Source of the DNA: Thermoanaerobaculia bacterium
GTDB taxonomy: Bacteria > Acidobacteriota > Thermoanaerobaculia > UBA5066 > Gp7-AA6
Direction of reading: 5' to 3'
Length of the DNA: 42,142 nucleotides
NCBI GenBank assembly: GCA_035259605.1
Contig: DATFWF010000056.1
Coordinates: 1-42,142, forward strand
The first letter of the stretch is position 1. Every line of letters starts with the position of its first letter. Positions 1-42,142 of the stretch are shown here, one piece after another. A program made the translations under genes and the position numbers. The notes under the pieces were generated by a model. That model saw only the letters and a program-made list of their open reading frames with translations. It was not told the origin of the DNA and ran no database searches.

Positions 1-1
1 C

Positions 2-268
2 CAGTGCGGGAGCGGCCACATCTTTTCGCAGCGAGCCAGTTCGCGGGGGCCGGGCCTGTCCTGCCATTTCCAGCCGATGCGGTACGGCCCGGAGGAGCTG
101 GTGCGGCGAGTGGCGAAGATCCGGCGGGACTTCTACACGCACGGGTCCGCGCTGCGGCGGCTGCCGATTCCGCGCAGCCAGTCGCACCTGGCCGCCTGGA
201 ACCTCCACTTCCTCCAGAAGAAGGTCGCCAACAACCTCGATTCGATGAGGGACTTCACCGAGTTTTGA
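2..268 (+). CDS. 3' end of a gene cut by the window edge. Product not identifiable; the tail is weakly reminiscent of the C-terminal extension of B12-binding radical SAM enzymes.
   Basis: Frame 2 is open from the first base to TGA 266-268 with G/C-rich third positions. The tail reads ...RYGPEELVRRVAKIRRDFYTHGSALRRL...DSMRDFTEF. Track ORF 77..268 is the Met-started part of it. Confidence 0.5.
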   Translation, partial: QCGSGHIFSQRASSRGPGLSCHFQPMRYGPEELVRRVAKIRRDFYTHGSALRRLPIPRSQSHLAAWNLHFLQKKVANNLDSMRDFTEF

Positions 269-294
269 GTCGCCCGGCCCGTTTCCGTTATAGT
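265..294 (+). promoter_or_regulatory. Candidate sigma70-type promoter for the 391..1059 gene
   Basis: TTGAGT (265-270), an 18-nt spacer, then TATAGT (289-294), in the only AT-richer patch of the 269-390 intergenic region. Confidence 0.3.
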
Positions 295-390
295 GGATTC
301 CAGTCGAGGGCAGCTGCAAGACCCGGCGCTCTCGTTCGGGCCGGCTCCCGAAGCTTAAGAGCAGCATCTCTCGAGGCGGAAGGAGGGGTT

Positions 391-1059
391 ATGTTTCGGA
401 AGCTTCTTTGCGGCGCGGCGTTCCTCGGCGGAATCCTCTTCCCGGCATGGGCGCGGGCGGCGGCCATCGCACTTCCCGGCGGGACTCTGACCATTCCCGG
501 AACCTCGACCACGGGAACATCCTTCACGTACAGCGGAACCCTGACCCAGAACGACACGATCGCGTTCACGCAGACCGGAAATCCCTGCCTCCAGACCGCC
601 GGGACCGGCTACTGCACCAACGGCGCCGGCGTCCTGACGGTCGCGGCGACCGTGGGCGTTACCCCGGTCGGCGGATCCTCGTCATTCTCGGGTCCGGCCG
701 GCGTCATTCCCGCGGGCACCTGGACGTACGGCTCGCTGCTGATGACGGTTTCCGGTGTCGGCACGGTCCAGGTCTTTCCGACCAACGCCGGCAACGGACT
801 GGGCAGCTCGAGCCCTCCCCCGAGTCTCACCCGTTTCTCGACGACGCTCTCCGCGCTCGGATTCCCGGCCTTCTCGACCACCAATCCGACGATCAGCTTC
901 ATCGTGGCCGACACGTTCTTTGGAGACAACAGCGGGCAGTTCGTCCTGAGCCAGGTTCAACCGGCCAACGTCCCGACTCTCGGACAGCGGGGAGTCATCG
1001 GTCTGGCGGTCCTCCTCGGGATCCTCGGGCTGATGATGCTCAAGCGTCTGGCCGGCTGA
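391..1059 (+). CDS. Secreted Thr/Gly/Ser-rich protein with an IPTL-CTERM-like (exosortase-type) C-terminal sorting signal
   Basis: ATG 391 follows GGAAGGAGGGG (378-388). Signal peptide MFRKLLCGAAFLGGILFPAWARAAA. The C-terminus VPTLGQRGVIGLAVLLGILGLMMLKRLAG is an xPTL motif plus a TM helix plus a basic tail. Track ORF 4..1059 over-extends the 5' end. Confidence 0.75.
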   Translation: MFRKLLCGAAFLGGILFPAWARAAAIALPGGTLTIPGTSTTGTSFTYSGTLTQNDTIAFTQTGNPCLQTAGTGYCTNGAGVLTVAATVGVTPVGGSSSFSGPAGVIPAGTWTYGSLLMTVSGVGTVQVFPTNAGNGLGSSSPPPSLTRFSTTLSALGFPAFSTTNPTISFIVADTFFGDNSGQFVLSQVQPANVPTLGQRGVIGLAVLLGILGLMMLKRLAG

Positions 1060-1084
1060 GCCGGGTCGAACCCGGGGCGGAGCG

Positions 1085-1489
1085 TCAGGATCCGCGCGCC
1101 GCCTCCGGGTCTTCCTCCGGGCCCGACCGCATCAGGAGAACGGTGATCCGAAACGCGTAAGCCGCCAGGATCGACAGGACGGCGACGGTGTAGGCGAGCT
1201 GGCGGCCGTGCCAGAGGCTGTCGAACCAGTCCCGGAACTCGGCCATGATCACGTTGGCTCTCCCGCCGAAGACCTCCAGCTCGTGCCGGTACGCCTTGTT
1301 CTGGAGCGGGTCGTAGCCGAGGGGGTTCTGCGGGGGAGGCCCCGCCGTGATGTAGAGAATCGCCGCGGCGGCGAAACCCGCCGCCACGATGCCCCGCGTC
1401 GCCGCGCGGAGGCGCTCGTCGGGGGTCCACCGGCGGCGCTTGCGGCGCGGGTATTCGAGGATCCTGGCGCGATGCTCGGGTGATCCCAT
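1085..1489 (-). CDS. Small membrane protein of unknown function (two predicted TM helices)
   Basis: 134-aa ORF with coding-like GC3. AGAAGG lies 5 nt upstream of the ATG. Hydrophobic stretches GIVAAGFAAAAILYITAG and LAYTVAVLSILAAYAFRITVLL. It lies 49 nt downstream of the Spy/CpxP-like gene on the same strand. Confidence 0.55.
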   Translation of the reverse strand: MGSPEHRARILEYPRRKRRRWTPDERLRAATRGIVAAGFAAAAILYITAGPPPQNPLGYDPLQNKAYRHELEVFGGRANVIMAEFRDWFDSLWHGRQLAYTVAVLSILAAYAFRITVLLMRSGPEEDPEAARGS

Positions 1490-1538
1490 CCGGACCTTCT
1501 CTGAAGCGGGGGACCTGCGGCCCCCCGAGCCCCCTAGC

Positions 1539-2162
1539 TTAGCTCCGCGCGTATCCCCGGAGCTCGTCGTAACGGGCGACCTGCTCGGCGGTCAGGATCC
1601 GCTTCGTGGCCAGGTGCGCCTTCAGATGCGCGGCACGCAGCTCCGCCTGGAGCGACGCGATCTCCGAGGTGAGCCGGCGCAGCGTCTTCTCGTCGATCGA
1701 CCCGGAGGCGAACCCCGAGTCGAGCGCCTTCTCCTTCTCGATGATCTTTCCGCCGAGCACGACCGCATCCTCGTGCATCCGGCGGAAGACGGCCTGGAGC
1801 TCCGCCTTCTGGGAATCGGTGACCTTCAGATCCGCTGCCAGATCCAGGACGTGGCGCGGGCCGGGGTAGTGGTTGAGCTCCGCCGGTTTCGCCATCCCCA
1901 TTCCCGTGCCGTCGCGGTAGGCCTGCATCTCCTCGGCGGAAAGCGCCTTGACCTCGGAGCCCTCCTTGCCGGCATAGGGGCTCATGACGTGCCCCGCGTG
2001 CTGGTGCTGCGCCTGGGGGTCCGGCGCCGGCGCCGGAGACGCCTGCGCGTCGGAGTGCCCGGCGTGCATGGGGCAATCGGCGGGATTGGTCTGGGCAAGC
2101 GCGGATGCCGGGGCGAGGACGAGGATCAGGGAAAGCAGTCGGACGCTGGACTTCATCTCCAT
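1539..2162 (-). CDS. Spy/CpxP-family periplasmic protein with a His/Met/Cys-rich N-terminal region
   Basis: Signal peptide M(EM)KSSVRLLSLILVLAPASALA. LTxxQ-like motifs KVTDSQKAELQ and ILTAEQVARYDELRG. Metal-ligand-rich CPMHAGH and HQHAGHVM. GAGGAGGA lies directly upstream, so the second ATG at 2156 has the better spacing and may be the true start. Confidence 0.7.
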   Translation of the reverse strand: MEMKSSVRLLSLILVLAPASALAQTNPADCPMHAGHSDAQASPAPAPDPQAQHQHAGHVMSPYAGKEGSEVKALSAEEMQAYRDGTGMGMAKPAELNHYPGPRHVLDLAADLKVTDSQKAELQAVFRRMHEDAVVLGGKIIEKEKALDSGFASGSIDEKTLRRLTSEIASLQAELRAAHLKAHLATKRILTAEQVARYDELRGYARS

Positions 2163-2341
2163 TCCTCCTCTGTGCGTTTCGAAGAGAGCTAACGGGATTG
2201 CCCGGCCGGCTCTTCCATCGGCCGGCAATTTGTTCGGACGCCGGTCCCGCGAAAACCGCGATTCGTCCTCGAGCGGACACGGGTGGTCGCCGCGCTGAAA
2301 CCTTCGTAGAGGCCCTCCGTAGGTCCGCGAGGGAGGTCCGT

Positions 2342-3871
2342 ATGCGCAGGAATCGAAGACTCGGGATCCTGATCGGGGCAATCGCGGCCGTGTCCGTGGC
2401 GGGCGGCTGCGCGAAGAAGGAGGCGCCGGAGGCGTCGTCGCCGTCGAAGGCCCCCGCTGCGGCGCCCACGCCGGCCGGCGGCGGAAAGATTCCCGTCACG
2501 ACGGCCTCGGCCGAGGCGAAGGCCGAGTTTCTCCAGGGCCGCGACAACTTCGAGAAGCTCCTGGTCACCGACTCGATCGCCCATTTCGAGAAGGCGGTCT
2601 CGCTCGATCCGGACTTCGCGTGGGCGGAGCTGGCGCTGGCCAACGCGGCGCCGACCGGAAAGGAGTTCTTCGATCACCTCCACAAGGCGGTCGCGCTGGC
2701 GGACAAGGCCTCCAACGGCGAAAAGCTGATGATCCTCGCCGCCGAGGCGGGGGCCAACGCCAACCCGTCGAAGCAAAAGGAGTACCTCGACGCCCTGGTC
2801 GCCGCGTACCCGAACGACGAGCGCGCGCACTTCAACCTCGGCGGCTACCACTTCGGGCAGCAGGAGTACGACCGGGCGATCGAGCACTACAAGAAGGCCA
2901 CCGAGCTCGAGCCGGGCTATTCCACCGCCTACAACCTGCTCGGCTACTCGTACCGGCAGGCCGCCGATTACGCCTCCGCCGAGAAAGCGTTCCAGAGGTA
3001 CATCGCGTTGATCCCCGGAGACCCCAACCCGTACGACTCCTACGCCGAGCTCCTCCTGAAAATGGGGCGCTTCGACGATTCGATCGCCCAGTACCGCAAG
3101 GCGCTGGAGATCCAGCCCAGCTTCCTGAATGCCCACCAGGGCATCGCCATGGCGCTCCTCTACTCGGGCAAGCCCGCGGAGGCGGAGAAGGAGCTGGACA
3201 ACATCGCGAAGAAGGCGCGCACCGACGCGGAGCGCCGCACAGGCCTCTTCGCCCTGACGGTCGTGCACGCGGACGACGGGAAATTGGCGAAGGCACTCGC
3301 GGACGTGGACAAGCAGTATGAGCTCGGGGAGAAGACCGGCGATGTTCCTGCGATGGCCGGCAACTGCGGGCTCAAGGGAAACATCCTTCTCGAGATAGGC
3401 AAGCCCGACCAGGCCAAGTCGGAATTCGAGAAGGGTTTGAAGCTCATCCAGGCGTCGGGCCTCTCGCAGGGGGTCAAGGACAACGCCGAGCTGAACAGCC
3501 ACAACAACCTTGCCCGCGTGGCGGCGGCGAAGAAGGATTTCGCGGCGGCGAAGAGCGAGGCGGAGATCTTCCGCAAGGGCGCCGAGGCGAAGAAGAACGC
3601 GGCGCAGGTCCGGGCCGCCCACGCGCTCGACGGACAGATCGCGCTCGCCCAGAAGGACTACGACAAGGCGGTCGCCGAGCTCCTCCAGGCCAACCAGCAG
3701 AATCCCCAGGACCTCTACCGCCTCTGCCAGGCCTACCAGGGCAAGGGCGACGTCGAGAAGGCGAGGGACTTCTGCGGGAAGTCCGCGGGCTTCAACTCGC
3801 TGCCGGCGATCAACTACGCCTTCGTCCGACAGAAGGCGAAGAAGGCGGCGGCCGCTTCCGGCGCCGTCTGA
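2342..3871 (+). CDS. TPR-repeat lipoprotein
   Basis: GGGAGG lies 6 nt before ATG 2342. Lipobox-type signal MRRNRRLGILIGAIAAVSVAGGC. Repeated TPR-like A..Y..A/L..P helices run through to the C-terminus, for example EYDRAIEHYKKATELEPGYSTAYNLLGYSY. The track ORF start at 2105 is an over-extension. Confidence 0.8.
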   Translation: MRRNRRLGILIGAIAAVSVAGGCAKKEAPEASSPSKAPAAAPTPAGGGKIPVTTASAEAKAEFLQGRDNFEKLLVTDSIAHFEKAVSLDPDFAWAELALANAAPTGKEFFDHLHKAVALADKASNGEKLMILAAEAGANANPSKQKEYLDALVAAYPNDERAHFNLGGYHFGQQEYDRAIEHYKKATELEPGYSTAYNLLGYSYRQAADYASAEKAFQRYIALIPGDPNPYDSYAELLLKMGRFDDSIAQYRKALEIQPSFLNAHQGIAMALLYSGKPAEAEKELDNIAKKARTDAERRTGLFALTVVHADDGKLAKALADVDKQYELGEKTGDVPAMAGNCGLKGNILLEIGKPDQAKSEFEKGLKLIQASGLSQGVKDNAELNSHNNLARVAAAKKDFAAAKSEAEIFRKGAEAKKNAAQVRAAHALDGQIALAQKDYDKAVAELLQANQQNPQDLYRLCQAYQGKGDVEKARDFCGKSAGFNSLPAINYAFVRQKAKKAAAASGAV

Positions 3872-4066
3872 GGGAGCTCGCCCCGGACGCGGGATCAGGG
3901 CCGGCGAGGCTCGAGGCCTTGGCCGGATGCTGGGCGATTGCGTCGGTGATCATTCCGGTCAGCTGCATGCGGTCCGCCGGGCCGGCCCCCTCCAGGTACC
4001 CGCGCGACGGAGCCGGCGGCGAGGCGGCCCTGATATCGTTTCCCGTCAGACGAGGGAGGCTCGAGG

Positions 4067-5224
4067 ATGGCGCGAGGCATGCGGTCCAGTGCTCGTTTCG
4101 CAGCCGTCTGCGCCATCCTGCTTGCGGGCGCGGGCAGCTTCCTCCTGGGCACCTGCGGGCCATTCACCGACGTTGCGCCCGACGCTTTCTGTCCATTCGT
4201 GCTCGAGATCTTCTATCTGGGCATCACGACGGGGACCACGCCGACGACCTACGATCCGGCGGGCAACGTCACGCGGCTCCAGATGGCGGCGTTCCTGTCC
4301 CGGACGGTGGACGCGACTCTTCGCCGTGGGAGCCGCCGCGCGGCGCTCGGGCAATTCTGGACGGCCATCAGCCCTCCCCTTGTCGGCGTGACGACGCTCG
4401 GATCCACCGACGCCGTCGCCCTGCTGGCGAGCGACGGAACCGACGTCTGGTCCGGCAACAACACTGGAGGCACGATCGCGAGAGTGCGCGCGAGCGATGG
4501 AAAGCTTCTCGACGAGTGGACCGGCGCGATCAACGCATTCGATGTCCTGCCCGCCAGCGGCTACATCATCGCGACCGGGAGGAGCACGCCCTCCGGCAGC
4601 CTCTACCGGATCGATCCGGGTCTTCCCGCGGGCGCCGTCACGACAGTAGCGACCAATCTCGGCGCCAATCCCCAGGGGCTGACCTTCGACGGGACTCGAA
4701 TCTGGACGGCCAATTTCGACGGCTCGCTTTCGATCGTGACTCCGGGCTCTCTTCCGTGGATGGTGACCACGGTCTCCGGTTTCTCCGGCCCCAAAGGCAT
4801 GATCTTCGACGGCTCCAACGTCTGGATGACGGAGGGCAACGCGAACACGCTCCTGAAGCTGGACGCCACGGGCATCGTCCTGCAGACCGTCACGGTCGAT
4901 CCCGGGCCGGTCTACCCGGTTTTCGATGGAGCGAACGTTTGGGTCCCCACCTCCTCGGGACCTACCGTCGCGGTCGTCCGCGCTTCGACGGGCGCGATCC
5001 TGGCGAACCTGACGGGCAATGGGCTGACGGGTCCGGTCGCGGCCGCCTTCGACGGGCAGCGCATCGCCATCACCAACAGTGGGAGCTCCCGCGTCTGCTT
5101 CTGGAAAGCGGCCGACCTCGCGCCCCTGGGCTTCTTCACGGCCGCCGCCAGCCCTCTTTTTGGGATCGCCAGCGACGGGGTCCTCTTCTGGACCGGTTCG
5201 GGAAACCACCTCTTCCGCTTCTGA
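4067..5224 (+). CDS. Secreted protein with one N-terminal SLH-like module and a multi-blade beta-propeller (copy 1 of 2)
   Basis: GAGGGAGG precedes ATG 4067 and a signal peptide follows. The SLH-like module is CGPFTDVAPDAFCPFVLEIFYLGITTGTTPTTYDPAGNVTRLQMAAFLSR (about 4154-4309). It is followed by repeated ~40-aa blades carrying the FDG.n.W motif (LTFDGTRIWTAN, MIFDGSNVWMTE, PVFDGANVWVPT, AAFDGQRIAITN). Paralog at 11379..12560. Confidence 0.8.
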   Translation: MARGMRSSARFAAVCAILLAGAGSFLLGTCGPFTDVAPDAFCPFVLEIFYLGITTGTTPTTYDPAGNVTRLQMAAFLSRTVDATLRRGSRRAALGQFWTAISPPLVGVTTLGSTDAVALLASDGTDVWSGNNTGGTIARVRASDGKLLDEWTGAINAFDVLPASGYIIATGRSTPSGSLYRIDPGLPAGAVTTVATNLGANPQGLTFDGTRIWTANFDGSLSIVTPGSLPWMVTTVSGFSGPKGMIFDGSNVWMTEGNANTLLKLDATGIVLQTVTVDPGPVYPVFDGANVWVPTSSGPTVAVVRASTGAILANLTGNGLTGPVAAAFDGQRIAITNSGSSRVCFWKAADLAPLGFFTAAASPLFGIASDGVLFWTGSGNHLFRF

Positions 5225-6183
5225 TGTTTTCGCTCGGCCTGGCGGATTTCGAGAAGGCGCGCGAGCGCATCGCGGAGCACATCCGGAGGACTCCGCTGCT
5301 GACGTCGCGCCAGCTCTCGGAGCGAAGCGGCTTCGACGCGCGTCTGAAGGCGGAGATGTTTCAGCGGGTCGGGTCGTACAAAATCCGCGGGCCGCTGAAC
5401 AAGTTCGCCCTGATGCCGGAGGAGAAGAAGAGGCGCGGCGTCGTCTGCTCCTCGGCGGGAAACCACGCGCAGGGAGTCGCCCTGGCGGCGAAGATCCACG
5501 GAATCCGCGCGGTCGTCTGCATGGCCGAGAACGCCACGCCGGCCAAGATCGCCGCGACGAAGGGCTACGGGGCCGAGGTCGTCCTGCACGGCCGGATCTG
5601 GGACGAGGCCAACGAGAAGGCGAAGGAGCTCGTGCGGGAGCAGGGGCTGACCTACGTCCACCCCTTCGACGACGAGGAGCTGATCGCGGGGCAGGGAACG
5701 CTGGGCCTGGAAATCGTGCAGGACTGGCCCGAGGTCGAGGCCGTGATCGTCCCGATCGGCGGCGGCGGTCTGATCTCCGGCATCGCCATGGCGGTCAAGT
5801 CCTGGAACCCGAAGATTCGCGTGATCGGCGTCGAGTCCTCCGACGGACCGGCGATGAAGATGAGCGTCGAGGCCGGAAGTCTCCAGACGATCGACTGCAA
5901 GACCATCATCGACGGCCTGCGGGTCCGCCGCGTCGGGGAGATCAACTTCTCCGTAGTTCAGCGCTATGTGGACGACCTCGTGGCGCTTCCCGACCGCGAG
6001 ATCTTCGACGCGATGATCTGGGTGATGGAGCGCTGCAAGCTCGTCGTCGAGGGGGCCGCCGCGGCTCCCGTCGCTGCGCTGCTCCACGGCCTCGTCAAGC
6101 TTCCCGCCGGCTCGAGGGTCGCCGTCGTTCTCTCCGGCGGCAACGTCAACCTCGACCAGCTCCGAGACCTGACCTGGAATTGA
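5224..6183 (+). CDS. PLP-dependent threonine ammonia-lyase (short TdcB/IlvA-like form, no ACT domain)
   Basis: Aligns by eye along its whole length with E. coli TdcB: FQRVGSYKIRGPLNK (the PLP lysine), SSAGNHAQGVA, VPIGGGGLISG, LSGGNV. The ATG overlaps the upstream stop within TGATG (5222-5226). The track ORF 3919..6183 N-terminal part is a shadow. Confidence 0.85.
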   Translation: MFSLGLADFEKARERIAEHIRRTPLLTSRQLSERSGFDARLKAEMFQRVGSYKIRGPLNKFALMPEEKKRRGVVCSSAGNHAQGVALAAKIHGIRAVVCMAENATPAKIAATKGYGAEVVLHGRIWDEANEKAKELVREQGLTYVHPFDDEELIAGQGTLGLEIVQDWPEVEAVIVPIGGGGLISGIAMAVKSWNPKIRVIGVESSDGPAMKMSVEAGSLQTIDCKTIIDGLRVRRVGEINFSVVQRYVDDLVALPDREIFDAMIWVMERCKLVVEGAAAAPVAALLHGLVKLPAGSRVAVVLSGGNVNLDQLRDLTWN

Positions 6184-6208
6184 GGCCGGAGGAAGAAAGA
6201 AGTTCGCG

Positions 6209-8293
6209 ATGCTCCAGATCCTTTCCCTGTGGTTTTTCATCTTTCTTTCGCCGCCGGCGAGTCCGCCCGCGGCTCCGCCGCCCGCCCGGCGCGTCCCCTT
6301 CGAGGAGACGTTTCACGGCGTCACGCTCACGGACCCGTACCACTGGCTGGAGGATTTCGACTCGCCCGAGGCGGCAGACTTCATCTCGGCGCAGGACGAG
6401 TTCGCGCGCGCCGCGCTGGCGCGGGCACCCGGGCAGGAGTTTCTTCGCAAGCGCCTGTCGGAGTTGACGCGGACGGACAACCTTGGCGTCCCCACGGTCG
6501 CCGGCGGCCGGTACTTCTACACGCGGACGCGGGCCGACGCCGACCTGCCCGTCGTCTGCGTTCGCAAGGGGTTCGACGGCCCGGAGGAAGTGCTGCTCGA
6601 TCCGGCGGCGCTCTCGCCGGACCGCTCCGCCAACGCGATCCTTTCGGACGTCTCCCGCGACGGGAAGCTCGCCGCGTACCTCGTCCGCCAGTCGGGCCAG
6701 GACGAGGTCGAAGTTCGAGTCAAAGACGTGGACACGCGGCAGGATCTGCCGGACCGGCTCCCGAAAGCGCTCTACGAGAGAGTCTCGATCCTGCCGGACC
6801 GCTCCGGGTTCTACTACGCGCGCCGCTCCCGCAGCGAAGGGCCGCGGGTCTTCCTCCACCGCATGGGGGCCGATCCTTCCGCCGACGAGGAGATCTTCGG
6901 CAAGGGACTGAAGCCGAGCGTCTTCGTCTCCGCCGACGTTTCCTCCGACGGCCGCTGGCTGATCGTGAACGCGCAGGAGGGGTGGGCGAAGGGAGAGGTC
7001 TGGTATTCCGACCTTCGCAGGAAGCTGCCCCTGCGGTCGCTGACCGAGGGCTTTCCCGACCAGTTTCGCCCCCGGATGGCCGGACCGAACCTCCTCGCGC
7101 TCGAAACGACGTGGAAGGCGCCGCGGGGCCGGGTGCTCCTCGTCAACCTCGAGAGCCCGACGAGGGAGGAGTGGCGGGAGATCGTGCCGGAGGGACCGGA
7201 CGCGATCAGCAATTTCGCGGTCATCGGCGGCCGCGTGTTCGTGTCGTACCTCCACGACGTCCGCCTGAAGGTCGAGATGTTCGGCCTCGACGGAAAGCGC
7301 CTGGGCGAGGTCGCGCTGTCGGGCCCTGTCTCGGGCGGGATCTCCGGGGAATGGGACCACGACGAAGGATTCCTCTCCTACCAGTCCTTCACGTCGCCGG
7401 GAGAGACGTGGGCCTACCGTCCCGCGACCGGAGAGAAGCGGCTCTGGTTCGCGCGCAAGGTGCCGCTGGAGAAGGAAGCCTTCGAGGTCCGGCAGGAGTG
7501 GTTCGCGTCGAAGGACGGCACGCGCGTGCCGATGTACCTCGTGCACAAGAAAGGCCTCAAGCTCGACGGCAAGCGGCCGACGCTCCTGACCGGGTATGGC
7601 GGGTTCAACGTCAGCCAGATGCCGGGCTTCTCGGCGCTCGCGATCCTCTGGGCGGAGCTGGGCGGGGTCTGGGCGCGGCCCAACCTTCGCGGAGGATCCG
7701 AGTTCGGCGAGGAGTGGCACCGCGCCGGGATGCTCGCGAAGAAGCAGAACGTCTTCGACGACTTCCTCGCCGCGGCGGAATGGCTGATTGGTCACAAGGC
7801 GACGAACCCGTCTTTGCTGGCGATCTCCGGCACGAGCAACGGAGGTCTCCTCGTGGGGGCGGCGCTGACCCAGAGGCCCGATCTCTTCAGCGCGGTCTAC
7901 TGCGGGTATCCCGACCTCGACATGGTTCGCTACTTCCGCTACACGAAGAACAACAACGCGCCGGCGCTGCTCGAATACGGTGACGCCTCGAAGGCCGACG
8001 AGTTTCCGTTCCTCCGCTCCTGGTCGCCGTACGAGCGGGTGACCGAGGGAACGAAGTACCCGGCGGTCCTGCTCGCGACCGGAGCCGGCGATACGCGCGT
8101 GCCGCCGCAGCAGGCGGTCAAAATGGCCGCGAAGCTCCAGTGGGCGACGCGCTCGGGACTACCCGTTCTCCTCCGCTTCGACCGGAAGTCGGGCCACGCC
8201 GGCGGCCGCACGCAATCGCAGTTTCTCGCGGATCTCGCCGCGGAGCAGGCCTTCCTCCTCCAGCAGCTCGGCGTCTCCTTGCCGAAGAGTTAA
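6209..8293 (+). CDS. Prolyl oligopeptidase (peptidase family S9A)
   Basis: GGAGGAAG upstream. N-terminal propeller signature DPYHWLED. Catalytic elbow GTSNGGLLVGAALTQRPDLF, then GDTRV and SGHAGG, consistent with a Ser-Asp-His triad. Confidence 0.9.
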   Translation: MLQILSLWFFIFLSPPASPPAAPPPARRVPFEETFHGVTLTDPYHWLEDFDSPEAADFISAQDEFARAALARAPGQEFLRKRLSELTRTDNLGVPTVAGGRYFYTRTRADADLPVVCVRKGFDGPEEVLLDPAALSPDRSANAILSDVSRDGKLAAYLVRQSGQDEVEVRVKDVDTRQDLPDRLPKALYERVSILPDRSGFYYARRSRSEGPRVFLHRMGADPSADEEIFGKGLKPSVFVSADVSSDGRWLIVNAQEGWAKGEVWYSDLRRKLPLRSLTEGFPDQFRPRMAGPNLLALETTWKAPRGRVLLVNLESPTREEWREIVPEGPDAISNFAVIGGRVFVSYLHDVRLKVEMFGLDGKRLGEVALSGPVSGGISGEWDHDEGFLSYQSFTSPGETWAYRPATGEKRLWFARKVPLEKEAFEVRQEWFASKDGTRVPMYLVHKKGLKLDGKRPTLLTGYGGFNVSQMPGFSALAILWAELGGVWARPNLRGGSEFGEEWHRAGMLAKKQNVFDDFLAAAEWLIGHKATNPSLLAISGTSNGGLLVGAALTQRPDLFSAVYCGYPDLDMVRYFRYTKNNNAPALLEYGDASKADEFPFLRSWSPYERVTEGTKYPAVLLATGAGDTRVPPQQAVKMAAKLQWATRSGLPVLLRFDRKSGHAGGRTQSQFLADLAAEQAFLLQQLGVSLPKS

Positions 8294-8724
8294 TCCGAGG
8301 CTCGCAGGAGGCCGGCCTCGCAGGTCCCTTCGACGACCCGCTCGCCCTTCTCGTTCTCGATCCACGCGTCGATCTCCAGCCGATGCTTGCCGCGGTTGAC
8401 CGACCCAACGCGGAAGTGCGCCGTGACGGTGTCGCCCACGTAGACCGGCTTGAGGAACCGGATCGAGAGCGAACGGTAGATCGCGCCGGTGCCGGGCAGG
8501 AGCGTCCCCATGAGGGTCGAGAAGAGCGACGCCGTCATTGTCCCGTGAACGATCCGGCGTCCGAACTGCGATTGCGCCGCGAAATCGTCGTCCACGTGGA
8601 GCGGGTTGGTGTCGCCGCAGATCTCGATGAACCGGCGGAGGTCCTCGTCTGTGAAGGTCTTGGTGATCGTGGCGGTCTGCCCGACTTCGAACTCTTCGAT
8701 CCGGGCGATCCGCGAAACCGGCAA
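8290..8724 (-). CDS. MaoC-like (R)-specific enoyl-CoA hydratase / hot-dog fold dehydratase
   Basis: 144 aa containing FIEICGDTNPLHVDDDFAAQSQFGRRIVHG (the MaoC dehydratase motif). The start lies 4 nt after the stop of the upstream kinase gene. Confidence 0.85.
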   Translation of the reverse strand: MPVSRIARIEEFEVGQTATITKTFTDEDLRRFIEICGDTNPLHVDDDFAAQSQFGRRIVHGTMTASLFSTLMGTLLPGTGAIYRSLSIRFLKPVYVGDTVTAHFRVGSVNRGKHRLEIDAWIENEKGERVVEGTCEAGLLRASD

Positions 8725-8728
8725 GGGG

Positions 8729-11299
8729 TCACCGAACGCCGGTCACGACGACGAGGTCGTCGAGGACCCGGCGGTAGGAGTAGATCCAGGACTTGCCGTC
8801 CGCGGACAGCTCGATCGGGAACACGTTGAGGACGCCGGCAGGGTCCACAGGAGCGAAAGAGCGGAGAAGCTCCCGCCGTCCGGTCGCGAAATCGACGCGA
8901 TAGACCGGGGCCGGCATCTTCCGGTAGTCGGCCGCGTAGAAAGCGCGGCCGTCTTCGCTCCATCGGATGAAAGACTCCTCCGGTCCGATGCCCGGCATCG
9001 GCCGGGGTTCTCCTCCGGCGAGCGGATACAGCATGAATCTCCTGTCCGGCGCGACCACCACCACGAACCTGCCGTCAGACGTGACTCCATTGTTGACCAT
9101 GCTGACGCCCTCCGGCGTGAACACGCGGATTTCTCCGGAGTCCGTGTCCACCAGGGAAAGGCGGACGCCGCGTTCGCCCTCGCTCGCCCGCACGATGACG
9201 TGGCGGCCGTCCGGCATCCAGATGGCCCATTGAAGAAGAGGGCCCCGGAGCGGGACGGTTTTCGGCGCGCCGGCGCCGGTCGGCAGGATCAGGAGCTGCG
9301 GCGGATTGTCCGGGCTCTGGGCGAGCACGCGCCGGCCGTCGGGCGAAAGCGCCATGACGGCACCCTTGCCGAGGAGAACCGCGGGAGAGCCGTCGGTCTT
9401 GCGGATGTAGGCGAGATAGCTTCCGCCTCCGGTCGCCGCTCCCTGCTCGCCGAAGAGCATCGTCCGGCCGTCCGCGGACAGGTCGGAGGGAAACGACCAG
9501 TCATGCCAGGAGAGATTGCGCTCGCTCGTCTCCCCGGGGGCGAGACCCACGATCTCGCGGCGCCTCTGGTTGCTCGTCAGGAGGACGCGGCCGTCCCGCG
9601 AGACGTCCCGGAGGGAGGCCGGTCCGAGCGTCGCGAGGAGCCTGCGCGATTTTCCCGAGGGCTCGACGGCGGCAAGGCCGTTGCCCGTATACCAGACTTC
9701 GTCGGCCTTCGGCGACCAGGTCAGGCCGCCGATCGAAGTGGAGATCTCGCTCCGGAAGAGGCGGCGGCCGGACGTATCGATGACGGCCACGCGGCCGAGC
9801 CCGTCGCCGCGCTGCGGGTGCTCCGCGTAGGCGATTCGCCGGCCGTCGGGCGAGACTCGCGGCAGGTCCAGCCACCCGGGATACTTCGCGAGGACCTTTC
9901 CGATCGGGTACTCCAGCTGCCACTGGCCCGCCTCCGGCCGGGTGATCGCGAGCTGCTGTCCGTCGGGCGACCAGTCCGCGTCGGTGACGTTGTCGGCGAC
10001 CTCCCTCGGCGCGCCGCCGTTGATCGGCACGCGGGCGAGTGTTCCGACGGACTCGAAGCCGACGAGGAAGCGTCTCCGCAGCAGGATCGCGAGCTCGCTC
10101 GAGGACGAGACGGCAAGGACCGACGCCGAAGGCTGGCCCAGCGACCGCGACTCCGGCGAATCCGGCTGCGTCGCGAAGATCTCGCTGGGTGCGCCGTCCC
10201 ACGCGGCGGAGTAGACGATCGTCCTTCCATCCGGCGCGAAGCGGGCTCCCGAGATCGTTCCCTTGCGGAAAGCGACCTGCTGGTAAACCGGCTGGGCCGC
10301 CGCCGAAGCGCCCGGCTGCAGCCGCCCGGCGAGGGCCGCGAGGATGGCGCCGAGCAGAATGCCGGCCGCGGCGGGCAGCAACCAGCCTCGCCGGGGGCGC
10401 GCCGGAGAGGGACCGAGGGGCGCGGCGCCCGACGTCTCGGAGAGATGATCGCGCACGCTCTCGATATCGCGTGCCAGGTCTTTCGTCGAGGCGTAGCGTC
10501 CGTCGGGCTCCTTGGCCAGGCAGCGCTCGATCGTCCAGCGGAGCGGTGGCGGAGCGGCGGGATTGAGCTTCGCGATCGGCTGCGGGTCTTCCCGGACGAT
10601 CGCGGCGAGGGTCTCCACGCCCGTCTTGCGCTGGAAGGCGCGTTCCCCGGTCGCCATCTCGTAGAGGATCGAGCCGAGCGAGAACTGATCCGAGCGGAAA
10701 TCCACGGGATGCCCCGCCGCCTGCTCGGGCGACATGTAGCCGACGGTCCCCATCACGGTGCCCGGCTGCGTGGCCGCCGCGCCGGCGGTCATCGTGGGAC
10801 CTTCCGGGACGGCGGGCGCGGCCTCCGCCAGCTTCGCCAGCCCGAAGTCGAGGATCTTGACGTAGCCGTCTTTCGAGACGACGAGGTTCTCCGGCTTCAG
10901 GTCGCGGTGGACGATCCCGGCGGCGTGCGCGGCCGCGAGACCCTCGGCAACCTGCGAGCCGATCTCTAGGACGCGCCGGACCGCGAGGGGGCCCGAGACG
11001 AGAAGCTCGCGGACCGTCCGGCCTTCGACGAGCTCCATGGCGATCCAGACCGAGCCGTCCGACTCGCCGACATCGTGGATCGTGACGATGTTCGGATGCG
11101 CGAGCGCCGAGGCCGCGCGCGCCTCCTGCTCGAACCGGGCGCGGCGCGACGCGTCCGCGGCGACGTCGGTGGGCAGGACCTTCAGCGCAACTTCGCGCCC
11201 GAGCCTCCCGTCGCGGACCCGGTAAACCTCTCCCATCCCGCCCGCACCGAGAGGCGAGACGATTTCATAAGGTCCAATCCGGGAGCCCGAGCTGAGCAT
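8729..11299 (-). CDS. Membrane Ser/Thr protein kinase with an extracytoplasmic TolB/PD40-like beta-propeller
   Basis: G-loop GAGGMGEVY, VALKVL, HRDLKPEN, DFGLAK. A single TM helix, GWLLPAAAGILLGAILAALAG. The C-terminus carries repeated SPDG motifs (WSPDGQQLA, VSPDGRRIAY, LSPDGRRVLA, WMPDGRHV). Confidence 0.9.
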   Translation of the reverse strand: MLSSGSRIGPYEIVSPLGAGGMGEVYRVRDGRLGREVALKVLPTDVAADASRRARFEQEARAASALAHPNIVTIHDVGESDGSVWIAMELVEGRTVRELLVSGPLAVRRVLEIGSQVAEGLAAAHAAGIVHRDLKPENLVVSKDGYVKILDFGLAKLAEAAPAVPEGPTMTAGAAATQPGTVMGTVGYMSPEQAAGHPVDFRSDQFSLGSILYEMATGERAFQRKTGVETLAAIVREDPQPIAKLNPAAPPPLRWTIERCLAKEPDGRYASTKDLARDIESVRDHLSETSGAAPLGPSPARPRRGWLLPAAAGILLGAILAALAGRLQPGASAAAQPVYQQVAFRKGTISGARFAPDGRTIVYSAAWDGAPSEIFATQPDSPESRSLGQPSASVLAVSSSSELAILLRRRFLVGFESVGTLARVPINGGAPREVADNVTDADWSPDGQQLAITRPEAGQWQLEYPIGKVLAKYPGWLDLPRVSPDGRRIAYAEHPQRGDGLGRVAVIDTSGRRLFRSEISTSIGGLTWSPKADEVWYTGNGLAAVEPSGKSRRLLATLGPASLRDVSRDGRVLLTSNQRRREIVGLAPGETSERNLSWHDWSFPSDLSADGRTMLFGEQGAATGGGSYLAYIRKTDGSPAVLLGKGAVMALSPDGRRVLAQSPDNPPQLLILPTGAGAPKTVPLRGPLLQWAIWMPDGRHVIVRASEGERGVRLSLVDTDSGEIRVFTPEGVSMVNNGVTSDGRFVVVVAPDRRFMLYPLAGGEPRPMPGIGPEESFIRWSEDGRAFYAADYRKMPAPVYRVDFATGRRELLRSFAPVDPAGVLNVFPIELSADGKSWIYSYRRVLDDLVVVTGVR

Positions 11300-11304
11300 T
11301 TTTA

Positions 11305-11330
11305 CGGGATTCTACCGGCCCCGAATCCCG
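11305..11330. promoter_or_regulatory. Inverted repeat in the divergent kinase / SLH-propeller promoter region
   Basis: CGGGATTC (11305-11312), a 10-nt spacer, then GAATCCCG (11323-11330). This overlaps a minus-strand TAGAAT (complement of 11309-11314) lying 9 nt upstream of the kinase ATG. Confidence 0.4.
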
Positions 11331-11378
11331 CCGCTCCGACCCTTTTGAGAGATGATCGCTCCAACAGGCGGAGGGAGT

Positions 11379-12560
11379 ATGAAAGGCTTCGCGGTGCGGC
11401 GGCGTCTCGTCGGAGCGGGCGCTCTGGCTCTGGCTTCCCTTCTCGGCGCGTGGAGCGCGCTTCTGGGCGTCTGCGGACCTTTCACGGACGTCGCGGCGGA
11501 CGTGTTCTGTCCCTTCGTCCTGGAGGTCTTCTACATGGGGATCACGACGGGGACGACGCCCACGACCTATGACCCCTCGGGCAACACCACGCGCCTCCAG
11601 ATGGCGGCTTTTCTCTCGCGGACGGTGGACGGGGTATTGACCCGCGGCAGCCGGCGCGCGGCCATGCGCCGGTTCTGGAACCCCGGCAACGAGGCAAACC
11701 TGGGAGTGACGACCGTAGGCGGCAGCGCCGCCGTTCACGTCGATTCCGACGGGGCGGACATCTGGGCGGCGGGCTCGAATAACGTGTCGCGCGTGCGGGG
11801 GAGCGACGGCATGCTGCTGGAGACCTGGACCGCGGCGTTCGCCCACAATGTCCTGACGGCGTTCGGAAAGGTCTTCGTCACCGGCGCGTCGGATCCGGGC
11901 AGGCTCTACCGGATCGATCCCACCCAGGCGGCGGGATTCGCGACCTCGGTCGCGACGAACCTCGGGGACTCCCCGTTCGGAATCGCCTACGACGGCGCGC
12001 GAATCTGGACGGCGAACTTCGGGGACGGGTCCGTCGGGACCGGCTCGGTTTCGATCGCCACCGTCGCCGCCACCGTTCCCTGGACGGTCACGACCGTCAC
12101 GACGGGGTTCTCCCAGATGAGAGGCGCCCTGTGGGACGGAACGAGCATCTGGGTCACCGACCAGAACGCCGGCAAGCTGTTCCGGTTGAGCCCCGGCGGC
12201 GCGATCCTCCAGACCGTGACGGTCGGGACAGTCCCGGGCCGACCCGTATTCGACGGGACGAACATCTGGGTCCCCAACGACACCTCGAACTCGGTCTCCG
12301 TGGTCCGCGCTTCTACCGGCGTTCTGCTTCTGACTCTCACCGGGAACGGCCTGGACGGTCCCATTGTCGCCGCGTTCGACGGCCTGCGCGTCCTCGTCAC
12401 GAACAATACCGGCGCCAGCGTTTCGCTCTGGAAGGCCGCGGATCTCTCCGCCATCGGGTCCCTCTCCACTGGCGCCGGATCGACTCCGTTCGGAGCCTGC
12501 AGTGACGGGATCTCGTTCTGGATCGCGCTGAGCAACAAGGGGACCGTCGCTCGCTTTTAG
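11379..12560 (+). CDS. Secreted protein with one N-terminal SLH-like module and a beta-propeller (copy 2 of 2)
   Basis: GGAGGGAG precedes ATG 11379 (MKGFAVRRRL...). CGPFTDVAADVFCPFVLEVFYMGITTGTTPTTYDPSGNTTRLQMAAFLSR is near-identical to copy 1. Blades IAYDGARIWTAN, ALWDGTSIWVTD, PVFDGTNIWVPN, AAFDGLRVLVTN. Confidence 0.8.
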   Translation: MKGFAVRRRLVGAGALALASLLGAWSALLGVCGPFTDVAADVFCPFVLEVFYMGITTGTTPTTYDPSGNTTRLQMAAFLSRTVDGVLTRGSRRAAMRRFWNPGNEANLGVTTVGGSAAVHVDSDGADIWAAGSNNVSRVRGSDGMLLETWTAAFAHNVLTAFGKVFVTGASDPGRLYRIDPTQAAGFATSVATNLGDSPFGIAYDGARIWTANFGDGSVGTGSVSIATVAATVPWTVTTVTTGFSQMRGALWDGTSIWVTDQNAGKLFRLSPGGAILQTVTVGTVPGRPVFDGTNIWVPNDTSNSVSVVRASTGVLLLTLTGNGLDGPIVAAFDGLRVLVTNNTGASVSLWKAADLSAIGSLSTGAGSTPFGACSDGISFWIALSNKGTVARF

Positions 12561-13774
12561 GCGCGCCGTTCCCGGACGGACCGCGCGCGGACGGGTTCGC
12601 CGCCCGCGAGGCGCCAGAACTGGCCCTCGTTCAGGATCGTGATGCGGTGCCCCTTCTCGCGCAGCCGCTTGATCTCGATCAGCTTCCGCCCCGCGTCCCG
12701 GCCTCCCGCCTGGAGGGGATTCGGCCGGCCGCGCACGACGACGGTCGTGTTCACGGACGGGCCTCCGTGGACGGTCGCGCCCGCGCGCTTGGCCGCGCGG
12801 GCGGCTTCGCTCCTCTTGTGCGACAGGATGCCGGTGAAGGCGAGGTGCGCTCCCTTCAGCGAGCGCAGCCTCCCGACGTGGAGCGAGGCGGGGCGCGTCG
12901 TGAGGGCGTCGATCAGCTCCTGCGCGCTCTCGTAGCGCTTCCGGCGCTCGCCGAGGCAGCGGTAGATGATCTCCTTCAGGTGGTCGCTGCACTTCAAGCG
13001 CCGGATCTCCTTGGTCCGGATCCGCGTCCGCGCGTCTCCCTTGACGAGCATCCCGAGGAGCTGCCCGACCTGGTAGACGTCGTCGCGCGCCTGCCACTTC
13101 GGCGCGGTGCGCTCGAGCATCTCCACCGGCGCGGTCATCGGGTTGAGGGTTCCCGCGCGGACGCCCTTGCGGCCGCCGGCGTGGCGGACGATGCCGAAGT
13201 CGCCGAGCTTCAACGTCCGCCCGTCGCAGACGAAGACGTTCATCGGGGTCAGGTCGCGGTGGAGCAATTGCCCGCGGTGGAGCTTGCCGAGGACCTGGAG
13301 AATGCCGGCGATCTCCCGGCGCGCGGCGGACTCCGTCCAGGGCTTTCCGGTCTGCTCCAGGAACTTTCTCAAGTCCCCGGAGCTCGCGTATTCGAGGGCG
13401 AGGCAATAGAGGATCGGGCCTCCGGCGGGGCCGTCGCAGGGGAGGGGGAAGCTGTCGTAGATGCGGATCGCGCGGGGATGTCCCTCGAGAAGCTGTCCGA
13501 AGTAGGCCTCCCGCAACCATCCGTCGATGCGCTGGCTCGCCTTGACGCAGACGATCTGCGGCACCGCCCGCGACCGGCCCAGCCGCGTGGCGAGGTAGAC
13601 CTGCCCGAACCCGCCTTCGCCCAGCATCCGGTCGATCCGGTACTGGATTCGCGTCTCCGGGCTGGTGATCACCCGCGGGGGCGTCAGCAGGAAGCCCGCG
13701 AGCCCGGCGCCTGCCGGCATCGGGAGCGTCGTGGCGGAAGTACGAACCTTCGAGCGATCGGCTTTCTGGCGCAT
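12557..13774 (-). CDS. Cytoplasmic Ser/Thr protein kinase fused to a C-terminal BRCT domain
   Basis: GEGGFGQVY, VCVKA, HRDLTPMNVFV, KLGDFGIVRH. The C-terminus LKGAHLAFTGILSHKRSEAARAAKRAGATVHGGPSVNTTVVVRG...KLIEIKRLREKGHRITILNEGQFWRL matches the LigA-type BRCT pattern. No TM segment. The start is taken at the internal ATG (MRQKADRS...); ATG 13867 would overlap the divergent gene. Confidence 0.8.
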   Translation of the reverse strand: MRQKADRSKVRTSATTLPMPAGAGLAGFLLTPPRVITSPETRIQYRIDRMLGEGGFGQVYLATRLGRSRAVPQIVCVKASQRIDGWLREAYFGQLLEGHPRAIRIYDSFPLPCDGPAGGPILYCLALEYASSGDLRKFLEQTGKPWTESAARREIAGILQVLGKLHRGQLLHRDLTPMNVFVCDGRTLKLGDFGIVRHAGGRKGVRAGTLNPMTAPVEMLERTAPKWQARDDVYQVGQLLGMLVKGDARTRIRTKEIRRLKCSDHLKEIIYRCLGERRKRYESAQELIDALTTRPASLHVGRLRSLKGAHLAFTGILSHKRSEAARAAKRAGATVHGGPSVNTTVVVRGRPNPLQAGGRDAGRKLIEIKRLREKGHRITILNEGQFWRLAGGEPVRARSVRERRA

Positions 13775-13821
13775 CTCGTCGGCGAGGGACGCGAGGATAA
13801 TCCTTTCCGGGAGACTTCGAA

Positions 13822-14409
13822 ATGATTCCGGCGATCCTCGCGGTCGTCCTTCTCGCCGCGTCGGCACCTTTCGGGCCCAGGCACGTCTGGCGCCCTCCCG
13901 ACGGAGCGGTCGAGGAGCTTCACCGGTGTAGCGGCCGCATCCGGCTGGACTGCGTGAAGAAGGTCCTGGCGCGCCACGGCGGGACGCCGGAAGCCTTCGA
14001 GTTCTACCGGAAGACCGGATGGTTCCTGTCGGAGCTGAAGGAGACCGGGGGCCCGGTCCGCGTGGCGACGCTCCTGGATCCGTGGAGGGCCAACGAGAAC
14101 GAGCAGCCCGCCCTCGTCAACGGCGCGCCCCCGGTCGTCTATCCCGAGGACGCCGACTTCGACGTCGAGAAGGACGCCGCCTACCGCGCCCTCAGGGAGA
14201 AATTCCCGAATCTGCTTCTGTGGAAGCCCGGCGCCGAGCTCGAAGGGAGCGGCTCCACGCCGAAAGGGCAGAGCTTCCTCTTTCGCTACCGGCTGCTCGA
14301 CGGATGCCACGCCTGCCCGGTCCGCGGCTTCGCGCGCGTCGAGTTTCTCTTCGGCCGCGACGGGACCTTCCTGAGGGCGAAGCTGCTCGGCGTCGTCCCG
14401 GCGACCTAG
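13822..14409 (+). CDS. Hypothetical secreted protein
   Basis: GGGAGA upstream. Signal-like N-terminus MIPAILAVVLLAASAPF. Coding-like GC3 over 195 codons. No recognisable motif. Confidence 0.6.
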   Translation: MIPAILAVVLLAASAPFGPRHVWRPPDGAVEELHRCSGRIRLDCVKKVLARHGGTPEAFEFYRKTGWFLSELKETGGPVRVATLLDPWRANENEQPALVNGAPPVVYPEDADFDVEKDAAYRALREKFPNLLLWKPGAELEGSGSTPKGQSFLFRYRLLDGCHACPVRGFARVEFLFGRDGTFLRAKLLGVVPAT

Positions 14410-15230
14410 GCGACGGGGGCCCGGAGGCTCCGGTCGAGGATGCGCGAATCGCCGAGGCGGCCGGAGTACTCCGCGAAGAAAGGCGTCGGACCGCGCCAGC
14501 GCAGCTCCTCGACGTCGGCAAAGAGCGCCGCGTCGTCCCGCAGCGTCGCGAGCTTCTTGAAGAGCAGGGCGAGGCCGCGGCGCTCGCCGATGACTTCCTC
14601 GGGGAAGTCCTCGATCGCGCCGTGGCGGTTGATCAGCCTCGCGGCGCCGACCGGTCCGATCCCGGAGAGGCCGGGGTAGCCGTCGGCGGAGTCGCCGACG
14701 AGGGCCAGGTAGTCGGGGATCCGGATCGGGTCCACGCCGAACTTCTCGCGGACTCCGGCTTCGTCGCGGATCCGGTTCGTCCGCCGGTCCGCCTGGACGA
14801 CGCGGCCGCCGCGGACGCACTGGCCGAGGTCCTTGTCGGGAGTCCAGATGCAGACCTTCTCGACGCGCGGGTCTTCCGCGGCGATCCGCGCGGCCGATGC
14901 GAGGGCGTCGTCGGCCTCGAGCTCGATCATCGGGAAGACGGCGACTCCCAGCGCGGCCAGCGCCTCCTCGAGCGGATGGAACTGCGCGAGGAGCTCCCGT
15001 TCCACTCCCTCGCTGGTTTTGTACCCGGGCCAGAGCCGGTTGCGGAACGATTCGATAATGTGATCCGTCGCCACACCGACGTGCGTCGCTCCCTTCTCGA
15101 TCATCTCGAGAACGGTGTGGAGCACTCCCGCGGCGGCTCCGAGCGGCCGCTTCGAAGCCTCGGGGACCCGGCGCAGGCCGTAGTAGTGCCGGAAGAGCTC
15201 GTAAGTCCCGTCGACGAGGTGAACGATCAT
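14406..15230 (-). CDS. Stand-alone 5'-3' exonuclease / flap endonuclease (Pol I N-terminal-domain family)
   Basis: MIVHLVDGTYELFR matches typical family N-termini. Acidic clusters ELEADDALAS. H3TH motif LVGDSADGYPGLSGIGPVGAARLI. The track start at 15260 is an alternative; both have weak SD sequences. Confidence 0.8.
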   Translation of the reverse strand: MIVHLVDGTYELFRHYYGLRRVPEASKRPLGAAAGVLHTVLEMIEKGATHVGVATDHIIESFRNRLWPGYKTSEGVERELLAQFHPLEEALAALGVAVFPMIELEADDALASAARIAAEDPRVEKVCIWTPDKDLGQCVRGGRVVQADRRTNRIRDEAGVREKFGVDPIRIPDYLALVGDSADGYPGLSGIGPVGAARLINRHGAIEDFPEEVIGERRGLALLFKKLATLRDDAALFADVEELRWRGPTPFFAEYSGRLGDSRILDRSLRAPVA

Positions 15231-15268
15231 TCCCGGGTAGAGGATATCTGCCTGTACCATACGGGGCC

Positions 15269-18200
15269 TTGTTGTTCAGGGCGGGTCGGAAACGGGTCGG
15301 CGCCGCGGCGGTCGTCCTCGCGGTCTTCTGCGGAATCGCTTTGGGGTCGCGCTCGGCCAAGACGAGCGGGGACGGGAGTGTCCTGAGCTTCGCCGGAAAT
15401 GCGCAGCACACCGCCATTTTCGATCCGCCCGCGCAGGACCTGAACGCGATCCACTGGTCCAAGTCGATCGACCTGAACAACACCGCCCTGGCCCATTACG
15501 GGGCGCCGCTCATCACCGCCGCCAACTCGGTCCTCGCCCCGGTCAAGATCTCCGCCAGCGGCTTTCGCGTCGACGCGTTTCGGGGCTCCGACGGAAGCGC
15601 GAAGTACTCGCTGGCGAGCGACTACGTTCTGCCGCCGCACAACTGGATCCCAACTTACCAGCCGGTGGTCGCCCCGGCGGCCGGAGGGCTGCGGATCTAC
15701 TATCCCGGCGCGGGCGGGACGGTCCTCGCCACGGACGATCCCGACTCCGACACTCCCGCCGCCGCCGCGCGCAAGGTCTTCTACACGTCCCTCGCCAATT
15801 ACCAGGCCAGCGCCGCCGCCTTCAACGCCGCCATCTTCATCAACACCCCGATCACCGCCGACGCCGCGGGGAACATCTTCTTCGGGTTCCGCGTGGTTCA
15901 GGCCCCGCCGGCTCCGTTCAACACGATGCAGAGCGGCTACGCGCGGATCGATTCGAGCGGCAGCGGCACCTTCATCGCGGCCGGAGCGGCGGCGGCGGAC
16001 GCCATGATCGACAACGACTCGCACAACTGCGCACCGGCGCTCTCCAACGACGGGACCACGCTCTACGTCGTCGTGAAGGGGCTCGAGAACTACACCTACC
16101 TCCTGGGGCTGAACTCGACGACGCTCGCGACGAAGTTCAAGGTCTTCCTCAAGGACCCGCGAAACACCAACGGCGCGACCGTCCCGGACGACGCGACCGC
16201 GTCTCCCACGGTCGGCCCCGACGGCGACGTGTACATCGGAGTCCAGGGCAACCCCCTCAACGGGGGGCGCGGCTTCCTGCTCCACTTCAACGCCGACCTG
16301 ACCGTCGCGAAGACCCCGGGCGCGTTCGGCTGGGATTACACGGCAGCGCTCGTGCCGGCGGCGATGGTCCCGTCGTACACGGGAAGCTCGAGCTACCTGA
16401 TCTTCGCCAAGTACAACAACTACGCCAACCTCGGTGACGGCAACGACGGGATCAACAAGATCGCTCTACTGGACCCCAGCGCGACGCAGGTGGATTCGCA
16501 CCCCTCGGCCTCGGGCATCCTCGTCATGCGCGAGGTCCTGACCGTGGCCGGGCCAACCCCGGACTCGGAAAACCCCTCGGTTCCCGACGCGGTCCGGGAA
16601 TGGTGCATCAACACGGCGGCCGTCAACCCCGCGACCAACAGCGTCTTCACACCGAGCGAGGACGGACACCTCTACCGCTGGAACCTGGCGACGAACTCGT
16701 TCTCGCAGGTCGTCACATTGACTCCCGGGGTCTTCGAGCCCTACGTCCCGACCGTGATCGGCCCGGGCGGCGTCGTCTACTCGTTGAACGGCGGCACGCT
16801 CTTCGCGCTCAGCGGCCTCCCGGGGGTTTCCGTCACGCTGGACTCCTCGCTGCCCGACGTGCGCGCCGCGGTCGCCGGAGATGCGGTGACGTTCACCGCG
16901 ACCGTCGTCTCTTCGGGCCTGAGCCCGTCCACCCCCACCGGCACGGTCACCTTCGAAGACACGACGTACTTCGTCATCGATTTCGACGACCTCGGCACCA
17001 CGACGACCACGCTCGCCGCCAACGTTCCGCTCGACGAGTCGGGCCATGCGTCGGTCACGACCTTGGCGCTGGAGGCGGCGAACCATTTCGTCAAGGCGAC
17101 CTACAGCGGCGACGGCAGTTTTTCGGCCGGGAGCGCCACGCTCGTCCAGAAGATCCACGCGAAGGCGACGATGACCTCGCTCGCGTCGCTCCCGAATCCC
17201 TCGACGCCGGGCCAGAGCGTGACCTTCACCGCGACGGTCGCGGGGTCTCCCGCGGTCCCGGAGTTCCCGACCGGGATGGTGACCTTCCTCGAAGGCGCGG
17301 CCGTTCTCGCGCAGTCGCCGTTGAACGGGAGCGGGCAGGCGGCGTTCGGCACGTCCGCGCTCGCGGCCGGCGGGCACACCGTGACCGCCCGCTACGCCTC
17401 CGACACGCACTTCGCGGCGAGCAGCGGCTCGACCGGCCAGATCGTCCAGGGCGCGGTAACCCTGACGCCGACCTCCACTCCCACGGCGACTCCGACGCCG
17501 ACCTCGACTCCCACCGCCAGGGCGCAGGCGCAGGCGCTCTCCGTGGACGCTGCCGCCAACGGCGGCTTTTCCAACGGCAACGGAGTGCTCGAGCCGGGGG
17601 AGCGAGCCTTCGTCCGGCCGGCGTGGAAGAACGTCAGCGGCGCGCTCCTCGCGCTGGCCGGCGCCGCGTCCTCGTGGACGGGGCCCGGCGCGGCGTACGC
17701 GGTCTACGACACGGCCGCGGACTACGGCTCGATCGCCGGCGGCGCCACCGCCGACTGCGGCTCGGCGACGGGCAACTGCTACGAGGTGGGCGTTTCCAAC
17801 CCGGCCAGCCGGCCGGCCACGCACTGGGACGCGACCTTCACCGAGTCGCTGAACGACGGCGATCCGCCGAAATCCTGGCGCATGCACGTGGGCGGCAGCT
17901 TCACCGACGTGCCGGCCGGCCATGTCTTCTACTCCTTCATCGAGCGGATCCTGCACAACGGGATCACGGTCGGCTGCGGTCCGGGCGCCTTCTGTCCGGA
18001 CGATTCGGTTTTCCGCCTCCAGATGGCGGTCTTCCTCGCGAGGGCGCAGGCGGGCGGCGACGCGAGCGTCCCCGCGAGCGGAACGGCGCAGGGGAATCCC
18101 TACAACTGCGCCGGCGGCGGCGTCTCGCAGTTCACCGACGTGGATCCGACCGATCCCTTCTGCCGCCACGTCCATTACATCTTCGCGACCGGCGTGACGA

Positions 18201-18556
18201 CCGGGTGCGTCACGACACCGCCGCGCCAGTACTGCCCGGGCGATCTCGTCAACCGCGCCCAGATGGGGCTTTTCGTCGCGCGGGCCGTGGCCGGAAGCGA
18301 CGCAGCGGTTGCGACGACCTACGGACCCGATCCTTCGACCGGACGAAGCTACAGCTGCAATCCGGCGACTCCGAACCTGGCCTTCACGGACATCTCGACG
18401 GCCGACTTCTTCTGCCGCCACGTCCATTTCCTCTGGGCGAAGAACGTCATCTCGGGATTCCCGGACGGGACGTACGGTCCGTCGCTCCTCGTCTCGCGCG
18501 GCGCGATGGCGAAGTTCCTCGCCAACGGGTTCAACGTCACGCTCTACGGACCATAG
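15269..18556 (+). CDS. Large secreted protein: beta-propeller-like N-terminal region, two Ig-like repeats, a Thr/Pro linker, and a C-terminal cassette with three SLH-like modules
   Basis: TTG start followed by signal peptide MLFRAGRKRVGAAAVVLAVFCGIALG. Ig-like repeats GDAVTFTATV...PTGTVTFEDT and GQSVTFTATV...PTGMVTFLEG. Three modules of the form FTD[VI]...G[IV]..G...R.QMA.F.AR in the last ~220 aa. Confidence 0.85.
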   Translation: MLFRAGRKRVGAAAVVLAVFCGIALGSRSAKTSGDGSVLSFAGNAQHTAIFDPPAQDLNAIHWSKSIDLNNTALAHYGAPLITAANSVLAPVKISASGFRVDAFRGSDGSAKYSLASDYVLPPHNWIPTYQPVVAPAAGGLRIYYPGAGGTVLATDDPDSDTPAAAARKVFYTSLANYQASAAAFNAAIFINTPITADAAGNIFFGFRVVQAPPAPFNTMQSGYARIDSSGSGTFIAAGAAAADAMIDNDSHNCAPALSNDGTTLYVVVKGLENYTYLLGLNSTTLATKFKVFLKDPRNTNGATVPDDATASPTVGPDGDVYIGVQGNPLNGGRGFLLHFNADLTVAKTPGAFGWDYTAALVPAAMVPSYTGSSSYLIFAKYNNYANLGDGNDGINKIALLDPSATQVDSHPSASGILVMREVLTVAGPTPDSENPSVPDAVREWCINTAAVNPATNSVFTPSEDGHLYRWNLATNSFSQVVTLTPGVFEPYVPTVIGPGGVVYSLNGGTLFALSGLPGVSVTLDSSLPDVRAAVAGDAVTFTATVVSSGLSPSTPTGTVTFEDTTYFVIDFDDLGTTTTTLAANVPLDESGHASVTTLALEAANHFVKATYSGDGSFSAGSATLVQKIHAKATMTSLASLPNPSTPGQSVTFTATVAGSPAVPEFPTGMVTFLEGAAVLAQSPLNGSGQAAFGTSALAAGGHTVTARYASDTHFAASSGSTGQIVQGAVTLTPTSTPTATPTPTSTPTARAQAQALSVDAAANGGFSNGNGVLEPGERAFVRPAWKNVSGALLALAGAASSWTGPGAAYAVYDTAADYGSIAGGATADCGSATGNCYEVGVSNPASRPATHWDATFTESLNDGDPPKSWRMHVGGSFTDVPAGHVFYSFIERILHNGITVGCGPGAFCPDDSVFRLQMAVFLARAQAGGDASVPASGTAQGNPYNCAGGGVSQFTDVDPTDPFCRHVHYIFATGVTTGCVTTPPRQYCPGDLVNRAQMGLFVARAVAGSDAAVATTYGPDPSTGRSYSCNPATPNLAFTDISTADFFCRHVHFLWAKNVISGFPDGTYGPSLLVSRGAMAKFLANGFNVTLYGP
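17464..17514 (+). repeat. Imperfect 30-nt-period direct repeat encoding the Thr/Pro linker
   Basis: GACGCCGACCTCCACTCCCAC (17464-17484) and GACGCCGACCTCGACTCCCAC (17494-17514) differ at one base. Together they encode TPTSTPTATPTPTSTPTA. Confidence 0.8.
17570..18553 (+). repeat. Paralogous 984-nt (328-codon) C-terminal cassette, copy A
   Basis: SNGNGVLEPGE...ATHWDAT...SFTDVP... to the C-terminus is colinear, with no length difference, with 24834..25817. One 29-nt stretch differs by a single base (TCACGACACCGCC[G/T]CGCCAGTACTGCCCG). Confidence 0.85.
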
Positions 18557-18580
18557 GAATCCCGGCGGCACGGCGGGCCT

Positions 18581-18931
18581 ATGATCAGGACGATGCGATG
18601 GAGGCCGGCCCTGGTCGGAGCGGGAATCGGCCTGGCGCTCGTCGGCAGGTGGCTGTCGTACGGGAGGCCGCACCGGGCGCCGGATTTCGCGATCGTCGCG
18701 TTCTTTCTCCTGCCGCTCGCGTTGCTCGCCGTCTGGGCGTACACGCTGGACCTGGGCTCGCCGGGACCGCTGCGGGGGCTTCGCGCCGCGTTGTTCGCCT
18801 TCCTCGTCGTGGAGGTCTTCTACTGGGGGATCAGCCTGGGCGGCATCGCCGCCGCCGTCGGAGCGATCGTGGTCTACACGCGCCTGATCCGTCCCCGGCC
18901 GCGCGCCTCTGCCTCTCCTGGCGGGAGCTAG
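18581..18931 (+). CDS. Small integral membrane protein of unknown function
   Basis: 116 aa with three or four hydrophobic helices (ALVGAGIGLALVG, FAIVAFFLLPLALLAVWAY, ALFAFLVVEVFYWGISLGGIAAAVGAIVVY). Coding-like GC3. Confidence 0.55.
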   Translation: MIRTMRWRPALVGAGIGLALVGRWLSYGRPHRAPDFAIVAFFLLPLALLAVWAYTLDLGSPGPLRGLRAALFAFLVVEVFYWGISLGGIAAAVGAIVVYTRLIRPRPRASASPGGS

Positions 18932-21522
18932 TCGGCTCGCATCACCGCCGCGGGATCGAGGCGCGCGGCGCGGATCGCGGGGGCGAGGCTCCCGAGCAGC
19001 GTCATGAGGAGCGAGAGGCCCGCGGCCGCCAGAAAGGTCGGCGCGTCGGCCGGGCTGATGCCGGCCAGGAGCGACTGGATCGCGCGGCCTCCGGCATAGG
19101 CGACGCCGCATCCCAGGACGACTCCCGCCAGGGCCAGGAGCCCTCCGCGGCCAAGCACCATCCCCAGGATCGAGCCGGACCGGGCTCCGAGCGCCATCCG
19201 CACGCCGATCTCGCGGGCGCGCTGCGAGACCACGAAGGCGAGGAGCCCGTGGATGCCGAGGCCGGCTAGCAGGAACGCGACCGCGGCGAACCCGCCCAGC
19301 ACGCGCAGCTGCACCCGGCGGGGCGCGGTGTCGGCGTCCACGATGTCCGACAACAGCCGCACCTCAGAGATCGGGATCGTCGGATCGGCCTTCGCGACCG
19401 CCGCCCGGATCGAGGACAGGACCGCCGCCGGCGCCGTGGTCGTCCGCACGGCCAGGTCCTTGGGCATGTAGTTGATGATCGCCCCGTCCTCGACCTGCTG
19501 GTAGGAGAGATAGACCTGCGGCTCGCTGGACTGTTCGTGGCCCCGCACACGCACGTCGGCGGTCACGCCGACGACCTCGTGGTCCTTGAGGACGCCGACG
19601 TGGACCCGCCGCCCCAGGGCGCTCTCGCCGGGCCAGAGCCTGCGCGCCAGCGACTCGCTGACGACGGCGACCGGGGTGCGGCCGGCCGAATCCGCCTCGG
19701 CGATGTCGCGCCCGGCGCGCAGGGCGATCCCCATCGCGTCGAGAAAACCGGGAGTGATAAACCGCATGCTCGCGGGGCGCTCCTCCTCCGGGCCCTCCGG
19801 TTTTTCCACCGGCCGCACGCTCCAGATGCCGCCGCGCATGACCATCGGAAGGCCGCTCGCGTATCCGGCGCTCGCCACGCCCGGCAGCGCCCGGACCTCC
19901 GAGAGGATCCGCCGGTAGAGCGCGGCCCGGGCCTCCGTTTTCGAGTATCTCGTGAGCGGCAGGCTCGTCCTCATCGTCAGGACGCCTTCGGGCCGCAACC
20001 CCGTATCGAGCGACTGCAGCCGCCACAGCGCCTGCAGGAGGAGCCCCGCCCCGATGAGCAGCGCGACCGACGCGGTCACCTCGGCGACGACGAGAAGGCC
20101 GCGCATCCGCTCGGAGCCCCGGCCTCCTCCGGCCCGCTCGCCTTCTCTCAAGCCCCCCGACTCCGCGTCCGCGCAGGCCCTCACGGCGGGGAGGACGCCG
20201 AAGCCGATTCCGGTGGCGAAGGTCAGGAGGACGGCGAAGAGGAGGATCGGCAGGTCCACCCGCGGCAGGTCGGAGACCGGCAGCGTCTGGGGAATCAGGC
20301 TCGCGGAGAGCGGGACCGCGGCCGCCGCGAGCGCCAGCCCGAGCGCTCCTCCCACGGCGGCCAGGAGAACGCTCTCGGTCACGAGCTGCCGGATGAGCCG
20401 CTGCCTTCCCGCGCCCATCGCGGTCCGGACCGCGAGCTCGCGGCGGCGCGAGACGGCGCGGGCGAGGAGCAGGTTCGCCAGGTTCGCGCAGGCGATCAGC
20501 AGGAGAGCGAGCGCCGCCCCGAAGAGCGCGAGCACCATCGTGCGCGACTGCGAGGGGATGTCGTCTCGAAGCCGTTGCAGGAGCACGGTGTTGCGGCCGT
20601 CCTCCTTCGGGTGCTCGCGACCCAGACGGGCGGCGATGACGCTCATCTCCGCCCGCGCCTTCTCGAGCGTCACGCCCCGCTTGAGTCTCGCCACGGCCAG
20701 CAGCCACGAGTCGCTTCGGTCCTCGTAGTTCTCCTTCGTGAACCGGGCCGCCGTCCAGAGCTCCGTGGTCCGGTTCGGATAGTCGAAGCCGCGCGGCATC
20801 ACGCCGACGACCGTGAACGGCTCGTCGTCGAGGAGGATCTTCGAACCGACGGTTCCCGGATCGGCGCCGAAGCGCCCCCTCCAGAGCGAATCGGAGAGGA
20901 CCGCGGCGCCCGGCGCTCCCGCGGCGTCGTCGGAAGCGGCCAGCAGCCGCCCCATTGCGGGGCGCGCGCCGAGAACGGTGAAGAGCTCGGGCTCGACGGC
21001 CCAGCCGGTCACCCGGGCCGGCTCTCCGTGGCCGACGAGGTTGGCCGCGAGCGGGCGGTAGCAGGCCGTCCGCTCGAAGGACGTCGAGAGCTGCTTCCAG
21101 TCGCGCCAGGTCGCCGGGGAGAACTCTCCGCGGCCCGATCCGTGGATCGGCGTGGACCAGAACTTCACCAGGCGCTCGGGCTCTCGGTAGGGGAGGGGGC
21201 GGAGCAGGACGTGGTCCGCGATCGAGAAAGTCGCCGTCGTCGCGCCGATGCCGAGGGCCGTGACGGCGATGGCGGTCGCCGCGAATCCCGGCGAGCGCGC
21301 GAGCGTGCGGAGCGTGTAGCGCGTGTCCTGCCGCAGCAGCTCCGCGTGGACGCGGAGCGCGTTGGGGAACACGTCGGCCGCCGCCTCGGCGAGGAGGGCC
21401 AGCCGCTCCCCGGCGCCGGACGCCGACTTCCAGCGCTCCTCGAAGATCGCCCGCATGTCCTCGCCGTACTCGGCGCGGAAGGAGGACGGGTAGAGACGCA
21501 GGAGGAGCCGGTAGAAGAGCAT
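18928..21522 (-). CDS. ADOP-family duplicated FtsX/MacB-type ABC transporter permease
   Basis: Characteristic N-terminus MLFYRLLLRLYPSSFRAEYGEDM. Two MacB-like periplasmic domains, each followed by an FtsX-type TM bundle, in 864 aa. The start overlaps the PadR stop (TGATG on the minus strand). Confidence 0.85.
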   Translation of the reverse strand: MLFYRLLLRLYPSSFRAEYGEDMRAIFEERWKSASGAGERLALLAEAAADVFPNALRVHAELLRQDTRYTLRTLARSPGFAATAIAVTALGIGATTATFSIADHVLLRPLPYREPERLVKFWSTPIHGSGRGEFSPATWRDWKQLSTSFERTACYRPLAANLVGHGEPARVTGWAVEPELFTVLGARPAMGRLLAASDDAAGAPGAAVLSDSLWRGRFGADPGTVGSKILLDDEPFTVVGVMPRGFDYPNRTTELWTAARFTKENYEDRSDSWLLAVARLKRGVTLEKARAEMSVIAARLGREHPKEDGRNTVLLQRLRDDIPSQSRTMVLALFGAALALLLIACANLANLLLARAVSRRRELAVRTAMGAGRQRLIRQLVTESVLLAAVGGALGLALAAAAVPLSASLIPQTLPVSDLPRVDLPILLFAVLLTFATGIGFGVLPAVRACADAESGGLREGERAGGGRGSERMRGLLVVAEVTASVALLIGAGLLLQALWRLQSLDTGLRPEGVLTMRTSLPLTRYSKTEARAALYRRILSEVRALPGVASAGYASGLPMVMRGGIWSVRPVEKPEGPEEERPASMRFITPGFLDAMGIALRAGRDIAEADSAGRTPVAVVSESLARRLWPGESALGRRVHVGVLKDHEVVGVTADVRVRGHEQSSEPQVYLSYQQVEDGAIINYMPKDLAVRTTTAPAAVLSSIRAAVAKADPTIPISEVRLLSDIVDADTAPRRVQLRVLGGFAAVAFLLAGLGIHGLLAFVVSQRAREIGVRMALGARSGSILGMVLGRGGLLALAGVVLGCGVAYAGGRAIQSLLAGISPADAPTFLAAAGLSLLMTLLGSLAPAIRAARLDPAAVMRAD

Positions 21523-21881
21523 CAGGTCTGCCTCGGCGCGAGGCCGCTCGCCCGCGCCATCCGGACGAGCGACGCCAGCCGGCTCGCCTCCGCGCGCGCC
21601 GCCGCCTTTCCGAACGCCGTGATCCGGTAATAGCGCCGCCTCTCGTCGTCCATCTCGGCGGCGGGCCTCTCGCGCGGCTCCTCGATCAAGCCCTGCTCGA
21701 GCATCCTCTGGACCGAGCGGTACAGCGTCCCCGGCCCGAGCCGGACCTGTCCGCGGGTCCTCTCCGCGACCTCCTGGAGGATCGCGTAGCCGTGCCGGTC
21801 TTCCCCGGCCAGCGCTACGAGGATGTGGAACGCCGCCTCGGGCAACGGCAGGACGGCTTCGAGGCCGGGCTTGTCATGCAT
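21522..21881 (-). CDS. PadR-family transcriptional regulator
   Basis: 119 aa with the winged-helix core FHILVALAGEDRHGYAILQEVAERTRGQVRLGPGTLYRSVQRMLEQGLIEE...RRYYRITAFG. It forms the 3' end of the spurious 1405-aa track ORF 21522..25739. Confidence 0.85.
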   Translation of the reverse strand: MHDKPGLEAVLPLPEAAFHILVALAGEDRHGYAILQEVAERTRGQVRLGPGTLYRSVQRMLEQGLIEEPRERPAAEMDDERRRYYRITAFGKAAARAEASRLASLVRMARASGLAPRQT

Positions 21882-21887
21882 GGGCCG

Positions 21888-21916
21888 ATTATATCCACGG
21901 TGGATATATCCACAAG
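21888..21916 (-). promoter_or_regulatory. Candidate padR promoter with overlapping operator half-sites; leaderless geometry
   Basis: Minus strand: TTGTGG (complement of 21910-21915), 16 nt, then TATAAT (complement of 21888-21893), then 6 nt to the ATG at 21881, with no SD. Half-sites ATATCCAC (21891-21898), GTGGATAT (21900-21907) and ATATCCAC (21906-21913). Confidence 0.5.
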
Positions 21917-22115
21917 GAGGAGACTCCGGAAGCTGTCTCGCGAGACTTGACACGGAAGACACCGCTCCGCCGAATCGCGATATCATCACTGTCTCGACCC
22001 ATTGCTCCGGTATCGACGACGCGTTCGGACAGGCGAACGCTTGGAATTGTTCCACTGCGTTCGCGCTGGCGCGCCGTGATCCGGCGCGCCGGGCCGGGAC
22101 AAGGAGGGTACGGCG

Positions 22116-25100
22116 ATGCGGCCCAAGGGATTGCTGGCGGTCGGTCTCCTCGTCTCGATTCTCTCGGTCGGAGCTTCGTCCTTCTCGCCGGGACCGGTTC
22201 CTCCGGCGCGCATCGTGGACGTGAGTAACGCGGAAGACGCGGATGCCGACCTTCCTCCCGGCATGGCGTGGATGATCGACAAGGAAACCTACCTGCGCCT
22301 GCGCAACGAACATATCAGCCGGCTCCGGGGCATCGAACCCGGTTACCTCCTCGATCCGGGTCTTCGAACCGAAGCGGTCCGGCAGATGGACCGACAGATG
22401 GCGCTTCAGAGCCTCCGCCGGGAGCTCGCGCCGAACACACCGGAAGCGGCCGCCTGGACTCCGCTCGGCCCCGCTCCGCTGTCCAACGGCCAGACCATGC
22501 AGTTCCCCACGACCGCGGCCGTCACCGGCCGCGCCACCTCCATTGCCGTGGACCCGGGCAACTCGAACAAGGTCTACCTCGGCACGGCCCAGGGCGGAGT
22601 GTGGCGCTCGACCGATGGCGGCGCGTCCTGGACGCCGATCTTCGACGCGGGCCAGTCGCTCTCCATTGGCGCGATCGCCCTGGCGCCCTCGGATCCGACG
22701 AAGCTCTACGTCGGGACGGGCGAGGGGAACAACTCCGCGGACTCTTTCTTCGGGGTTGGCGTTTACCGCATCGACAGCGTGGACACCTCGCCGGTCCTCG
22801 TCGGCCCGATCAACCCGCAGATCACGACGGGCACGACCATTCAGGTCACCACCAACTGCTTCACCGGGCGCAGCATCTCGAAGATCCTCGTTCACCCGAC
22901 CGACCCGGCGACGATCTTCGTCTCCACCGCCTTCGGCCTCGGCGGGATCGGGGCTAATTTCCTCTCCTTTTCCTCGCCGCCGCTCGGACTCCTCGGCCTC
23001 TACCGCTCGACCAACGCCACTGCGGCGGCGGGGTTGGTCACCTTCAGCAAGCTCGTCGTGACGACGCAGGGGAGCCTCGACATTCCGGGCACGGGCAACA
23101 CGGACATCACGGACATCGTGCTCGAGCCGGGAAACCCCAACAACCTCCTCGCCGCCGTGCGAGGCTCGACGGCTCCCGGCGGCGGCGTCTTCCTCTCCAC
23201 GACCGCCCTCGCCGCGACCCCAACGTTCACGCAGACGCTGACCCCCGGTCCCATCGGCCTGAACCAGAAGCTCGCGATCAACAAAGTCGGCGCGACGGTC
23301 ACGGTCTACGCCTCCTCCAGCGAAGGTTCCGCCTGCGGCGGAGGGCGGGTTCGGAAATCCGTCGACGGCGGCGCCACCTTTGGCACGCCGCTCCCGGCGG
23401 CCGACGGGTTCTGCGGCGGGCAGTGCTTCTACGACCTCCCGATCGCGGTGGATCCGAACAACGCATCGATCGTTTACGTCGGCGGCCAGGCCCGCTCGAA
23501 CGCGAACACCTGCCCCGACGTCCTCAAGCGCTCCTCGGATGGCGGGACGACCTTCAACCGCGACGACAACGGGCTCCACGCCGACGCCCACGCGTTCGCG
23601 ATGGATCCCCTGACCAACCCGACCACCGTCTGGTTCGCCAACGACGGCGGCGTCTGGAAGCGCCAGGACGCGGCCGCCGGGACGGCCTGGACCAACGCAA
23701 ACACCGCCTCGCTGAGCACGATCCAGTTCCAGAGCGTCGCGGTCCACCCGACCGACAAGGACTTCACCCTGGGAGGCACTCAGGACAATGGCACCGAGTA
23801 CCAGTCGGCGAGCACCGTCTGGTCCAGCGCCGCGAGCGGCGACGGCGGCTTCACGCTCGTGGATCAGAGCGCGACCGACACCGGCGCCAACATCAAGGCG
23901 ATCTACCACACGTACTTCAACGCCAAGAACTTCCTGATCGGCTTTCAGCGGGCGGAGAACGGCGCCTGCCTCGCCATCAAGGATTCCTGGCCGTCGCGCG
24001 GCTTCGGCCTGGGCAACAACCCGTCCACGACGACCTGCGACGGGACTGCCCTCGCGGCGCCCAACGGTCTGGCAGGGACGGACGATGTGCTCTTCTACGC
24101 GCCGATGGCCCTGGGGCCCGGCAGCCCGAACACCCTCTATTTCGGAACCGACAAGCTCTACCGCTCGTCCGACCGCGGCGACACGATGACGGCGGTCAGC
24201 CAGGTCATCTCGGCGGGCAACCCGGTCAGCGCGATCGCGATCCACCCGGCCGACGACAACATCCGGATCGTCGGCACGAGGAACGGCCTGGTCTTCGGCA
24301 CGATTACCGGGGCGAACCCGCTGGTTACTTTTGGCTTCACGGCGCCGACCAACGCCAGCGGCAGCGCGAACAAGTACGTCTCCCGCATCGCCATCGACCC
24401 GATCAACGCCAACACGGCGTACGTGGCGCTGTCGTACTACACCAATCCTTCCAACGCGGGGCAGGTCTGGAAGACTACGAACTTCAACACGGCCCGCGCC
24501 GGCGACGCGCCGGAAGGCGCTCCGAGCTGGAGCCCGGTCAGCAACGGGATCCCAAACGTTCCCGTCAACGCGCTGGCGATCGACCCGGTATGCGCTGACC
24601 ACCTCTGGGCCGGCACCGACATCGGCGTTTACGAGACAACTGACGGCGGGGCCAACTGGACGCCGTTTGGCACGGGTCTTCCCCGGGTCGCGGTGTTCGA
24701 TCTGGCGCTCCAGAACTCGAGCCGGACTCTCCGCGCCGCGACTCACGGCCGCGGGATGTGGGAGGCGAAGTTGAACGGCCCGTGCGCGAACCTCTCCGAC
24801 CAGGGGATGGTCGTGGACCCGACCGTGGATTCCTCCAACGGCAACGGGATCCTCGAGCCGGGAGAGAGAGTCCTCGTCAAGCCGTCCTACAAGAACGTCT
24901 CCGGGAGCACGGTGGGCAGCCTTTCCGGAACCGCTTCGAATTTCACCGGCCCTGCAGGCCCGATCTACACGATCAACGACGGGACCGCGAGCTACGGGTC
25001 GATCGGGGCCGGCGCCACGGTCCAATGCACGGACTGCTACGAGATGACCGTGTCCAATCCCGGCGTCCGTCCGGCGACGCACTGGGACGCGACTTACGGG

Positions 25101-25820
25101 GAAACGCTCAACAACGGCGCGCCGCTCGTCACTCGCAAGCTCCACGTCGGGTCGAGCTTCACGGACGTGCCGACCAACCACGTCTTCTACCAGTTCGTCG
25201 AGCGGATCTTCCACGCCGGGATCACGACCGGCTGCCTCACGGGGACGACCTACTGCCCGGATGACAACGTCTTCCGGCTCCAGATGGCCGTCTTCATCGC
25301 GCGCTCGCAGGCGGGCGGTGACGCCAACATCCCCGTCTCCGGCTCGGCGCTGGGCAACCCCTACAACTGCGTCTCGGGCGGACAGTCCCAGTTCACGGAC
25401 ATCGCTCCGGACAACCCGTTCTGCCGGCACGTTCACTACATCTTCGGTACCAACGTGACGACCGGCTGCATCACGACACCGCCTCGCCAGTACTGCCCGA
25501 GCGACAACGTGACTCGCGGACAGATGGCGCTCTTCATCGCGCGCGCGGTCGCCGGCGGGGACGCGAACGTTCCGGTGACGTACGGGCCCGACCCCGTGAC
25601 GGGACGGAGTTACTCCTGCAACCCGGGCACGCCGAATCTCCACTTCATCGACATCACGACGTCGGACATCTTCTGCCGCCACACGCATTTCCTCTGGGCC
25701 AAGGACGTGATCTCCGGCTTCCCGGACAACTCCTACCAACCGAACCTGAACGTCAGTCGCGGCGCGATGTCGAAGTTCCTGGCCAACGGGTTCAACATCA
25801 AGCTCTACCCCGGCTCATGA
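22116..25820 (+). CDS. Large secreted BNR/Asp-box repeat beta-propeller protein (VPS10/GH74/sialidase-like) with the same C-terminal triple SLH-like cassette
   Basis: AGGAGG lies 8 nt before ATG 22116, followed by a signal peptide. Asp-boxes WRSTDGGASWTP, RKSVDGGATF, KRSSDGGTTF, YETTDGGANWTP. The C-terminal 328 aa are paralogous to 17570..18553. Confidence 0.85.
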   Translation: MRPKGLLAVGLLVSILSVGASSFSPGPVPPARIVDVSNAEDADADLPPGMAWMIDKETYLRLRNEHISRLRGIEPGYLLDPGLRTEAVRQMDRQMALQSLRRELAPNTPEAAAWTPLGPAPLSNGQTMQFPTTAAVTGRATSIAVDPGNSNKVYLGTAQGGVWRSTDGGASWTPIFDAGQSLSIGAIALAPSDPTKLYVGTGEGNNSADSFFGVGVYRIDSVDTSPVLVGPINPQITTGTTIQVTTNCFTGRSISKILVHPTDPATIFVSTAFGLGGIGANFLSFSSPPLGLLGLYRSTNATAAAGLVTFSKLVVTTQGSLDIPGTGNTDITDIVLEPGNPNNLLAAVRGSTAPGGGVFLSTTALAATPTFTQTLTPGPIGLNQKLAINKVGATVTVYASSSEGSACGGGRVRKSVDGGATFGTPLPAADGFCGGQCFYDLPIAVDPNNASIVYVGGQARSNANTCPDVLKRSSDGGTTFNRDDNGLHADAHAFAMDPLTNPTTVWFANDGGVWKRQDAAAGTAWTNANTASLSTIQFQSVAVHPTDKDFTLGGTQDNGTEYQSASTVWSSAASGDGGFTLVDQSATDTGANIKAIYHTYFNAKNFLIGFQRAENGACLAIKDSWPSRGFGLGNNPSTTTCDGTALAAPNGLAGTDDVLFYAPMALGPGSPNTLYFGTDKLYRSSDRGDTMTAVSQVISAGNPVSAIAIHPADDNIRIVGTRNGLVFGTITGANPLVTFGFTAPTNASGSANKYVSRIAIDPINANTAYVALSYYTNPSNAGQVWKTTNFNTARAGDAPEGAPSWSPVSNGIPNVPVNALAIDPVCADHLWAGTDIGVYETTDGGANWTPFGTGLPRVAVFDLALQNSSRTLRAATHGRGMWEAKLNGPCANLSDQGMVVDPTVDSSNGNGILEPGERVLVKPSYKNVSGSTVGSLSGTASNFTGPAGPIYTINDGTASYGSIGAGATVQCTDCYEMTVSNPGVRPATHWDATYGETLNNGAPLVTRKLHVGSSFTDVPTNHVFYQFVERIFHAGITTGCLTGTTYCPDDNVFRLQMAVFIARSQAGGDANIPVSGSALGNPYNCVSGGQSQFTDIAPDNPFCRHVHYIFGTNVTTGCITTPPRQYCPSDNVTRGQMALFIARAVAGGDANVPVTYGPDPVTGRSYSCNPGTPNLHFIDITTSDIFCRHTHFLWAKDVISGFPDNSYQPNLNVSRGAMSKFLANGFNIKLYPGS
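24834..25817 (+). repeat. Paralogous 984-nt (328-codon) C-terminal cassette, copy B
   Basis: SNGNGILEPGE...ATHWDAT...SFTDVP...FLANGFNIKLYPGS, the same length and order of motifs as copy A. Confidence 0.85.
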
Positions 25821-25847
25821 CCTGCGGCTGATTTTCACGAGATTCCA

Positions 25848-25882
25848 GCGGAGCCTCCCCGGCGGGGGCTCCGCTTTTGTTT
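25848..25882 (+). terminator. Rho-independent terminator after the BNR/SLH gene
   Basis: 11-bp stem, 25848-25858 pairing with 25864-25874 (GCGGAGCCTCC / GGGGGCTCCGC, one G-U pair), loop CCGGC, followed by TTTTGTTT. Confidence 0.8.
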
Positions 25883-25898
25883 CCGGGCGGAGGCGATC

Positions 25899-26717
25899 AT
25901 TCCGACGATCCCGGTCAAGGGAATCGAGCTCTACTACGAGACCCTGGGCGAGGGAGAGCCGCTCCTGCTCCTCGCGGGCTTCGGATGCGATCCGTCTTTC
26001 TGGGAGCCGGTCGCCGCGCCGCTCGCGGAGCGGTACCGCCTGATCCTCCCGGACAACCGCGGATCGGGGCGGACGAGGTCGGCGGGAAGCTTCACCGCGC
26101 GGGATCTCGCGCAGGACGCGGCGGCCCTGCTCGACGCGCTCGGCGTCGCGAAGGCGCGCGTCGCCGGTCATTCCTTCGGCGGCCAGATCGCGCAGGAGCT
26201 GGCGATCGGTCACCCCGAACGCGTCGCGAGCCTCGCGCTTCTCTCGACGAGCGCCCGGTCGAGCCGCAGGCTGAAGGAGGTTGTCGAGGCCGCCGCGAAG
26301 CTTCCCGCGAGCGCTCCTCCGGAGATCTGCTGTCGGGCCTTCCTCGCGTGGATCTTCACCGAGAAGTTCTTCGAGACCCCGGGCGCGGTCGAAGCTTCTC
26401 TCTCGCGCACTCTCGGCAATCCCCATCCCCCGACGCTCGAGGGACTGGCGGCCCAGGCCGAGGCGATCGGCGCCTTCGACGCGGCCGATCGCGTCGGGGC
26501 GATCCGCTGCCCGACGCTGGTGCTTTCCGGCGCCGCGGACGCTCTCGTCCCTCCGGACCACGCCCGCGAAATCGCCGCGCGAATTCGAGGATCGAGCCTC
26601 GTTCTTCTCGCGCGGGGAGCCCACGACCTGATCCACGAGATCCCCGAAGAGGTCACTGGCGCGCTCCTGGCCTTTTTCGTTGGCAGCTTGACAACTCCTG
26701 CACGTTCCTTTATTTAG
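25899..26717 (+). CDS. Alpha/beta-fold hydrolase with a non-canonical start codon (ATT 25899 or ATC 25896)
   Basis: Frame 3 reads (I)IPTIPVKGIELYYETLGEGEPLLLLAGFG...VAGHSFGGQIA (elbow at 26166-26183)...LVLSGAADALVP...GAHDLIHE to TAG 26715-26717. GGAGG lies at 25889-25893. The first ATG/GTG/TTG in this frame is GTG 26520 (track ORF 26520..26717). Confidence 0.7.
   Translation: MPTIPVKGIELYYETLGEGEPLLLLAGFGCDPSFWEPVAAPLAERYRLILPDNRGSGRTRSAGSFTARDLAQDAAALLDALGVAKARVAGHSFGGQIAQELAIGHPERVASLALLSTSARSSRRLKEVVEAAAKLPASAPPEICCRAFLAWIFTEKFFETPGAVEASLSRTLGNPHPPTLEGLAAQAEAIGAFDAADRVGAIRCPTLVLSGAADALVPPDHAREIAARIRGSSLVLLARGAHDLIHEIPEEVTGALLAFFVGSLTTPARSFI
26688..26716 (+). promoter_or_regulatory. Near-consensus sigma70-type promoter for the Cys-rich protein / BBP7 operon
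   Basis: TTGACA (26688-26693), a 17-nt spacer, then TATTTA (26711-26716), inside the last codons of the hydrolase gene. AGGAG lies at 26781-26785 and the ATG at 26794. Confidence 0.55.
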
Positions 26718-26793
26718 GTGTCACCGAGCGATTGAAGGAACTCCCGCTGGCGGCCATGCTGTCTGAACTTTTGTCTGCAAAGGAGACTGGCCG

Positions 26794-29181
26794 ATGAAGC
26801 GCACGGGTATCGCGGTCCTGCTCTTGGGTTTGGGTCTCGGCCTCTCGGTGAAGCCGGCGTCGGCGCAGAGCGACGACAAGTTCCAGCGGTTCATCCGGAT
26901 TCACAACTCGCTGGACGTTACGGTTTATCCGGTCATCCAGTCGCCGCAGGATGCCCCCGACAAGCCCAACGCGAAGCCGGCAAACTGCGGCACCGGCGGG
27001 CACCTCCGGATCATCGTCAACAACGGGCAGGAGGGCGCGGGGATCAAGAAGGGGGAGACCGTCACCGTCAAGATCCCCAAGGACGTGCCGTGCGCGATCG
27101 GCGGCTTCTACGACGCCTCGAGGATCTACATCCTGAACGCCAACTTCGACTCGTTCGAGAAGCTCCTGAACGAGAACCAGAAGACCCAGCGCTACCCCGG
27201 CTGGGATTACACGAAATACAACCCCTGCGTCGGCTGCTACGTTGGCAAGTCGAGCGCGGACTATGGACACGACGCCCCGGGGCAGCTGCTCGAGTACACG
27301 ATCATTTCCCAGAATCCGGCCACCGGAGACAAGTTCGACGATCCGAACAACACGAGCGGGACCCCGCTGCTCGACTTCGACGTGTCGTACGTGGACGACG
27401 CCTACCTTCCCGTCGCGATGGCCATCGACGACACCGGCGCGACGCAGTTCATGGGAAGCACCTTGAAGTTCGACACGTTCAAGGACAGGCTCACGCAGTT
27501 CTTGACCGACGGAAAATGGTCGCGCTACGCCGCCTACGCGCCGGTGAACTGGGCGGACCCGAACGATTGCACCGCCGGGGTGCCGGGCGACACCAACAAG
27601 ACGAGGTTCTCCTGCCTGGTGGCGAGGATCGACCGCATGCCGTCGGCGAACATCCTGATCATCAACGCCCAGACGGGCGGGACCTCCTCCTTCTATCGGC
27701 CGGCGTGGGACGGCAAGTCGAGAGTGGAATGCAATGCCGCCCTGACGGCGGACCCGGGCGCTAACCTGAAGTGCTCGACCCTGCGGCCGGACGGCGACGG
27801 GCTGACGAGCGGAAACTGCTGTCCGGACAATCAGAAACCCCCCTTCATGCAGGGCTGCTGCGACCTGGAGAAGTTCCTGATCGACAACACGCACCGCAGG
27901 TTCATCCCGGCCAGCAAGGCCTTCAAGCTGAGCAACGACACCCTGGATAATGCCGTGAACCAGTTCCGGAAATGGCAGGGCGCCTCGGTGACGCCCTGCC
28001 GCGGCGCCTCGGAGGCCATCACCTTCGCGGCCGTCAAGGATCCGAAGTTCTTCTGCGACTCCTTCAAGAAGACCGTGGATTTCGTCTGGAAGGAGTTTCT
28101 ACCGCAGTGTGCCAGCCGCGGCGACGCGCAGGACCGGTGCGTCACCGCCGCGATCATCGGCTACGACCTGAAGAACTCGAGCTTCGATCCCTCCATCTGC
28201 AAGTGCCCGAGCGAGGACGAAGCCAAGTGCCCCCGCTCCTGCGCCCTGGAGTCGCAGAGGAACGCCTCCGTCCAGGCGCTGATGCGTGGACTTCCGTGGG
28301 TCCCTCCCGGCGATCCGGCGACCTGCGTGCCCGTGTGCCCCGACGCGAAGACCTGCCCGACCTCCTGCATCCTTCCGATCACGCCTTCGGCCTCGGCCCG
28401 GCAATACAACATGGACAAGTACCTCCACTTCTGGGCCGACTACGGCAACGTCTACAACCTGAATCCCTTCGCGCGCTTTGTGCACAACTACACCAACGGG
28501 CTGGCCGCCCCGGGGGCCTACTCGTTCTCGATCGACGACTTCTACGGGAACTTCGGCGGGCCGGGCTCGACCCTGCTGATCGATGTCGGGGATTTTCAGT
28601 CCCTGCCGAACAAGGAGCCCTTCGATCCGTATAAGCAGTACAGCGTGGGATTCGGGACGGGTTGGCACCATGGCTCCGTCTGCGGCCGGGACGCGTTCCT
28701 GCCGGCGGCGGCGCCCGCCAACGTGGGCTTGAACGCCCCGTTCTCGTTCTGGAAGAACGGCAGCCAGGGCTCGGTGTGCGAAGTGCGCGCCTACGCGACC
28801 GCGGACACGTCGAAGTACATCGCCTTCCAGCTCAAGGAAGTGCCGGTGACTGCCGTGGACCTTTACACGGGGGAGTCGCACACGGCCTACGGGTTGAGCG
28901 GCGTTTTCGCCAACCGGGGCTTCCCAGGAGAGGTTCCGGACGAGAACGACTACTGCAAGAGGATGTCCACCGACACGGACCTCGTTGCCAAGGGGTTCTG
29001 CAAGGCCAACCTCTCGGCGGGGAAGTTGAACCTCGACTACGTCGGAGTCTCGGACGACGCGTGCAAGGGCAAGCCCAACGTGGCCGATTGCGGAAAGCCG
29101 CTGGTGAACCTGAACATGCAGGCGCTGAAGCCGGTTCCCCCGAGTGCGCCGCAGGACCTCGACACTCAGTCGCCGAATTGA
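26794..29181 (+). CDS. Secreted 795-aa cysteine-rich protein of unknown function, with possible thaumatin/GH64-like core motifs
   Basis: Signal peptide MKRTGIAVLLLGLGLGLSVKPASA. I counted 30 Cys, including clusters NCCPD, GCCDL, CKCPSEDEAKCPRSC and CVPVCPDAKTCPTSC. Motifs FIRIHNSLDVTVYPV, LLDFDVSYVDDAYLPVAM and GAYSFSIDDFYG. Confidence 0.8.
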   Translation: MKRTGIAVLLLGLGLGLSVKPASAQSDDKFQRFIRIHNSLDVTVYPVIQSPQDAPDKPNAKPANCGTGGHLRIIVNNGQEGAGIKKGETVTVKIPKDVPCAIGGFYDASRIYILNANFDSFEKLLNENQKTQRYPGWDYTKYNPCVGCYVGKSSADYGHDAPGQLLEYTIISQNPATGDKFDDPNNTSGTPLLDFDVSYVDDAYLPVAMAIDDTGATQFMGSTLKFDTFKDRLTQFLTDGKWSRYAAYAPVNWADPNDCTAGVPGDTNKTRFSCLVARIDRMPSANILIINAQTGGTSSFYRPAWDGKSRVECNAALTADPGANLKCSTLRPDGDGLTSGNCCPDNQKPPFMQGCCDLEKFLIDNTHRRFIPASKAFKLSNDTLDNAVNQFRKWQGASVTPCRGASEAITFAAVKDPKFFCDSFKKTVDFVWKEFLPQCASRGDAQDRCVTAAIIGYDLKNSSFDPSICKCPSEDEAKCPRSCALESQRNASVQALMRGLPWVPPGDPATCVPVCPDAKTCPTSCILPITPSASARQYNMDKYLHFWADYGNVYNLNPFARFVHNYTNGLAAPGAYSFSIDDFYGNFGGPGSTLLIDVGDFQSLPNKEPFDPYKQYSVGFGTGWHHGSVCGRDAFLPAAAPANVGLNAPFSFWKNGSQGSVCEVRAYATADTSKYIAFQLKEVPVTAVDLYTGESHTAYGLSGVFANRGFPGEVPDENDYCKRMSTDTDLVAKGFCKANLSAGKLNLDYVGVSDDACKGKPNVADCGKPLVNLNMQALKPVPPSAPQDLDTQSPN

Positions 29182-29200
29182 GAGGAGTCGGTTTCTTGCC

Positions 29201-30367
29201 ATGAACTACTGCACGATCGGGGCCCTGTCGCTCCTGCTTCTGGCGTGCGCCGCCGCTTCGCCGGCGCAGACCGTCTCGACGGCGAAGACCGCGGCGAACG
29301 ACCCGTTCGCGACGCCGGAGCTGTGGATCAAGGCGGAATACCTGCACTGGTGGGTCAAGGAAGGCTCCGTGGACGTGCCGCTCATCACCGACGGCCTGGT
29401 CGGAGAGTCCACGACGCACGTCCTGCTCGGCGGCGGCGACCTGGAGAACCGGACCCACGACGGGTTCCGGGTCACGTTCGGGTACGGGTCGCACGAGAAG
29501 ATCAACTACGAAGCCAGCCTGATGGCGCTGAAGTCCAAGACCGCCAGCAACAGCGTCTCCTCGTCGGGCCAGCTCGGCTCGGTGGACCTGCTGCTTCCGT
29601 ACTTCGACGCGGTCTCGAATCGCGAAAACGTCACGGAGATCTCGCTGTCCCCTAGCTACGCGGGGGCGGCCGCGGAAGCGCTCACGCGAAACATGACCGG
29701 GGTGGAGCTCAGCTTCGTCAAGCCGTGCGACCACCGCGGGACGATGTCCCTGGATTTCGTGGGCGGCCTGCGCTGGTTCAACCTCTCCGAGAACTTCACG
29801 TTCACGACGAGCAGCCCGTTCATCCCGCCGCAGGCGGTGGACATCTGGCAGACGACCGACCGCTTCGAGACCCGCAACAACTTCTACGGCGTCCAGGGCG
29901 GAATCCGGGCGCACTGGGAGCGCGAGCGATTCCGCGTCGGGGGCGCCATCAAGCTCGGCATCGGGGGGACCGTGCAGAAAGTGGACGTGAGCGGGTTCCT
30001 CCTGACCAACGACTTCAACGGCCTGGCCACGACGCCCCAGCGTTTCGTCGGGGGGTACTTCGCCGTCCCGACCAACATCGGCTCCCGCAAGCGCGCCACG
30101 TTCGGAATCCTGCCCGAGGCGGACGTCAACCTCGATTACCGGATCACCGACTGGCTCTCGGTCGGAGCCGGCTACTCGTTCCTCTACATCAACAGCGTCG
30201 CGCGCCCCGGCGACCAGATCAACCGCACCATCAACACGACGCAGAGCGTCTCCTGGACGGGGGAGCTGAACGCGGCGCTCAAGGGCCCGGCCGAGCCGTC
30301 CTTCGACTTCCACGGCTCCAGCTTCTGGGCCCACGGCCTCAACGCGGGCCTGACCTTCCACTTCTGA
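29201..30367 (+). CDS. BBP7-family outer-membrane beta-barrel protein
   Basis: Signal peptide MNYCTIGALSLLLLACAAASPAQ. Family-like motifs KAEYLHWWVKEG..VPLIT, GGLRWFNLSENF, DRFETRNNFYGVQGG and GAGYSFLYINSVARPGDQI. C-terminal aromatic residue ...GLTFHF. The start lies 19 nt after the upstream stop. Confidence 0.7.
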   Translation: MNYCTIGALSLLLLACAAASPAQTVSTAKTAANDPFATPELWIKAEYLHWWVKEGSVDVPLITDGLVGESTTHVLLGGGDLENRTHDGFRVTFGYGSHEKINYEASLMALKSKTASNSVSSSGQLGSVDLLLPYFDAVSNRENVTEISLSPSYAGAAAEALTRNMTGVELSFVKPCDHRGTMSLDFVGGLRWFNLSENFTFTTSSPFIPPQAVDIWQTTDRFETRNNFYGVQGGIRAHWERERFRVGGAIKLGIGGTVQKVDVSGFLLTNDFNGLATTPQRFVGGYFAVPTNIGSRKRATFGILPEADVNLDYRITDWLSVGAGYSFLYINSVARPGDQINRTINTTQSVSWTGELNAALKGPAEPSFDFHGSSFWAHGLNAGLTFHF

Positions 30368-31009
30368 TCACCCGGTAACCCGGGGACGAGGAGTAGGGGA
30401 GGGCGCTCCGGGGAGGCGCTGGTTCTCGAGGAGCCGTCCGATGACGAGGCGGACGAGGGAGAAGCCGAACTCCGGGTTCTGGTAGTAGAGCTGGAGGACT
30501 TTCTCGTCGGGGATCTCGCCGACCTCGACCTCGGTCTCGCAGACCGCCGTCGCCATGCGGGCGTTCTCGGGTGCGAAGAGGCCGATCTCCCCGAGAAGCT
30601 GCCCCCGCGGGACGGCCACGCCGAGCTCCTCGAGGCGGACCGTCCCCTCGAGAACCATGTACATGCGGCTCGCCTCGTCGCCGCGCCGGAAGAGAACGTG
30701 CCCGGCGGGATATCGGTGATGGGTCATCAGCGGGATCAGCCACTCCCCGGAGATGCTCCCGGTCGAGGCGTCTTTCACGCGCCGGATCAGCGAGCGCATC
30801 TGCCGCAGCCGCAGAACGTTCAACGGAAGCAGGATCGCGTGCAGCGCGGCGATGGGGTAGAGGCGGCCCGCCAGGCCGTAGGTCAGGAAGGCGACGTTGC
30901 TCGCGATCGCCACGGACCGCAGCGGGATCATCGTTTTCATGTAGAAGGCGGAGAAGACCAGGAACGACGCGACGTAACCGGCGATCTCCACCCAGAGCGG
31001 TCGAGTCAT
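30368..31009 (-). CDS. Membrane-anchored cyclic-nucleotide-binding (CAP_ED) domain protein
   Basis: GGAGG lies 6 nt before ATG 31009 (MTRPLWVEIAGYV...). Three hydrophobic helices in the first ~75 aa. The cNMP-binding core is FRRGDEASRMYMVLEGTVRL...GEIGLF...RMATAVCETEVEV. The track start at 31045 is probably an over-extension. Confidence 0.75.
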   Translation of the reverse strand: MTRPLWVEIAGYVASFLVFSAFYMKTMIPLRSVAIASNVAFLTYGLAGRLYPIAALHAILLPLNVLRLRQMRSLIRRVKDASTGSISGEWLIPLMTHHRYPAGHVLFRRGDEASRMYMVLEGTVRLEELGVAVPRGQLLGEIGLFAPENARMATAVCETEVEVGEIPDEKVLQLYYQNPEFGFSLVRLVIGRLLENQRLPGAPSPTPRPRVTG

Positions 31010-31092
31010 CGGGACCTCCGGCGTTATGATCTCCCGCGAAAACACCCGAATCCAGAGTCGTCCCGCCCAATTCGCGGGGAAGGAGCAACGCC

Positions 31093-32442
31093 ATGCCCGG
31101 ACGCTTCGCGGCCGCGGCCGCTCTGCTGGGAATCGGACAGTTCTTGGCGGGCGGCGCGCCGGCCCTGGCAGGCGGCGACCGGGGCGAGCTGGTCCGGGTC
31201 GTCGTCGTCTCCCGGCATGGCGTGCGCGCCCCGCTCCAGAAGCCGGAGGAGCTGGCGCTCTGGGCGGACAAGGAATGGCCGGATCTCGCGGCGGACTGGC
31301 AGGTGTCCAAGCCCGGCAACCTGACGCCGACGGGCAAGGCCCTCGCGAAGCGGATGGGGGAGTATTACCGTGCGCTCCTCGCCTCCGAGGACCTCCTTCC
31401 CTCGAAAGGCTGCCCGTCCGCCGGCGATCTGTTCGTGTGGGCGGACGTGGACCAGCGAACCCTCGAGACCGGCGAGGGAATCCTCGAGGGGCTCGCCCCT
31501 TCGTGCAACGGGATCTCGGTCCACTCGCTGAACGCCGACGTGGATCCGCTCTTCCACCCGGTCAAGGCGAAGGTCTGCGCCTTCGACCGCGAGAAGACCG
31601 AGGCGGCGATTCGCGGCCGGATCGGGGACAGATTCGCGGCGGTCGAGCAGGCCGCCGGCAGCGACCTTCAGGCCCTTCAGAACGTCCTCGGTTGCTGCGG
31701 CGCGGAGCTCTGCAAGCGGTTCGGCAAGCCCGCGCCCTGCCGCCTGCAGGACCTGGGGAGCGATCTCCTCTGGAAAGAGCCCGCCGATCCGAAGAAGCAG
31801 AACGAGGCCTTTTCGCTGGAAGGGACGCTGGGGATCGCTTCGACGGCGGCCGAGGTGTTCCTGCTCGAATACGCGAGCGCGTTCCAGGGAGAGAAGTGGG
31901 GCTTCGGGAGGATCGACGAGGCGGGAATGCTCCGGCTCGGCCGCCTGCACACTCTTCTCTTCGAGACCGTGGACCGGACTCCCTACGTCGCCCGCCGCGA
32001 AGGGTCGGAGCTCTTGAACCGGGTTGCCGCGATCCTCGAGGGAAGCTGGCCGCGCCTGCCGGAGATGCCGAAGAGCGCGAAGGCCGTCTTTCTGGTCGGC
32101 CACGACACCAACATCGGCAACCTCTCGGCGATGCTCGGCGTCTCCTGGCAGCAGCCCGATTACCAGGCCAACGACACGCCGCCCGCCGGGGCCCTCGTCT
32201 TCGAGCTGCGCCGCGGCTCGGACCGGCGCAACCGCGTCTTCGTCTCCTACCTCGCGCAGTCGCCGCGGCAGATGGCGCTGAAAGCGGCGCTCGATCTCGA
32301 CCACCCGCCGCGGCGGTCCTCGCTCTTCCTCCCGGCGTGCAGCTCCTCGAGCGCGGGCTATCCCTGTTCGCTCGACTCCTTCGAGCGCCTGGTGGACCGC
32401 GCGGTGGATTCCCAGTGCCTGCGCCGCGGCGGAAGGTGGTAA
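31093..32442 (+). CDS. appA: Periplasmic histidine acid phosphatase / phytase (AppA-like)
   Basis: GAAGGAG upstream, then a signal peptide. RHGVRAP (the RHGxRxP motif), GHDTN (the HD motif), and colinearity by eye with E. coli AppA, including GCP..G...WADVDQRT..TGE and PLFHPVKAKVC. Confidence 0.85.
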   Translation: MPGRFAAAAALLGIGQFLAGGAPALAGGDRGELVRVVVVSRHGVRAPLQKPEELALWADKEWPDLAADWQVSKPGNLTPTGKALAKRMGEYYRALLASEDLLPSKGCPSAGDLFVWADVDQRTLETGEGILEGLAPSCNGISVHSLNADVDPLFHPVKAKVCAFDREKTEAAIRGRIGDRFAAVEQAAGSDLQALQNVLGCCGAELCKRFGKPAPCRLQDLGSDLLWKEPADPKKQNEAFSLEGTLGIASTAAEVFLLEYASAFQGEKWGFGRIDEAGMLRLGRLHTLLFETVDRTPYVARREGSELLNRVAAILEGSWPRLPEMPKSAKAVFLVGHDTNIGNLSAMLGVSWQQPDYQANDTPPAGALVFELRRGSDRRNRVFVSYLAQSPRQMALKAALDLDHPPRRSSLFLPACSSSSAGYPCSLDSFERLVDRAVDSQCLRRGGRW

Positions 32443-32451
32443 GAGGGCGCC

Positions 32452-32928
32452 ATGAGCACGCTCGACGTCGGGGAGAAGGCGCCGGATTTCCAAACCGTGG
32501 ACCAGGACGGAAAGCCCGTCTCCCTGTCGGATTTCCGAGGAAGAAAGGTCGTCCTCTTCTTCTACCCGAAGGACGACACGCCCGGCTGAACGAAGGAGGC
32601 CTGCGCCTTCCGCGACGTGTTCGCGGACTTTCGAAAGAGAAACGTCGAGGTCCTCGGCGCTTCGACCGACAGCGAGAAGTCCCATCGAAAATTCGCCGAG
32701 AAGCTCAAACTGCCCTTCCGCCTCCTCGTGGACGAGGACAAGAAGATCGTCAAGGACTACGGCGTCCGGGACAAGAAGTCGCTCTACGGACGTCTCTTCC
32801 TGGGCACCCGGCGCGTGACGTACGTCATCGACGAGAAGGGAAAGATCGCGGCGGTGTGGCCGAAGGTCAAGACCGCCGACCATGCCCGCGAGGTCCTCGA
32901 CTTTCTTGACACTGGTGCCCACGCGTAG
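32452..32928 (+). CDS. bcp: Bcp/PrxQ-type peroxiredoxin with an in-frame TGA (32587-32589) at the peroxidatic Cys position. Candidate selenoprotein; the alternative is a pseudogene.
   Basis: One frame reads ...[13 protein letters not shown][TGA]TKEACAFRD...VLGASTDS...[15 protein letters not shown]...[13 protein letters not shown].... It is colinear with E. coli Bcp (FYPKAMTPGCTVQACGLRD). The track shows only the 103-aa tail, 32617..32928. Confidence 0.7.
32595..32626 (+). other. SECIS-like hairpins immediately 3' of the in-frame UGA
   Basis: GGAGGC-CUGC-GCCUUC (32595-32610) and CCGCGA-CGUGU-UCGCGG (32610-32626). The GU-containing loop lies about 30 nt after the UGA. Confidence 0.4.
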
Positions 32929-33043
32929 CCCGGCGTCCGCCCCCATTTCAGCGGGCGGAGAGGCCGCCGGGGAAAACGGAGCCTTCACGTCTTCTGAATC
33001 CGAGCTTCAGGCCGTTTTTGCCGACCCTGACCAGTCTTCCCGC

Positions 33044-34429
33044 GTGGAAGCCAGCGCCTACGACCTCGTCGTCATCGGTTCGGGGCCGGCCGGCCAGAAG
33101 GGGGCGATCGCCGCGGCCAAGCTCGGCAAGCGCGTGGCCGTCGTCGATCGAAAGGAGCGGATCGGGGGAGTCTGCCTTCACACGGGAACCATCCCGTCGA
33201 AGACCCTGCGGGAGGCGATCCTGTACCTCTCGGGATACCGGCAGCGCGCCTTCTACGGACGCGATTACTCCCTGAAGGACGAGATTTCCGTCGGCGACCT
33301 GTCTCACCGGGTCCGCAAGGTGATGGGCCGGGAGATGGAGGTCGTTCGGGCGCAGTTGAAGCGCAACCACATCACGACGGTCCACGGCTCGGCGCGCTTC
33401 CTCGAACCCCATGCCGTGGAGGTCCAGAGCCACGAAGGAACCTCGCTGCTCCGGGCCGGGAATGTCCTGATCGCCTGCGGAACGCGCCCGGCCGAGAGCC
33501 CCACCGTCCCGCTCGATGGCCGGCGCATTCTCGACTCCGACCAGCTGCTCGAGTCCGAGCTGCTCCCGCGCGACCTGATCGTCGTCGGAGCGGGAGTGAT
33601 CGGCCTCGAGTACGCCTCGATGATGACCGCTCTCAACATCCGGGTGACGATCATCGAGCAGCGCCCCACGATCCTCGACTTCGTCGATCGCGAGATGGTC
33701 GAAGCGCTCTACTACTTCATGCGGCAGCGCGGGGCGACCTTCCGTCTCGGGGAGAAGGTCGTCTCGGTGGGACTGGACGAGCGGAGCCGGGTCGTCGCGA
33801 GCCTGGAGAGCGGGAAGCAGGTCCACGCCGACTCCCTGCTCTATACGGTGGGGCGGCAGGCCAACTCGGACCTCCTGAACCTCGAGGCAGCGGGCCTGGC
33901 GGCGGACTCCCGCGGCCGGCTCCCGGTCAACGAGCACTACCAGACCGCCGTGCCGCACATCTACGCCGCGGGCGACGTGATCGGATTCCCCTCTCTCGCT
34001 TCGACCTCGATGGAGCAGGGCCGCCTGGCGAGCTGCCACATGTTCGGCGCGCCGAGCACGAGCCGCCGGGAGTTCCTGCCCTACGGGATCTACACGATTC
34101 CGGAGATCTCGATGGTCGGCGCGACCGAGCAGGAGCTGACGGCCTCCAAGATCCCTTACGAGGTCGGACAGGCCAAGTTCGAGGAACTGGCCAAGGGCCA
34201 GATGCTCGGCGTCGACGTGGGGCTGCTGAAGATCCTCTTCGATCCGCGGTCCCTGAAGGTCCTGGGTGTTCACGCGATCGGAGAGAGCGCGGCGGAGATC
34301 ATTCACATCGGCCAGGCGGTGCTCTCCCTGGGCGCCACGATCGAGTACTTCCGAGACACGACGTTCAATTACCCGACCCTCGCCGAGGCCTACAAGGTCG
34401 CCGGCCTGGACGGCCTGAACCGCCTCTAG
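33044..34429 (+). CDS. sthA: Soluble pyridine nucleotide transhydrogenase-like flavoprotein (SthA/UdhA type)
   Basis: YDLVVIGSGPAGQKGAIAAAKLGKRVAVVDRKERIGGVCLHTGTIPSK matches the SthA pattern: a single Cys, with T in place of the second Cys of the CxxxxC. A second Rossmann motif IVVGAGVIGLEYA, then the dimerisation domain. The start is uncertain: GTG 33044 is preferred over ATG 32882, which would overlap bcp by 47 nt and add a low-complexity tail. Confidence 0.8.
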   Translation: MEASAYDLVVIGSGPAGQKGAIAAAKLGKRVAVVDRKERIGGVCLHTGTIPSKTLREAILYLSGYRQRAFYGRDYSLKDEISVGDLSHRVRKVMGREMEVVRAQLKRNHITTVHGSARFLEPHAVEVQSHEGTSLLRAGNVLIACGTRPAESPTVPLDGRRILDSDQLLESELLPRDLIVVGAGVIGLEYASMMTALNIRVTIIEQRPTILDFVDREMVEALYYFMRQRGATFRLGEKVVSVGLDERSRVVASLESGKQVHADSLLYTVGRQANSDLLNLEAAGLAADSRGRLPVNEHYQTAVPHIYAAGDVIGFPSLASTSMEQGRLASCHMFGAPSTSRREFLPYGIYTIPEISMVGATEQELTASKIPYEVGQAKFEELAKGQMLGVDVGLLKILFDPRSLKVLGVHAIGESAAEIIHIGQAVLSLGATIEYFRDTTFNYPTLAEAYKVAGLDGLNRL

Positions 34430-34484
34430 ACCGCGGCTCCCGGAGGGGTATGATCCGCTTTCCGAAAACTACTAGGAGGGCGGA

Positions 34485-35144
34485 ATGCTGAAGATTGGAG
34501 ATACGGCTCCGGATTTCGAGGCGGACACCACCGAAGGGCACATCAAGTTTCACGAGTGGCTCGGGAATTCGTGGGGCGTGCTGTTCTCGCACCCCAAGGA
34601 CTTCACGCCGATCTGCACGACCGAGCTCGGCTACATGGCGAAGATCAAACCCGAGTTCGATAAGCGCGGCGTCAAGATCGTCGGGCTGTCCGTCGATCCC
34701 GTGACCTCTCACTCGAAGTGGGCCAACGACATCCAGGAGACGCAGGGCCACGCGCCCAACTATCCGATGATCGGGGACCCGCAGCTGAAAGTCGCGAAGG
34801 CGTGGGGAATGCTCCCGGCGGACCTGGAGGGGAGCTGCGAAGGCCGCACTCCCGCGGACAACCAGACCGTCCGCAACGTCTTCGTCATCGGGCCGGACAA
34901 GAAGATCAAGCTCATCCTGGTTTACCCGATGACGACCGGGCGCAACTTCGACGAGGTGCTGCGGGTGATCGATTCGCTCCAGCTCACGGCGAAGCACAAG
35001 GTGGCGACGCCGGTCAACTGGAAGCATGGCGAGGACGTCATCATCGCGGGCTCGGTCAACGACGAGGACGCCAAGAAGCTGTGGCCCTCGGGCTGGAAGT
35101 CGCCCAAGCCCTACATCCGGATCGTGCCCCAGCCTCGCGGCTGA
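34485..35144 (+). CDS. 1-Cys (Prx6-type) peroxiredoxin
   Basis: GDTAPDFEADTTEGHIKFHEWLGNSWGVLFSHPKDFTPICTTELG is the Prx6 signature with Cys in the PxxxTPxCTTE motif. Also VIDSLQLT, PVNWK and IVPQP. Confidence 0.9.
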   Translation: MLKIGDTAPDFEADTTEGHIKFHEWLGNSWGVLFSHPKDFTPICTTELGYMAKIKPEFDKRGVKIVGLSVDPVTSHSKWANDIQETQGHAPNYPMIGDPQLKVAKAWGMLPADLEGSCEGRTPADNQTVRNVFVIGPDKKIKLILVYPMTTGRNFDEVLRVIDSLQLTAKHKVATPVNWKHGEDVIIAGSVNDEDAKKLWPSGWKSPKPYIRIVPQPRG

Positions 35145-35168
35145 AGCCTTCTCGGACCGGTGATGTGA

Positions 35169-35201
35169 ACGCGCGGGTCCTGCGACCCGCGCGTTTTTTT
35201 T
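35169..35201 (+). terminator. Rho-independent terminator closing the bcp-sthA-prx unit
   Basis: Perfect 11-bp stem ACGCGCGGGTC / GACCCGCGCGT (35169-35179 pairing with 35184-35194), loop CTGC, followed by a run of 8 T (35194-35201). Confidence 0.9.
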
Positions 35202-35219
35202 GCTCGAGACCCGGCAGAC

Positions 35220-37850
35220 CTACTGGTGGATCCTGTAGACCGTCCCGTTGGAGAGCGAGACGACGTAGAGGTTGCCGTCGGGTCCCGTGACGATGTCCGT
35301 CCCGATCCCGAAGTTCTTCCCGGCGATCAGGGCCTCGCTTTGCCCCTCGTCGAACTTGTAGTCGTTGTCGTCCACGTCGTCTTTGAGCCCCTTGCCCGCC
35401 AGGTTGAAATGCTTGCGGGAGTTGTCGAAGGTGAACTCGAAGAGGTACCCGCCGGCGAGGAACGTGCGGGCGGCGCCGACGAACAGGTTGCCGGCGTGCT
35501 GCGAGCCGAGGCCGTTGCCCGCGAACCCGATGGCGGCCGGCGCCACGGCCCACTTCCAGCTGAACTCCGGCCCGTCGTAGCGCGAGCCGGGAAGGACGAA
35601 GAAGCGATTCCGGGCGGCGCCGGGAGAGTCGGCGATCCGCATCGGCGGCCAGCGGACCTGCTGCAGCGCCGGGATGAAGGTCGCCGGGTCGATCGCGCTG
35701 AAGGGGAGGTTGCCCGCGACCGGGAGGTTCCCCTGGAGGGGCGTGAACGAGGTCTCGATCCTCTTCAACTCGTCTAGCCGCGCGAGCTTGCCCATGATCT
35801 GGATCCAGCCGCCGTTGGACCCGGGCGTGACCTGGTTCATCTCGTCGCCGGTGTCGTCCCCGTTCTCCGACTCCCAGAGCAGGCCCGTCGCGGGATCGAA
35901 AGCCAGCCCGAAGCCGTTGCGCCGGCCGTAGGAATAGACCTTGCGGAGATTCGCGCGCACCTCGGCGAGCTGGGCCGGAGAGAGGTTGACGCCCGCGTCG
36001 AGCTCGAGCTGCGAGATCTCGGCGGCCGTGATGCCGGCGAAGGGATTGTCGTCCGGAGTCGAGCCGTCCGGGTTCAACCGGAAGATGACGCCGGTCAAGT
36101 GCGCGTTGTCGGGCTCCGGTCCGCCGAACTGGTCATCGGGCAGCCCCGGGCCGAAGGGCCCGCTCGCCAGGTTCTGCATCTGGCCGCGCCGGCCCTGGTC
36201 GCCGATCTGGAAGTAGAGCTTGCCGTCGGGGCCGAAGGCGATCTTGCCGCCGTCGTGGTTTCCCCGCATCGGCTGGTTGGCGTCGGCCTGGAACGCCCTC
36301 AGCTGGATGATGTTCTTGTCCAAGGTCAGCGTGCTGGTGGCGGGATTCCAGACGAAGCGGTCCACGCGGTTGCCCAGCAGCGGCACGTCGGCGAGGTTCG
36401 CGCTGTCGCTGGCGGTGCTGCTCTGTGTCCAGTAGAGATAGACCCCCTTCGTGGTGGCGAAATCCGGTTGAAGGGCGATGCCGAGCAGGCCTCGCTCCGA
36501 GGCGGAGTTGACCGGGAGGTCCAGGGCCGTGCCCGCGACCGCGCCTCCCACGACGTGCTGGACCTTGCCGCTGGCCTTCTCGAGCACCAGGAATTCCCCG
36601 GGGCCGAGGAAGGCCATGCTCGTCGGCTGCTCCAGACCGGAGACGACGGTCGAGACCAGGAGCGCGGGATCGGTCATCTCCGGCGGCTCCGGCGGCGGCA
36701 GCGACGCGGGGTTAACCGTGAGCCTTCCGAAGAGGCCGTGCTCCTCGCCGCCGATCCCGGCCGTGAAGTAGAGGCTGCTCGAGGACCCTCCGGCGACCCC
36801 GAGGCCGAACTGCAGCGCCCAGAGGCCGGGATTGACGATCGCCGCGTTGGAGGAGTCCCGGACCTTCCCGAGGAAGTCGCCCGAGTCGAAATCGAACGCG
36901 TTGATCATGCCGTCGCCGAAATTGCCGACGAAGAGCGCGTTGTTGAAGTTGCCGAATCCCTGGAACGGCGCCCACGCCATGCCCCACGGCGAGTTGAGCT
37001 GTCCCTGGCTGGTGAACCGGTTGACGAGCTTGCCGTGCGTGTCGAAGATGTCCACGAAGCCGTGGCCCGCGCCGGGGACGTCGTCCTCCCTGTCCGCGTC
37101 CTGCTGGGCGTAGGTCACGTACAGCTTCGCGTTGATCGACGCGATTCCGAAGGGCGCGAATCCCTTTGGGATCTTGTGATCCTTGAAGCCTCCGGGGATG
37201 CTGACCGGCTGGAAGTTCGAATCGAAGACATCCACCGTGCCCTCGTGAAAGTTGGTGGCGAAGAGAAACGCGCCGTCCTCGTTGAACCCGATCGCCAGTC
37301 CCTTGTAGATCGCGCCGGAGGCCGACTTGTTGACGGCGATGATGGCGTTGGTCGGATCGACGCTGCTGTTCCAGCCGGCGATCGTCCCGTTCTCTGTGGC
37401 GAAGAGCTCCGTGGCGGGAGCCGTTCCGCCTCCCCCGGTGATCTGGAAGCCGCCCGTCGCGTTGGTGGCGACTCCCGTCGGCTTCGAGGTCCCGCCGCCT
37501 GGGACCGGGATCGTCACGACGAGGGGCGAGCCGGACGGAATCGGCTGCCCGGTGCCGTCATAGGTCGTCGCCTTTCCGGTCTTGTTGTCGGAAATCCAGA
37601 GCCCGCTGTTGGTGCCGAGGGTCATGCCCCACGGGTTCGCCAGGTTCGCGTCGGTTCTCGCCGCCATGCCACCGATGTCCGAGACCAGGTTCGTCTGGGT
37701 GAACGTCGTCGTGACGGCCGTGGTCGCCGAGTGCAGCCGAGCCGCGAGGGCGATCGCGGCGAGGGACAGGGTGAGGATGATGAGGGCCCGCGCCGATCGT
37801 CGCGGACCGCGCGTCGAGAGAGCCTTTCGCAGGGGATGGTGGGTGGCCAT
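35220..37850 (-). CDS. Secreted fusion protein: TIGR03118-like propeller (N-terminal half) plus PQQ-dependent sugar dehydrogenase-like (GSDH/sorbosone dehydrogenase) propeller (C-terminal half)
   Basis: AAGGAG lies 7 nt before ATG 37850 (MATHHPLRK..., TM/signal ALIILTLSLAAIALAA). N-terminal half: TNLVSD, NPWGM, YKGLA, LNSPWGMAWAP, VGNFGDGMINAFD, GLWALQFG, EEHGLFG. Pro-rich linker LPPPEPPE. C-terminal half: GLEQPTSMAFLGPGEFLVLEKASGKV, ERGLLGIALQPDF, NHDGGKIAFGPDG. Confidence 0.8.
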   Translation of the reverse strand: MATHHPLRKALSTRGPRRSARALIILTLSLAAIALAARLHSATTAVTTTFTQTNLVSDIGGMAARTDANLANPWGMTLGTNSGLWISDNKTGKATTYDGTGQPIPSGSPLVVTIPVPGGGTSKPTGVATNATGGFQITGGGGTAPATELFATENGTIAGWNSSVDPTNAIIAVNKSASGAIYKGLAIGFNEDGAFLFATNFHEGTVDVFDSNFQPVSIPGGFKDHKIPKGFAPFGIASINAKLYVTYAQQDADREDDVPGAGHGFVDIFDTHGKLVNRFTSQGQLNSPWGMAWAPFQGFGNFNNALFVGNFGDGMINAFDFDSGDFLGKVRDSSNAAIVNPGLWALQFGLGVAGGSSSSLYFTAGIGGEEHGLFGRLTVNPASLPPPEPPEMTDPALLVSTVVSGLEQPTSMAFLGPGEFLVLEKASGKVQHVVGGAVAGTALDLPVNSASERGLLGIALQPDFATTKGVYLYWTQSSTASDSANLADVPLLGNRVDRFVWNPATSTLTLDKNIIQLRAFQADANQPMRGNHDGGKIAFGPDGKLYFQIGDQGRRGQMQNLASGPFGPGLPDDQFGGPEPDNAHLTGVIFRLNPDGSTPDDNPFAGITAAEISQLELDAGVNLSPAQLAEVRANLRKVYSYGRRNGFGLAFDPATGLLWESENGDDTGDEMNQVTPGSNGGWIQIMGKLARLDELKRIETSFTPLQGNLPVAGNLPFSAIDPATFIPALQQVRWPPMRIADSPGAARNRFFVLPGSRYDGPEFSWKWAVAPAAIGFAGNGLGSQHAGNLFVGAARTFLAGGYLFEFTFDNSRKHFNLAGKGLKDDVDDNDYKFDEGQSEALIAGKNFGIGTDIVTGPDGNLYVVSLSNGTVYRIHQ

Positions 37851-38005
37851 GAGCGATCTCCTTACTGAAAGTGATTGGAAGTCGGGCAATCCTTCCGATG
37901 CCTGGAGACCGTTTTCCGGAGAGGGGTTCGCGCTGGGCCTCCAGGAGTCCTGCGGGATGCACGCGAGGTACCAGAGGCTCGCGCGCTTAAGGGCCTCGTT
38001 AAGTT

Positions 38006-38022
38006 CTTAGCGAATCGTTAAG
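38006..38022. promoter_or_regulatory. 17-bp near-perfect palindrome in an AT-richer island upstream of the TIGR03118/GSDH gene
   Basis: CTTAGCGA-A-TCGTTAAG, 8-bp arms with one mismatch. It is flanked by further TTAAG copies at 37987-37991 and 37999-38003. Confidence 0.35.
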
Positions 38023-38059
38023 GCCTGGCCCCCGGGCGGGGGTGGCCGGCTCCCCCGGG

Positions 38060-38686
38060 CTATCGTCCGAAGAGCACTCGCAGCTGCCGTCCGCTCATGC
38101 CGGTGTCGTAGGGAGCCGTCCCGGGCTCGAACTCTCTTCCGCGCTCGAGCGGGCCGGCGGGGACGGGATCGAAGCCGGCGTCCTGGGCCAGGCGCTCCGC
38201 GACCTCCAGGGCCTCGCGGTCGTCGCCGGCGAGCGGGATCCCGACGCGGTCGCCCGTGCGGTGCGCTTCCTTCGCGAGGGTCTTGAAGTACACCGTGTTG
38301 AACGCCTTGACCCATCGCGCGCCGGGGAACATCGCCGCCGTCCATCCGGCGGAGCCTCGGGGGTGCCGGATGGCCTCACGCGCGGCGTCCCCGTCCCGCT
38401 GCTCGTAGGCGTTTCCGGTGTCCAGGACGACTTTCCCGCCGAGAAGCGGCTCGAGGTCCTTCGCAAGGCCGGGAATCGCCTTGAGAGGAACCGTCAGCAT
38501 CACGACTTCCCCGAACTTCGCGGCGTCCTCGGCCGTTCCCGCCGAAGCGTTCTTTCCGAGGCTGCGGACGAGCTGGCGAAGCTCCTCGGGGTGGCGCGAG
38601 GCGAGGCGAACCTCGTGCCCGGCGTCCGCCCAGAGCTTCGCCAGGGTCGATCCGATCATCCCGGCTCCGACGATCCCGATCCGCAT
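38060..38686 (-). CDS. NADP-binding oxidoreductase (NADPH-dependent F420 reductase / ProC-like family)
   Basis: Rossmann start MRIGIVGAGMIGSTLAKLWADAGHEVRLASR; 208 aa, the typical length and layout of NpdG-like proteins. Confidence 0.75.
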   Translation of the reverse strand: MRIGIVGAGMIGSTLAKLWADAGHEVRLASRHPEELRQLVRSLGKNASAGTAEDAAKFGEVVMLTVPLKAIPGLAKDLEPLLGGKVVLDTGNAYEQRDGDAAREAIRHPRGSAGWTAAMFPGARWVKAFNTVYFKTLAKEAHRTGDRVGIPLAGDDREALEVAERLAQDAGFDPVPAGPLERGREFEPGTAPYDTGMSGRQLRVLFGR

Positions 38687-38692
38687 GGCTTC

Positions 38693-39202
38693 TTACGCGA
38701 ACCGCGAGTCGTCGGCAGTGGGGCCGTAGATCGACGGAACGGGAGCGCCGTTCAGGCGCAAATAGACGGTGAGCTGACCGCGGTGGTGCGAGAGGTGCAT
38801 GAAGGTGTCGCGCAGCACGACGTGGCGTGGATCCTCGCTGACCGTGTTTCCGGCCACGAGAAGGCGCCAGGGTTTGAGCAGATGCTCCTCGGTCGTCGCC
38901 TTCAACGCCTTGCGGGCCTGGGCGACGCCTTCGTCGTGGGCGGAGACGAGCTCGGCTGCGGTCCGCAGCGGGCGGTGGTCGAAGTTCGACCCGGCCGCGG
39001 GCTTCAGGTCGAGATCGTCGCGCTCGAGGATCATCGAGACCCAGGTCGGCATCCGGGCGACCAAACCGGCGAGCCTCCCGAACGGCATCGACTTCTCATG
39101 CGGCTTCCAGTCGTCGCGCCCTTCCGGAAACGCTTCCAGGGCGCGGCGATCGCGTGGGGCTTCGGCTTCGAGCTGGGCCAGGAAATGTTCGGTCATCTTC
39201 AT
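38693..39202 (-). CDS. DinB-family (DinB_2/YfiT-like) four-helix-bundle protein
   Basis: GAGGAG upstream of ATG 39202 (MKMTEHFLAQLE...). C-terminal signature DTFMHLSHHRGQLTVYLRLNG. The track ORF 38693..40021 is over-extended. Confidence 0.75.
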   Translation of the reverse strand: MKMTEHFLAQLEAEAPRDRRALEAFPEGRDDWKPHEKSMPFGRLAGLVARMPTWVSMILERDDLDLKPAAGSNFDHRPLRTAAELVSAHDEGVAQARKALKATTEEHLLKPWRLLVAGNTVSEDPRHVVLRDTFMHLSHHRGQLTVYLRLNGAPVPSIYGPTADDSRFA

Positions 39203-39291
39203 AAAGCTCTCCTCAGTGCGGACGCTACCGCCTGGCTCGGGGTCTCCGAAGCGTGTCGCCTGTGCCGGGTCGTTGGAAGCGAGTGGAGTTC

Positions 39292-40281
39292 TCATGGCCA
39301 GGTTTCCCTGACGAAGGTCTGGATCTGGGAATGGCCGGAAGCGGCGGCGGGCCTCGAGGCACGGCCCTTCTTCGATCGGGCGGCCGTCTCGACGGGAGCG
39401 GCCCAGCGGGCGAGGTTCCCGACGTAGGCCCGGATGTCCGAGGCTGCCCGCGGGTTGGAGGCCATGCCGGTTCCCTCGGGCTCCGTCACGAACGAGGGGG
39501 CGCCGCGGCGGGTGTCCCAGTTGTAATCGGCGAAGTGGTGGAAGCTCGAATGGGCGACGGCGCGGCCGGGCGAGCGGCCGCCGTCCGCGGCGCCTCTCTC
39601 GAACGCGACGATGAGGTTGAAGGGGCGGCCCGTCGCCGCGCTGCGCCCGACGGCGACGACGCGGGCGGTCGGGTCCCCGGGCGGAGCCTCCACCGCGCCC
39701 TCGTGAGGATGGGCCGGGAAGAATTCGAGCGTGCGTCCCGGATCTTCCGGATCGACGAGGAGCGGGTGAACCGGGTCTACCGCCGTGACAATCTGGAAGT
39801 CCCCGTTTTGCCCGGAGTGGTAGTTGGGCCAGGAGATCGCCGCGGTGCCTCCGTCGTCCGCCCAGTGGCGCGAGGCGTCGGACTCGGGGTTGACGCTGTG
39901 GAAGTGGTTCGCCAGCCCGACGCCGCACGGCAGCGAGCACAGCGAGGAGCCCAGGTCCTGATGGTCGCGGGCGGTGACGAGCCCTCCTCCCTGGCGCCAG
40001 AACCGGTCGATGGCGGCGCATTCCGCGGCGGTCAGCCCGGCGCCCGAATCGAGCGCGAAGAGCCAGAGCTCGTCCCAGTCCAGCCGGTCGATTCCCGCCA
40101 GGATGGGATCGCTCCCCGAGGCGGAGGCGTCGCGGTTTCTCGCCGCCACGACGACCGGGCGGCCGTCCCTGCCGGACTTCTCCAGCTCGCGGCGAAGGAG
40201 AGAAAAACTGTCGATCGTCCAGTCGTCGGGCCTGGCCGGCGTCGTCGTCTGAAGCAGGATTCGGAGCGGATTCCCTTCCAT
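39292..40281 (-). CDS. Conserved hypothetical protein (possibly a class-I glutamine-amidotransferase-like/ThuA-like fold; function unknown)
   Basis: 329-aa ORF with coding-like GC3 starting 13 nt after the RND pump stop. N-terminus MEGNPLRILLQTTTPARPDDWTIDSFSLL...DELWLFALDSGAGLT...GGGLVTARDHQDLGSSLC. The fold suggestion is from pattern memory only. Confidence 0.6.
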   Translation of the reverse strand: MEGNPLRILLQTTTPARPDDWTIDSFSLLRRELEKSGRDGRPVVVAARNRDASASGSDPILAGIDRLDWDELWLFALDSGAGLTAAECAAIDRFWRQGGGLVTARDHQDLGSSLCSLPCGVGLANHFHSVNPESDASRHWADDGGTAAISWPNYHSGQNGDFQIVTAVDPVHPLLVDPEDPGRTLEFFPAHPHEGAVEAPPGDPTARVVAVGRSAATGRPFNLIVAFERGAADGGRSPGRAVAHSSFHHFADYNWDTRRGAPSFVTEPEGTGMASNPRAASDIRAYVGNLARWAAPVETAARSKKGRASRPAAASGHSQIQTFVRETWP

Positions 40282-40294
40282 GAGCCTCCTCCTT

Positions 40295-42142
40295 TCAGAC
40301 CGCCTCGGACAGCTCGGGAAGCTCCGGCTGCGGACGGACTTCGGCGGCGGTCGTGGCCGCCGGGCGGTGAGTCTTCGCGACGAGCACGTAGATCGCGGGC
40401 ACGACGAAGAGGGTGAAGACCGAGCCGATGATCATCCCGGTGACGAGCATCATGCCGATCGAGTTGCGCGCCCCCGCTCCCGGCCCGGTGGCGAAGACCA
40501 GCGGGAAGTGCCCCATGACCGTAGCGGACGTCGTCATCAGGATCGGCCGCAGCCGTGTCTCCGCGGCCTCGATGACCGCGTGGAGCTTGTCGAGCCCCTT
40601 CTCCTCCTGGAGGTTGTTGGCGAACTCGACGATCAGGATCCCGTTCTTCGCGACGAGTCCCACGAGCGTGATCAGGCCGACCTGGCTGTAGATGTTGAGC
40701 GTCGTGAAGCCCAGGAACGAGAAGAGCAGCGCGCCCGACAGCGCGAGCGGAACCGAGCCCGCGAGCACGATGAAGGGATCCCGGAAGCTCTCGAACTGCG
40801 CCGCGAGCACCAGGTAGATCAGGATGGCCGAGAGCAGGAACGTGCCGAGAAACTTGCCGCCCTCCGTGCGTAGCTGCCGCGATTCGCCGGCGTAGTCCAC
40901 CGTGAACCCCTTGGGCAGGCTCTTCGCGGCCTCCTCCTCGAGGACCTTCAGGGCGCGGTCGAGCGGGACGCCCGGAGGGATGACGCCCTGGATGCGGACG
41001 GCGTTTAGCTGCTGGAAGCGCTTGAGCTCCCGCGGCTCGGTGGTCGCCTTGAGCGACGCGAAGGTCGAGAGCGGGACGAGCTTGTTGTCGGCGCCGGTGA
41101 CGTAGATCTGCTCGAGCTGCTCGGGCGTCAGGCGCTCGGCCCGCTTGATCTGGGGAATGACCTTGTAGCTGCGACCCTGGATCGAGAAGCGGTTGACGTA
41201 GTCGCCGCCCAGCATCGTCGAAAGGTCCCGGCCCGCCTGCCCGAGGTCCACCCCCTGGGACCGCAGCTTGTCGCGGTCGAAGACGACCTCGGTCTGCGGC
41301 TGGTCGAACTTCAGGTCCGAGTCGGCGAACATGAAGATGCCGCTCTGAAACGCCTTGCCGACGAGGTTGTTGGCGAACTCCGTCAGGCGCTCCGGCTCGG
41401 CGGTCGAGGCGACGACGAAGTCCACCGGGAAGTCGCCGCCCCCGGGCAGCGCTGGAGGGATCAACGTAATGACGCGGACGCCCGGGATTGTCGATGACCT
41501 GCCGGCTGCCTCGACCTGGAGCTGCAGCGTGGTCTTTTTTCGCTGGCTCCAGGGCTTGGTGACCATGCCTCCGAACCCGCCGTTGGGCGCCGTGATCTGG
41601 AAGATGCTGTCGGCTTCCGGGAAGGACCGATAGACGTCGTGGACCTGCTCGGCGAAGAGCTTGGTCTGGTCGATGGTCGCGTTGGGCGCGGCCTGGAGAA
41701 CGCCGAAGACGACGCTCTGGTCTTCGTGGGGCGCGAGCTCTCGCTGGGAGAACATGTAGAAGGGGATGATGAGCAGGGTGACGATCACCCACAGGACGTA
41801 CACGACCGGCCGGTAGCTCAGGGTCCCGGCCAGGAGGCGTCCGTAGAGGCTCCGGATCTTCTCGAACCGACGGTTCACGATGCCGGCGAAGCCGTGCTCC
41901 GAGCCACCGGCTTTCAGAAGCCTCGAGCCCATCATCGGGGACAGGGTCAGCGCGACGACGCCGGAGATGATCACGGCGCCCGCCAGCGTGAAGGCGAACT
42001 CGCGGAAGAGGGCGCCGGTCAGGCCTCCCTGGATCCCGATCGGCGCGTACACCGCGGCGAGCGTGATCGTCATGGCGATGATCGGGCCCCGCAGCTCGCG
42101 CGCCGCGCGGATCGCCGCGTCGAACGGTTTCTCGCCCAGGTG
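40295..42142 (-). CDS. RND-family (AcrB/HAE1-like) efflux transporter permease, C-terminal ~615 aa; the 5' end lies outside the window
   Basis: The frame stays open to the window edge (HLGEKPFDAAIRAARELRGPIIAMTITLAAVYAPIG...). The porter/docking subdomains are followed by the TM7-12 bundle (...FLLSAILIYLVLAAQFESFRDPFIVL...ILMTTSATVMGHFPLV...). Confidence 0.9.
   Translation of the reverse strand, partial: HLGEKPFDAAIRAARELRGPIIAMTITLAAVYAPIGIQGGLTGALFREFAFTLAGAVIISGVVALTLSPMMGSRLLKAGGSEHGFAGIVNRRFEKIRSLYGRLLAGTLSYRPVVYVLWVIVTLLIIPFYMFSQRELAPHEDQSVVFGVLQAAPNATIDQTKLFAEQVHDVYRSFPEADSIFQITAPNGGFGGMVTKPWSQRKKTTLQLQVEAAGRSSTIPGVRVITLIPPALPGGGDFPVDFVVASTAEPERLTEFANNLVGKAFQSGIFMFADSDLKFDQPQTEVVFDRDKLRSQGVDLGQAGRDLSTMLGGDYVNRFSIQGRSYKVIPQIKRAERLTPEQLEQIYVTGADNKLVPLSTFASLKATTEPRELKRFQQLNAVRIQGVIPPGVPLDRALKVLEEEAAKSLPKGFTVDYAGESRQLRTEGGKFLGTFLLSAILIYLVLAAQFESFRDPFIVLAGSVPLALSGALLFSFLGFTTLNIYSQVGLITLVGLVAKNGILIVEFANNLQEEKGLDKLHAVIEAAETRLRPILMTTSATVMGHFPLVFATGPGAGARNSIGMMLVTGMIIGSVFTLFVVPAIYVLVAKTHRPAATTAAEVRPQPELPELSEAV

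Follow-up and report, generated by a model that had tools for sequence, protein, structure and literature searches.

The 42,142-nt stretch of Thermoanaerobaculia bacterium DNA analyzed here in its full length (the window) includes a candidate two-gene operon that probably, at a rough probability of 0.55, encodes an envelope module handling polysaccharide, perhaps of a beta-1,3-glucan-like kind. Judging from a structural model and from sequence alignments, the large bacterial Cys-rich protein encoded by the first gene is related, if very distantly, to the thaumatin-like proteins (TLPs) of plants and the GH64 beta-1,3-glucanases; the second gene encodes an outer-membrane beta-barrel of the BBP7 family, and in many soil bacteria the two genes are neighbors in this order.

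Layout and candidate promoter of the two-gene unit

Gene 1 (26794-29181; forward strand, like every other feature described here except one) encodes 795 amino acids, exactly 30 of them cysteines. Its TGA stop codon (29179-29181) is followed by a 19-nt spacer (29182-29200), which begins with GAGGAG (29182-29187) and in which scanning found no terminator-like site, and then by the ATG at 29201 of the BBP7 gene (gene 2; 29201-30367; 388 amino acids, Pfam PF07585). The unit is bounded by a convergent reverse-strand gene for a cNMP-binding-domain protein (30368-31045), which is syntenic in two related loci, L101 and L105; the stop codons of this gene and the BBP7 gene abut in the sequence TGATCA (30365-30370). 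Most of this had been read correctly in the original prediction, which called a Cys-rich secreted protein gene and a BBP7-type barrel gene 19 nt apart at these coordinates, counted 30 cysteines with CC pairs, and noted the TGATCA end against a convergent gene. “Giant,” its term for the gene 1 product, overstates a protein of 795 amino acids.

Upstream is an alpha/beta-hydrolase-like gene (25896-26717), which probably lies outside the two-gene unit. Read in the frame of position 25896, its translation is of the abhydrolase type and ends in ARSFI at a TAG stop codon (26715-26717); a search for ATG, GTG, or TTG starts near its 5′ end found none. The syntenic counterpart in L105 matches Abhydrolase_1/6.

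The end of this ORF overlaps a candidate sigma-70-like promoter (26688-26716), composed of TTGACA (26688-26693), a 17-nt spacer, and TATTTA (26711-26716). The motif had been predicted to lie within the end of the hydrolase gene, as it does, the ORF stopping at 26717, and also to be near consensus. This second description holds for the -35 hexamer (6/6 matches), but not for the -10 hexamer, which has 3/6 matches to TATAAT and is missing the final T; because of this, a standard promoter scan made no call at 26688-26716. TTGACA is not enriched in the window (three copies, vs. 5.6 expected). In an alignment with three related loci (L105, L106, and the L101 remnant locus), GCTTGACAA and TATT(T/C)A are invariant, and this conservation of the motif blocks supports a promoter function. 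No conservation of the motif was found outside the close lineage.

The predicted 5′ leader (26717-26793) contains two further blocks conserved in the alignment of relatives, GGAACTCCCG (26737-26746) and TTTTGTCTGC (26769-26778), followed by the ribosome-binding site AAGGAG (26780-26785) before the gene 1 start at 26794. Searched against Rfam at E ≤ 1, the conserved leader matched no riboswitch or known RNA. Gene 1 and the BBP7 gene are likely to be co-transcribed. The pointers to this are the terminator-free gap, the conserved adjacency of the two genes, and the arrangement in L101, where gene 1 is internally deleted and the same promoter and leader are now directly upstream of BBP7.

The Cys-rich protein and its relation to TLPs and GH64

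The Cys-rich protein belongs to a family of 572 clusters at 50% identity, annotated as hypothetical only. It has no Pfam match at E ≤ 0.1, and neither NCBIfam nor phmmer and profile searches of PDB sequences, with both narrow and broader alignments, returned anything significant; a scan of family members and relatives likewise gave no Pfam match above threshold. Some members carry FG-GAP/VCBS extensions.

An AlphaFold (AF2) model of the protein has a pLDDT of 90.1. The N-terminus reads as a Sec-type signal peptide (MKRTGIAVLLLGLGLGLSVKPASA, cleaved before QS; 26794-26865), with no twin-arginine motif in its sequence and a pLDDT below 50 for residues 1-22. By Foldseek, hhalign, and conservation, the N-terminal part of a thaumatin/GH64-like beta-sandwich follows (aa ~30-232; 26881-27489), and then a Cys-rich, mostly helical insertion (aa ~233-565; 27490-28488), recognized from AF2 secondary structure and Cys conservation. 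The strands predicted to close the thaumatin/GH64-like fold (aa ~566-605; 28489-28608) include the motif GAYSFSIDD, with D581 and D582. From 28609 to 29181, stop codon included, the gene encodes a C-terminal beta-sandwich (aa ~606-780; AF2 strands at 616-775, with high pLDDT) and then a tail that is disordered.

The insertion, ~330 amino acids long, sits where domain II does in TLPs. It holds most of the 30 cysteines, both CC pairs (at residues 342 and 355), and both C..CP..CP..C motifs; CKCPSEDEAKCPRSC begins at residue 469 and CVPVCPDAKTCPTSC at residue 511. Cysteines conserved in the family include 65, 100, 145, 148, 327, 342/343, and 355/356. The C..CP..CP..C region is accessory, since a subfamily of ~665 amino acids is without it. 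Foldseek found no significant structural match for the C-terminal beta-sandwich, and both this domain and the Cys-rich helical insertion are new.

The original prediction could name no family for this protein. Foldseek, hhalign, and the cleft residues together identify it as a distant member of the GH64-TLP superfamily (defined in PMC13251364). When the model was compared with the PDB by Foldseek, the meaningful matches were to TLPs and GH64 only: the TLPs 7p23_A (E 4.5e-5, probability 1.00) and 4jru (E 3.1e-3), and the GH64 entries 7vtl (E 1.1e-3, probability 0.99) and 5h4e, 7vtk, and 3gd0 (E 2-4e-3), with probabilities of 0.69-0.99 over these four. TM-scores on the target are low (0.3-0.4, and 0.24-0.31 for the GH64 entries) because the overlap is partial, with a single domain aligning. 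The matches to 7p23_A and 4jru, from a query with a pLDDT of 90, show a thaumatin beta-sandwich fold, and those to GH64 a similarity in fold to solved structures over part of their length.

No sequence method is significant alone for this relationship. Pfam Glyco_hydro_64 (PF16483, gathering score 27 bits) gave sub-threshold matches in 16/51 family members (best E 3.4e-5) and none above the gathering score; the Cys-rich protein itself has no match. Those checked cover profile positions ~320-358 of 370, at 11-16 bits, and fall on the AYSFSIDD motif. When matches were localized by Pfam scan in ten ORFs of a distant subfamily and twenty further family members, all were again short, sub-threshold, and at this C-terminal motif. 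At E ≤ 1, a scan of all 51 members gave matches to 12 Pfam families, none of them Thaumatin, and a regular-expression search for the thaumatin signature PS00316, G-x-[GF]-x-C-x-T-[GA]-D-C-x(1,2)-G-x(2,3)-C (PMC8949454), found it in no member.

For hhalign, five PDB-derived, verified TLP sequences served as targets, osmotin being 1pcv (100% match); a comparison with one single thaumatin sequence gave no match. Scores are weak, with probabilities of 3-14%. Once the insertion is removed, the family core covers osmotin residues 1-195, with both flanks of the insertion aligning and GAYSFSIDD of the Cys-rich protein opposite osmotin DAYSYPQDD. In this alignment (E 0.002, probability 14%), residues R110, E167, D196, D201, and D582 correspond to osmotin R44, E84, D97, D102, and D185, and would represent the REDDD motif of the acidic cleft, which in TLPs binds beta-1,3-glucan (PMC8949454). 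The first four lie in the N-terminal part of the beta-sandwich, D582 in the closing strands. Across the family, 50-51 of the 51 members have each of these five residues, as do 35-38 of the 38 sequences in an alignment of the wider superfamily; Y576, S579, D581, and D582 are invariant in the family. By analogy with GH64, E167, D196, and D201 are candidate catalytic residues. The canonical set of 16 (or 10) TLP cysteines is absent: most osmotin cysteines face other residues in the hhalign alignment.

TLPs (PR-5, osmotin; PF00314) and the Cys-rich protein have in common a beta-sandwich fold, a secreted and disulfide-rich nature, and a Cys-rich helical lobe inserted at the same point of the fold. 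All five REDDD residues are retained, and LLEYTI...LDFDVSYVDDAYLPVAM of the Cys-rich protein aligns with LAEYAL...LDFWDISLVDGFNIPM of a TLP, as does AYSFSIDD with AYSYPQDD. The Cys-rich protein, however, is four times larger (795 aa vs. ~205 aa); domain II is swapped for the long insertion, with another Cys pattern; there is an extra C-terminal beta domain of ~180 amino acids; and the protein is bacterial, without PS00316 or a Pfam match, and encoded by a gene linked to a barrel gene. The laminaripentaose-producing beta-1,3-glucanases of GH64 (PF16483) are bacterial and secreted, as this protein is predicted to be, and have a thaumatin-type barrel with an inserted second lobe forming the cleft, as the model suggests here. 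Their inserted lobe is an alpha/beta domain, in contrast to the Cys-rich, helical one of the Cys-rich protein, and all the family's matches to GH64 are below the gathering threshold. Most GH64 enzymes characterized so far are of Gram-positive origin, and they are not known to be paired with a barrel. With the relationship proposed here, a widespread hypothetical family would acquire a fold along with a candidate active cleft and substrate class, and the GH64/thaumatin superfamily would gain a new architecture from bacteria.

The BBP7 barrel, its partners, and possible functions

Gene 2 matches Pfam BBP7 over the whole profile (1-350 of 350; E 1.9e-55; 188.9 bits, cut-off 26). Its signal peptide ends SPA/QT and its last residue is Phe; the BBP7 family consensus has a cleavage site at ASA/QT and a C-terminal F388. 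In the AF2 model (pLDDT 88), a short linker connects the signal helix to a barrel of ~12 long strands of up to 26 residues each. Signal peptide, modeled barrel, and C-terminal aromatic residue are consistent with an outer-membrane architecture, and the full-length BBP7 match and the model bear out the earlier call of an outer-membrane barrel. Foldseek places the model closest to the Legionella major outer-membrane protein/porin I family (TCDB 1.B.57), with porin I itself (9nh1) matching at E 3e-8 and a TM-score of 0.65-0.71 on the target; omptins are also among the best matches. All of the matches listed are outer-membrane barrels (porins, omptins, OpcA, FadL-type), with no Omp85, TpsB, or Slam-type barrels among them. 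The ~12 strands predicted for TCDB 1.B.57 (PMC4827864) agree with the BBP7 model. A POTRA domain is absent, by Pfam scan and from the AF2 model, as is a plug domain from the model, which does not resemble the 16 strands plus POTRA of two-partner-secretion/Omp85 proteins. Literature searches found nothing relevant on BBP7 function.

The pairing of gene 1 with BBP7, as seen in a neighborhood survey, is conserved but separable. BBP7 is directly downstream on the same strand in 22/47 evaluable family loci, in several phyla; the pairing originally proposed does recur, well above chance, and BBP7-linked members are scattered over the family tree, the deepest branch included. The other 25 of the 47 loci are without an adjacent barrel, and in the distant subfamily BBP7 is adjacent in 0/25 loci. 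In L101 and L102, deletion has left only a remnant of the Cys-rich gene, next to which the BBP7 gene is still intact. A fixed partnership does not hold up: with about half of the family lacking a barrel, and barrels persisting without gene 1, the partnership is not obligatory. Named relatives come from uncultured MAG lineages of Burkholderiales, Casimicrobiaceae, Rokubacteria, NC10, and Thermoanaerobaculia; the contig name of L105 points to farmland soil.

Barrels of the same BBP7 subfamily (43-48% identity to the one described here) also adjoin a second secreted family, in L103, L104, and L107. For the L103 neighbor protein, single-sequence Pfam and PDB searches and a PDB profile search all came back empty; a signal emerged only when members of this second family were scanned individually, with weak Pfam Glyco_hydro_72 matches in 14/31 and an N-E and an E invariant. 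Glyco_hydro_72 comprises beta-1,3-glucanosyltransferases (Pfam), and the resemblance is an independent pointer to glucan. The GH64/thaumatin-like and GH72-like proteins are the first reproducible genomic partners of BBP7; both seem to point toward beta-1,3-glucan, and they would provide its first functional context.

In the polysaccharide-handling module favored here, the gene 1 product would be Sec-exported and stabilized by disulfides, with a core thaumatin/GH64-type beta-sandwich keeping the five cleft residues R110, E167, D196, D201, and D582, and could be a putative glucan hydrolase or binder in the periplasm or at the cell surface. Its substrate may be beta-1,3-glucan or something similar. 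BBP7 would supply the outer-membrane step for this substrate, probably in a channel role: transfer of glucan or oligosaccharide through the outer membrane is its likeliest task, and docking of the gene 1 protein a less likely one. In the pairs formed by KdgM with pectinases and by chitoporin with chitinases, a small outer-membrane channel is likewise encoded or regulated together with a secreted polysaccharide-acting protein, and the KdgM oligogalacturonate porin has 12 strands (PMC4827864). These pairs have no sequence relationship to the present one, however, and downstream catabolic genes like theirs are absent from the loci here; no sugar transporter, downstream glycosidase, or glucan synthase was found nearby in the window or the loci examined. 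For a barrel of the BBP7/porin I type, a link to secreted glucan-enzyme-like proteins is new.

Other functions are conceivable for the pair. BBP7 could be an exporter or anchor, translocating the Cys-rich protein or holding it at the surface, much as two-partner secretion, Slam, and split autotransporter systems do. The adjacency is tight, same-strand, and conserved; the long strands of the barrel would reach well past the membrane; the FG-GAP/VCBS extensions of some family members are typical of extracellular proteins; and the pairing of this barrel subfamily with a second secreted family fits a generic partner. With ~12 strands and no POTRA domain, however, such a barrel is unlikely to translocate a folded 795-amino-acid protein, here some 770 residues with ~15 disulfides; TPR and plug domains are absent as well, and no Omp85/TpsB/Slam match is listed. 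The barrel is also missing from more than half of the evaluable family loci, and in L101 and L102 it has stayed intact after deletion of gene 1. The cargo-secretion role that had been suggested for the pair is at odds with the barrel model, and we consider a role of this kind rather unlikely. Alternatively, the polysaccharide could be a beta-glucan exopolysaccharide made by the cell itself, trimmed or transglycosylated in the periplasm by the gene 1 product (and, in other genomes, by the GH72-like protein), with BBP7 as the exit pore. Exopolysaccharide systems recurrently set a periplasmic glycosidase beside an outer-membrane barrel, and AlgL/AlgE, BcsZ/BcsC, and PgaB/PgaA would be analogs. 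GH72 enzymes are transglycosylases, building rather than degrading (Pfam family description), and a Sec signal with no evident outer-membrane route fits a periplasmic location. A synthase or glycosyltransferase is nearby in none of the examined loci, however. Known exopolysaccharide porins have 16-18 strands, more than the ~12 of the BBP7 model, and the idea seems unlikely.

A third possibility is that the thaumatin-like protein is released as an antifungal or antimicrobial effector, damaging fungal walls or membranes, with the barrel only loosely tied to it, for example as a co-regulated porin. The predicted fold and acidic-cleft residues agree with those of antifungal TLPs (PMC8949454), GH64 enzymes inhibit Candida (PMC8394091), and the uncultured MAG lineages of the relatives and the farmland-soil contig name would be in keeping with such a role. 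This is nevertheless quite improbable: no route across the outer membrane was found, and the repeated tight linkage to a barrel would be left without explanation. Finally, the C-x-C-P...C-P-x2-C motifs might bind Fe-S clusters or other metals rather than form disulfides. There are matches at residues ~444-550 to Fer4_20 (E 0.23) and the dihydropyrimidine dehydrogenase Fe-S subunit (E 0.36), but these are very weak and not significant. Cofactor-loaded proteins are exported by the Tat pathway, whereas the signal peptide here is of the Sec type, with no twin-arginine motif; the motif region is dispensable to the ~665-amino-acid subfamily; and the Cys count is even, in a fold family rich in disulfides. 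A metal- or Fe-S-binding redox protein was rejected as very improbable.

The polysaccharide-handling module could conceivably be one instance of something broader, with BBP7 as the dedicated outer-membrane part of a beta-1,3-glucan system of soil diderms (Acidobacteriota, Burkholderiales, NC10, and Rokubacteria), and with interchangeable partners from at least two eukaryote-like, disulfide-rich families of glucan proteins, the thaumatin/GH64-like and the GH72-like one; this is possible, if doubtful. Such a system could be used in attacking or feeding on fungal walls. If it exists, BBP7 gains a function, and these would be the first bacterial counterparts of plant PR-5 and of fungal Gas/Gel proteins working at the outer membrane. 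If biochemistry confirms the module itself, it could represent an overlooked route between abundant uncultured soil bacteria and fungal, plant, and algal glucans.

Base composition of the locus

The original prediction had also raised the possibility of a horizontal origin, from a low G+C content in spot counts. The counts themselves (31/60 and 49/60) were reproduced on recounting, and the region at 26.5-28 kb does have a GC content of 0.62-0.63, vs. 0.68 for the window. The dip in gene 1 is confined to codon positions 1 and 2, however: its GC3 of 0.903 is native, neighboring genes having values of 0.88-0.95, and the locus is syntenic with the related contigs L105 and L101. A foreign origin of the pair was rejected on these grounds. 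The hydrolase-like gene upstream has a GC3 of 0.82.

Family and fold of the Cys-rich protein

Pfam, NCBIfam and PDB sequence searches with the 795-aa secreted Cys-rich protein (26794-29181, forward strand) returned no annotation. Homology searches revealed a coherent family annotated only as hypothetical: MAGs assigned to Burkholderiales, Casimicrobiaceae, Thiodictyon, Methylomirabilis and other groups contain 67 near-full-length relatives at 35-82% identity. An exhaustive profile search extended it to 572 clusters at E ≤ 1e-3. There are exactly 30 cysteines, as first counted, including two CC pairs and both of the C..CP..CP..C motifs originally picked out, and 28 of the 30 positions are each retained by 37 or more of 51 members.

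An AlphaFold model based on the family alignment (pLDDT 90.1, pTM 0.89) gave only six meaningful Foldseek matches in the PDB, all to one superfamily: the thaumatin-like proteins (TLPs) 7p23 (E 4.5e-5, probability 1.00) and 4jru, and the GH64 beta-1,3-glucanases 7vtl, 5h4e, 7vtk and 3gd0 (E 1-4e-3). Pfam Glyco_hydro_64 has sub-threshold matches in 16 of 51 members (best 3.4e-5), covering profile positions ~320-358 in the members checked. Alignment of the family to TLPs with hhalign (osmotin, its sequence verified against PDB 1pcv, plus four more PDB-derived TLPs) places FIRIHNSLDVTVYPV on ATIEVRNNCPYTVWA, and LLEYTI..LDFDVSYVDDAYLPVAM on LAEYAL..LDFWDISLVDGFNIPM; with residues 233-565 removed, AYSFSIDD falls on AYSYPQDD and the alignment spans osmotin 1-195 (E 0.002). 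The five residues of the TLP acidic-cleft motif “REDDD” (PMC8949454; PMC13251364) are paired as R110-R44, E167-E84, D196-D97, D201-D102 and D582-D185; within the family 50-51 of 51 members keep them, and in a wider superfamily alignment 35-38 of 38 sequences do. The PROSITE thaumatin signature is absent, and the Cys pattern is unlike that of TLPs. The original prediction could name no family for this protein, but fold and sequence place it in the GH64-TLP superfamily: because of the fold, the motif alignments and the REDDD conservation on the one hand, and the missing signature and different Cys pattern on the other, it is a new, distant branch, belonging to neither curated family (thaumatin, GH64).

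The architecture is also new within the superfamily. In the model, a Cys-rich helical insertion of ~330 residues occupies the place of TLP domain II, and the core is followed by a beta-sandwich of ~180 residues with no significant Foldseek match. A subfamily of ~665 aa lacks both C..CP..CP..C motifs. Some members of 1060-1190 aa (proteins P0024, P0025 and P0056; loci L031-L033) carry C-terminal FG-GAP/VCBS repeats, which suggests that these are extracellular; BBP7 is adjacent at none of these loci. The distant subfamily, a sister group that is both larger and more divergent (550-800 aa; loci L016-L021 and L072-L100; for example, proteins P0164-P0207), has the N-terminal sandwich and an AYAFSIDD motif in common at 20-25% identity, with no Pfam match above threshold in the members scanned.

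Layout, upstream sequences and composition

The ORF list and raw sequence bear out every coordinate first assigned to the unit. The Cys-rich ORF, beginning at ATG 26794, encodes a Sec-type signal peptide (MKRTGIAVLLLGLGLGLSVKPASA|QS) with no twin-arginine motif. A 19-nt spacer containing GAGGAG, with no terminator-like hairpin between the genes, leads to the ATG at 29201 of the BBP7 gene (29201-30367, forward strand; 388 aa). The unit does end in TGATCA, the BBP7 stop codon abutting that of a convergent cNMP-binding gene.

A promoter-like motif read from the sequence (TTGACA 26688-26693, 17-nt spacer, TATTTA 26711-26716, forward strand) overlaps the 3' end of an alpha/beta-hydrolase-like gene (frame of 25896, stop TAG 26715-26717, forward strand). 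Its description as near-consensus holds for the -35 hexamer only: TATTTA agrees with TATAAT at 3 positions out of 6, the final T not among them, so that a standard scan calls no promoter in 25.5-31.5 kb. TTGACA occurs three times in the window, versus 5.6 expected; another copy (21947-21952), ~165 nt before the start of the Sortilin/SLH gene, has its nearest TATCAT 28 nt off and is not a canonical promoter. Upstream of relatives, GCTTGACAA and TATT(T/C)A are kept at 17 nt in loci L105 and L106 (Cys-rich proteins 69% and 82% identical to the window's) and at 16 nt in locus L101. Between motif and start codon, the blocks GGAACTCCCG (26737-26746, forward strand) and TTTTGTCTGC (26769-26778, forward strand; conserved TTTTGTC) are invariant in all three; they may represent a further promoter, an operator or an RNA element of the leader. 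An Rfam search of the leader gave no match. A GGAAC in the leader looks like an ECF-sigma -35 element, and the window has TCTGA 18 nt on, which is not kept in relatives. The promoter motif is absent from more distant family members, as expected if it is lineage-specific.

Near the 5' end of the hydrolase ORF (25821-25900) there is no ATG, GTG or TTG. The first codons that make sense as a start, ATC/ATT at 25896-25901, come shortly after a strong terminator-like hairpin (25847-25875) closing the preceding SLH gene; the start codon may be non-canonical, or there may be a sequence error. Two very large secreted proteins, at 15059-18556 (~1165 aa) and 22116-25820 (1234 aa, with Sortilin/BNR-type repeats and an SLH domain), have near-identical C-termini (..KFLANGFN(V/I)..LY), and their genes are syntenic with L101 and L105 genes for a Big_3_5/SLH and a Sortilin/SLH protein. 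SLH anchoring here would be in an apparently Thermoanaerobaculia-like diderm.

Horizontal origin had been raised from spot GC counts. These were reproduced, and GC in the region is ~5 points below the window mean, but the deficit is in codon positions 1 and 2 and therefore reflects amino-acid composition; the Cys-rich gene has a GC3 of 0.903 and BBP7 one of 0.946, versus 0.88-0.90 in neighbours. L105 is syntenic with the window (PadR, Sortilin/SLH giant, abhydrolase, Cys-rich gene, BBP7, convergent cNMP gene), as is L101, whose barrel is labelled Thermoanaerobaculia by NCBI. There is no sign of recent acquisition; ancient transfer is possible, given how widely the family is spread across lineages.

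The BBP7 barrel and its linkage

The downstream gene is an outer-membrane barrel gene, as proposed: its product matches Pfam BBP7 end to end (PF07585, E 1.9e-55), and its AF2 model (pLDDT 88.3) consists of a signal helix joined by a short linker to ~12 long strands, the longest of 26 residues, with no POTRA domain or plug. The best Foldseek matches are the Legionella Dot/Icm “porin I” (E 3e-8, TM-score on target 0.65-0.71), the omptins Pla and OmpT, and OpcA, with weak matches only to FadL and general porins. TCDB predicts 12 strands for the related Legionella major outer-membrane protein family (PMC4827864). In the family consensus, the signal-peptidase site is ASA|QT and the C-terminal residue is Phe. 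No functional study of BBP7 turned up in the literature searches.

Among 100 loci gathered (one genome per species plus metagenome contigs), BBP7 is directly downstream on the same strand in 22 of the 47 core-family loci with enough downstream sequence, and in none of 25 evaluable loci of the distant subfamily. The pairing is recurrent but not constant, 25 of 47 being without it. In a neighbor-joining tree, members with and without the linked barrel are mixed, and the linkage is present in the deepest branch, a pattern that fits ancestral linkage followed by repeated loss. Neighbors of unlinked members are unrelated (amidase, HAD hydrolase, PAP2 protein). At two loci, L101 and L102, an intact BBP7 gene directly follows a pseudogene, an internally deleted remnant of the Cys-rich gene: in L101 (9767-10000), promoter, leader, a fragment TNALANKELFDPYKQY and, in another frame, the C-terminal end CDKPLVTINTPSLK*; in L102 (4589-4978), an 85-aa ORF fusing an N-terminal fragment to the C-terminal end. 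With family members unlinked and barrels intact beside remnants, the pair is conserved but separable in both directions. This recurrent link is previously undescribed.

Possible functions of the pair

Evidence for the fold and the linkage is solid; what we infer is function. The pair is somewhat more probably than not (about 55%) an envelope module, transcribed as one unit, that handles a beta-1,3-glucan-like polysaccharide; a disulfide-stabilised TLP/GH64-type binding or hydrolysing protein would act with a small outer-membrane barrel that might let the polymer or its oligosaccharides through, or provide a docking site. Export of the Cys-rich protein as cargo through the barrel, as first suggested, is made less likely by the size of the barrel, the absence of accessory domains from it and the separability of the genes. 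Lesser rivals are that the pair exports a self-made exopolysaccharide, or that the Cys-rich protein is an antifungal effector or a metal-binding protein. The observation itself was borne out, and its interpretation in part: the tight pair and the real barrel are supported; the unnameable family, the exporter and the horizontal origin are not.

For a glucan-like substrate, the strongest contextual pointer is that two unrelated secreted families, both similar to beta-1,3-glucan-active enzymes, accompany the same barrel subfamily. At loci L103 (6194-8347), L104 (6213-8248) and L107 (5001-6437), BBP7 barrels with 43-48% identity to that of the window are directly followed by a different secreted family. 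This second family has no Pfam assignment; 14 of 31 members weakly match Glyco_hydro_72 (best 2e-6), a family of beta-1,3-glucanosyltransferases, and N184-E185 and E357 are invariant, the clan GH-A pattern. Bacterial proteins resembling GH72 would be notable on their own. Two other members have no barrel. In the long forms the C-terminal region is rich in Cys, and the L104 copy looks frameshifted (444 aa + 238 aa).

Follow-up and report, generated by a model that had tools for sequence, protein, structure and literature searches.

An in-frame UGA at the peroxidatic position of a Bcp/PrxQ-type peroxiredoxin gene from Thermoanaerobaculia: a probable selenoprotein and its Cys-type sisters

Peroxiredoxins (Prx) are a recognised family of bacterial selenoproteins, in which five Cys-to-Sec events have been counted (PMC1794560), and they are also listed, with repeated Cys-to-Sec conversions, among the bacterial selenoprotein families of PMC13188914. 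The prototype Sec-Prx, as cited in PMC13188914, is PrxU of Eubacterium acidaminophilum (Sohling et al. 2001). A preliminary description of the locus studied here also pointed to Sec-containing peroxiredoxin-like proteins in bacterial selenoproteome surveys. We analysed a 42,142-nucleotide stretch of DNA from a Thermoanaerobaculia bacterium (hereafter the window), and found that it very probably carries a genuine Sec-Bcp gene: the sequence argues for a single thiol peroxidase of the Bcp/PrxQ type, 158 residues long, whose UGA codon 46 would be decoded as Sec. Like the Prx family (PxxxTxxU), the predicted protein has the AhpC/TSA fold and would carry Sec at a peroxidatic T-x-x-U (TPGU), and like other Prx selenoproteins its gene appears to derive from a thiol peroxidase by Cys-to-Sec conversion. 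Unlike PrxU, which belongs to another Prx subfamily (the window protein scored 66 bits on the NCBIfam model peroxi_PrxU, whose cutoff is 270), it is a Bcp/PrxQ equivalog whose resolving Cys lies five residues past the peroxidatic position (C_P+5), and it comes from a Thermoanaerobaculia-like lineage. The protein thus joins an already known selenoprotein family; what makes it notable is its apparent youth, the minimal route of three mutations proposed for its hairpin, and the uncommon position of that hairpin.

We recovered the frame of the preliminary description in both the sequence and its translation: ATG (32452-32454), 45 sense codons, TGA as codon 46 (32587-32589), 112 more sense codons and TAG (32926-32928), with the TGA as the sole interruption of a 158-codon Bcp/PrxQ frame. 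The upstream phosphatase gene ends with a TAA at 32440-32442, 9 nt before the ATG, a spacing that appears operon-like. The claim that both halves build one Bcp fold was borne out by the profile searches: when codon 46 was translated as Cys, the product gave a full-length match to Pfam AhpC-TSA (PF00578; E=4.9e-45, residues 6-134) and reached 162.6 bits on the NCBIfam Bcp equivalog NF006960, above the cutoff of 140. The TGA does lie at the position of the peroxidatic Cys, as had been proposed, since it aligned with TGC in six sister orthologs and fell in the column of the peroxidatic Cys in alignments of PDB Bcp structures. The active-site motif PxxxTxxC(U) was present as P39-K-D-D-T43-P-G-U46, with counterparts in 5enu (FYPKDNTPGC) and 3drn (FYPKDDTPG) and matches in all homologues, while the resolving Cys described five residues downstream was also retained (Cys51). 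The catalytic Arg corresponds to R121, which aligned with the R of GIERSTFLID in 5enu and was kept in the homologues. The coordinates of all these features are given in Table 1.

Table 1. Features of the candidate Sec-Bcp locus, in positions of the window.
Feature	Position	Strand	Remarks
Sec-Bcp/PrxQ CDS (probable)	32452..32928	+	158 sense codons including UGA-46, plus TAG
Shine-Dalgarno-like GAGGG	32443..32447	+	4 nt 5' of the ATG, seen in the sequence
UGA codon 46, peroxidatic position	32587..32589	+	Aligned with TGC of six sister orthologs and with the structural C_P
Resolving Cys51 codon TGC, C_P+5	32602..32604	+	Kept in all homologues aligned
H1, GGAGGC-CUGC-GCCUUC	32595..32610	+	Putative auxiliary or spacer helix
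H2, UCCGCGA-CGUGU-UCGCGGA	32609..32627 (loop 32616-32620)	+	Proposed SelB-binding SECIS

The two strands of the window together carry 756 TGA triplets. Only 2 of these were flanked by open coding-like sequence, and homology across the triplet was found at 32587-32589. The other one (40250, +), with 30 open coding-like codons on each side, sits between a DinB-family and an AcrB-family gene, both encoded on the other strand; we took it for noise. TGA was an ordinary stop in 7 out of the 18 probable genes of the window; the code is therefore standard, and a reassigned genetic code was ruled out. The tblastn searches with E. coli SelA, SelB and SelD detected no selA, selB or selD in the 42-kb window or in any of the 130 fetched loci, and ARAGORN found no tRNA in the window. 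We infer the Sec-decoding trait of the organism from the behaviour of the gene itself. A literature search for Thermoanaerobaculia together with selenocysteine returned no paper.

The three best matches of a search with the tail alone were tail ORFs of 101-103 aa (93%, 87% and 85% identity). The first belonged to a contig with the whole gene and the TGA at codon 46 (L124), and the second to a contig that begins inside the gene and has the TGA (L125); five synonymous changes surround that retained codon within about 25 nt. The third, from Logan contig SRR26290409, is known from gene calls alone, as a 45-aa and a 101-aa product. Scanning metagenomes for the clade's motif in its TGA form yielded another two loci: L123, which has the TGA, is 99.4% identical in nucleotides to the window (9 mismatches) and comes from a different JGI dataset, and L122, a distant Sec-Bcp on the 441-kb contig Ga0247727_10000007. 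The three TGA contigs of which the DNA was read came from the datasets Ga0066904, Ga0126384 and Ga0451576. The preliminary description had anticipated that automated callers would give only the 103-aa tail or a pseudogene, and the public calls bear this out: the relatives were called as a 45-aa fragment plus a 101-103-aa tail, and their public tail calls start at a GTG within the loop of hairpin H2.

The closest full-length homologues of the window protein were Cys forms (81-85% amino acid identity) from Thermoanaerobaculia MAGs and soil metagenomes. In a neighbour-joining tree built on the tail, the window grouped with L124, L125 and the Logan protein in one clade inside the Cys orthologs P0001-P0006, and the nearest other Sec-Bcp among the matches listed was only about 60% identical. 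This nesting, as far as the sequences go, indicates one recent Cys-to-Sec conversion in the lineage of the window. Another close Cys-type relative, P0124 (an ENA contig, 143 aa), has an N-terminal stretch of 40 residues that is the Bcp active-site region read out of frame, which makes it either a frameshifted copy or the product of an assembly error.

The divergence of the window from L123 and L124 was mosaic. We counted 0 mismatches from 32126 to 32627 (and, for L123, only 3 in 31325-32627), followed by 6 mismatches in 82 nt, common to L123 and L124, from the first base after H2 (32628). L124 stayed about 8% diverged past H2 and was unalignable after the stop codon. The 32627/32628 edge could be a recombination breakpoint or a strain-chimeric assembly; the near-identity between strains stops precisely where the hairpin ends on its 3' side, which would fit a TGA-plus-SECIS module spread by homologous recombination. 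Up to 32627 the three sequences are all but the same, and the TGA shared with L123 and L124 therefore does not count as independent evidence. Finally, two codons set the window apart from its close relatives: codon 106 (32767-32769) is Arg CGG, against Trp TGG in all of them, Sec and Cys forms alike, and codon 139 (32866-32868) is Thr, against Pro. W106R need not be deleterious, as solved Bcp structures carry other residues at the Trp position.

Downstream of the TGA, dN/dS was 0.09 between the window and L124 (dS 0.28, binomial p=3.5e-7 against neutrality), 0.125 between the window and L125 (dS 0.50, p=6e-9) and 0.135 between L124 and L125 (dS 0.44, p=1e-7), compared with a range of 0.14-0.31 for the Cys orthologs. 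Upstream of it, the 14 codons shared by the window and L125 differed by 4 synonymous and 0 nonsynonymous changes. We also looked for decay of the 3' half in close orthologs, and the four or five diverged copies had no extra stops or frameshifts. These values show strong purifying selection on both halves of the gene in the TGA clade. A separately translated tail would be devoid of the active site; selection on both halves therefore implies that the UGA is read through, and the low dN/dS within the clade agrees with the earlier view that the gene is not a decayed pseudogene.

The two hairpins reported in the preliminary description (GGAGGC-CUGC-GCCUUC at 32595-32610 and CCGCGA-CGUGU-UCGCGG at 32610-32626) exist in the RNA exactly as claimed, and the 6-bp core of the second (H2) extends to 7 bp at 32609-32627. 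Base 32610 is common to both, so that H1 and H2 cannot form fully at the same time. We compared them with the bSECIS model of PMC13188914, which comprises a loop of 3-9 nt, a stem of 4-16 bp, a G in the first two loop positions, a spacing of 16-37 nt and an MFE of at most -7.5 kcal/mol. The SECIS reading of the hairpins held for H2 only, as it agrees with every constraint (-10.3 kcal/mol, 7 bp, 5-nt loop CGUGU with a G at position 2 followed by U, spacing of 26 nt from the UGA). H1 was rejected as a SelB-binding element: its spacing is 11 nt, its first two loop positions have no G, and it is less conserved than H2, with one pair lost in L125.

The SECIS-like geometry of H2 is thus real, though of little weight by itself. 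In this 68% G+C window, the same model was passed by 10% of random TGAs when bulges were left out and by 38% when bulges and internal loops were allowed, while 58% of the bona fide Sec-Bcp loci passed it (among the matches listed). With such a background and such a pass rate at true loci, the model is non-discriminating here, and we rejected it as stand-alone evidence. The fold z-score of the 64 nt after the UGA against shuffled sequences was -0.6. The covariance models of Rfam lent the SECIS reading no help: no SECIS or other credible family was found in the window at the gathering threshold, nor in 32400-32800 under permissive settings. RNAalifold recovered both H1 and H2, and all 11 predicted pairs were invariant among four TGA sequences; since stem pairs that never vary leave no compensatory covariation to see, this result speaks neither for nor against the structure.

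The comparison between TGA and Cys forms was more informative. In the ortholog alignment, Cys and the putative Sec share one column, and H2 is perfect in the TGA forms and broken in the sister Cys forms. In particular, three nucleotide states separate 5 out of 5 TGA forms (the distant L122 included) from 6 out of 6 sister Cys forms. The Ala52 codon is GCC in the TGA forms and GCG or GCA in the Cys forms; codon 56 is GUG or GGG in the former and GAG, GAC or GAU in the latter; and the codon at Ala58 is GCG against GCC or UCC. Each state bears on the hairpins: GCC at Ala52 completes H1, GCG at Ala58 abolishes a C-C mismatch of H2, and the state of codon 56 gives G-U (or G-G) at loop positions 2-3 of H2. 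The energy of H2 was -10.3 kcal/mol in every TGA form, compared with 0 to -4.1 kcal/mol in the six Cys orthologs. That of H1 was -8.1 kcal/mol in the window and -5.5 to -6.2 kcal/mol in L125 and L122 (-5.5 to -8.1 over the TGA forms), compared with -2.3 to -4.1 kcal/mol in the Cys forms. The stems of H2 were identical in all TGA forms, including L122, and its six codons showed 0 synonymous changes within the TGA clade despite a dS of up to 0.5, while H1 showed two. This stability of H2 in TGA forms only, together with its invariant codons, led us to take it as the SelB-binding element. We infer that H2 would be the SelB-binding SECIS and H1 an optional spacer helix; as judged by comparing sequences, the restriction of a stable H2 to the TGA forms is stronger support than the fit to the bSECIS model.

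By analogy with the established bacterial Sec pathway, SelB with Sec-tRNASec would be recruited by the hairpin of the F-R-D-V-F-A-D codons (32609-32627) to the ribosome paused at the UGA. The selenolate at the peroxidatic position would then attack the peroxide, Cys51 would resolve the selenenic acid into an Se-S bond, and thioredoxin would reduce this bond, as in atypical 2-Cys Bcp enzymes. The sequences show the frame, its membership of the family, the conserved TGA, the purifying selection and the association of the TGA with the hairpin; SelB binding, the identity of the residue as Sec rather than another one, and the catalytic chemistry are expected by analogy with that pathway. The origin of the gene would be recent and inside the Cys-type Bcp lineage of Thermoanaerobaculia-like Acidobacteriota, where a TGC to TGA change plus three point changes would have turned a coding near-palindrome into a stable hairpin. 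We offer only tentatively the full version of this scenario, a very young Cys-to-Sec conversion whose SECIS arose from three changes (two synonymous at Ala codons, plus E56V) on the F-R-D-x-F-A-D near-palindrome, with convergence in L122.

The simplest competing reading is a fixed nonsense mutation, which would make the locus a bcp pseudogene, dispensable given the nearby 1-Cys peroxiredoxin, and its hairpins a coincidence of FRDxFAD coding. It draws on the one-base difference between this TGA and the TGC found in close orthologs, on the 1-Cys peroxiredoxin 1.5 kb downstream, on W106R and P139T in the window copy, and on the facts that hairpins this good are common in such a G+C-rich window and that the near-palindrome pre-exists in the Cys forms. 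We nevertheless consider a pseudogene very unlikely. The dN/dS of the TGA clade (0.09-0.14) is no higher than that of the Cys orthologs (0.14-0.31) and departs from neutrality (p<=3.5e-7), the four or five diverged copies are free of further stops and frameshifts, the TGA was retained though flanking synonymous sites changed, and the three nucleotide states accompany it in two separate lineages. The same one-base difference, together with the probable origin of the window from a metagenome assembly, could suggest a sequencing or assembly error hiding a true TGC or TGT, to which we give a negligible probability: the same TGA occurs in three contigs of the other datasets named above, the Logan gene calls show the same 45-aa plus tail split, and with four or five copies of separate origin a sequencing error is ruled out.

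Two further readings accept the UGA and differ in what the cell makes of it. Gene callers give exactly two ORFs, and both parts are conserved, which would be expected of two polypeptides, an N-terminal fragment of 45 aa and a tail of 103 aa with GTG 32617 as its start codon, acting as a split Bcp or independently. Such a split enzyme would have no residue at the peroxidatic position and would lack residues 47-55, Cys51 included, although these residues are conserved as protein in all copies; moreover, no ribosome-binding site is evident 5' of GTG 32617, which is itself part of a stable hairpin's loop, and we regard this reading as extremely improbable. Recoding of the UGA to a residue other than Sec, by a selC* tRNACys via SelB, a suppressor allo-tRNA or near-cognate read-through, is unlikely too, though the least so of the alternatives. 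Both selC* tRNACys and acidobacterial allo-tRNAs, which are possible nonsense suppressors, have been described (PMC5389517), but selC* was reported there in Firmicutes, Thermodesulfobacteria, Nitrospirae and Proteobacteria and not in Acidobacteria. An enzyme with a non-redox residue at C_P would be inactive, at odds with the purifying selection, a change from TGC to a UGA read as Cys would bring the lineage no gain, and genes of the window use TGA as a normal stop. Non-Sec decoding is therefore less parsimonious than decoding as Sec, which we retain as the preferred reading of UGA-46.

Regarding the neighbourhood, the region directly downstream (33049-35144) holds a pyridine-nucleotide disulfide oxidoreductase (Pyr_redox_2 plus dimerisation domain, no NCBIfam name) and a 1-Cys-type peroxiredoxin (AhpC-TSA plus 1-cysPrx_C), which may form an antioxidant cluster with the Sec-Bcp. 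At the Cys ortholog locus L001, a reprolysin-like protease takes the place of these downstream redox genes. Elsewhere in the window, we found S-layer homology (SLH) domains in three large secreted-looking proteins (11352-12560, 15269-18556 and 22116-25820), one of them with Big_3_5 repeats and one with Sortilin/Vps10-like repeats. To our knowledge, SLH domains are unusual for Acidobacteriota-like DNA.

Automatic annotation splits or truncates the window gene and, presumably, at least 120 species-level relatives. An antioxidant selenoenzyme would thus stay hidden, and selenium use would be under-counted in soil Acidobacteriota, Gemmatimonadota, Binatia and others. The TGA clade and its 81-85% identical Cys sisters make a clean natural pair, which bears on the minimal mutations that make a functional bacterial SECIS and on what Sec gives a Bcp peroxidase over Cys.

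Compared with the E. coli fdhF-type SECIS and the bSECISearch consensus, as far as PMC13188914 presents them, H2 is alike in being a coding-region stem-loop 3' of the UGA with a small GU loop. Unlike the fdhF-type element, it has no sequence similarity to it and no bulged U, and its loop departs from the preferred pattern N1-G-[G/U]-N-N2 with N1-N2 pairing that PMC13188914 gives. The Cys-type Bcp proteins (P0001-P0006 and L001) have the same length as the window protein and an identical active-site context from DDTPG. One of these loci (L001, GCA_036006745.1) also has the same upstream synteny (BBP7 porin, histidine acid phosphatase, bcp), with TGC. They differ from the window by that TGC for TGA, by E or D for V56, and by other synonymous codons at Ala52 and Ala58; with these codons at 52, 56 and 58, the hairpins are weak or absent there.

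Finally, we scanned a genome collection for the Bcp active-site motif with TGA at the C_P codon and obtained at least 120 species-representative loci (L002-L121). Among the matches listed, the Bcp frame was intact before and after the TGA in about 115 out of 122 genes, and the carriers included Desulfobacterota, Binatia, Gemmatimonadota, Planctomycetota, Chloroflexota and Verrucomicrobiota, as well as several Acidobacteriota classes, e.g. Blastocatellia/Pyrinomonadaceae. By sequence, TGA at the Bcp C_P position is common across bacterial phyla. Two of the loci (L017 and L120) have two Sec-Bcp paralogs each, within 8 kb. One comes from a cultured isolate (L032, Alicyclobacillus sp. SP_1), most other listed loci being from MAGs. 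In three loci (L006, L015 and L092) a tail of 19-38 codons after the TGA is followed by another stop, and these may be decayed copies or frameshift errors.

The listed Sec-Bcp loci and the window share the motif TPGUT(K/x)(E/Q)AC, the position of the UGA and a hairpin built from the codons after the active site, while none of the listed proteins exceeds about 60% identity to that of the window. Their hairpins follow two common designs. The first one has a loop GUU, a spacing of 17 nt and a stem from the A-C-G-F-R-D-A codons (at least 34 loci), and the second one has a loop CGUGAU from the R-D codons, a spacing of 21 nt and a 3' arm formed by the variable residues that come next (at least 26 loci). 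The window does not fit these designs: it has Ala (GCC) where the GUU-loop type needs GGG, and the stretch that follows CGCGAC lacks complementarity to UGCGCCUUC. The hairpin of the window clade, with its loop CGUGU and its spacing of 26 nt, lies instead 5-9 nt further 3' than those of the common Sec-Bcp designs, an arrangement that, among the matches listed, is common only to the window clade and L122.
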